IMG/VR virus record: IMGVR_UViG_3300017780_001408 | Location: 1 to 24,211 of that record | Direction: 5' to 3' (one strand) | DNA length: 24,211 nucleotides | From: a virus | Taxonomy: Duplodnaviria; Caudoviricetes | In this document: positions 1 through 24,211 of the stretch, piece by piece | Layout: each line of letters begins with the position of its first letter | Position numbering within the stretch: the first letter of the stretch is position 1 | Translations under genes and position numbers: made by a program | Notes under the pieces: model-generated | Databases searched by the model: none | What the model saw: the letters and a program-made list of their open reading frames with translations, nothing else | What the model was told of the DNA's origin: nothing

Positions 1-28
1 GACAATTGTTGACATCTAGACACCCCAA

Positions 29-481
29 TTAGGAGACGGTGATTTGCCAGGTGATGCTCATGGCGTCATTTGCGCCTTTGTTGACAACTGAGAACACCGT
101 ACGGCACAACATGGTTCCAGTTGTGGGGTCGTTAAAGATACCGGCTTCGGTAACAGCGCCAGTACCAGTACCAGCTGGGAAACTGGCCACGTAGGTAACA
201 ACGTTTGTAGACGAAGTTGCCGACGAAAAAGTTACCCGCGAGCCTGAGATCGGAGTTTCCAGCGCGGTATCGCCAACAGCGGCTGCGGTCGTACCAGTTC
301 CCAGCCCCATGTGTGTCATGGCTGCTGGCGAATTGGTCGTTTTGAGCATTGAAGACGCAATAAAGGTCTTGCCTGCGGTAACAACCAAATTTTTGAATTC
401 ACGAGAGTCTTTGACATTGCCTTGTGCGTCAAAAACTTTGACGAAGACGTTGCCAGTGACTGTAAGTTTATCGTTCAACAT
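29..481 (-). CDS. Virion structural protein, tail-collar/fibre-attachment-like
   Basis: 150 aa with NLVVTAGK, MGLGTGTTAA..DTALET and TEAGIFN..GTMLCR motifs that I recognise from phage tail-collar-like proteins; AGGAG RBS; lies in tail block. Confidence 0.65.
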   Translation of the reverse strand: MLNDKLTVTGNVFVKVFDAQGNVKDSREFKNLVVTAGKTFIASSMLKTTNSPAAMTHMGLGTGTTAAAVGDTALETPISGSRVTFSSATSSTNVVTYVASFPAGTGTGAVTEAGIFNDPTTGTMLCRTVFSVVNKGANDAMSITWQITVS

Positions 482-493
482 GAACTTCTCCTG

Positions 494-1315
494 TTAAAAA
501 GTGAACTGAATTCCCACGTAGTCTTCAGCAAAATATGTGATGTCACAATAATCTTGTATCGACCCCACTCCTGCGTCCGACAATGAAAAAGAATCTGTTG
601 CAGAAGGAGCAGTATTGATCACCGCTGCTTCCGTAATCGTAACAACATTGGCTGTAAAGTCAATGAAATCAAAAGAAATACCATCGCCAATATCGGCAAG
701 GTCATTCATTGCAAACGCTTCAGTCAAAAACTGGTCGAAGACGTAAGAGCTTGAGTCCCCAGAAGTAACAGTTTCAACTTTGGTGTCCGGGGTAAAAGAC
801 AAAGACGGTGTGTCTGACAAAGTCAATGTGTCAGAAAAATCCCGAAGAAAGATTAAAGTGACTAGAGCGCTGTCAGCAAAAGAAACTGTTTCAGCAACTG
901 CCGTTTGAAAATCCAAAGCTGAAGAATCACTTGCTGCTAGATTTTCAGTGACGGTGCCAAAAGTAAACGCTAGAGCATTTGAATCGGCAACAGAAATAGT
1001 TTCTGTCTTTCCAAGTTGAGGCGTTCTGACACTGCTATCGGACGGTGTAACAGAATCAGTTTTTGTGGCGGGGACAAACGACAACGCAGACGTGTCTGAA
1101 ATAGCCAAAGAATCGGTAAGGGGTTTGGAAAACGTCAAAACCGAGCTATCGGCAACCCCAATTGTCTCCCCGTTAAACCTGAACAATCCACTTGTGTCCA
1201 TACGCGCTGAAGACGCCAACAAAATGTAAGCAATCTCGGACACTGGCACTACATAAGTGGCAGTCCTTGAAAGATTTACAAAAGTGACGCTGGCGCGTAG
1301 GGAAGTGTCTGCCAT
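494..1315 (-). CDS. Ser/Thr/Asp-rich repeat virion protein (putative tail fibre/spike component)
   Basis: 273 aa with about 9 tandem 18-20 aa repeats [ED]xxxx[SA]D; 1-nt TGATG overlap with upstream gene. Confidence 0.6.
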   Translation of the reverse strand: MADTSLRASVTFVNLSRTATYVVPVSEIAYILLASSARMDTSGLFRFNGETIGVADSSVLTFSKPLTDSLAISDTSALSFVPATKTDSVTPSDSSVRTPQLGKTETISVADSNALAFTFGTVTENLAASDSSALDFQTAVAETVSFADSALVTLIFLRDFSDTLTLSDTPSLSFTPDTKVETVTSGDSSSYVFDQFLTEAFAMNDLADIGDGISFDFIDFTANVVTITEAAVINTAPSATDSFSLSDAGVGSIQDYCDITYFAEDYVGIQFTF

Positions 1316-1647
1316 CAGAAGTCTTCGCGTAATTTGAACTTCAGTACGTCATACACAGTTTGGATTTGCCCGTCGGAGAACGTAATTTCAATTTCACCTT
1401 CGTAGTCCCCGGCTTCGCCTTGCAGCATCACAGGGGCCGAGGCTGGGTAAAAAGTGACTTGCCCGTTTGGCCCATCTGTAATAGACCCGACAACCGTGGC
1501 CTGCAACGTGGACGACCCAACGGCTCGAAAATACAAACGAGAAGTAGCCCCCGTCAAAACAATTGCGGCTCCGGTTGTGCTGTCTGTGATATTACACACC
1601 AGTGCAGGGCGTGTGTCATTCGTGACCAGTTTAATTTTGTCAGTCAT
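1315..1647 (-). CDS. BppU N-terminal-like (Ig-like) structural protein
   Basis: 110 aa; DTRPAL..., GQVTFY, GDYEGEIEITFSDG.IQT pattern typical of BppU_N-like proteins; ATGA overlap. Confidence 0.65.
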   Translation of the reverse strand: MTDKIKLVTNDTRPALVCNITDSTTGAAIVLTGATSRLYFRAVGSSTLQATVVGSITDGPNGQVTFYPASAPVMLQGEAGDYEGEIEITFSDGQIQTVYDVLKFKLREDF

Positions 1648-2291
1648 ACAAGCCTCTGGAATTCAATCGCAACAGACGCACGGGTCAAACCTTTGTTAAC
1701 TTGCGTGCGCACATCCGCCATCACGTCGTTAAATCTCTTCAAGTAGTCAAGAGAGGTTCTGAGGTCGTAGTATGGCTGATTTGGTGTGTTATACAAACGC
1801 GCCCTTGCTCCATATGCAATGTCTTCAAGGAACCGTTCATATATTTCTTCTCGAACAGTTGTAGACGACCTAGTTGGTTTGAGTGCAACGCGCAACTTAA
1901 TTTTGTTGGCTTGCGTAATTTGAGGGTACGGCACCAACTGCACTTCTTGCGAAGACGGCCTGAAGTAATAGTAGGGATTCCCGGCCAACGTGTTCCAGTT
2001 GGTTGTTCGGTAAATCTGTGTCAACTGTTCAACGGCGCGTGGAACCAAAAAAACATCTCCGTACCAAGCTTCAACAATGTCTGCAATTTTGTAGTTGCCG
2101 TCCGGCTCAAGTTCGTACACCCCGACCCCAGAGATACCTGCCATAGGGTCTAGGTTTTCTTGGATGTACCTGGTTTCCTGGCAAAACTCAATACAAGAAT
2201 TGCGGATTGCGTTGAGCGCCACGACTTCTGGCACGTCTTTTACAAACTGCATAACTTCTGGCAAAAACAGGTCGTATGCAACTTCGCTCAT
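1644..2291 (-). CDS. Head-tail adaptor/connector-like protein
   Basis: 215 aa; FLPEV..ALNAIRNSCIEFCQET N-terminus and IAYGARARL..PNQPY C-terminal motif; position after capsid. Confidence 0.6.
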   Translation of the reverse strand: MSEVAYDLFLPEVMQFVKDVPEVVALNAIRNSCIEFCQETRYIQENLDPMAGISGVGVYELEPDGNYKIADIVEAWYGDVFLVPRAVEQLTQIYRTTNWNTLAGNPYYYFRPSSQEVQLVPYPQITQANKIKLRVALKPTRSSTTVREEIYERFLEDIAYGARARLYNTPNQPYYDLRTSLDYLKRFNDVMADVRTQVNKGLTRASVAIEFQRLV

Positions 2292-2974
2292 GACATTGAT
2301 CCAGGCAGAGAAGGATTACGTGGGAGCAGCGCCAATTCTGGCGAACCTCTTGTTTCAGACTGCTCTTTAACACCTGTGGCAGCAGTGAACGTTGTCAGAT
2401 ACATCTGCCCCAAAGCAATCCCAGGAGCATACTCGGCATCTTTGGTGCAAGCCCGAAACAGTATGTAGTCAAGCAGCGGGCCTTGATAGACATCAAATAC
2501 CGGAATCACTTGCGATTCAGACGTTAAGTCAGTCGGCTGCATTGAGTAGTTGATCTCAAGATAGTTTGTCCCGGTGCTGGGCGGGTACACGTAGTACGCC
2601 GTTTGGTCTTGAAGATCGTAAATGTAGTTTGTGGTTGTCGTACTAGCCGTGGCTGTATGCCAATTTGGATTGAACGCATCCAACAACTCACGAGAACTAA
2701 TACGCACAGCACGACCGGGAGTTGTCCCAGTTGTGCCCATATTTCGGTAGACGCCTAAAAGCATCCAGCCGCCCGTAGGCAGCGTCTGTCGAGTACCTGC
2801 TACAAGTTGCACCGCACTTCTTGTGTTTGTAGCATTAGGCTGCATGAGCACAATTTGCCGCAGGCCATCATTAAGCCATCCCAAAAGTTCTGCTCTTGTC
2901 CAGCGAACCCCAGAGATGTCAATAAGCTGTGTGGCAGCTTTGCTGATAATTGTGCCTGCGGTAACTGTACCCAT
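2288..2974 (-). CDS. Head-tail adaptor (DUF6682-like / tail tubular A-like)
   Basis: 228 aa; D..GVRWTRAELLGWLNDG, LVAGTRQTLP, YYVYPP, LLDYILFRA..KDAEYA motifs. Confidence 0.7.
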   Translation of the reverse strand: MGTVTAGTIISKAATQLIDISGVRWTRAELLGWLNDGLRQIVLMQPNATNTRSAVQLVAGTRQTLPTGGWMLLGVYRNMGTTGTTPGRAVRISSRELLDAFNPNWHTATASTTTTNYIYDLQDQTAYYVYPPSTGTNYLEINYSMQPTDLTSESQVIPVFDVYQGPLLDYILFRACTKDAEYAPGIALGQMYLTTFTAATGVKEQSETRGSPELALLPRNPSLPGSMS

Positions 2975-2982
2975 GCGTTACC

Positions 2983-3222
2983 TCACGTTACAGCCAATGC
3001 TGCAACAATTGCAGGAACTTGCGTTCCAGCCCATGCGCCCTGTGCGGCCAAATTGGCTTGAGTGTCAGTACCCGCATCAAGGGTAGTAATCGCTAAAGCC
3101 TCGACGTACGAGAACCCAGCAATTACCAGACCATCAATGTTAGAGGTAGTGTCTTCAAGAACAACTTGTTGTGCCTGCGGCAGAGACAAACCACTGGCGA
3201 TCAGATCGTCAATTATAGCCAT
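2983..3222 (-). CDS. Small acidic protein with three helical repeats (possible capsid-associated protein)
   Basis: 79 aa; AGGAGG RBS; repeats DDLIASGLS / DGLVIAGFS / ANLAAQGAW; directly follows capsid gene. Confidence 0.65.
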   Translation of the reverse strand: MAIIDDLIASGLSLPQAQQVVLEDTTSNIDGLVIAGFSYVEALAITTLDAGTDTQANLAAQGAWAGTQVPAIVAALAVT

Positions 3223-3249
3223 ATAGCCTCCTGTTTGTAAGTCAACTGA

Positions 3250-3267
3250 GGGGGGCCGAAGCCCCCC
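3250..3267 (-). terminator. GC-rich hairpin after major capsid gene (weak terminator or mRNA stabiliser)
   Basis: Minus strand GGGGGGC-TTCG-GCCCCCC, 7-bp stem with C(UUCG)G loop just after TGA TAA; no real U tract. Confidence 0.65.
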
Positions 3268-3272
3268 GTTTA

Positions 3273-4295
3273 TCAGCCTGCGACTTGCAACAGGGCCAAG
3301 CCGTTTGCTTGAGCGACTTGAGTGCCGTAGACGTTCAGGCCGCGAACCAGCGTACCGAAGTCGTTGGGGTTCTGCAAGGACTCAACCTTAGCGATCTGAG
3401 ACGCAAAGGTGATGGCAGACTTGTGGCCTGCGATCACAGCGTGACGCTTCAGAGCACTGGTCAACGTGGCATCAGTACCAGTGTTGGGGTTCATGTAGGT
3501 CTTGCCAGCAGCGCCACGGGGGACGAGGTTGGAGACATACACGCTGAAGCGGTCGATCATGCCGATCTTGCCGTTACGCAACACGCTGGAAGCGTCACCC
3601 ATGAACTGGGCTTGAGCCAAGTTCGATTGCATCAGGATTTGACGCTCGGTGGGGGTGATGATCAACCAACGGTCGGTCTCGGGCACATTGTTCTCATCCA
3701 ACACGCTGGACAAAGCAGTGATGCTTGACAGAATGTTAGAGGCGGTCAACGTGACGGGAGCCAGATCGGTACCCAGGTTGAACGCGCCAGAGATTGCACC
3801 AGCGGTAGCACCTTGGTTGGCGGCAGCGCCTTGGTTGAAGTTGGTATACAGAACGTCTTTGTCGATCTGAATCTTCATCTGCATGGCGGCGTCGTTGGTG
3901 AACATGTCCATCAACTTGGGCTTGGCTTGCAGTTCCAAAACGTTGTTCACGTTCACGCCAAAGTACTTGCCCTTGTTGATCACCAAAGTGATGGTGCTGG
4001 GAGCAGGCACTTCATAAGCCAGATTCTGGCCGATGCTGTAGCTGTTGATCGTGATGGTGGGGATCGTGTTAATGATCACGGTGTCGCCCATGCCGGTGAT
4101 GTCACCTTGCCAATCGGTGTTGGCGATTTCGCCAAAAACGGTGGCGGCATAGAACTTCTGGGCCAGCTTGCCAGACCAGAGGGCGGGAATGAACGAACCC
4201 GAATAAGCGGTGCCGGAATAGGCAACTTGACCACCGGGGGTGTTGAAACCACCAGAGTTAATCGGATAGGCTGCTGCTGCGGTAATTGTAGACAT
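3273..4295 (-). CDS. Major capsid protein (HK97 fold inferred)
   Basis: 340 aa; FIPALWSGKL, GDI..MGDTVII, LDENNVPETDR, FGTLVRGLNVYG motifs; follows scaffold; biased codon usage; AAGGAAG RBS; downstream hairpin. Confidence 0.9.
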   Translation of the reverse strand: MSTITAAAAYPINSGGFNTPGGQVAYSGTAYSGSFIPALWSGKLAQKFYAATVFGEIANTDWQGDITGMGDTVIINTIPTITINSYSIGQNLAYEVPAPSTITLVINKGKYFGVNVNNVLELQAKPKLMDMFTNDAAMQMKIQIDKDVLYTNFNQGAAANQGATAGAISGAFNLGTDLAPVTLTASNILSSITALSSVLDENNVPETDRWLIITPTERQILMQSNLAQAQFMGDASSVLRNGKIGMIDRFSVYVSNLVPRGAAGKTYMNPNTGTDATLTSALKRHAVIAGHKSAITFASQIAKVESLQNPNDFGTLVRGLNVYGTQVAQANGLALLQVAG

Positions 4296-4351
4296 GGCTA
4301 CTTCCTTCTTCAGTTAAAAAACTTTGATGAGTACCGCCATGCGTGGGTCGT

Positions 4352-5290
4352 TTAACGAATACGGCCTTCGGCTTGGGCGGCGTTGATTTCTGCTTCCATT
4401 TTCACCGCCTCTTCGTTTGTCAACCGGCCTTTGATCCACTCGTTGTAGAACTCCGAAATCTCCTGTTGGGAGTAAATTCGTTTTTCTCCAGCCGAAGTAG
4501 TAGCAGGCGTCGAACGGGAGCGGGTCGGCGCTACTTGACTTTGAAGATTCGGCTGTCGCTGTTGCGTAGGAGGAGCAATCATGTTTTTGTACTGCTTGAA
4601 AATCGTAGCCGTTCTGGCTGCGTCAAATGCCTCATAAGCATTTGTCAATGCGTACTGGCGGGGTAGCCCATAAATGGGATCAACCTCTGCCAACCATGAC
4701 AGGAAACCTTGATCTACGTTTAAGGCTTCCCAATCAGGAACTTGTGCAGACAGCGCAGACAGGAACCGATCTTTATCGGAAACACCTTGCCGTTCACTCA
4801 CGTTCCCAAGCTTGCTCTTCAGTTCGTTCACTTCCGAAAGCAACTGACTTTCTCGGTCGCGGAATCCCGCTACTTTCTGTTCAGTCGCACGGTCGATCAA
4901 ATCCAACAGATCAGAACCAAATGCTTCTTTGTCTTGTTCAGTGATAAGAGTCTTGGCCGTACTCGGTTGTTCGTATGCCTGCTGTGCTTTTGCTGCTGCG
5001 TTCTCTGCGATTAGGGTCTGAACTTGGACATTCAGTTCCTTCATCTGCGAGTGCAAGCGTGGCACTTCTGCATCGTACATACCCTTGAGCGTAAGGTACT
5101 TGCGTTCCCACGTTTCTTCGGATACCGATTTTGGTTGCGGCTCTTGCGAGACATGCTGCTGCGGCGGATCAGCCGGGGGTTGAGGGTCTAAATTTGGAAC
5201 AGTCTCCGTGTTATCGGTCTGTCCTGTCATTTGGGCTACAAACGCATCTGCGTCATCAACTTGTTGCTGAATAGCTCGTGGCAATGCCAT
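4352..5290 (-). CDS. Capsid assembly scaffolding protein
   Basis: 312 aa, P/Q-rich then coiled coil, WERKYLTLKGMYDAEVPRL motif, C-terminal EINAAQAEGRIR; between portal and capsid; AAGGAG RBS at 5299-5304. Confidence 0.8.
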   Translation of the reverse strand: MALPRAIQQQVDDADAFVAQMTGQTDNTETVPNLDPQPPADPPQQHVSQEPQPKSVSEETWERKYLTLKGMYDAEVPRLHSQMKELNVQVQTLIAENAAAKAQQAYEQPSTAKTLITEQDKEAFGSDLLDLIDRATEQKVAGFRDRESQLLSEVNELKSKLGNVSERQGVSDKDRFLSALSAQVPDWEALNVDQGFLSWLAEVDPIYGLPRQYALTNAYEAFDAARTATIFKQYKNMIAPPTQQRQPNLQSQVAPTRSRSTPATTSAGEKRIYSQQEISEFYNEWIKGRLTNEEAVKMEAEINAAQAEGRIR

Positions 5291-5305
5291 ATCTCTATCT
5301 CCTTC

Positions 5306-5410
5306 GCTCCGACTACGCTCTAGGACTCCGGCTTTACGGTCAGTCCAAGTTCGCTTACGGTCTGCTACTTGGTTAATGTTGCGGTGTCGCGCTCCGACTT
5401 AACGGTCTGC
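5306..5410 (-). promoter_or_regulatory. Structured leader of scaffold gene with three copies of a GACCG...CGGAG motif
   Basis: Minus strand GCAGACCG-TTAAGT-CGGAGC (5391-5410), GACTGACCG-TAAAGC-CGGAGTC (5324-5345) and an outer GCAGACCG...CGGAGC (5358-5365/5306-5311) ending next to the RBS. Confidence 0.6.
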
Positions 5411-5413
5411 TTG

Positions 5414-5647
5414 TCACCTACGGGTTTTGGCGACCAGCGTTTCCGCTTGATCCACCATCTCAAGGAAATCCTTGAGTTCGAGGTTCCGGCCCTGGAGCCG
5501 GGACTTCATTTCTTCACCTGTTGCTTCGCCAAGTCTTTCGAGAGTCTCTTGACGCCGCGATTTTAAAAATTCTACCAAAGGTTGCAGCTCTGGGGTGCGC
5601 ATCAGTGCAAGGCACCGGGCAACCCTTTCGTCAACCCTTATTTGCAC
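5414..5647 (-). CDS. Small hypothetical head-module protein
   Basis: 77 aa helical protein with RLQGR motif; GTG start overlapping the previous gene; between portal and scaffold. Confidence 0.65.
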   Translation of the reverse strand: MQIRVDERVARCLALMRTPELQPLVEFLKSRRQETLERLGEATGEEMKSRLQGRNLELKDFLEMVDQAETLVAKTRR

Positions 5648-5829
5648 ATTCCGTCCGTCTTTGCAGACATCTGGGCGTACTCTTTGCCGCCACGTTTGCC
5701 CATAGCGTCGATGTTGCCATCATTGCCGCCAGCGCCTTGAGTGGCTGGGCCTTTGGACATACCGTCAGTTTTGGCTGACTCTTGTTTGTACTCAGCTGAA
5801 CGCTTTTCCATTGGGTTGATTGCTTGCAT
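5638..5829 (-). CDS. Small protein with internal duplication
   Basis: 63 aa; AAAGGAG RBS; two copies of KR..EY.Q.SAKTDGM.K. Confidence 0.7.
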   Translation of the reverse strand: MQAINPMEKRSAEYKQESAKTDGMSKGPATQGAGGNDGNIDAMGKRGGKEYAQMSAKTDGMCK

Positions 5830-5850
5830 GGGTTTTACTCCTTTGTGTGG

Positions 5851-5878
5851 ATGATATACGAGAACTTACCGTTGTCAA
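5851..5878 (-). promoter_or_regulatory. Sigma70-type promoter for the head genes
   Basis: TTGACA (5878-5873) - 16 nt - TATCAT (5856-5851); the portal TGA stop lies inside the -35 box. Confidence 0.7.
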
Positions 5879-8010
5879 CTACCGATTCCGGCTGCTGGTG
5901 CAAAATTATTTGCTACCGGCGCACCGTTCTGGAGTTGTGCTCCTGGCCGCTGTGCTGGAGGCGTACCCCCGGCAGCGGCTTGCCCGTTCTGCTGAGCCAT
6001 CTGCGCTTGCTGCTGTTGCATCATCTGTGCTTCATTTGCCAGTCGCTGTTTGAGGATTTCAACAGGGGGAACAATGTGGTCAGGGTTGAGGTCAAGCGTT
6101 TTGGCCGACTGACGCAGCAACTCCGCAATGCCTTCCATGCCGATGACTTGCTGGACAGCAGGGCTTTGCAGGGCGATCTGGAGGAACTGGTTCTGGCGAA
6201 CCTGAGCTTGTTCTTTCTGCACCAAGGACGCAGCGCCACGAGCGCGGACATTGACATCTCCCTTGAGGTCTGGGTCTGTGCCGTACCGCATATTGTAGAA
6301 ATACAACCGATCAATGGCTGGCTCGATAACCGTACGGTCAATGTTGGCAATCACCTGCTTGATAGATTTGCCAGCGTTGCTCATCAGCATATTCATGCCT
6401 GTAGCCGTGCGGCCTGCACCACCTGCGGGGCTGTCCCCCGTCATGTACCGTGGAATGCCCGTGTACTCGTCAGCCAGGGTGGCAAACTTCTCATAGACCG
6501 CCATAAGTTCCGCAGCCAATGAATTGGGCTGATAGAACTGCATCGGGGGTGCTGCTCCCGCCAGCGGGTCAGACGTGACCTGCCAGACCTTCCAAGGATA
6601 CAACTGTGTGATGTTCTCGCCCTGAGGGAGCCTGTCAATGTTGTACACAACCTGTGGGCCACTGGCAATTGACAAGTTGTTGACCAATGAGCGAGCGGCA
6701 GCGTTACAGATGTCCTGGGTGTCCCGACACAAATCCGCTACAGAGTTACCCCAGAACGCGCCGGGGACTTCTTCGTAGGACGCTTTGTAATACGGCTTAC
6801 GCCCGAGGGGGTCGGCATTAACCACCGCTTTAATGACCCAGTGCCCGACCACCCAACCTTCGATGGGGTAATCCATCAACGGATCGGGAATCTCTTCCTC
6901 GGTCATACCCCAGTCTGTGAGCAGTTGCCCTTGGACATTTCCCCAGAACTGAAGCGCATCAATCAATTCAGACGGGTTCTGCTGCACACCCATAGTTGAC
7001 TTACCTTCAGCCGCAGCCTTGTTCATGTCAACGTAAATCCAGTCGCGCAGACCGCCTTTGCCGTATTCTTCCAGCACGGCGCGGATGGCTCCGTCGCTGT
7101 AACCTTCAACGCCGATAAGGGCTTGCAGGTCAGCACGCGCTAACTTATGGCGCTCAATTATGAAGCCGTCATTGATGTCAGACGAATCCGCAGCGGGGTA
7201 AATATTGAATGGGTCAACCCGCTCCCACTCAAGGGTGAGCATGTCCTCAACAGCAAGTGTGTATTGCCCGTCTGGAGTAGGCACCCACTGCATCTTGGGG
7301 CGCTTGCGTACAACCGGCCCTTTCATGATGGCAGACGGGAAAGTCGTGATGTCGTCCAAGAACTCGGAGAACGCTACGTTCCAGTTGCCTTCAAACAACT
7401 GATCGGACATTTTGAGTTCCATCCGCTCTGCCGTGCGCTTGGCCATGTCCTTGATCTGCGACATAGCCATATCCTTCATCTCAAGTAGGCGCTCACGCAC
7501 CTGCTGGTCAGTCGGAGGCTGGCCCATCATGTACAACTGCTGTACTTCCTGTTCTGCCTGCGCCATGATGCCCTGCACCTGATTTGGCGGCAGCTCGGGC
7601 ACGGGGCTTGGCTGGATCGTCCACGGTTTGTCTTCCGCAGCGGTAACCAGGGTATCTTTGAGCCAGCTGGACGCCGCACGACACTTGTTCGACGTGAGCA
7701 TCATGTAGATGGTGGCGCTGCCCTGCTCGCGCAGCTGGGCCAGTTTGTCTGGGTCGTACTCTCCGCGACGTGCGCGAACAGACTTGAGCATCTTGATCTC
7801 AGAGGTCTGCTGCTTGGCCAGCATGGCAGACATCCATTTTTTGCGGATGTACCCCGCAAGGGCTTGAACAACGGGCTGCGAATTGGCCAGTTGAGCGGCA
7901 TCGCGCTGCTCACTCTGCAACGCCTTCAAGGACTTGATGGTGACAAGTCCGCCGCCAGCCACTGTGACTCCTGGCGCGGTGGTATTCGTAATGTTAAGTC
8001 CAAGTTGCAT
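5875..8010 (-). CDS. Portal protein
   Basis: ~711 aa (ATG 8010; alternative GTG 8019); follows TerL; WERVDPFNIYP, PGAFWGNSVADL, ADEYTGIPRY..G..GAGRTATGMNMLM motifs, Q-rich tail typical of podoviral portals. Confidence 0.9.
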   Translation of the reverse strand: MQLGLNITNTTAPGVTVAGGGLVTIKSLKALQSEQRDAAQLANSQPVVQALAGYIRKKWMSAMLAKQQTSEIKMLKSVRARRGEYDPDKLAQLREQGSATIYMMLTSNKCRAASSWLKDTLVTAAEDKPWTIQPSPVPELPPNQVQGIMAQAEQEVQQLYMMGQPPTDQQVRERLLEMKDMAMSQIKDMAKRTAERMELKMSDQLFEGNWNVAFSEFLDDITTFPSAIMKGPVVRKRPKMQWVPTPDGQYTLAVEDMLTLEWERVDPFNIYPAADSSDINDGFIIERHKLARADLQALIGVEGYSDGAIRAVLEEYGKGGLRDWIYVDMNKAAAEGKSTMGVQQNPSELIDALQFWGNVQGQLLTDWGMTEEEIPDPLMDYPIEGWVVGHWVIKAVVNADPLGRKPYYKASYEEVPGAFWGNSVADLCRDTQDICNAAARSLVNNLSIASGPQVVYNIDRLPQGENITQLYPWKVWQVTSDPLAGAAPPMQFYQPNSLAAELMAVYEKFATLADEYTGIPRYMTGDSPAGGAGRTATGMNMLMSNAGKSIKQVIANIDRTVIEPAIDRLYFYNMRYGTDPDLKGDVNVRARGAASLVQKEQAQVRQNQFLQIALQSPAVQQVIGMEGIAELLRQSAKTLDLNPDHIVPPVEILKQRLANEAQMMQQQQAQMAQQNGQAAAGGTPPAQRPGAQLQNGAPVANNFAPAAGIGS

Positions 8011-8061
8011 ATGCGTCACATCTTTAAACTGTTAGGGGTGTAACCGATATTGGCAGCAATG

Positions 8062-9462
8062 TCAAGTCCAGACGTAATCAACTTTCTTGATCTCAACCGA
8101 CTTGCGCTGCCAGGAATCCCCAGTTACGTTACCGTCTGCGTGCAGGCACGCATACTGGTGCGCATCTGCAATGTGGGAATGCGAATTTTTCTCGGGCTTG
8201 TCGTCAGCCTCTCCATTTTGCCGGATTTTATACCGGTATCCGCCCCGAAGGGAAGCAATTAAATGTGTACATGACGGATCAATCAGGTGGGCGGGTTTAC
8301 CATCTACCGAACGAGTTAGCATCTTGTCCACTGCATTGATACGTGCCACAACACTGTTGGACTTGGCAGAAATCACCCGAAAACCCTCGGCTCGCAGGAT
8401 ATCGAACACCGACCGCTCGTCAGTCTGCGCCCTCTGCTGCCCTGCCGGGTCACCCACAATCAGGACATTCATCCCTGGAAACCTGTTGGCCAGCATGGGT
8501 TTGAGCTTCTCCCGGCAGAACCGCAGCGTCCCCATCCCTTCTGAGATTAGGTCGGCAAAGGTCAAGAACCTACCCTGGGCATCAACTTGGTTGATGGTAC
8601 ACGCAGGTGTCAGCCCAAAGTCCATCCCGATGATGAGCGGGTGCGTCTGGAGTTTGATGTAGTTCAGCGCCTGCTTGGCAACGTGTGTGTCCCGATCAAA
8701 CGCCTTGAACACCGGCTGTCCGCTCAGAGACTTACCAAACTCCCCGTGGACGTACACATCTATCCAGTCTTCCTTCTTGCCTTCGCACAAGTTCTCGTAG
8801 TAGTCATCCGGCAGGTACTGCACCCAGTCCGCCTCCTGCGACAACCCGCTGGGCTGTATGGTGACGTGCATGTTCTGGGGCGGCTCAGTGAGCATGGTCT
8901 CCCAAAACGTGTCCATGTCCGGCGGGTTGGTAGCCCCCCATACTTTGTGAATCTGTCTGCCCTGGTCGTCACACGCCCCAACGCCGTTCATCGTCTTGTC
9001 GGGATACCTACCCAGACGACCGGTGAGCGCGTTGTAAATGTCCGGGTTGATCTCCCGGAACTCGTCCATCACACCAAACGTCAGCTGCAACGAGAGCAAC
9101 CGGCGCACGTCGTTGGCGTCATCCAGTCCACGGAACAAGACTTCGCACTCCACGTCGTCAAACTTCAGCTGGAACTTGGAGTTCGTCTTCTCGAGTATCC
9201 CGGCTTCTCCGTCTGGATACCACTTCAAGAAGTCCGGTATGGTCGTGTCCCACAGCATCTGGCGGGTGTTACGAATGACAGCACACCTGCTGCGCCGTAT
9301 CCCATCAGGGGATGCTTTGACCCGCTTGGCTTCATAACCAATCTTGATGAGCGCCGCCGTGGTCTTGGTTGACCCCACCGGCCCCACGATAAAGTTGGAG
9401 AACTTGTCGGACGTCAGAAACGGAACCACCGATATGGGTGGTGTGTAGACAAGATTAGCCAT
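8062..9462 (-). CDS. terL: Terminase large subunit
   Basis: Walker A GPVGSTKT, Walker B GVMDE, motif III ATNPP, RNase H-like nuclease IIGMDFG..., GDPAG, SHIADAHQY. Confidence 0.95.
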   Translation of the reverse strand: MANLVYTPPISVVPFLTSDKFSNFIVGPVGSTKTTAALIKIGYEAKRVKASPDGIRRSRCAVIRNTRQMLWDTTIPDFLKWYPDGEAGILEKTNSKFQLKFDDVECEVLFRGLDDANDVRRLLSLQLTFGVMDEFREINPDIYNALTGRLGRYPDKTMNGVGACDDQGRQIHKVWGATNPPDMDTFWETMLTEPPQNMHVTIQPSGLSQEADWVQYLPDDYYENLCEGKKEDWIDVYVHGEFGKSLSGQPVFKAFDRDTHVAKQALNYIKLQTHPLIIGMDFGLTPACTINQVDAQGRFLTFADLISEGMGTLRFCREKLKPMLANRFPGMNVLIVGDPAGQQRAQTDERSVFDILRAEGFRVISAKSNSVVARINAVDKMLTRSVDGKPAHLIDPSCTHLIASLRGGYRYKIRQNGEADDKPEKNSHSHIADAHQYACLHADGNVTGDSWQRKSVEIKKVDYVWT

Positions 9463-9934
9463 CAATGGTCAGGGGCTGTGCCCCCTGCGGTATGTTTATC
9501 GTGATGCTGAATTTGGGTGTGGCGTTAAGCGCACTCGCGTCAACTTTCGGTGCTTTCAGTCCAGCTACGTCTGTCAGTGCGTTGAACACCGAGAGTTTTT
9601 GCAAGATCGTGGAGTCGTTGCTTATGGCCTGCTTGAACATCATGGACATCATCTCTTCAGCCATGAGTCCCGCCTTGAGGCGAAACGTCATCCCGTTGCG
9701 TTCAAAGTCCGACCGCTGCGCCTGTACAGCTGTGATAAACGGTGGCCACTGGGACAACCGCTCCCACTTCTCGCCTTCAAACCCAAACCTCTGGGCAATC
9801 AGCGCCGGGTCTTCCAACCCCGCAGCACACTCCCACACCAGCTGGGGCGGGATGTCCAACGTGACGTGCGCTTCTGGTGCGCTTGGTGAGAGCGCAAACT
9901 CTGTGTACTCAGAGTACTCGGTGAGGTCATCCAT
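9455..9934 (-). CDS. Terminase small subunit (putative)
   Basis: 159 aa from ATG 9934; directly upstream of and overlapping terL; HTH-like N-terminal part and C-terminal beta strand FSITINI. Confidence 0.65.
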   Translation of the reverse strand: MDDLTEYSEYTEFALSPSAPEAHVTLDIPPQLVWECAAGLEDPALIAQRFGFEGEKWERLSQWPPFITAVQAQRSDFERNGMTFRLKAGLMAEEMMSMMFKQAISNDSTILQKLSVFNALTDVAGLKAPKVDASALNATPKFSITINIPQGAQPLTIDG

Positions 9935-10061
9935 CGCGTTTGGCAAAGAACGCCACCAAGGCTTGTCGCACAACCTCAGACATCGGCACGCCTGTATCTT
10001 TAGTGTACGCCTTGAGCTTGTTGGCGAGGTCTTCGGGGAAGAAGAAGTTGTACCTGACCAC
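9927..10061 (-). CDS. Ribbon-helix-helix (CopG/Arc-like) DNA-binding protein
   Basis: 44 aa ORF missing from the ORF track: MVRYNFFFPEDLANKLKAYTKDTGVPMSEVVRQALVAFFAKRDG; alternating strand, helix-G-x-x-S-E-hh-R-x-A-L; GTG start 1 nt after upstream stop, overlaps terS start. Confidence 0.75.
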   Translation of the reverse strand: MVRYNFFFPEDLANKLKAYTKDTGVPMSEVVRQALVAFFAKRDG

Positions 10062-10062
10062 G

Positions 10063-10230
10063 TCAGTACTTGCCCTTCATGACTGGCTTACCAGCCTTTT
10101 TCATCTTGGCTTCTTCCATTTTCTCGCCTTTTTTGTACAGGGCGGGCGGCATCTTCTTCTCAGACTTCTCTTCTTTGGCAGTTTCTTTGCCTTTGAAGCG
10201 GGACATTAGGGCTGCGGGCATTTTGGCCAT
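10063..10230 (-). CDS. Lys/Glu/Met-rich small basic protein
   Basis: 55 aa ORF missing from track: MAKMPAALMSRFKGKETAKEEKSEKKMPPALYKKGEKMEEAKMKKAGKPVMKGKY; AGGAG RBS and promoter upstream. Confidence 0.75.
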   Translation of the reverse strand: MAKMPAALMSRFKGKETAKEEKSEKKMPPALYKKGEKMEEAKMKKAGKPVMKGKY

Positions 10231-10257
10231 GAGGTGCTCCTGGTGGTTGATGTATGT

Positions 10258-10285
10258 ATCTTAACGCGGAAATCAGATGAGTCAA
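10258..10285 (-). promoter_or_regulatory. Sigma70-type promoter for the packaging operon
   Basis: TTGACT (10285-10280) - 16 nt - TAAGAT (10263-10258), about 28 nt upstream of first ATG. Confidence 0.65.
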
Positions 10286-10485
10286 GTGCAGTAACGGGTA
10301 AGAAGCTCGCCTGCCAATTCGTTGAGCCTTGGCTTGAAAATCGGAAAACAACCAAGTCCTCCATCCCCGTTGCGCCGATTTAACAACTGCACGTTGAGAA
10401 GTATAGGGTGTTGGTGTCTCCCATAGGGCAGGGTTGGAATCAACTGAACGGAAGTTCCACGGGGCCAATCCGTTTACACCAACAC
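10286..10485 (-). ncRNA. Candidate structured non-coding RNA (two domains)
   Basis: 10-bp closing stem 10408-10417/10476-10485 enclosing three hairpins; second domain with stems 10286-10292/10386-10392 and 10293-10298/10366-10371 and a 7-bp pseudoknot 10338-10344/10375-10381; bracketed by two promoters. Confidence 0.55.
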
Positions 10486-10489
10486 AAAT

Positions 10490-10517
10490 ATGGTACGTGG
10501 GTGCGGGCGGATGTCAA
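10490..10517 (-). promoter_or_regulatory. Sigma70-type promoter for candidate ncRNA
   Basis: TTGACA (10517-10512) - 16 nt - TACCAT (10495-10490), AT-rich tract further upstream; predicted start falls at the 5' end of the closing stem. Confidence 0.65.
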
Positions 10518-10519
10518 GG

Positions 10520-10655
10520 GGGCGGGGTCGGGTATATAAATGTACGTAGTTGTATGTATATGAAAATTTTAGGTCTTGTAGTGTGTGAAGGGGGTAGAAG
10601 TGGGCACCCGTCCGCGTGTCCGTGTCCCTCCCCCCTGCCCGCCGCCGCCCATCGC
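10520..10655. other. Divergence point; candidate packaging site/genome terminus
   Basis: G-runs, AT tract, AAAATTTT, CCGCGTGTCCGTGTCC and CCG repeats just upstream of the terminase operon; positional inference only. Confidence 0.3.
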
Positions 10656-10670
10656 ACCATGTTGGCTGTT

Positions 10671-11224
10671 AGTGTAGGGTGATGATCGTATCCCCTACGC
10701 TGGCAACGATGCCAAGCATGATGCCCTTTGCATACCCTCTGGGGTTTGCCATTCTCCGGATTGTGGGTTGATTGTTTTGCTAGTCAGCACTGGTCATTAA
10801 AAATTTGTATTGGAATCCCATGCCGTGGCGGGCGTGGCTGAGTGTGAAGTAGTCGAAGGCACTCTGACTGCATTGAATTGATGCGGGATAAGCTCTGTGT
10901 GTAGTGTAGTAGCAAGTAGTAGGCTTGATGCGTGAAGTAAGCTGGCGGCAGAAGTGTCGTGCTGAAAATCGCATAGAACAGGCTTGACTGGCGACAAACC
11001 GCAAGCACGCACAACAACTTATACCACCATGATTCTTACGCACAACTGTATGGCGGTGCAAGACCGTATGCGGTATGTAATGTCCAATGGAATAGACATT
11101 GGCAAGTAGCGCCGACTTAAACGGGCGATGAGGTACGAACAGCGGACACCAAGAACAGCAAGTCCGAGTCCCCTGAATTCAGGGGGCATCATAGTGTGTA
11201 GTGACAGTATGCACTAAGTGTCCC
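10671..11224 (+). ncRNA. Candidate long structured RNA/leader preceding the first early gene
   Basis: No credible ORF; several hairpins with G-U pairs valid on + strand (10671-10701, 11182-11224), T-loop-like GCGGTGCAAGACCGT, 16-bp palindrome 11170-11185. Confidence 0.4.
10791..10804 (+). promoter_or_regulatory. boxA-like antitermination element
   Basis: TGGTCATTAAAAAT resembles rrn boxA TGCTCTTTAACAAT. Confidence 0.3.
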
Positions 11225-11249
11225 TTAACTTATTAACTTGGAGAATTTC

Positions 11250-11738
11250 ATGAATCAAATCACAATCACCCCTGCAATCGTCAATGTGTCTGGCAAGACC
11301 AAGGTCGAGCGTCAAGTGTCTGTTGTTCGCAACGCATCTCAGCAAGCATTGACCGCTTGTCTGTCACTCAAGGGTAAGGTGGGCAACGCTATCCGTGCCA
11401 ATGCCGCATCCGCTGGTTTGCTCGATGTTGCTGCGGCGTGTGTCAACTCAAACTACAAACCACTGGTCGAGATGCTCAGCATCCGCTTGGGTGAACCCAT
11501 GATTGTCAGTAACCGCGCATCGTTCGAATCACTGCCTGACTTGTTCGAAGCCCGCATCATGAAGGCAAAGCTGGCGAAGAACGATGGTATGCGCCTCGAC
11601 AAGAAGTCTGGTGCACTGGTTGCTGGTTCTAAGCTGGCAACTGAGATGGAATTGAAAGCACTGGTGACTGACATTATCCGTGCCGTCAACGAGTACCACG
11701 CTACCCGCAAGGCTGAACAGCAAGCTGTCGAAGCCTGA
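11250..11738 (+). CDS. Hypothetical early protein
   Basis: 162 aa from ATG 11250 with GGAG RBS; biased codon usage; A/K-rich. Confidence 0.8.
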   Translation: MNQITITPAIVNVSGKTKVERQVSVVRNASQQALTACLSLKGKVGNAIRANAASAGLLDVAAACVNSNYKPLVEMLSIRLGEPMIVSNRASFESLPDLFEARIMKAKLAKNDGMRLDKKSGALVAGSKLATEMELKALVTDIIRAVNEYHATRKAEQQAVEA

Positions 11739-11743
11739 TCCAC

Positions 11744-11772
11744 TGTCCCTGAGTACGGACGCAAACTGCTCA
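11744..11772 (+). other. H-type RNA pseudoknot in intergenic space
   Basis: S1 TGTCC/GGACG (11744-48/11757-61), S2 TGAGTA/TGCTCA (11750-55/11767-72), loops C, C, CAAAC. Confidence 0.45.
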
Positions 11773-11800
11773 TCACTCACTAACTTAACCGGAGAATCCA

Positions 11801-11989
11801 ATGCGTGTACATCTTTTGCCCAAAGGTCAGTCAATTGCCCCTATGCCACCCAAGCGTGTCAAGGATGCGATGTTTGACCACCGAGACATTCGCGGCCCCT
11901 TCTCTTTGCTGATCGCACCCACGCCGCCTCAAGTGCTCGTTGGTGGTGGATTCATGCGCGGCATGGCGACCAACAGATTGTGGGGCTGA
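11801..11989 (+). CDS. Hypothetical protein
   Basis: 62 aa; GGAGA RBS and AC-rich leader. Confidence 0.65.
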   Translation: MRVHLLPKGQSIAPMPPKRVKDAMFDHRDIRGPFSLLIAPTPPQVLVGGGFMRGMATNRLWG

Positions 11990-11991
11990 AT

Positions 11992-12354
11992 GTTAGTGGA
12001 CACTCACGAGAATATTCCAGGGGTGTCCAGCGGAATATTCACTGGAATATTCAGTATTACATAAAATATCCATAGGAATCAACCACTTATGTGTCCATGT
12101 AATACTCAATATTCCAATATTCCAATATTCCACATAGTCAGACGCCCTTACGCGAGAGATGATCAACGATTGTTGCGTGGGAGCGCGACATACACACAAT
12201 CCACAATATCTCAAAACCCGCCTGACCCTTTCCAAAATCTGGAATATTGGAATATTCCCGTTAGTGTTCACTAACCCCCTAGTATCCATGCGGGTTCTAG
12301 CGTAAGTGTCCACTCACGAGAATATTCCAACCCAATTTTCCACCGGAATATTCA
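11992..12354. repeat. Iteron-like repeat cluster; putative replication origin
   Basis: Ten AATATT cores (GGAATATTCC-like), 19-bp direct repeat 12001-12019/12311-12329, 17-bp inverted repeat 12116-12132/12240-12256, three GTTAGTGnnCACTAAC-like dyads. Confidence 0.7.
12077..12089 (+). promoter_or_regulatory. IHF-binding consensus site
   Basis: AATCAACCACTTA matches WATCAANNNNTTR exactly, inside the repeat cluster. Confidence 0.5.
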
Positions 12355-12448
12355 CCCCGCTTGGTGGTGTGCGGCGGCGTCCGCACCTATCATGCCGTCA
12401 ATCGACCGCTTGTTTCTAATCGGTCTCAATCACTTCTGCTTGGGCAGA

Positions 12449-12477
12449 AGCATAACAAATAAAATTCGGCAAGTCAA
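12449..12477 (-). promoter_or_regulatory. Strong leftward sigma70-type promoter facing the repeat cluster
   Basis: TTGACT (12477-12472) - 17 nt - TATGCT (12454-12449) with extended -10 TG. Confidence 0.6.
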
Positions 12478-12525
12478 GCGAATCAAGGGATTCCCCACTA
12501 ACTCACTCAACTATTGGAGCACCTC

Positions 12526-12705
12526 ATGGTAAACGACCTCATGTATCTTGAAGCTGACCACATTGTCACACCCCCCAACTACCTGTCCGAGTCCGATGAA
12601 GGGTTCACTTGGCGGTTCATGGATGACTTCAACCCGATGGATTCCCTTGGCCCCTTGGACGACCCCGATGCGTTCATGGCTGAGTACCTCAAACTGAAAG
12701 GCTGA
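12526..12705 (+). CDS. Small acidic hypothetical protein
   Basis: 59 aa from ATG 12526 with GGAG RBS; D/E-rich. Confidence 0.6.
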   Translation: MVNDLMYLEADHIVTPPNYLSESDEGFTWRFMDDFNPMDSLGPLDDPDAFMAEYLKLKG

Positions 12706-12707
12706 CC

Positions 12708-12926
12708 GTGGAAGACTACCACCTACCCATATGTACACACTGTTACGCAGTGCGTGTGGAACCACAACGAAGACACAATCCACGACCAACCTGTGCGTCC
12801 TGTGGTGAGAAGATAGCCCAGCAGCGCAAGCACACCGTGGTTCCCATGCCCAAATCAAACTACATAGCAGTGACAGACTTATCCCTGCTCAAGGGACTCA
12901 ACTCATCACACAAGGGGAGCAAATGA
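12708..12926 (+). CDS. Zn-ribbon protein
   Basis: 72 aa; CTHC...CASC; AAAGG RBS. Confidence 0.7.
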   Translation: MEDYHLPICTHCYAVRVEPQRRHNPRPTCASCGEKIAQQRKHTVVPMPKSNYIAVTDLSLLKGLNSSHKGSK

Positions 12927-13072
12927 TCACAGAACAGATGAAGCAAGAACAGGTAAGAGTACTCAAGAAGCTAGTGGCTCAACACCCAGACAGGGATGTG
13001 TCAGTGTGTTGGGATTGGGAATCAGTCATCCGTGGGCGTCCGCGCATGATCATCAAGAAGGGGAAATCATGA
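12923..13072 (+). CDS. Hypothetical protein
   Basis: 49 aa (MITEQMKQEQ...KKGKS), not in track; GGGGAG RBS, ATGA overlaps at both ends. Confidence 0.65.
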   Translation: MITEQMKQEQVRVLKKLVAQHPDRDVSVCWDWESVIRGRPRMIIKKGKS

Positions 13073-13245
13073 AAGGACTGTTCAAGAAGGCATACCTCGT
13101 TGGTCAGGGCGGGATGACCTGCGCGTGCTGCGCACCCAAGTCGGGTAACAAGTACGCCGCTCGTGCCAGACAGAAGATGGACAAGCAGGGCAAGCTCAGG
13201 CTCACTCGACTCATCAACCAACTCAACAAGGAGTTACCAGCATGA
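13069..13245 (+). CDS. Small basic protein with CxCC motif
   Basis: 58 aa from ATG 13069; GGMTCACCAP; ATGA overlaps. Confidence 0.65.
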   Translation: MKGLFKKAYLVGQGGMTCACCAPKSGNKYAARARQKMDKQGKLRLTRLINQLNKELPA

Positions 13246-13487
13246 AACTCAGAGACATACGGCGCAGGGCGCAGACGCCATACATAGCCATTGGAGATGG
13301 GCTGGTGTTCCTGCGTGACTACAAAGGCAAGCGATGCCGCACTTACGAACAAGGATGCCCATTGTGTGACAACTGGCGGTTCTATGACGAACATGGGCGG
13401 TATCCCTATGACTGGGACGAGTTGCACCAGTACATGGACATGCTCGAAGACGGCGAGACACCAGACTTTAGAAAGGTAGTGATATGA
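13242..13487 (+). CDS. Hypothetical protein (Cys-containing)
   Basis: 81 aa; AAGGAG RBS; C..YEQGCPLC motif. Confidence 0.7.
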   Translation: MKLRDIRRRAQTPYIAIGDGLVFLRDYKGKRCRTYEQGCPLCDNWRFYDEHGRYPYDWDELHQYMDMLEDGETPDFRKVVI

Positions 13488-13666
13488 ACGAGATCATCGT
13501 AGAACCACGCACGGTGTATGGCAACACAAACATATACCCCAAGTGTGAGAAGGCGAAATTGTTTGCTCAGTTGGTCAATCAAAAGACATTGACGCAAGAC
13601 AACCTAGACATCATCAAGAAGCTCGGGTATTCCATCCGAGCACAGTATGTTGAAGTTAACCTGTAA
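13484..13666 (+). CDS. Hypothetical phage protein
   Basis: 60 aa; VYGN..IYP.CEKAKLFA.L...KTLT......IKKLGY pattern seen in phage small proteins; ATGA overlap. Confidence 0.75.
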   Translation: MNEIIVEPRTVYGNTNIYPKCEKAKLFAQLVNQKTLTQDNLDIIKKLGYSIRAQYVEVNL

Positions 13667-13677
13667 GGACACCTATC

Positions 13678-14112
13678 ATGTTCCCAAGCCCCAAACATCG
13701 CGCAGTATTTCTCACAACCCTAAGCACACTGGGTGTCGCCAAGCTGCTTGTCAACTTCTCTGGAGGCGGTGACTCAGGCGACATTGAGAGTGTTGATGCG
13801 TACAACGCAGATATGAAAACAGAAATCCCACTAACTGCACAGATACCTTGGAGTTCTGAAGAAAAGTACTTCAACATGGACGAGGGCACATGGGAGAAAC
13901 GAACCAAAGAAGAGGTAATGACCCTTGAGAAGATTGCCAAAGAGTTGACCCTGCAAGCACTGGAAGCCCAAGGGTTGGACTGGTACAACAACGATGGGGG
14001 GCAAGGCACACTGGAGATTGACTTCGCAACCTCACCACCAACGATCACCTTGGATGTTGGCATCAACTACACATCCGTAGAAGAACATAGCTTTGACTTA
14101 AGCGAGGAGTAA
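13678..14112 (+). CDS. DUF6878-like protein
   Basis: 144 aa; V.FSGGGDSG.IE and DWYNNDGGQG motifs. Confidence 0.7.
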   Translation: MFPSPKHRAVFLTTLSTLGVAKLLVNFSGGGDSGDIESVDAYNADMKTEIPLTAQIPWSSEEKYFNMDEGTWEKRTKEEVMTLEKIAKELTLQALEAQGLDWYNNDGGQGTLEIDFATSPPTITLDVGINYTSVEEHSFDLSEE

Positions 14113-14114
14113 TC

Positions 14115-14453
14115 ATGCACCCATGTCATCACGCATTGACCAGCGTAAAAATCTGGGGCGGCAAGCCCGAGGACTACGCAGACATACACGACTGGTTTGA
14201 CGCTACCAAAGAGCAGTTTGCAGACGCACGGCACCGCGCCCTGAGACACCACAGCCAGGGTATCTTTGAATGTGAGCGTGTGTTCGGTAGGGAAATCACC
14301 AATAGCGATGGCAAACGAGTGCCAGTACGCTACATAGGCGAGCAACATATCAAGGAAGACTGCGGTGGACGCATACCCACCGTGGCTGATTGGTTTCGCA
14401 ACATCAAGATGGAGGTGTGGATGAACCGTGGATACAAAGTGGAGGCAGCATGA
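14115..14453 (+). CDS. DUF6915-like His-rich protein
   Basis: 112 aa; HP.HHA..S...WGG..EDY..IHDWFD.TK...D.RHRALRHH..GIF..E..FG...IGEQHI.EDC. Confidence 0.75.
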   Translation: MHPCHHALTSVKIWGGKPEDYADIHDWFDATKEQFADARHRALRHHSQGIFECERVFGREITNSDGKRVPVRYIGEQHIKEDCGGRIPTVADWFRNIKMEVWMNRGYKVEAA

Positions 14454-14752
14454 CTGAACTACCCAAAATGTGGGAGGCATTGGATACCCACCAACCAATC
14501 GCTGACACCTACAGATACGGCCCAGCTTGGGCACGTATGTGTGCAGAGAAAACAAAAGAGGCTGCGGATGCTGCTTATGTTCGTGCTGTTGCTTCTAATG
14601 CTGCTTACGCTGCGGCTGCTAGTGCTAGTGCTAGTGCTGCGGTTGCTGCTAGTGCTAGTGCTGCTGTTTATGTTGCTCAGGTTATTGATTCCATATCCAA
14701 AGCCAACGATGCCAGTACTTACCTCAAAAACCGCATAAAGAAAAACACATGA
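14450..14752 (+). CDS. Ala-rich low-complexity hypothetical protein
   Basis: 100 aa from ATG 14450 (GGAGG RBS, ATGA overlap); GCTAGT microrepeats encode ASASASA. Confidence 0.7.
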   Translation: MTELPKMWEALDTHQPIADTYRYGPAWARMCAEKTKEAADAAYVRAVASNAAYAAAASASASAAVAASASAAVYVAQVIDSISKANDASTYLKNRIKKNT

Positions 14753-14844
14753 CTAACTTAACAATCCGAGAGCGCATCGAGCGCGCAGTATTCCTGTTGG
14801 CAATCATCGTCATCCTGTTGGATGTATTCCTGTGGAGGCCATGA
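14749..14844 (+). CDS. Small single-TM membrane protein
   Basis: 31 aa MTNLTIRERIERAVFLLAIIVILLDVFLWRP, not in track; ATGA overlaps both ends. Confidence 0.65.
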   Translation: MTNLTIRERIERAVFLLAIIVILLDVFLWRP

Positions 14845-15035
14845 TGAAATTTGTATGGATGGTAGATTTTCTAGGTGAAGATTTGCCTCACACACTGTCG
14901 GTACATACAACGCAAGCCCTAGCGGAAGCGGCAAGGGATGCGTACATCAAAAGCCCTATGCACGGCGGCACTGAGGATGACTACTGGGTGCATGGCATGT
15001 CCCTTAACCGAACTGGATTGGAGGATGAAACATGA
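14841..15035 (+). CDS. Hypothetical protein
   Basis: 64 aa from ATG 14841; GGAGG RBS. Confidence 0.65.
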   Translation: MMKFVWMVDFLGEDLPHTLSVHTTQALAEAARDAYIKSPMHGGTEDDYWVHGMSLNRTGLEDET

Positions 15036-15247
15036 CACAAGACGACCAATGGGAACTGATGAAGATACTCATACCACCGGAGTACTTGGCGGCAGTCATC
15101 AAGCGGGTGGAAGATGGGGTGATAAGCCGAGCCAGCGCCAAAGTTGTCTTGGATGAAGTCTACAACACCAGACTAGCCAGACTTAAAGAGTTACTAGCTC
15201 ACGACGCGAGCCAGTCAACTGACAGATCAAATGGAACACAAGCGTAG
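15032..15247 (+). CDS. Hypothetical protein
   Basis: 71 aa; GGAGG RBS; ATGA overlap. Confidence 0.6.
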   Translation: MTQDDQWELMKILIPPEYLAAVIKRVEDGVISRASAKVVLDEVYNTRLARLKELLAHDASQSTDRSNGTQA

Positions 15248-15269
15248 AACTTGTGCGTACAGCAGACCG

Positions 15270-15285
15270 TTAGGGTAAACCCTAA
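15270..15285. promoter_or_regulatory. Dyad, possible operator upstream of AAA+ ATPase
   Basis: TTAGGG-TAAA-CCCTAA inverted repeat in a 65-nt intergenic gap. Confidence 0.4.
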
Positions 15286-15312
15286 TACAACTTCAACTCA
15301 CTGAAAGACCTT

Positions 15313-16317
15313 ATGAAATACTCAGACCTTTATCGTTCGTGCTTGGCTAACTTCGCCAAGGGTAATGTGCTTGTCCCCTTCATCGAGGGCAAACCCGGCG
15401 GCGGCAAGTCTTCACTGTGCCGTCAAATTGTGCGGGACATGGGCATTGCACCCGAGCGCATCACCGAGTTCAACCCTTCCTTGCGTGACCCCGTGGACAT
15501 CATGGGACTACCTATCACGGACGGCGACTTCTCGCGCTGGTTGCCTCCCCAAGAGTTCTATCGTATTCGTGACGATGGTACTGACCAGCCCTGTGCCTTG
15601 ATCATCGAGGAATTGTCAGATGCACCTGTGCCTATGCAAAACCCCATGTGCCGAGTTATCCTTGACCGGCAGGCAGGCGAACTCAAGCTGCACCCCAAGC
15701 TGTTCATCATTGCGTCAGGTAATGGCACAGAGCACAAGTCTGGTGCTACCCGTATGACTACCAAGTTGTCCGGTCGTATGCAGAACCTGACCTTCGATGA
15801 GAACCTGGACGACTGGTGTGACTGGGCATTCGATGCTGGCATCGACCTCAAGATGATTCAGTTCCTGCGCTTCCGTCCTGCTCTGTTGTCCGACTTCGAT
15901 GCCAATCGCAAGATCAACCCATCGCCCCGCACTTGGTCAATGGCTAACGAGGTGGACGAGACCCTGCCCTCTGACCTGTACTACAGCAACATCGCTGGCT
16001 GTGTGGGTGAGGGTGCGGCGGCTGAGTACACTGGCTTCAAGCGTATCTTCGAGTCCTTGCCCAACATTGACGCCCTGTTGATGAACCCAAGCAAGTCCGA
16101 GGTGCCTGAAGACCCAGCGGTTCGGTTCGCCTTGACTGGTGCAATCGCAGAGCGTTCTAACAAGAGCAACTTCGACCGAGTCATGGAGTACATCAACCGT
16201 ATGCCCAGCGACTTCCAAGTCATGTTTGTAATGGATGCTACCCGCAAAGACCCGAGTGTGCGCAACACCAAAGCGTATGTTCAGTGGACAGTCCAGCATG
16301 GCAACACCTACCTCTGA
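15313..16317 (+). CDS. AAA+ ATPase, MoxR/CbbQ/dynein-related clade
   Basis: Walker A GKPGGGKS, variant Walker B LIIEEL, sensor-1 IIASGN, Arg finger LSGR, sensor-2 PSPRTW. Confidence 0.85.
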   Translation: MKYSDLYRSCLANFAKGNVLVPFIEGKPGGGKSSLCRQIVRDMGIAPERITEFNPSLRDPVDIMGLPITDGDFSRWLPPQEFYRIRDDGTDQPCALIIEELSDAPVPMQNPMCRVILDRQAGELKLHPKLFIIASGNGTEHKSGATRMTTKLSGRMQNLTFDENLDDWCDWAFDAGIDLKMIQFLRFRPALLSDFDANRKINPSPRTWSMANEVDETLPSDLYYSNIAGCVGEGAAAEYTGFKRIFESLPNIDALLMNPSKSEVPEDPAVRFALTGAIAERSNKSNFDRVMEYINRMPSDFQVMFVMDATRKDPSVRNTKAYVQWTVQHGNTYL

Positions 16318-16570
16318 CCTTCAGTGGTTTTCAGCAGAAAGGGCTGGAGCCGAAAAGTTATATCTGGTAAGGTCAGATACACCATTCAACCAGATACTGG
16401 CACAGGTAAGTCAGTTTGAGTCTAGCTACAGAGTGGCATTCCACAATGTAAGCAACAAAGCCCCCCTTACCTATATGCCAGTTGTATTCGATACTTTGGA
16501 CGATGCCAAAGCGTACGCCCGTGTCACTTGTTTATTAACTTTGAAAGTAACTTTGAAAGGTAACTCATGA
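16298..16570 (+). CDS. Hypothetical protein
   Basis: About 90 aa from ATG 16298, fills the gap between ATPase and next gene; F.TLDDAKAY motif; ATGA overlap at the end. Confidence 0.55.
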   Translation: MATPTSDLQWFSAERAGAEKLYLVRSDTPFNQILAQVSQFESSYRVAFHNVSNKAPLTYMPVVFDTLDDAKAYARVTCLLTLKVTLKGNS

Positions 16571-17445
16571 ATCAACTTAAAGTCACCCCCCTAGCCGCCA
16601 AGGCTATGCTTGTCAAACTCACGGTGCGCCGTGCCAACCTGACCCGTAGGGATACATCTGCGGAGTCGTACATCCAGTCCCAGCTGGACGATACATCGTT
16701 GGTGGTCAACTCCAAGTTGTTCCGAGACAAGACCAACCCCATCAACCAGATCATGTCTGCGGCAAGCGAGGTGTACACCACACACAAGAACCGCACACTT
16801 GCCTATGTTGACAAGGGGCCGCGCCTGTTGCCCAACACCGAGTACTTCGACTACTCAACTGAGATGCGCCAGCGCATACAGCAGGTGGACAACATGATGG
16901 CGTTGCACATGCCCAACTACGACAAGTATGTACAGCTTGACATTGCATACCGTAGCTTGCGTCCCAACGGGCGGGCCAGTGTGTCTGACTACCCAACGAT
17001 GGAGGAGTTCCAAGACCGTATGGGGTTTGATCTCAAGTTCTCCCCGCTGCCGGAGGCGAGCCACTTCCTGTTCGACATCAACGAGGATGACAAGGCGGCG
17101 TTTGTCCAGATGATGGAGCAGGTGGAGGTCGGCGCTCGCAACGAGGTGATCAAGACTATGTTGGAACCACTGAGCCACTTGATCGAGAAGCTGAACAAGC
17201 CCATCGGTACTGAGGGTGCGATCTTCCGAGACAGTGCTATCGAGAACATCGTGTCCAACCTTGACCGCGCCAAGAAGCTGAATGTGTCTGATGACCCCGA
17301 GATTTCCGACATGATCGGCAAGCTGGCACAGGCAGTCAGTGTGTATCAGGGCACCAATGTCCTGCGTGAGTCGCCTATCGTCCGAGACCAAGCCGCCAAG
17401 AAGCTGGACGAGATCGCACGGCAGATGGGGGCGTTGTTCCGATGA
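16567..17445 (+). CDS. DUF3150-like coiled-coil protein
   Basis: 292 aa; AMLV.L, SK.LF, GPRLLP, DYP..EE....F...F.PLP, IFRDS.IEN, LNV.DDP; context between MoxR ATPase and vWA gene. Confidence 0.55.
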   Translation: MNQLKVTPLAAKAMLVKLTVRRANLTRRDTSAESYIQSQLDDTSLVVNSKLFRDKTNPINQIMSAASEVYTTHKNRTLAYVDKGPRLLPNTEYFDYSTEMRQRIQQVDNMMALHMPNYDKYVQLDIAYRSLRPNGRASVSDYPTMEEFQDRMGFDLKFSPLPEASHFLFDINEDDKAAFVQMMEQVEVGARNEVIKTMLEPLSHLIEKLNKPIGTEGAIFRDSAIENIVSNLDRAKKLNVSDDPEISDMIGKLAQAVSVYQGTNVLRESPIVRDQAAKKLDEIARQMGALFR

Positions 17446-17663
17446 TTACCCTGACTGAGTTGGAGGTTGTGTTGGGCATTGGTATTGGTGTGCTTCTGTA
17501 TGTGATTCACATTCACCGCAGGATGATTGAGGCGCAGAGGGAGGCAATGCGTATGCTGATGCACACACTGAGTGGAGTGGCTGATAAGAAGATCACCCTT
17601 GTGCGAGACCGAGAGGGTGACATCCATGTTCGTAACCAGGAGAAACTAAATGGCAATTCATAA
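17442..17663 (+). CDS. Small membrane-anchored protein
   Basis: 73 aa with N-terminal hydrophobic segment VVLGIGIGVLLYVI; ATGA overlap. Confidence 0.65.
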   Translation: MITLTELEVVLGIGIGVLLYVIHIHRRMIEAQREAMRMLMHTLSGVADKKITLVRDREGDIHVRNQEKLNGNS

Positions 17664-18783
17664 GGCATCAAATATGGAGAAGGCAAGGGCGCAGATCGTG
17701 CTCTACCATCCGTTCGTGGCGTCAATACTGTTGCGCCGTCCGTTCATCGAGACCCGAGACATCCCGACATTGGCAGTCGATGGTAAGGCGCGTATCTACT
17801 TCAACCCTGACTTTGTTGCCAAGCTGACTGTTCCGCAGTTGATATGGGGCTTGTGTCATGAGGTATTCCATGTGGTCGGTCAGCACTCTGTTCGTGTGGG
17901 TAATCGCAACCGCAAGAAGTGGAACTATGCAGGTGACGCATGGATTAACGACACACTCGATGAAGCCAAGATGGGTGAGCGTATCCCCAAGTGTGTAGAT
18001 ATGCCAGGGTCTAAGGACGACACAGTCGAGAACATCTACGCTAACTTGCCAGACAATGGCAGTGGTGATGATGACGGTGATGAGGACGGGTTGGGTGACG
18101 ACATCCACTACACCGATGGTGTCGGGGACTCAGGCAAGCCCATGACCCCTGATGAAGTGCGTGAGATCGAGGGCACGATCAAGGTAGAGATTGCCGAGGC
18201 AGCACAAGCAGCGAAGATGCAGGGCAAGCTGTCAGGTAGGTTGGCAGATATGGTGGCAGACATCTTGGATGTGAAGACCCCGTGGTTTGAGATTCTGGAG
18301 AAGCACATGGTCAGCCGTGTCAATCAGGGTCAGACATGGCGGCGTAAGAACCGCAGGTTCGAGGTCTATCTGCCCAGCGTAGACAAGCTGCCACAGATGG
18401 GAGAACTTGTTATTCAGGTTGACGTATCAGGTTCTATTAGCAAAACAGAATTAGCAGCGTATAATGGTCACCTGTCCAGAATCATTGAGCAGTGCCGCCC
18501 AAGCAAGGTTCATGTGTTGTACACCGACACGCAGGTTCAGAAGCACGTTGAGTTTGACTGCGGTGAGGAAGTCCACCTTGAGTTCTATTCTGGCGGCGGC
18601 ACGGATATGCCAGCAGGGTTTGACTACTGTGCCGAGCAGGGTATCGAGCCTGATGTATTCGTGTGCTTGACCGATGGCTACACAGGCTTTGGGGAAGACC
18701 CCGGCTATCCCGTTGTCTGGTGTATTAGCAGCGATGTAGAAGCCCCTTGGGGGGAAAACATCCACTTTGAATTGGAGCAGTAA
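17650..18783 (+). CDS. Putative metallopeptidase + vWA domain protein (DUF2201-like)
   Basis: HEVFH zincin motif, WNYAGDAWIN, acidic linker, MIDAS DVSGS...GGGTD...LTDG. Confidence 0.85.
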   Translation: MAIHKASNMEKARAQIVLYHPFVASILLRRPFIETRDIPTLAVDGKARIYFNPDFVAKLTVPQLIWGLCHEVFHVVGQHSVRVGNRNRKKWNYAGDAWINDTLDEAKMGERIPKCVDMPGSKDDTVENIYANLPDNGSGDDDGDEDGLGDDIHYTDGVGDSGKPMTPDEVREIEGTIKVEIAEAAQAAKMQGKLSGRLADMVADILDVKTPWFEILEKHMVSRVNQGQTWRRKNRRFEVYLPSVDKLPQMGELVIQVDVSGSISKTELAAYNGHLSRIIEQCRPSKVHVLYTDTQVQKHVEFDCGEEVHLEFYSGGGTDMPAGFDYCAEQGIEPDVFVCLTDGYTGFGEDPGYPVVWCISSDVEAPWGENIHFELEQ

Positions 18784-18787
18784 GCAT

Positions 18788-19273
18788 ATGTTCGACCGTA
18801 AAGCATGGGCCAAAGCGTACTACGCTAAAAACAAAGAACACCTACGGGATAAGCAACGCGAGTGGGAAGCTGCCAATCAGGACAGCATAGCGGAGCGCAA
18901 GCGAGTGCAACGGTCGGGCAATGAGGCAACTGCCGAAATGAAGAAGGCTTGGCAACAAGCCAACTCAGCCAAGGTAGCCGAGTACAACAAGAAGTGGAAG
19001 CAAGCCAACCGAGATAGACACAACGCCCTTGGCGCAAAACGACATGCGGCAAAGATGAACCGCACTCCACCTTGGCTAACCAAAAAACACTTCACTGAAA
19101 TTAAGGAGTTCTATATTATGGCAAAACTAATGACAGAAAAGACAGGCGTAGCACATGAGGTTGACCACATCGTGCCACTACAAGGCGAGACAGTAAGCGG
19201 GCTTCATGTGCCGTGGAATCTGCAAGTAATCAAGCGTAGTGCCAATCGTGCAAAACGCAACCACCTATCATGA
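18788..19273 (+). CDS. HNH endonuclease (free-standing, homing-type)
   Basis: Basic helical N-terminus, RTPPWL, C-terminal HEVDHIVPL...GLHVPWNLQVI...NRAKRN. Confidence 0.85.
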   Translation: MFDRKAWAKAYYAKNKEHLRDKQREWEAANQDSIAERKRVQRSGNEATAEMKKAWQQANSAKVAEYNKKWKQANRDRHNALGAKRHAAKMNRTPPWLTKKHFTEIKEFYIMAKLMTEKTGVAHEVDHIVPLQGETVSGLHVPWNLQVIKRSANRAKRNHLS

Positions 19274-19315
19274 CATGGCAGACTAACCAACAACTTACTC
19301 ACTGAAAGGAACGAC

Positions 19316-20146
19316 ATGAGACTCAAGAAAGCCCTAACCTATGCCGACTATGTGGCCCTGTTCGCACGGCGAAAGAAAGGCAGCGATGTAAAGTCGATCT
19401 TCCGCGACTGCCAGATACGACTAGAGAACGACATCTTCACGGTAGTACAGACAAGACGGTGGTGGGAAGACCAAAGCGTAGTGCCACAGGTAATGTGGAC
19501 GATTGACCCGTTCAACATCGTGACGCTGTACGCTGAAGCCAGCACCATCACGGTACGCAATCGACTTACCCGCGCCATTGGAAGGTGGGTGTTCTCTGAC
19601 CTGAGCAGGCACAAGACCAAAGAGTCGGCGGTGCGTATCTACAAAACCAAAGCACATAGGGACGGCACTATCCCCTACCACATGGGGTTACAAGTCCAGC
19701 TGGCCCCTAATAGTGAGATTAAGTCGTTCATCAACCCACGCAAAGATGTCAAGATACTGGTCAAGAAAGACGCAATTAAGACAGTGTCCACATCTACGGC
19801 TAGGTTACGCAAGTTGACGATCACGATGGCAAAGATGGGGGTGTTTGATGAAGCAGTATCAATGCGACTTGGCGGCACATATTATTTCAGGTCGAAAGAC
19901 ATAAAACACATAAGCGACATCAACTACCAAGACCCCTTGGGAGAAGACGCTGAAGCTGTGTTCTACCGTGGTATGGATAGTGCAATCGTCCCCTCACAAA
20001 CTGGGTTTGTAGACGGGTCTTGGTCAAGGATTCCGCTTGAAGAGCGGCGGCAAACATACCACCGAAACATCATCGAGAGCGGCATGAAGGCGTTGCGCAA
20101 ACACATCTACGAACAAACCAATTCATATGAAAGGGTGGAAGTATGA
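19316..20146 (+). CDS. Hypothetical protein
   Basis: 276 aa; AAAGGA RBS; no motif recognised. Confidence 0.75.
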   Translation: MRLKKALTYADYVALFARRKKGSDVKSIFRDCQIRLENDIFTVVQTRRWWEDQSVVPQVMWTIDPFNIVTLYAEASTITVRNRLTRAIGRWVFSDLSRHKTKESAVRIYKTKAHRDGTIPYHMGLQVQLAPNSEIKSFINPRKDVKILVKKDAIKTVSTSTARLRKLTITMAKMGVFDEAVSMRLGGTYYFRSKDIKHISDINYQDPLGEDAEAVFYRGMDSAIVPSQTGFVDGSWSRIPLEERRQTYHRNIIESGMKALRKHIYEQTNSYERVEV

Positions 20147-20715
20147 GCGAGTTGTATTACCCCAAAGACCTGATTGACAAGTACCGCGATGTACTTGTGG
20201 GTCATGACGACTGGTATGAAAGTGTGTACGAACATTTCAAAGAGATGATGTCTGCCATAGGAATACGAGTTGCCAATATCTACTTTACTGGGTTCTGGAG
20301 CCAAGGTGACGGTGCTTGCTTTGAAGGGAGGGTTGAGGATTGGGGTAAATACCTATTGCATCTTGGTTATGACAATCTAATATTGCACCAAGCAGCAGAA
20401 GACAGTTGGTCTTTTTCGTGGGCGCATAGGGGGCGCTACTACCATGAGCAATGCGTGACCTACGACGATGAGCTATGGAGACCTGCCAACCCATTTGATG
20501 AAGAGAAAGCACCCTTGCAGTACGACACCTGGGCCAATACCCTGGGAGTATTTGATTTACTACAACTGGCTGAAGAAATGAAGGAGAACTTACGTGGACA
20601 CATGAGAAGCCTGTACCGAACTCTTGAAGAAGAGTATGACCATCTGACCAGCGATGAAACTGTGTCAGCTTGGATGCAAGACAACTACATTGAACTAACT
20701 GAATTGGAGATTTAA
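20143..20715 (+). CDS. Acidic hypothetical protein (IYFTGFWSQGDGACFEG family)
   Basis: 190 aa; motif of an MGE family loosely annotated as antitoxin-like; C-terminal LYRTLEEEYDHLTSDE. Confidence 0.65.
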   Translation: MSELYYPKDLIDKYRDVLVGHDDWYESVYEHFKEMMSAIGIRVANIYFTGFWSQGDGACFEGRVEDWGKYLLHLGYDNLILHQAAEDSWSFSWAHRGRYYHEQCVTYDDELWRPANPFDEEKAPLQYDTWANTLGVFDLLQLAEEMKENLRGHMRSLYRTLEEEYDHLTSDETVSAWMQDNYIELTELEI

Positions 20716-20717
20716 AC

Positions 20718-21371
20718 ATGGCATACGTATCAATTTCACAAGACCTGCGTCAAGCAGTGCGTTCCAACATCGTTGCAATGAAAAATATGGAGCGAGAAGG
20801 TATCAAGAAGCCTTCCTGTATTTGTGATCAGACGATGTCTGGCACAGACCCAGCGATGGAACAACTGGTGTGGGGGGAACACTACCACCTCAAAGCGATG
20901 ATGCCTAAAGCATGGATGCGTGAGACCGAGTCCATTAACTTGCGCACCAAGATCATGTTTGAGAACGGGTCAGCCATGATGGCCAGCGTCCGAGTTAACT
21001 TCAACCCTAACATGATAACGCCCCCCAATTCAGATCGTTATGGGCACGATATTAATCTGCCAGATGATCACCCTCTCGTGCCTGAGTTGGTGGCGTATCA
21101 CACCGAGATGCGCAGTATTGACGAACGCTGGTCTGCTGTAGGTACACAAATCATGGACTTCTTGGGCGCTTGTAAGTCACTCAACGAAGCCCTCAAGCTG
21201 TGGCCTGATGTCCGCATCTACATCCCCAAACAGTTCCTTGAGCGTGTTGAGCGTAAGGTTGAACGCGCTGTCAACACAGGCGGTGCTGAAGCCATCAAGA
21301 AGGTAGACACAGATGCCGCCGTGTCCGCCGCCGCCATTGCCCGAATGATGGGCGCTATTGGGAGCCGCTGA
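20718..21371 (+). CDS. Nmad5-like (nucleotide-modification-associated) protein
   Basis: 217 aa; C-terminal CKSLNEALKLWPDVRIYIP resembles Nmad5 motif; GGAG RBS. Confidence 0.5.
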   Translation: MAYVSISQDLRQAVRSNIVAMKNMEREGIKKPSCICDQTMSGTDPAMEQLVWGEHYHLKAMMPKAWMRETESINLRTKIMFENGSAMMASVRVNFNPNMITPPNSDRYGHDINLPDDHPLVPELVAYHTEMRSIDERWSAVGTQIMDFLGACKSLNEALKLWPDVRIYIPKQFLERVERKVERAVNTGGAEAIKKVDTDAAVSAAAIARMMGAIGSR

Positions 21372-21541
21372 TGACTGAGTACCAACTCAAACGCCGCGCT
21401 GTTAAAAACTTTAAAGACTACTGGGTAGAAAAACATGTCAAACGAGAATACCAGAGGCAGTGGTTACGTTCCGTATCCCTCCTTGGAGCGAAGTGGCGGC
21501 TCGCCGTCCCGACCCCTCGACTTACGGCTCCGAGAGATTGA
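21371..21541 (+). CDS. Small basic hypothetical protein
   Basis: 56 aa MTEYQLKRRAVKNFKDYWVEKHVKREYQRQWLRSVSLLGAKWRLAVPTPRLTAPRD, not in track; GGGAG RBS, TGATG coupling. Confidence 0.6.
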   Translation: MTEYQLKRRAVKNFKDYWVEKHVKREYQRQWLRSVSLLGAKWRLAVPTPRLTAPRD

Positions 21542-21626
21542 GGGTCGCATGGCAAGGATTGAATCACGACTTGTGCAGTTGATGCTGCACTTTGGACTTG
21601 ACCCGCAAAGGAAACACTATGAATGA
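21435..21626 (+). CDS. Hypothetical protein with C-terminal coiled coil
   Basis: 63 aa; RMARIESRLVQLMLHFGLDP; start uncertain; overlaps previous ORF. Confidence 0.5.
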   Translation: MSNENTRGSGYVPYPSLERSGGSPSRPLDLRLREIEGRMARIESRLVQLMLHFGLDPQRKHYE

Positions 21627-21864
21627 ACAACCAAGCCTAAGACAAGTGGGTGGCGACCACTACAAGAAACTCAAGGTTCAACCCTGGGATGTGGTGGACA
21701 CATGGCCTATCGAGCAACAAATTGGCTACTACCGTGGCGGTGCTTTGAAGTACATCATGCGCATGGGCCACAAGGATATATCTATCCAAGAGATCGGCAA
21801 AGGTATCCACTACCTTGAGAAGCTGACCGAGTGTTTGCACAGACAACAAGAGGAGAGCACATGA
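21619..21864 (+). CDS. DUF3310 / SaV-like protein
   Basis: QVGGDHYK...QPWD...G.ALKYI.R.G.K....EI.K..HYLEKL; AAGGA RBS. Confidence 0.8.
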   Translation: MNEQPSLRQVGGDHYKKLKVQPWDVVDTWPIEQQIGYYRGGALKYIMRMGHKDISIQEIGKGIHYLEKLTECLHRQQEEST

Positions 21865-22163
21865 GTAACAACACCACTGGTCACAACGCCGCTGCCACTG
21901 GCAGAATCATGATTGGGGGCGCAACCACTACCAACATGGGGATTAGCGGCAGCAGCGGGGCTATAGATTCGTCATCGTACTGGGGTTCCGCCAAGATAGT
22001 AAACAGCATGGTTTGCTTTGAAGTCCAGGAAGCAGATAACGGTTACATCTTGCGATACGGGCACAAAGAAGGGTCACTTATGAGATACAAAGTAGCCAAA
22101 GATGTAGAAGAAGTGCGCGACTTAATCACATCAATTCTTGTTGAACGCAAACTGGGGATTTAA
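21861..22163 (+). CDS. Hypothetical protein
   Basis: 100 aa from ATG 21861; AGGAG RBS; V.EADNGYIL motif. Confidence 0.7.
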   Translation: MSNNTTGHNAAATGRIMIGGATTTNMGISGSSGAIDSSSYWGSAKIVNSMVCFEVQEADNGYILRYGHKEGSLMRYKVAKDVEEVRDLITSILVERKLGI

Positions 22164-22165
22164 AA

Positions 22166-22717
22166 ATGCCTGACATTCAAACTGAAATATTCACAAAGGT
22201 TTTACCAAAAATGCAACTCAATAACTTGAACTTTGACGATGACGTTGAAACCCAACAAACAGTCACAGTGGAGACATCTGACAAGTCCCTTAGCGTGATG
22301 CAACAGATATGGGAATTTGTCCACGTAAACCCAGGTCTGACCGCAGGTCAGATTTCCAAACAGATGGATGGGCAAACTCATACTGGCATCTCAACCAGAC
22401 TTAACCAACTGCTCAAAGCCAACAAGCTTATGCGCACCAAGAAACCTGACGAGTCCTATCGTTGGTTCAGCATTGGCGACACGTACCCCCGCATGGACAA
22501 GTCGGCCTCCCTTGCATTGGCAGTCAAAGCCCGACAAGAAAAGCTGGAACGTAAAGCAAAAGCTAAAGCAAAGAAGGCTGCAAAAGCAGAGGCTACACCG
22601 CAGGTAAATGTACGTGTACCGCCCAATGCGTGGGACGTAGACGCAATGTTGTCCAGGATGTCCATCACCCAGGCACGGGGGATGTATGACGCACTGAAGA
22701 AAATCTTTGGGGCGTGA
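22166..22717 (+). CDS. Winged-HTH DNA-binding protein
   Basis: 183 aa; QQIWEFV..NPGLTAGQI........ISTRLNQL.K...L.R; K/A-rich linker. Confidence 0.7.
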   Translation: MPDIQTEIFTKVLPKMQLNNLNFDDDVETQQTVTVETSDKSLSVMQQIWEFVHVNPGLTAGQISKQMDGQTHTGISTRLNQLLKANKLMRTKKPDESYRWFSIGDTYPRMDKSASLALAVKARQEKLERKAKAKAKKAAKAEATPQVNVRVPPNAWDVDAMLSRMSITQARGMYDALKKIFGA

Positions 22718-22718
22718 C

Positions 22719-22844
22719 ATGACTGAAACAGTCGTGACTGTGGTTCTGCTCGGCGCACTATGTGTGTCCGTAGCAGGGCTTGTACTGTATGCACTATCCG
22801 AAGTTTGGTTTTGGATGGACGAACAAGATCGGAGGGACAGATGA
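22719..22844 (+). CDS. Small single-TM membrane protein
   Basis: 41 aa MTETVVTVVLLGALCVSVAGLVLYALSEVWFWMDEQDRRDR, not in track; ATGA overlap with next gene. Confidence 0.6.
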   Translation: MTETVVTVVLLGALCVSVAGLVLYALSEVWFWMDEQDRRDR

Positions 22845-23134
22845 AAGACCCTGAAGATGAAGCGTTTGAAGAACTGTCTTTGAAGCAAGGCCAGTGGGAA
22901 CACACCAGCGGCTGGCGCAAGCGGCAGGTTTATGGGAAGTTGCTTGTGGATGCAGGGTGTGCTGAGCGCGGGTGCATTGGGTACGACCCCCGCGATGGTG
23001 ATGCAGTCCTAATGGCGACCCGTGATGAGGTATTGGAAGAGATAGCACAGCATCTGGAAACCAAATTCACAGGGCCGTTCGGTCGTGACACTGTGCAGAG
23101 TTTTGTTGCATACATCCGGGGGATGAAGCGATGA
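22841..23134 (+). CDS. Hypothetical protein
   Basis: 97 aa from ATG 22841; GGAGG RBS; FGRDTVQSFVAYIRGMK end. Confidence 0.7.
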   Translation: MKDPEDEAFEELSLKQGQWEHTSGWRKRQVYGKLLVDAGCAERGCIGYDPRDGDAVLMATRDEVLEEIAQHLETKFTGPFGRDTVQSFVAYIRGMKR

Positions 23135-23478
23135 GACCACCAAAGAACAAAGGTCGAAAGATCATCAAGATCAATGCCATATCACAAGCACAGTTGATCA
23201 AGGCAATGCTTGACGGTACGCTGACTTGCCAAGAGTTAGCAGAAGAAACCGGGCTGCACTATGTAACTGTTCTCCAGTACACAAGGGAACTACACGCTGC
23301 TGGCGCTGCCCATATCTGCTTGTGGGAGAAGGACACCCTTGGTCGTGACTCTGTCAAGGTGTACAAGATCGGTATAGGCAAGGACGCAAAGCGAGAGAAG
23401 ATGACGGGCGCAGAAAGACAAGCACGAAGCAGATCAAAGCGGTACAACATTGAAATGAATCAAAGGATGGCAGCATGA
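23131..23478 (+). CDS. HTH DNA-binding protein
   Basis: 115 aa; TCQELAEETGLHYVTVLQYTREL HTH; MTGAERQARSR motif. Confidence 0.75.
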   Translation: MRPPKNKGRKIIKINAISQAQLIKAMLDGTLTCQELAEETGLHYVTVLQYTRELHAAGAAHICLWEKDTLGRDSVKVYKIGIGKDAKREKMTGAERQARSRSKRYNIEMNQRMAA

Positions 23479-23705
23479 TGCGTTTGCCAAAGCCAGCAGA
23501 AACAAATGTCACGTATGAAAGACGGTACATCGGTAGTGTTTACACAGCAGAACAAATGCGTAAGTATGCCGCCAAAGCTGTTGCCAAAGAGCGTGAGGCG
23601 TGTGCCGAGATGTTGGATGCAGTTGCCTTAGCTTGCAATTCAGTAATCGTGCGGAGGATTTTGCAACAAAGCGCTCAAGCAATTCGAGCAAGGAAATGGT
23701 TATGA
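23475..23705 (+). CDS. Hypothetical protein
   Basis: 76 aa; YTAEQMRKYA, EREACA, AIRAR patterns common in phage small ORFs. Confidence 0.7.
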   Translation: MMRLPKPAETNVTYERRYIGSVYTAEQMRKYAAKAVAKEREACAEMLDAVALACNSVIVRRILQQSAQAIRARKWL

Positions 23706-23848
23706 CAAAAGAACAAGCATTACAAATCATCAAGCTGTTGTCAGCGGTTGAGTCATGGTCATATGCAGACAAGCGTCAGATGCCCGAGTATCTGTATGAG
23801 CGAATTGATGAAGCTATGAAACTGTTGGAACAAGAGGTGCTGAAATGA
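23702..23848 (+). CDS. Hypothetical protein
   Basis: 48 aa from ATG 23702; AAGGA RBS; ATGA overlaps. Confidence 0.65.
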   Translation: MTKEQALQIIKLLSAVESWSYADKRQMPEYLYERIDEAMKLLEQEVLK

Positions 23849-24072
23849 CACAAGATGAAATCATTGAGATGGCAAGACAAACATTGTCAAAGGACATTGA
23901 TGGTCTTTGGTTGGCAGGAACACCAGACCTTGAAGCCTTTGCCGCATTGGTGGAAGAAAAAGCCACAGCAATAGAGCGTGAGGCACTTAAACAAATCATT
24001 CGAGAAACACCATTTAGCAATTGGTTTCAAGCAGATGTGATTGAGGCCATAGATAAGAGGGGACAAGCATGA
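23845..24072 (+). CDS. Hypothetical protein
   Basis: 75 aa; GAGG RBS; MTQDEIIEMARQ, LEAFAALV pattern. Confidence 0.7.
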   Translation: MTQDEIIEMARQTLSKDIDGLWLAGTPDLEAFAALVEEKATAIEREALKQIIRETPFSNWFQADVIEAIDKRGQA

Positions 24073-24211
24073 CACCACAACAAATTGATGCCATGAAGAT
24101 GGCGCTGGAGAAGATTGCAAGAGTCAACGCAATGGACTACGAGTATCAAGGATGGGCAAGAGAAGCATTGGCAGAACACGCCATGCAAGAAGTGCAAAGA
24201 CTTGGGCAAGA
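24069..24211 (+). CDS. Hypothetical protein, truncated by window end
   Basis: ATGA overlap, AGGGG RBS; MTPQQIDAMKMALEKI... open to the end. Confidence 0.6.
   Translation, partial: MTPQQIDAMKMALEKIARVNAMDYEYQGWAREALAEHAMQEVQRLGQ

Follow-up and report, generated by a model that had tools for sequence, protein, structure and literature searches.

The closest described relative of the RNA studied here is Atu_At1 (Rfam RF02496), typed in Rfam as 'Gene; sRNA' and described as an sRNA of Rhizobiales. At1 itself (pAt_55271R) is a 113-nt RNA carried by the At plasmid of Agrobacterium fabrum C58, where it ends ~50 nt before ligD. It has been validated by Northern blotting as a 113-118-nt Agrobacterium RNA, with an 11.6-fold rise in stationary phase (PMC3384568, PMC3738593). 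Table 2 of Wilms 2012 lists one Northern size for it, 115 nt, with the strongest signal at high density (PMC3384568). In Lee 2013, the source of the 11.6-fold stationary induction, RPKM rises from 45 (log phase) to 866 (stationary phase) and 3597 (AB medium); TEX treatment caused no loss, and Table 4 lists a band of ~140 nt (PMC3738593). We found no paper on the function or structure of At1 in the open-access literature, and PMC10085705 makes no mention of it. On the viral side, supplement rows of Fremin 2023 record two recoveries of RF02496 from IMG/VR, which the main text does not discuss (PMC10690425).

Here we present a genome-comparative analysis of a phage-borne copy located in a 24-kb linear virus record (IMGVR_UViG_3300017780_001408; 24,211 nt, hereafter the window), for which the top read holders are freshwater or aquatic metagenomes. 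An initial annotation had placed in it an undescribed, pseudoknotted non-coding RNA upstream of the packaging genes, possibly acting like the prohead RNA of phi29. A family filed for more than a decade as a plain Agrobacterium sRNA was found to carry hallmarks of a candidate ribozyme or aptamer, namely two covarying pseudoknots and a near-invariant junction, and these hallmarks are preserved in two bacterial phyla as well as in several groups of phages.

Methods

Homologues were collected with a 20-base core pattern, which matched 41 viral contigs (14 of the first 20 pass the Rfam cut-off), and with a similar core pattern on genomes, which gave 117 loci, 37 of them set aside as coding, chance or truncated. 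Before the neighbour analysis, 38 loci were removed by eye: 36 coding or chance matches, one truncated copy and a duplicate of the window (L042). Many of the coding or chance matches are presumably nusA. Among the viral rows, 3 of 93 were discarded as false (L176, L233, L253), leaving 90. Alignment A2 was reduced from 125 rows to 121 homologues by leaving out L096, L123, L124 and L196, and the RNA tree was drawn without 6 of the 49 rows of alignment A3, which were truncated or decayed. A3 was enriched by hand for variants and provides examples rather than frequencies. The invariance of the core in A2 was partly imposed by the search patterns, the unbiased checks being a core-free scan and a set of copies found by covariance model.

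Results

Scanned with cmscan, positions 10288-10394 of the window (minus strand) matched RF02496 at 77.2 bits, with a gathering cut-off of 60, over model positions 1-108 of 108; the alignment flagged no non-canonical pair and the nested structure was that of the family consensus. Our own model R1 returned the same RNA, at 98.5 bits, as its sole strong match in the window, the window having been part of the R1 training set. The window RNA and At1 have the same length, the same nested stems P1, P3, P4 and P5 and the same core, and the At1 sequence itself holds both of the pseudoknots described below. On this sequence evidence, the window RNA is a phage-borne member of the Atu_At1 family. The initial annotation had regarded it as undescribed and had named a hit to a described Rfam family beforehand as the outcome that would refute this; the match above the gathering score, together with the presence of RF02496 in published IMG/VR tables (PMC10690425, supplement rows), withdraws that claim. 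The consensus line of RF02496 in the cmscan output lacks both pseudoknots and gives P2 four base pairs; since covariance models drop pseudoknots, the Rfam seed alignment could nevertheless hold them. The double-pseudoknot architecture, the link to EcfG and the rules of phage placement appear to be new.

Table 1. Coordinates of the RNA, its structural elements and the surrounding features in the window
Feature	Position	Strand	Observation
Atu_At1-family (RF02496) RNA gene, P1 to P1, 107 nt	10286..10392	-	Rfam 77.2 bits; R1 98.5 bits
Closing stem P1 (variable), 5' strand; partner strand 10286-10292	10386..10392	-	double changes at 7/7 pairs; 75% of cells paired
P2/L2, 9-nt loop closed by one pair, G10384-C10374; PK1 5' strand = 10375-10381	10374..10384	-	
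P3a 5' strand, pairs with 10293-10297	10367..10371	-	88% paired, 5/5 pairs compensatory
P3b 5' strand (GGAG/CUUC), pairs with 10302-10305	10359..10362	-	97.7% paired, top mutual-information pair
P4 hairpin, 10349-56 with 10328-35	10328..10356	-	88% paired, 7/7 pairs compensatory
P5 3-bp hairpin, 10327, 10326 and 10324 with 10313-15; U10325 bulged; L5 A-rich, 8-nt (10316-23)	10313..10327	-	
PK2, 2 bp, L5 C10321-G10320 with junction C10309-G10308	10306..10321	-	compensatory CG/CG changes
Predicted promoter of the RNA itself: TATACT, a -10-like hexamer 7 nt before P1, without recognisable -35	10400..10405	-	not called by two-hexamer scan
Sigma-70-like promoter of downstream genes, abuts RNA 3' end	10258..10285	-	in 14/18 clade members
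55-aa Lys-rich ORF, first gene past the RNA	10063..10230	-	without PHROG or Pfam match
172-aa ORF, small-terminase candidate by position only	9455..9973	-	without PHROG or Pfam match; nearest Atlas clusters are unnamed phage proteins
Terminase large subunit (terL)	8062..9465	-	phrog_2, E 4.8e-24
Second, separate structured element	10408..10485	-	~78 nt, closing stem ~10 bp, behind promoter 10490-10517

The window carries a leftward late operon comprising the 55-aa and 172-aa ORFs, terL, a portal/adaptor gene and the major head protein. This operon and a rightward one point apart across ~1 kb of intergenic DNA, and the RNA is located in this gap on the late strand, its 3' end 56 nt before the first late-operon gene. 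As first noted, the -35 hexamer of the next promoter starts at 10285, abutting the RNA, and the -35/-10 pair recurs in 14 of the 18 phages of the clade; the downstream genes thus have their own promoter, and the view that the RNA is not the 5' UTR of the packaging genes holds. No tRNA was detected in the window by ARAGORN, no terminator was called near the RNA, and three BLAST queries against cultured phages returned chance matches only. A 53-aa ORF (10282-10443) spanning the RNA was rejected as its function because homologues differ by 1-2-nt indels.

Two small Lys/Met-rich ORFs of the window, 10063-10230 (-) and 5638-5829 (-), had no PHROG match; Lys-rich ORFs resembling them end flush with the RNA in two other loci (L003 and L218). 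Further along, three products are encoded within 15313-18783 (+): an ATPase (phrog_1297), an unknown protein of 292 aa, and one of 377 aa labelled HNH by PHROGs (phrog_1314). The sequence of this last protein looks more like a metallopeptidase-vWA protein, and the region may be a MoxR/vWA chaperone module.

The second element, between the promoter at 10490-10517 and the At1-like RNA, is also structured (z -2.7 on the minus strand, -3.3 on the plus strand). It matched nine viral loci, eight of which lack an adjacent At1-like RNA and place the element behind a -10-like box, and both sides of its inner stem change in relatives. It had no Rfam match, a looser scan added no members, and it is possibly an undescribed phage RNA. 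In two sequencing runs it was assembled as a short piece at a depth of 125-143, with flanks at 7-10.

Fold and covariation

The predicted folding energy of the minus strand is -37.6 kcal/mol (z -3.0), a value matched or bettered by 1 of 200 shuffles, compared with z -1.4 on the plus strand, and paired columns of the 121 homologues contain 240 G-U cells versus 106 A-C cells, an excess that favours the minus strand as the RNA. In a MAFFT alignment the whole structure is 89.5% paired, versus 65.7% when shuffled and at most 47.8% when slid, and a structure-free mutual information analysis ranks pairs of PK1, P3b and P4 on top. The covariation check proposed at the outset returned compensatory changes in stems and pseudoknots alike, and a genuine pseudoknotted non-coding RNA is supported.

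Several helices of the initial annotation were recovered as drawn, others with a different register. The closing stem (10386-92/10286-92) and the stem contiguous with it (10366-71/10293-98) are both present, P3a being predicted to stack on P1, and P1 is weak or absent in phage copies lying flush with a stop codon. The proposed GAGGA/UUCUU helix was off register, its five pairs being 32-64% canonical among homologues; it is replaced by GGAG/CUUC (10362-59/10302-05), with 93-100% canonical pairs and strong covariation, followed by a 2-nt purine-A junction (10358-57). The CUUGGUUG hairpin exists with a shifted register, as an 8-bp stem with a 13-nt loop (10336-48), the innermost pair as first read being canonical in 40% of homologues versus 83% for the shifted one. 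This loop, L4, consists of a U-tract (10345-48), the PK1 3' strand (10338-44) and UC. As for the GCUC..GAGC hairpin, natural variants break it and preserve the three pairs of 10327/26/24 with 10313-15; it appears 85-100% canonical because those positions rarely vary.

The 7-bp pairing of 10375-81 with 10338-44 (PK1) was fully recovered, and its description as a loop-to-linker contact was not: G10384-C10374, paired in 120 of the 121 homologues and changed from G-C to A-U in five, closes the 5' strand into a 9-nt loop, making PK1 a loop-loop, or kissing-loop, interaction. PK1 is 98.3% paired across the 121 homologues, with compensatory changes at six of its seven pairs. In homologues selected by anchors that ignore complementarity, all seven pairs are Watson-Crick in 185 of 214 and six of seven in 17 more, and the pairing is perfect across dozens of different heptamers. 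A scan free of both core and complementarity constraints returned 120 loci, 17 with a perfect 5-bp PK1, and all 15 distinct perfect-PK1 loci carry the core or a compensated variant. The spacing from the G to L4 was 35-38 nt in 188 of 188 cases, for a finder that allowed 31-45.

A second pseudoknot, PK2 (10321-20 with 10308-09), had been overlooked. It pairs the CG of L5 with a CG three bases beyond P5, and changes from CG/CG to CU/AG in one phage lineage and to GG/CC once in phages and once in a bacterial subtype, so that compensatory change has three separate origins on the RNA tree. Among 46 matched copies of 50 model-found bacterial ones, 39 are CG/CG, four GG/CC and three changed on one side; PK2 is hence kept in 43 of 46, the three exceptions being low-scoring. 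P5 itself shows swaps from G-C to A-U in three loci and from C-G to G-C or U-A in two. Covariation across homologues shows the stems and both pseudoknots, from which a compact, double-pseudoknotted shape is predicted.

One bacterial subtype (L580, L583, L584 and L586, in genomes G361, G325, G333 and G377) has a rewritten core and scores 57-70 bits on RF02496. It carries GGG in L5 and CCC in the junction, a shorter J5/3 and CAC instead of AAC before P4, and may have a different specificity.

Distribution

True copies occur in Hyphomicrobiales and, beyond the Rhizobiales of the RF02496 description, in Sphingomonadales, Bacteroidota, one Gracilibacteria MAG and several phage groups, the latter including a P1-less form flush with stop codons. 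With the 121-homologue model and strict filters, the RNA was detected in 37 of 121 rhizobial-family genomes (up to four per genome), in 3 of 150 other Bacteroidia and in none of 150 other Alphaproteobacteria. Its bacterial homes include genomes and plasmids. On a short tree drawn from its midpoint, one starred branch groups the copies of Hyphomicrobiales and another those of Bacteroidota, amid more diverse phage copies; without a root, the direction of transfer is unreadable. Viral loci fall into few clades, and their counts are therefore not independent. Decayed or part-deleted rhizobial copies were also observed (L419, L577, L579, L582, L585, L094, L096, L107 and L124), some beside intact ones, which suggests frequent gain and loss.

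Expression signals

Just upstream of P1, 25 of 31 model-found rhizobial copies carry a GAAC-N16-18-CGTT-type motif, present in 44 of 4398 background windows (1%). This matches the consensus reported for EcfG, GGAAC-N17-20-GTT (PMC6599016), the general-stress sigma factor active in stationary phase (PMC3616915), and the rhizobial copies are accordingly predicted from their upstream sequences to stand behind an EcfG-type promoter. The promoter of At1 itself has the GGAAC box and a poor second box. The window's copy lacks the EcfG-type promoter and has a sigma-70-like -10 box instead: in all 18 phages of its clade a TAnnnT hexamer lies a few bases before P1, with no clear -35. Two other phage copies carry TATAAATA upstream, which we take to be the T4 late promoter. 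Four runs examined for expression yielded low-depth contigs of relatives, carrying neither strand nor end information. The window's copy is likely transcribed on its own, late in infection.

Neighbouring genes and placement

Of 47 bacterial loci, 26 could be scored for the first Pfam-matched gene downstream of the RNA. In 15 of them this gene is opposite in strand and in 11 it shares the strand of the RNA, the same-strand genes belonging to 10 different families. The RNA is thus a standalone gene, independent of its neighbour, and a cis riboswitch was rejected because no downstream gene is consistent. Recurrent bacterial neighbours of the stress-regulon kind are ligD, Ku, an ECF sigma factor, HWE kinases, catalase, DUF2383, SRAP and a DinB-type polymerase, catalase and DUF2383 adjoining the Bacteroidota copies; in one locus (L114) the RNA lies just before Ku. 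Some ku and ligD genes have been reported under RpoE2 control (PMC6379672). In the Gracilibacteria MAG (L092), the RNA is located ~50 nt before a same-strand class II aminoacyl-tRNA synthetase gene.

Phage loci present other associations. Of 70 loci, 16, all of one type, have terL no more than 3 kb away. A Dps/ferritin-like gene occurs at up to the same distance in 30 of the 70, usually flush, and these Dps phages form one lineage on the RNA tree; each set being of one type, neither supplies independent counts. More generally, 58 of 90 distinct viral members begin between -2 and +5 nt from the end of a stop codon, behind about a dozen unrelated genes that include Dps, holin, lysis and ribonucleotide reductase genes as well as small Lys-rich ORFs. 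The 6-bp P1 is missing in 49 of these 58 copies; all 18 copies of the terL clade have P1 and the -10 box. In freshwater-type phages (L002, L020, L182, L635 and ~25 more), the stop codon of the Dps/ferritin-like gene abuts or lies inside the 5' motif of the RNA, with a convergent unnamed ORF on the RNA's other side. The 500-nt gap behind Dps-type copies was considered as further RNA and rejected in favour of this convergent ORF.

In three near-identical copies (L175:8-756, L165:2575-3063 and L192:1989-2477) the RNA directly follows a phage tmRNA without a gap, and in the first of them three tRNAs follow on the same strand. It also lies in or near tRNA arrays in L234 and L032, on the opposite strand in one of them. 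In total, 60 viral loci were checked and 5 have tRNA or tmRNA neighbours, these 5 including the three near-identical copies.

The flush placement may reflect genome compaction alone, a convergent gene crowding the other side in Dps phages. The footprint of a ribosome on the stop codon would extend over the 5' strand of PK1. RNase E cleavage is reported to be enriched around stop codons generally (PMC5222698), and such cuts would do no more than set the RNA free.

Discussion

Our preferred reading, to which we assign a probability of about 0.4, is that of a free RNA, expressed under stress in bacteria and late in phages, whose shape lets it work on a conserved component of the host, the translation machinery being the likeliest one. 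In such a model, P4 would bend back at the P3b/P4/P5 junction, bringing L4 and L2 into a kissing contact in cis, while the U-tract could lace the major groove of PK1 as U.A-U triples, by analogy with the telomerase and SAM-II pseudoknots. P5, PK2 and the invariant adenosines would then form a pocket or binding face. Bacteria would produce the RNA under the general stress response and phages late in infection, the P1-less phage form being either released from, or working at, the 3' end of an mRNA beside a terminating ribosome, and the RNA would in trans keep the stressed or infected cell productive. Three separate contexts, namely stationary-phase induction, the tmRNA/tRNA clusters and the flush stop codons, suggest translation as the most probable target. 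Context is the basis of this link, with tRNA or tmRNA neighbours in few loci (5/60), and the patchy presence of the RNA among genomes, with decayed copies, counts against this best explanation. So do the possible origin of the flush placement in compaction, the general enrichment of RNase E cuts at stop codons, the small number of viral clades and the poor second box of the At1 promoter. A bolder version, slightly less probable and to be taken as tentative, is that RF02496 represents a new class of small double-pseudoknot RNA machine, either a ribosome-binding factor or a gated ribozyme, used by alphaproteobacterial stress regulons and by unrelated phage late programmes, in which the terminating ribosome would switch the kissing loop of the P1-less form.

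A conditional ribozyme, self-cleaving or trans-acting and gated by a cofactor or by translation, is an unlikely competitor. P5, L5 and PK2 would constitute its active site and PK1 an accelerating tertiary contact. The two pseudoknots with an invariant junction, the patchy spread and the placement at the ends of genes or tmRNAs would all suit such a molecule; its 3-bp hairpin, 8-nt loop and 2-bp pseudoknot resemble the P3/L3/P1.1 unit of HDV, and a ribosome at the stop codon covering the PK1 5' strand might serve as the gate. Yet At1 gives a single band of full length on Northern blots (115 nt according to Wilms, ~140 nt according to Lee), with no fragments listed in the tables concerned (PMC3384568, PMC3738593), and Rfam returned the core of no known ribozyme class, either for the window (E<=1) or for 15 divergent loci (E<=0.05). 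Furthermore, the C that would mimic C75 of HDV becomes G in compensated variants, and the strand order is unlike that of HDV.

Marginally less credible is an aptamer for a small molecule or metal, serving under stress as a sponge or store in trans, for example of iron, an alarmone or a damaged nucleotide. The compact H-type mini-pseudoknot and the U-rich triple-helix candidate resemble the pockets of preQ1-I and SAM-II, and the occurrence of a ferritin/Dps-like gene no further than 3 kb away in 30 of 70 phage loci, along with catalase and DUF2383 beside Bacteroidota copies, would fit with such a role. Against it, the Dps phages amount to one lineage on the RNA tree, and the RNA has neither an expression platform nor a consistent downstream gene.

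A cis element appears doubtful, whether it were to stabilise the 3' ends of late phage mRNAs, mark them for processing, or serve as a 5' UTR switch of bacterial stress genes of the ligD/Ku type. The flush 3' position in 58 of 90 viral members would agree with a role at mRNA 3' ends and, for the 5' UTR switch, At1 lies ~50 nt before ligD and L114 before Ku, some ku/ligD genes being RpoE2-controlled (PMC6379672). However, the next gene is opposite in 15 of 26 bacterial loci and the same-strand genes span 10 families, the window's downstream genes have their own promoter, and a single family would have to play contrary roles in cis, one in phages and the other in bacteria.

An ordinary Hfq-type base-pairing sRNA of the stress regulon is improbable, despite the Rfam label 'Gene; sRNA' and the existence of EcfG-driven sRNAs such as GsrN and ReC64 (PMC5869019, PMC3892343). 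The RNA's only long loops are free to vary and are locked into each other, leaving no conserved exposed seed, which disfavours this reading; in addition, conservation among unpaired bases is that of short junctions rich in A and U, no terminator was called near the RNA, and the RNA is conserved across two phyla and phages. No At1 row was found, by coordinate or name, in Table S5 of an Hfq co-IP study, a table that may be incomplete (PMC4201532).

The prohead role suggested at first, with oligomers formed through the 7-bp loop pairing on the packaging motor, is very improbable: although the RNA lies 56 nt before a late operon with terL and portal, and covariation is blind to cis versus homo-oligomeric trans loop-loop pairing, no more than 16 of 70 viral loci have terL nearby, bacterial copies stand under EcfG promoters among unrelated, non-phage genes, the phage motor is of the terL-portal rather than the phi29 type, and Rfam gave no pRNA match.

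The predicted regulator (EcfG), the abundance of At1 in a laboratory strain and the natural compensatory variants, usable as mutant/rescue pairs, make the function directly testable. If ribosome binding or catalysis were confirmed, the family would represent a new RNA class for bacterial stress survival and for the phage tool kit.

Comparison with known systems

The likenesses to HDV, SAM-II, preQ1-I, telomerase, pRNA, GOLLD and ROOL are general analogies, compared here by Rfam matching, which gave no matches. The prohead RNA of phi29 is a phage-encoded RNA of ~110-120 nt that uses loop-loop pairing. The At1-like RNA shares with it size, loop-loop pairing and phage encoding, but is not consistently linked to packaging genes, is also present in bacteria behind a stress promoter and accompanies a terL-type motor. 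HDV-like and theta ribozymes combine a double pseudoknot with a 3-bp hairpin, an 8-nt loop and a 2-bp pairing, and their phage copies lie near tRNA-like genes; the At1-like RNA differs in strand order, has no invariant catalytic C and, for At1, is full-length in vivo. GOLLD, ROOL and the raiA-motif are highly structured orphan RNAs of bacteria and phages, tied to stress or to tRNA clusters; the At1-like RNA is much smaller and has no Rfam match to them. Closest in setting are GsrN and ReC64, which are likewise RNAs of ~100 nt behind an EcfG promoter (PMC5869019, PMC3892343). GsrN, however, pairs with mRNAs through an exposed C-rich loop and resides at the phyR locus (PMC5869019), whereas the loops of the At1-like RNA pair with each other and its locus varies.

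Follow-up and report, generated by a model that had tools for sequence, protein, structure and literature searches.

The window analysed here, by which we mean the whole stretch of 24,211 nucleotides, is a 24-kb piece of the genome of an uncultured, freshwater, podovirus-like phage. To the left of position 10230 the minus strand carries the terminase, portal, capsid and tail genes, and from position 11250 the plus strand carries the early genes (an ATPase, a VWA/metallopeptidase pair and nucleases). The leader described in this work occupies the divergent gap between the late (minus) and early (plus) gene arms. The nearest terminase from a cultured phage is 43% identical, and among 50,697 GenBank phages there was neither a DNA match for 10240-11260 nor a protein match for the first early gene. 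Relatives have genomes of 53-60 kb, with terminal repeats in two of them, and an integrase was found in 0 of 5 (the search control was positive). In a complete relative, about 25 kb of early genes are all co-oriented, and a scan of 36 of its 76 open reading frames (ORFs) found neither a sigma factor nor an RNA polymerase or antiterminator.

A preliminary description of this DNA had singled out the gap as an ORF-free, hairpin-dense region within an otherwise tightly packed genome. All 15 sequence words that it quoted were located where it had placed them, and no plus-strand ORF of at least 45 aa exists between 10683 and 11238. The tight packing was overstated, since 10230-10670 and about 11990-12510 are likewise non-coding. 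Translation of minus-strand ORFs had been named as an observation that would speak against an RNA; the four such ORFs (57-93 aa) were rejected as genes, as they have no PHROG or Pfam match and are interrupted by stops in relatives. The features of the leader are listed in Table 1.

Table 1. Position of the leader features in the window and the basis for each of them
Feature	Position	Strand	Basis
Candidate extended -10 word, TG-N-TAGTGT	10667..10675	+	Sequence, relatives
AUCG-loop hairpin	10676..10696	+	boxB position of Acidovorax rrn leader
boxA (core 10792-10803)	10790..10805	+	Match to host-type rrn spacer boxA
GUGGCG-loop hairpin	10818..10837	+	14 nt after boxA; fold prediction
6-bp hairpin with conserved purine-rich loop	10840..10864	+	Covariation
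Exchangeable middle module, including the 11045-11074 hairpin	10871..11085	+	BLAST gap in L001/L086; joints in runs X2 and X7
Two hairpins: GGAA..AGAC-loop stem (11084-11102) and AGUA-flanked stem (11105-11128)	11084..11128	+	Helices 1-3 80-88% paired, double changes
Predicted H-type pseudoknot, 38 nt ("motif B")	11129..11166	+	Covariation
Exclusive hairpins A (11168-11187) and long B (11181-11226), with moderately U-rich tail	11168..11234	+	Predicted antiterminator/terminator pair
Ribosome-binding site and first early gene (162 aa)	11240..11738	+	62 homologues

On the late side of the gap, a sigma-70-like promoter (10517-10490, minus strand) is directed at the late genes. Adjoining the terminase genes, 10520-10675 is a conserved block of A-tracts and GC runs, in which relatives share the word TTGTCS..TCAWRMCC-NNN-RGTGT, duplicated in some of them and unlike a sigma-70 promoter; the block could be a genome end, a packaging site or an unusual promoter. 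The minus strand at 10288-10394 gives a strong Rfam match (77 bits) to the Rhizobiales sRNA Atu_At1. The match falls inside an optional cassette of 229 bp that brings a -10-like word of its own, is found in many relatives and is cleanly missing from the closest ones; this "bacterial sRNA" is in fact a phage cassette that precedes the late operon.

Conservation and possible transcription of the leader

Folding of the single sequence weakly supports a structured RNA, as the 591 nt fold only modestly better than chance (z -1.88 on the plus strand, with 3 of 100 shuffles equally good, and z -1.39 on the minus strand) and 2 of 13 windows of 120 nt within the region fall below z -2, compared with 9% of 90 coding windows. 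A cmscan search, proposed earlier for the detection of a large RNA, returned no Rfam match in 10671-11240 at the gathering threshold or at E<=5, and no tRNA or tmRNA was found in the region. The proposed alignment of homologues, on the other hand, revealed strong compensatory pairing of the leader stems. Homologues comprised 17 loci collected through the first early protein and the best 80 of 229 collected through the terminase, and length and module counts were made on 43 distinct leaders anchored on boxA. Across 22 sequences and 20 pairs, 86.8% of the cells are paired, 14 pairs show double changes and the covariation score is 0.418, against 0.157 for shuffled and at most 0.136 for slid alignments. 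Because the aligned leaders are related, shuffles overstate significance, and the slid alignments and the mismatch test described below are the better controls.

Only local hairpins covary, and no conserved long-range multistem fold was seen. The leader is a chain of local stems, fixed in order and exchangeable in content across relatives, and boxA and the first start codon are about 155-480 nt apart in the 43 distinct leaders (a few of these values reflect mis-called starts). Fixed order, exchangeable modules and local covariation together point to a modular leader acting in cis rather than to one large folded RNA and, judged by sequence comparison, 10676-11249 is the modular, conserved 5' untranslated leader of the early operon.

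Transcript coverage and end mapping had also been proposed; one metatranscriptome contig does cover the leader, but contigs give no strand, ends or level. In run X7, a 496-nt contig with a depth of 14.1 lies on L001:3414-3909, which corresponds to window positions 10683-11158; depth is 3-4 over the next genes and there is no cover just upstream of the leader. The contig ends inside the loop of the pseudoknot described below; a contig end does not locate an end of the RNA. Parts of the region occur in eight runs, each with at most a quarter of its words. Depth is flat in run X1, the leader has almost no cover in X6 and X8, and X2 and X3 are probably DNA; leader depth was low in all four RNA-labelled runs compared. 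The X7 contig is thereby a weak hint, from one study, of leader transcription.

These results bear on the proposal that the region specifies a large non-coding RNA of its own, comparable to GOLLD or ROOL. Its length of about 570 nt is near the ROOL mean of 581 nt (as given in PMC5737381), many of its stems covary and one contig holds the leader only. However, there is no Rfam match, length and modules vary, with the pseudoknot and an alternative CTAAA motif replacing each other, and the region always stands directly 5' of the first early gene. Together with purely local covariation and the low depth in all four RNA-labelled runs, this makes an independent RNA highly improbable.

The promoter-proximal part and boxA

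The promoter identity of 10667..10675 is uncertain: relatives keep RGTGT but not always TAnnnT, no -35 was seen and the promoter scan gave no sigma-70 match at this place. The hairpin that follows, noted earlier as GATG-ATCG-TATC, was borne out: 20 of 25 leaders form at least 4 pairs, of various types. Its AUCG loop is identical in the rRNA operon (rrn) leader of Acidovorax, and is AUCA in that of Comamonas.

The boxA-like word of the preliminary description is present, and no other linear word of the leader is as well conserved. Compared by eye, this boxA shares 14 of 16 letters with the one in the 16S-23S spacer of Comamonas and Acidovorax, a match that suggests a Comamonadaceae-like host; the rrn boxA of Bordetella has the AACAAT form (3 of 5 Burkholderiales genomes yielded rRNA operons). 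Relative to the E. coli consensus as quoted in PMC5725501, the window boxA has 2 mismatches, with A where the consensus has T. Strand preference was counted in 43 terminase loci with at least 2.6 kb of upstream sequence, drawn from the best 80 of 229 and not de-duplicated. The exact degenerate boxA word occurs on the early strand in 28/43 and on the antisense strand in 0/43, and with one mismatch in 36 sense versus 9 antisense; 15/43 relatives lack the exact word and 7/43 lack one at <=1 mismatch. Two boxA copies about 100 nt apart are found in 20 of the 43 distinct leaders, the first directly after the AUCG-loop hairpin. The window phage has no such upstream near-consensus boxA, and its sole boxA lies about 95 nt downstream of the AUCG hairpin.

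A host-like boxA on the transcribed strand and a hairpin 5' of it, both found here, are traits of rrn leaders, in which the hairpin comes before boxA and boxA nucleates the Nus/SuhB complex, according to the account in PMC8632103. A boxB-type hairpin (10818-10837) within about 15 nt after boxA gives the arrangement of a lambda nut site as well. Read by eye, the letters of this stem change in relatives and yet pair; RNAalifold missed it because the alignment was out of register. The GAGTGT/GCACTC stem noted earlier (10840-10864) holds, with 6/6 pairs unbroken in 19 sequences and double changes at 4. A GTG(T/C)G word at 10841, at most a candidate boxC, pairs locally. An antitermination or processing leader had been one of the options raised at first, and it gains support from a boxA of rRNA context that is confined to the plus strand and has a fixed place before the first early gene.

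In the closest relatives, 10871-11085 is swapped for unrelated structured sequence. Within this module the GCAAG-loop hairpin was upheld and can be extended to 11045-11074 (12 consensus pairs in 10 sequences, 6 of them with double changes). Two other stems of the preliminary description fared worse. The ACCACCAT..ATGGCGGT stem is not part of the consensus fold; its letters are invariant and an alternative pairing is possible. AATGTC..GACATT (11079-11100) is 43.9% paired, which is the shuffled level, and this register was rejected, the covarying one being 11084-11102. The fourfold recurrence of AAGTA is real (shuffle mean 0.71, with 4 of 2000 shuffles reaching 4, for a word chosen post hoc), but only for the copy at 11104 is conservation shown.

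A predicted pseudoknot in front of the leader end

An element missed in the preliminary description, a predicted H-type pseudoknot, is the core novelty of the leader. Phage early leaders with boxA are of a known kind. Stem 1 pairs GGU (11132-34) with ACC (11148-50) and stem 2 pairs 11143-47 with 11162-66, with no spacer between the stems. The element starts with an invariant UGA and its last loop (11151-61) is an invariant, A-rich stretch of 11 nt; overall, invariant UGAGG and RCCAAGAACAG(C/A)AA enclose a variable stem. In 46 hand-picked instances the pseudoknot is 83.4% paired, with a covariation score of 0.537 against 0.186 shuffled and <=0.153 slid. Double changes occur at all five pairs of stem 2. 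The first two pairs of stem 1 carry no weight because they were fixed by the search patterns, and the third is CG in 21 instances, UA in 21, UG in 3 and other in 1 (45/46 paired).

The mismatch test in IMG/VR compared the paired C:G pattern with a mismatched C.A pattern. The former occurs in about 240 stretches (89 distinct among 120 read), with stem 2 in 51/89 and boxA within 290 nt in 22/89. The latter occurs in 59 stretches (43 distinct), with boxA in 0 and the stem in 8/43, 6 of these 8 being one near-identical family; on these patterns, the C.A form is not found as a real element. In metagenomes, 22/22 stem-bearing hits are paired and C.A appears in 14/92 other hits. A compensated GA:UC change in stem 1 was seen in one phage family only (3/92 distinct hits). 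The pseudoknot thus tolerates G-U pairs and not A-C. This result also concerns the idea that the stems act as single-stranded or cruciform DNA, in a genome end, packaging or entry signal, for which the nearness of the conserved GC-run/A-tract block beside the terminase genes could be cited. DNA would leave unexplained the distinction between G-U and A-C, the strand specificity of boxA and the presence of the same pseudoknot in the middle of prophages behind sigma-70 promoters, and we give this idea almost no credence.

As predicted from covariation, the element would have the H-type monomer form of type III antitoxins. Rfam gave no match over it, including the riboswitch, ribozyme and ToxI models, in the window and in sets of 20, 18 and 2 other loci. 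No description of it was found in the literature covered; the supplements of PMC5737381 and PMC11109978 and part of PMC10690425, which lie outside that scope, may list an unnamed candidate.

Occurrence of the pseudoknot

The window has a single copy. By strict pattern, the pseudoknot is present in 18/43 distinct leaders and absent from 25/43. At its place, 10/43 leaders (L030, L032, L034, L041, L043, L048, L050, L061, L064 and L069) have a CTAAA..CATGG.TAAAC junction, never together with the pseudoknot, and 15/43 have neither; this motif is possibly its functional analogue. A model search found the pseudoknot in 2/151 family-level genomes, one of them the seed genome, which is an undercount because only 42 candidates were scored per genome, and most of the 120 hits of a genome-wide pattern scan are chance. 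It was found in none of three rrn loci.

By record title, the pseudoknot is carried by Burkholderiales prophages of Comamonas, Acidovorax, Pandoraea, Achromobacter and Bordetella, 90-250 nt behind a sigma-70-like promoter, and nine cultured Bordetella phages have the same pseudoknot-bearing leader. In prophages it lies downstream of a cI-type repressor gene and upstream of RecT/Sak4/ParB/Ea22-type genes, which is the nutL/putL position; PHROG 4 (cI-type repressor) is upstream in 6/22 Burkholderiales-type or other loci scanned and the repressor is annotated in phage OM293952. The pseudoknot is also found near cI genes in AT-rich prophages. A boxA with <=1 mismatch lies upstream of 11/21 lytic, 11/41 prophage-type and 1/10 AT-rich copies and 0/135 chance hits, and a terminator lies within 170 nt of 5/21 lytic, 11/41 prophage-type and 0/10 AT-rich copies and 7/134 chance hits. 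The association with boxA and terminators is real but partial: about half of the prophage-type copies have no boxA within 290 nt and most of these prophage-type copies have no strict terminator nearby, so that the pseudoknot is not tied to either. In five prophage leaders (L099, L201, L098, L198 and L341) the Rfam family Burkholderiales-2 maps antisense, between boxA and the pseudoknot; its Rfam strand may be wrong, or it may be an antisense RNA.

Copy number varies as well. A 1.9-kb metagenome contig (L748:401-795) holds ten copies in tandem, one every 41 nt, whose loops are invariant and whose paired stems all differ, a Chloroflexota MAG contig holds four, and other contigs hold 2-3; among tandem-loop hits in IMG/VR, 4/10 are real, all two-copy. 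The ten-copy array, where stem 2 varies from copy to copy but stays paired and the loop does not change, and the smaller groups of copies would suit a stackable decoy. It would bind a host protein that is conserved, either a defence nuclease, as with ToxI and pseudo-ToxI, or an abundant RNA-binding factor, and the rRNA-style leader would supply large amounts of it immediately upon infection or induction. Type III antitoxins are tandem H-type pseudoknots, that of CptI having a long, A-rich loop (described in PMC5086642), a phage mimic of such an antitoxin exists (described in PMC3475682), and the X7 leader contig is deeper than the downstream genes. A decoy nevertheless seems quite unlikely to us, as the pseudoknot is usually single-copy in a fixed promoter-proximal place and the few real IMG/VR tandems stop at two copies. 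Moreover, antitoxin repeats are near-identical and toxin-specific, whereas here divergent stems go with a loop that stays invariant across phyla, and no Rfam ToxI model matches.

One copy lies between the tRNA genes of a phage (L511), a position that invites comparison with processing elements. In favour of a new self-cleaving ribozyme or a nuclease block, releasing or stabilising early mRNA as in rRNA leader processing, are the invariant unpaired bases that flank the short stem 1 on either side, the distribution as a self-contained element without a protein partner, and the RNA contig that ends inside the loop, although contig ends do not locate RNA ends. With no Rfam ribozyme match and an A-rich invariant loop that looks more like an A-minor docking strand, we regard processing as very unlikely.

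The leader end and the first early gene

The long hairpin noted earlier as GGGGCA..TGTCCC was confirmed as hairpin B at 11181-11226, formed in 9/9 loci that carry the module. Hairpins A and B share a G run and are thus mutually exclusive; both fold in 9/9 distinct loci with the module, with changed letters, kept pairing and near-equal energies. The pair has the predicted anatomy of an attenuator. The strict terminator scan did not call hairpin B, and called only 2 weak plus-strand terminators in 13.6 kb.

An attenuator directly behind a small pseudoknot with an invariant unpaired core, as seen in those 9/9 loci, is what would be expected if the pseudoknot were a ligand- or protein-sensing, riboswitch-like aptamer, with A/B as its expression platform, early genes gated on a host signal and boxA only protecting the leader. 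Several riboswitch aptamers are small H-type pseudoknots, invariance across phyla fits a universal ligand, and terminators are enriched downstream in prophages (11/41 vs 7/134). We still hold a riboswitch to be unlikely, because the downstream genes have no common metabolic theme, no overlap of the pseudoknot with hairpin A or B was seen, most copies have no clear platform, one array has 10 copies and no Rfam riboswitch matches.

The 62 homologues of the first early protein include none with a name. Its model (11250-11738) is a helical fold (pLDDT 88.8) with no match at E<=0.001 in PDB or BFVD and no Atlas match at 0.9, and the protein has a conserved basic GK..GN..R stretch. PF11438 (N36), a short and weak model, matched in 0/5 near-complete relatives. 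Going by the predicted fold, the protein is not N-like, and the gene after the pseudoknot has no toxin match. Between the first and second early genes, at 11748-11773 on the plus strand, 6/9 relatives keep a hairpin CCTGAGYA-loop-AAACTGCTCA, without an Rfam match. Further on, about 11990-12510 is non-coding, C-rich and G-poor, a composition that makes it a likely Rho entry site. Within it, the origin-like stretch 11990-12360 contains GAATATTC as direct and as inverted repeats and keeps its place in relatives.

A probable host-factor leader for early transcription

Our results are best explained, and we consider it probable if only just, by a leader that is a host-factor antitermination/attenuation signal, letting host RNA polymerase read through the early operon. 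In this model, transcription would start near 10680. The AUCG hairpin and boxA would recruit NusB-S10, NusA, NusG and SuhB, as on rRNA, and this recruitment would shield the 570 untranslated nt and the C-rich 11990-12510 from Rho. The pseudoknot, made just before hairpin B, would bind RNA polymerase or a Nus factor, in a put-like manner and with no phage N protein, and once bound would favour read-through of B and of later stops. Transcripts stopping at B would leave a leader RNA of ~500 nt, and a stable attenuated RNA of about that length is possible. Invariance of the pseudoknot across unrelated phages and hosts implies a conserved host partner, or none, rather than a phage N protein.

Some observations stand against antitermination. 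A 10-copy array is unexpected for a polymerase-binding antiterminator, several relatives have no boxA, and 25/43 leaders have no pseudoknot by strict pattern. In 13.6 kb only 2 weak plus-strand terminators were found. The window boxA departs from the E. coli consensus, and boxA can promote, rather than prevent, Rho termination, as presented in PMC5725501.

For the pseudoknot itself we suggest, tentatively and with somewhat less than an even chance, a new cross-phylum, protein-free phage RNA device that heads early transcripts, singly or in arrays of ten, in phages of Burkholderiales, Chloroflexota and AT-rich hosts, whether lytic or temperate. It would control early genes by gripping a universally conserved target in the host, be it RNA polymerase, a Nus factor or a small signal molecule. 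If this is true, HK022 put would gain its first widespread counterpart or, alternatively, a riboswitch class would for the first time be phage-wide. For the question of how phages other than the enteric lambdoids pass host terminators without N or a polymerase of their own, this is a short, sharply defined RNA common to phages, both lytic and temperate, from several host groups, and its cultured carriers make the question testable. A portable read-through or sensing element of 40 nt would also be a useful tool.

Comparison with known systems

The leader resembles GOLLD and ROOL in size, phage setting and lake origin; unlike them, it is modular and positioned in cis, without a model match or a conserved global fold. 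Rfam Burkholderiales-2 (RF02917) and the pseudoknot share prophage leaders; the family maps to the interval from boxA to the pseudoknot, but on the opposite strand, leaving the pseudoknot uncovered, and is absent from the window. With the type III antitoxins (ToxI, CptI) and the PhiTE pseudo-ToxI, the pseudoknot shares a small H-type fold, possible tandem arrays and, with CptI, an A-rich loop. It differs from them in being mostly single-copy, in the divergent stems of its arrays, and in having no Rfam match and no toxin gene seen behind it; the window does not have their combination of tandem near-identical repeats, terminator and toxin gene.

In lambda nut, as here, boxA is followed by a small hairpin and the site precedes the first terminator and the early genes. 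Unlike lambda, no N was found, the first gene encodes a folded helical protein without a match, and the pseudoknot loop does not vary among unrelated phages, in contrast to boxB/N pairs, which are specific to each phage. Several traits are shared with the rrn leader and spacer (boxB-boxA-boxC, with NusA/B/E/G, SuhB and S4): a hairpin precedes boxA, another boxA often follows, boxA and an AUCG loop match Comamonadaceae rrn, the untranslated RNA is long and no phage protein was seen. In contrast with rrn, the phage leader precedes protein genes, its second boxA is only about 100 nt on, it has no clear boxC and it carries the pseudoknot, which the three rrn loci do not.

HK022 put is likewise a structured nascent RNA just after an early promoter, temperate phages carry the pseudoknot at the pL leader, and there is no N-like first gene. 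In the account of PMC9378689, put is a ~70-nt V-shaped double stem-loop that binds the beta' zinc-binding domain. The phage pseudoknot is a 38-nt H-type element, often with boxA and spread across phyla; compared with put by description, covariation gives an H-type pseudoknot in place of a double stem-loop of ~70 nt with a triplex, and it is therefore not a put member. By analogy, it may work like put.
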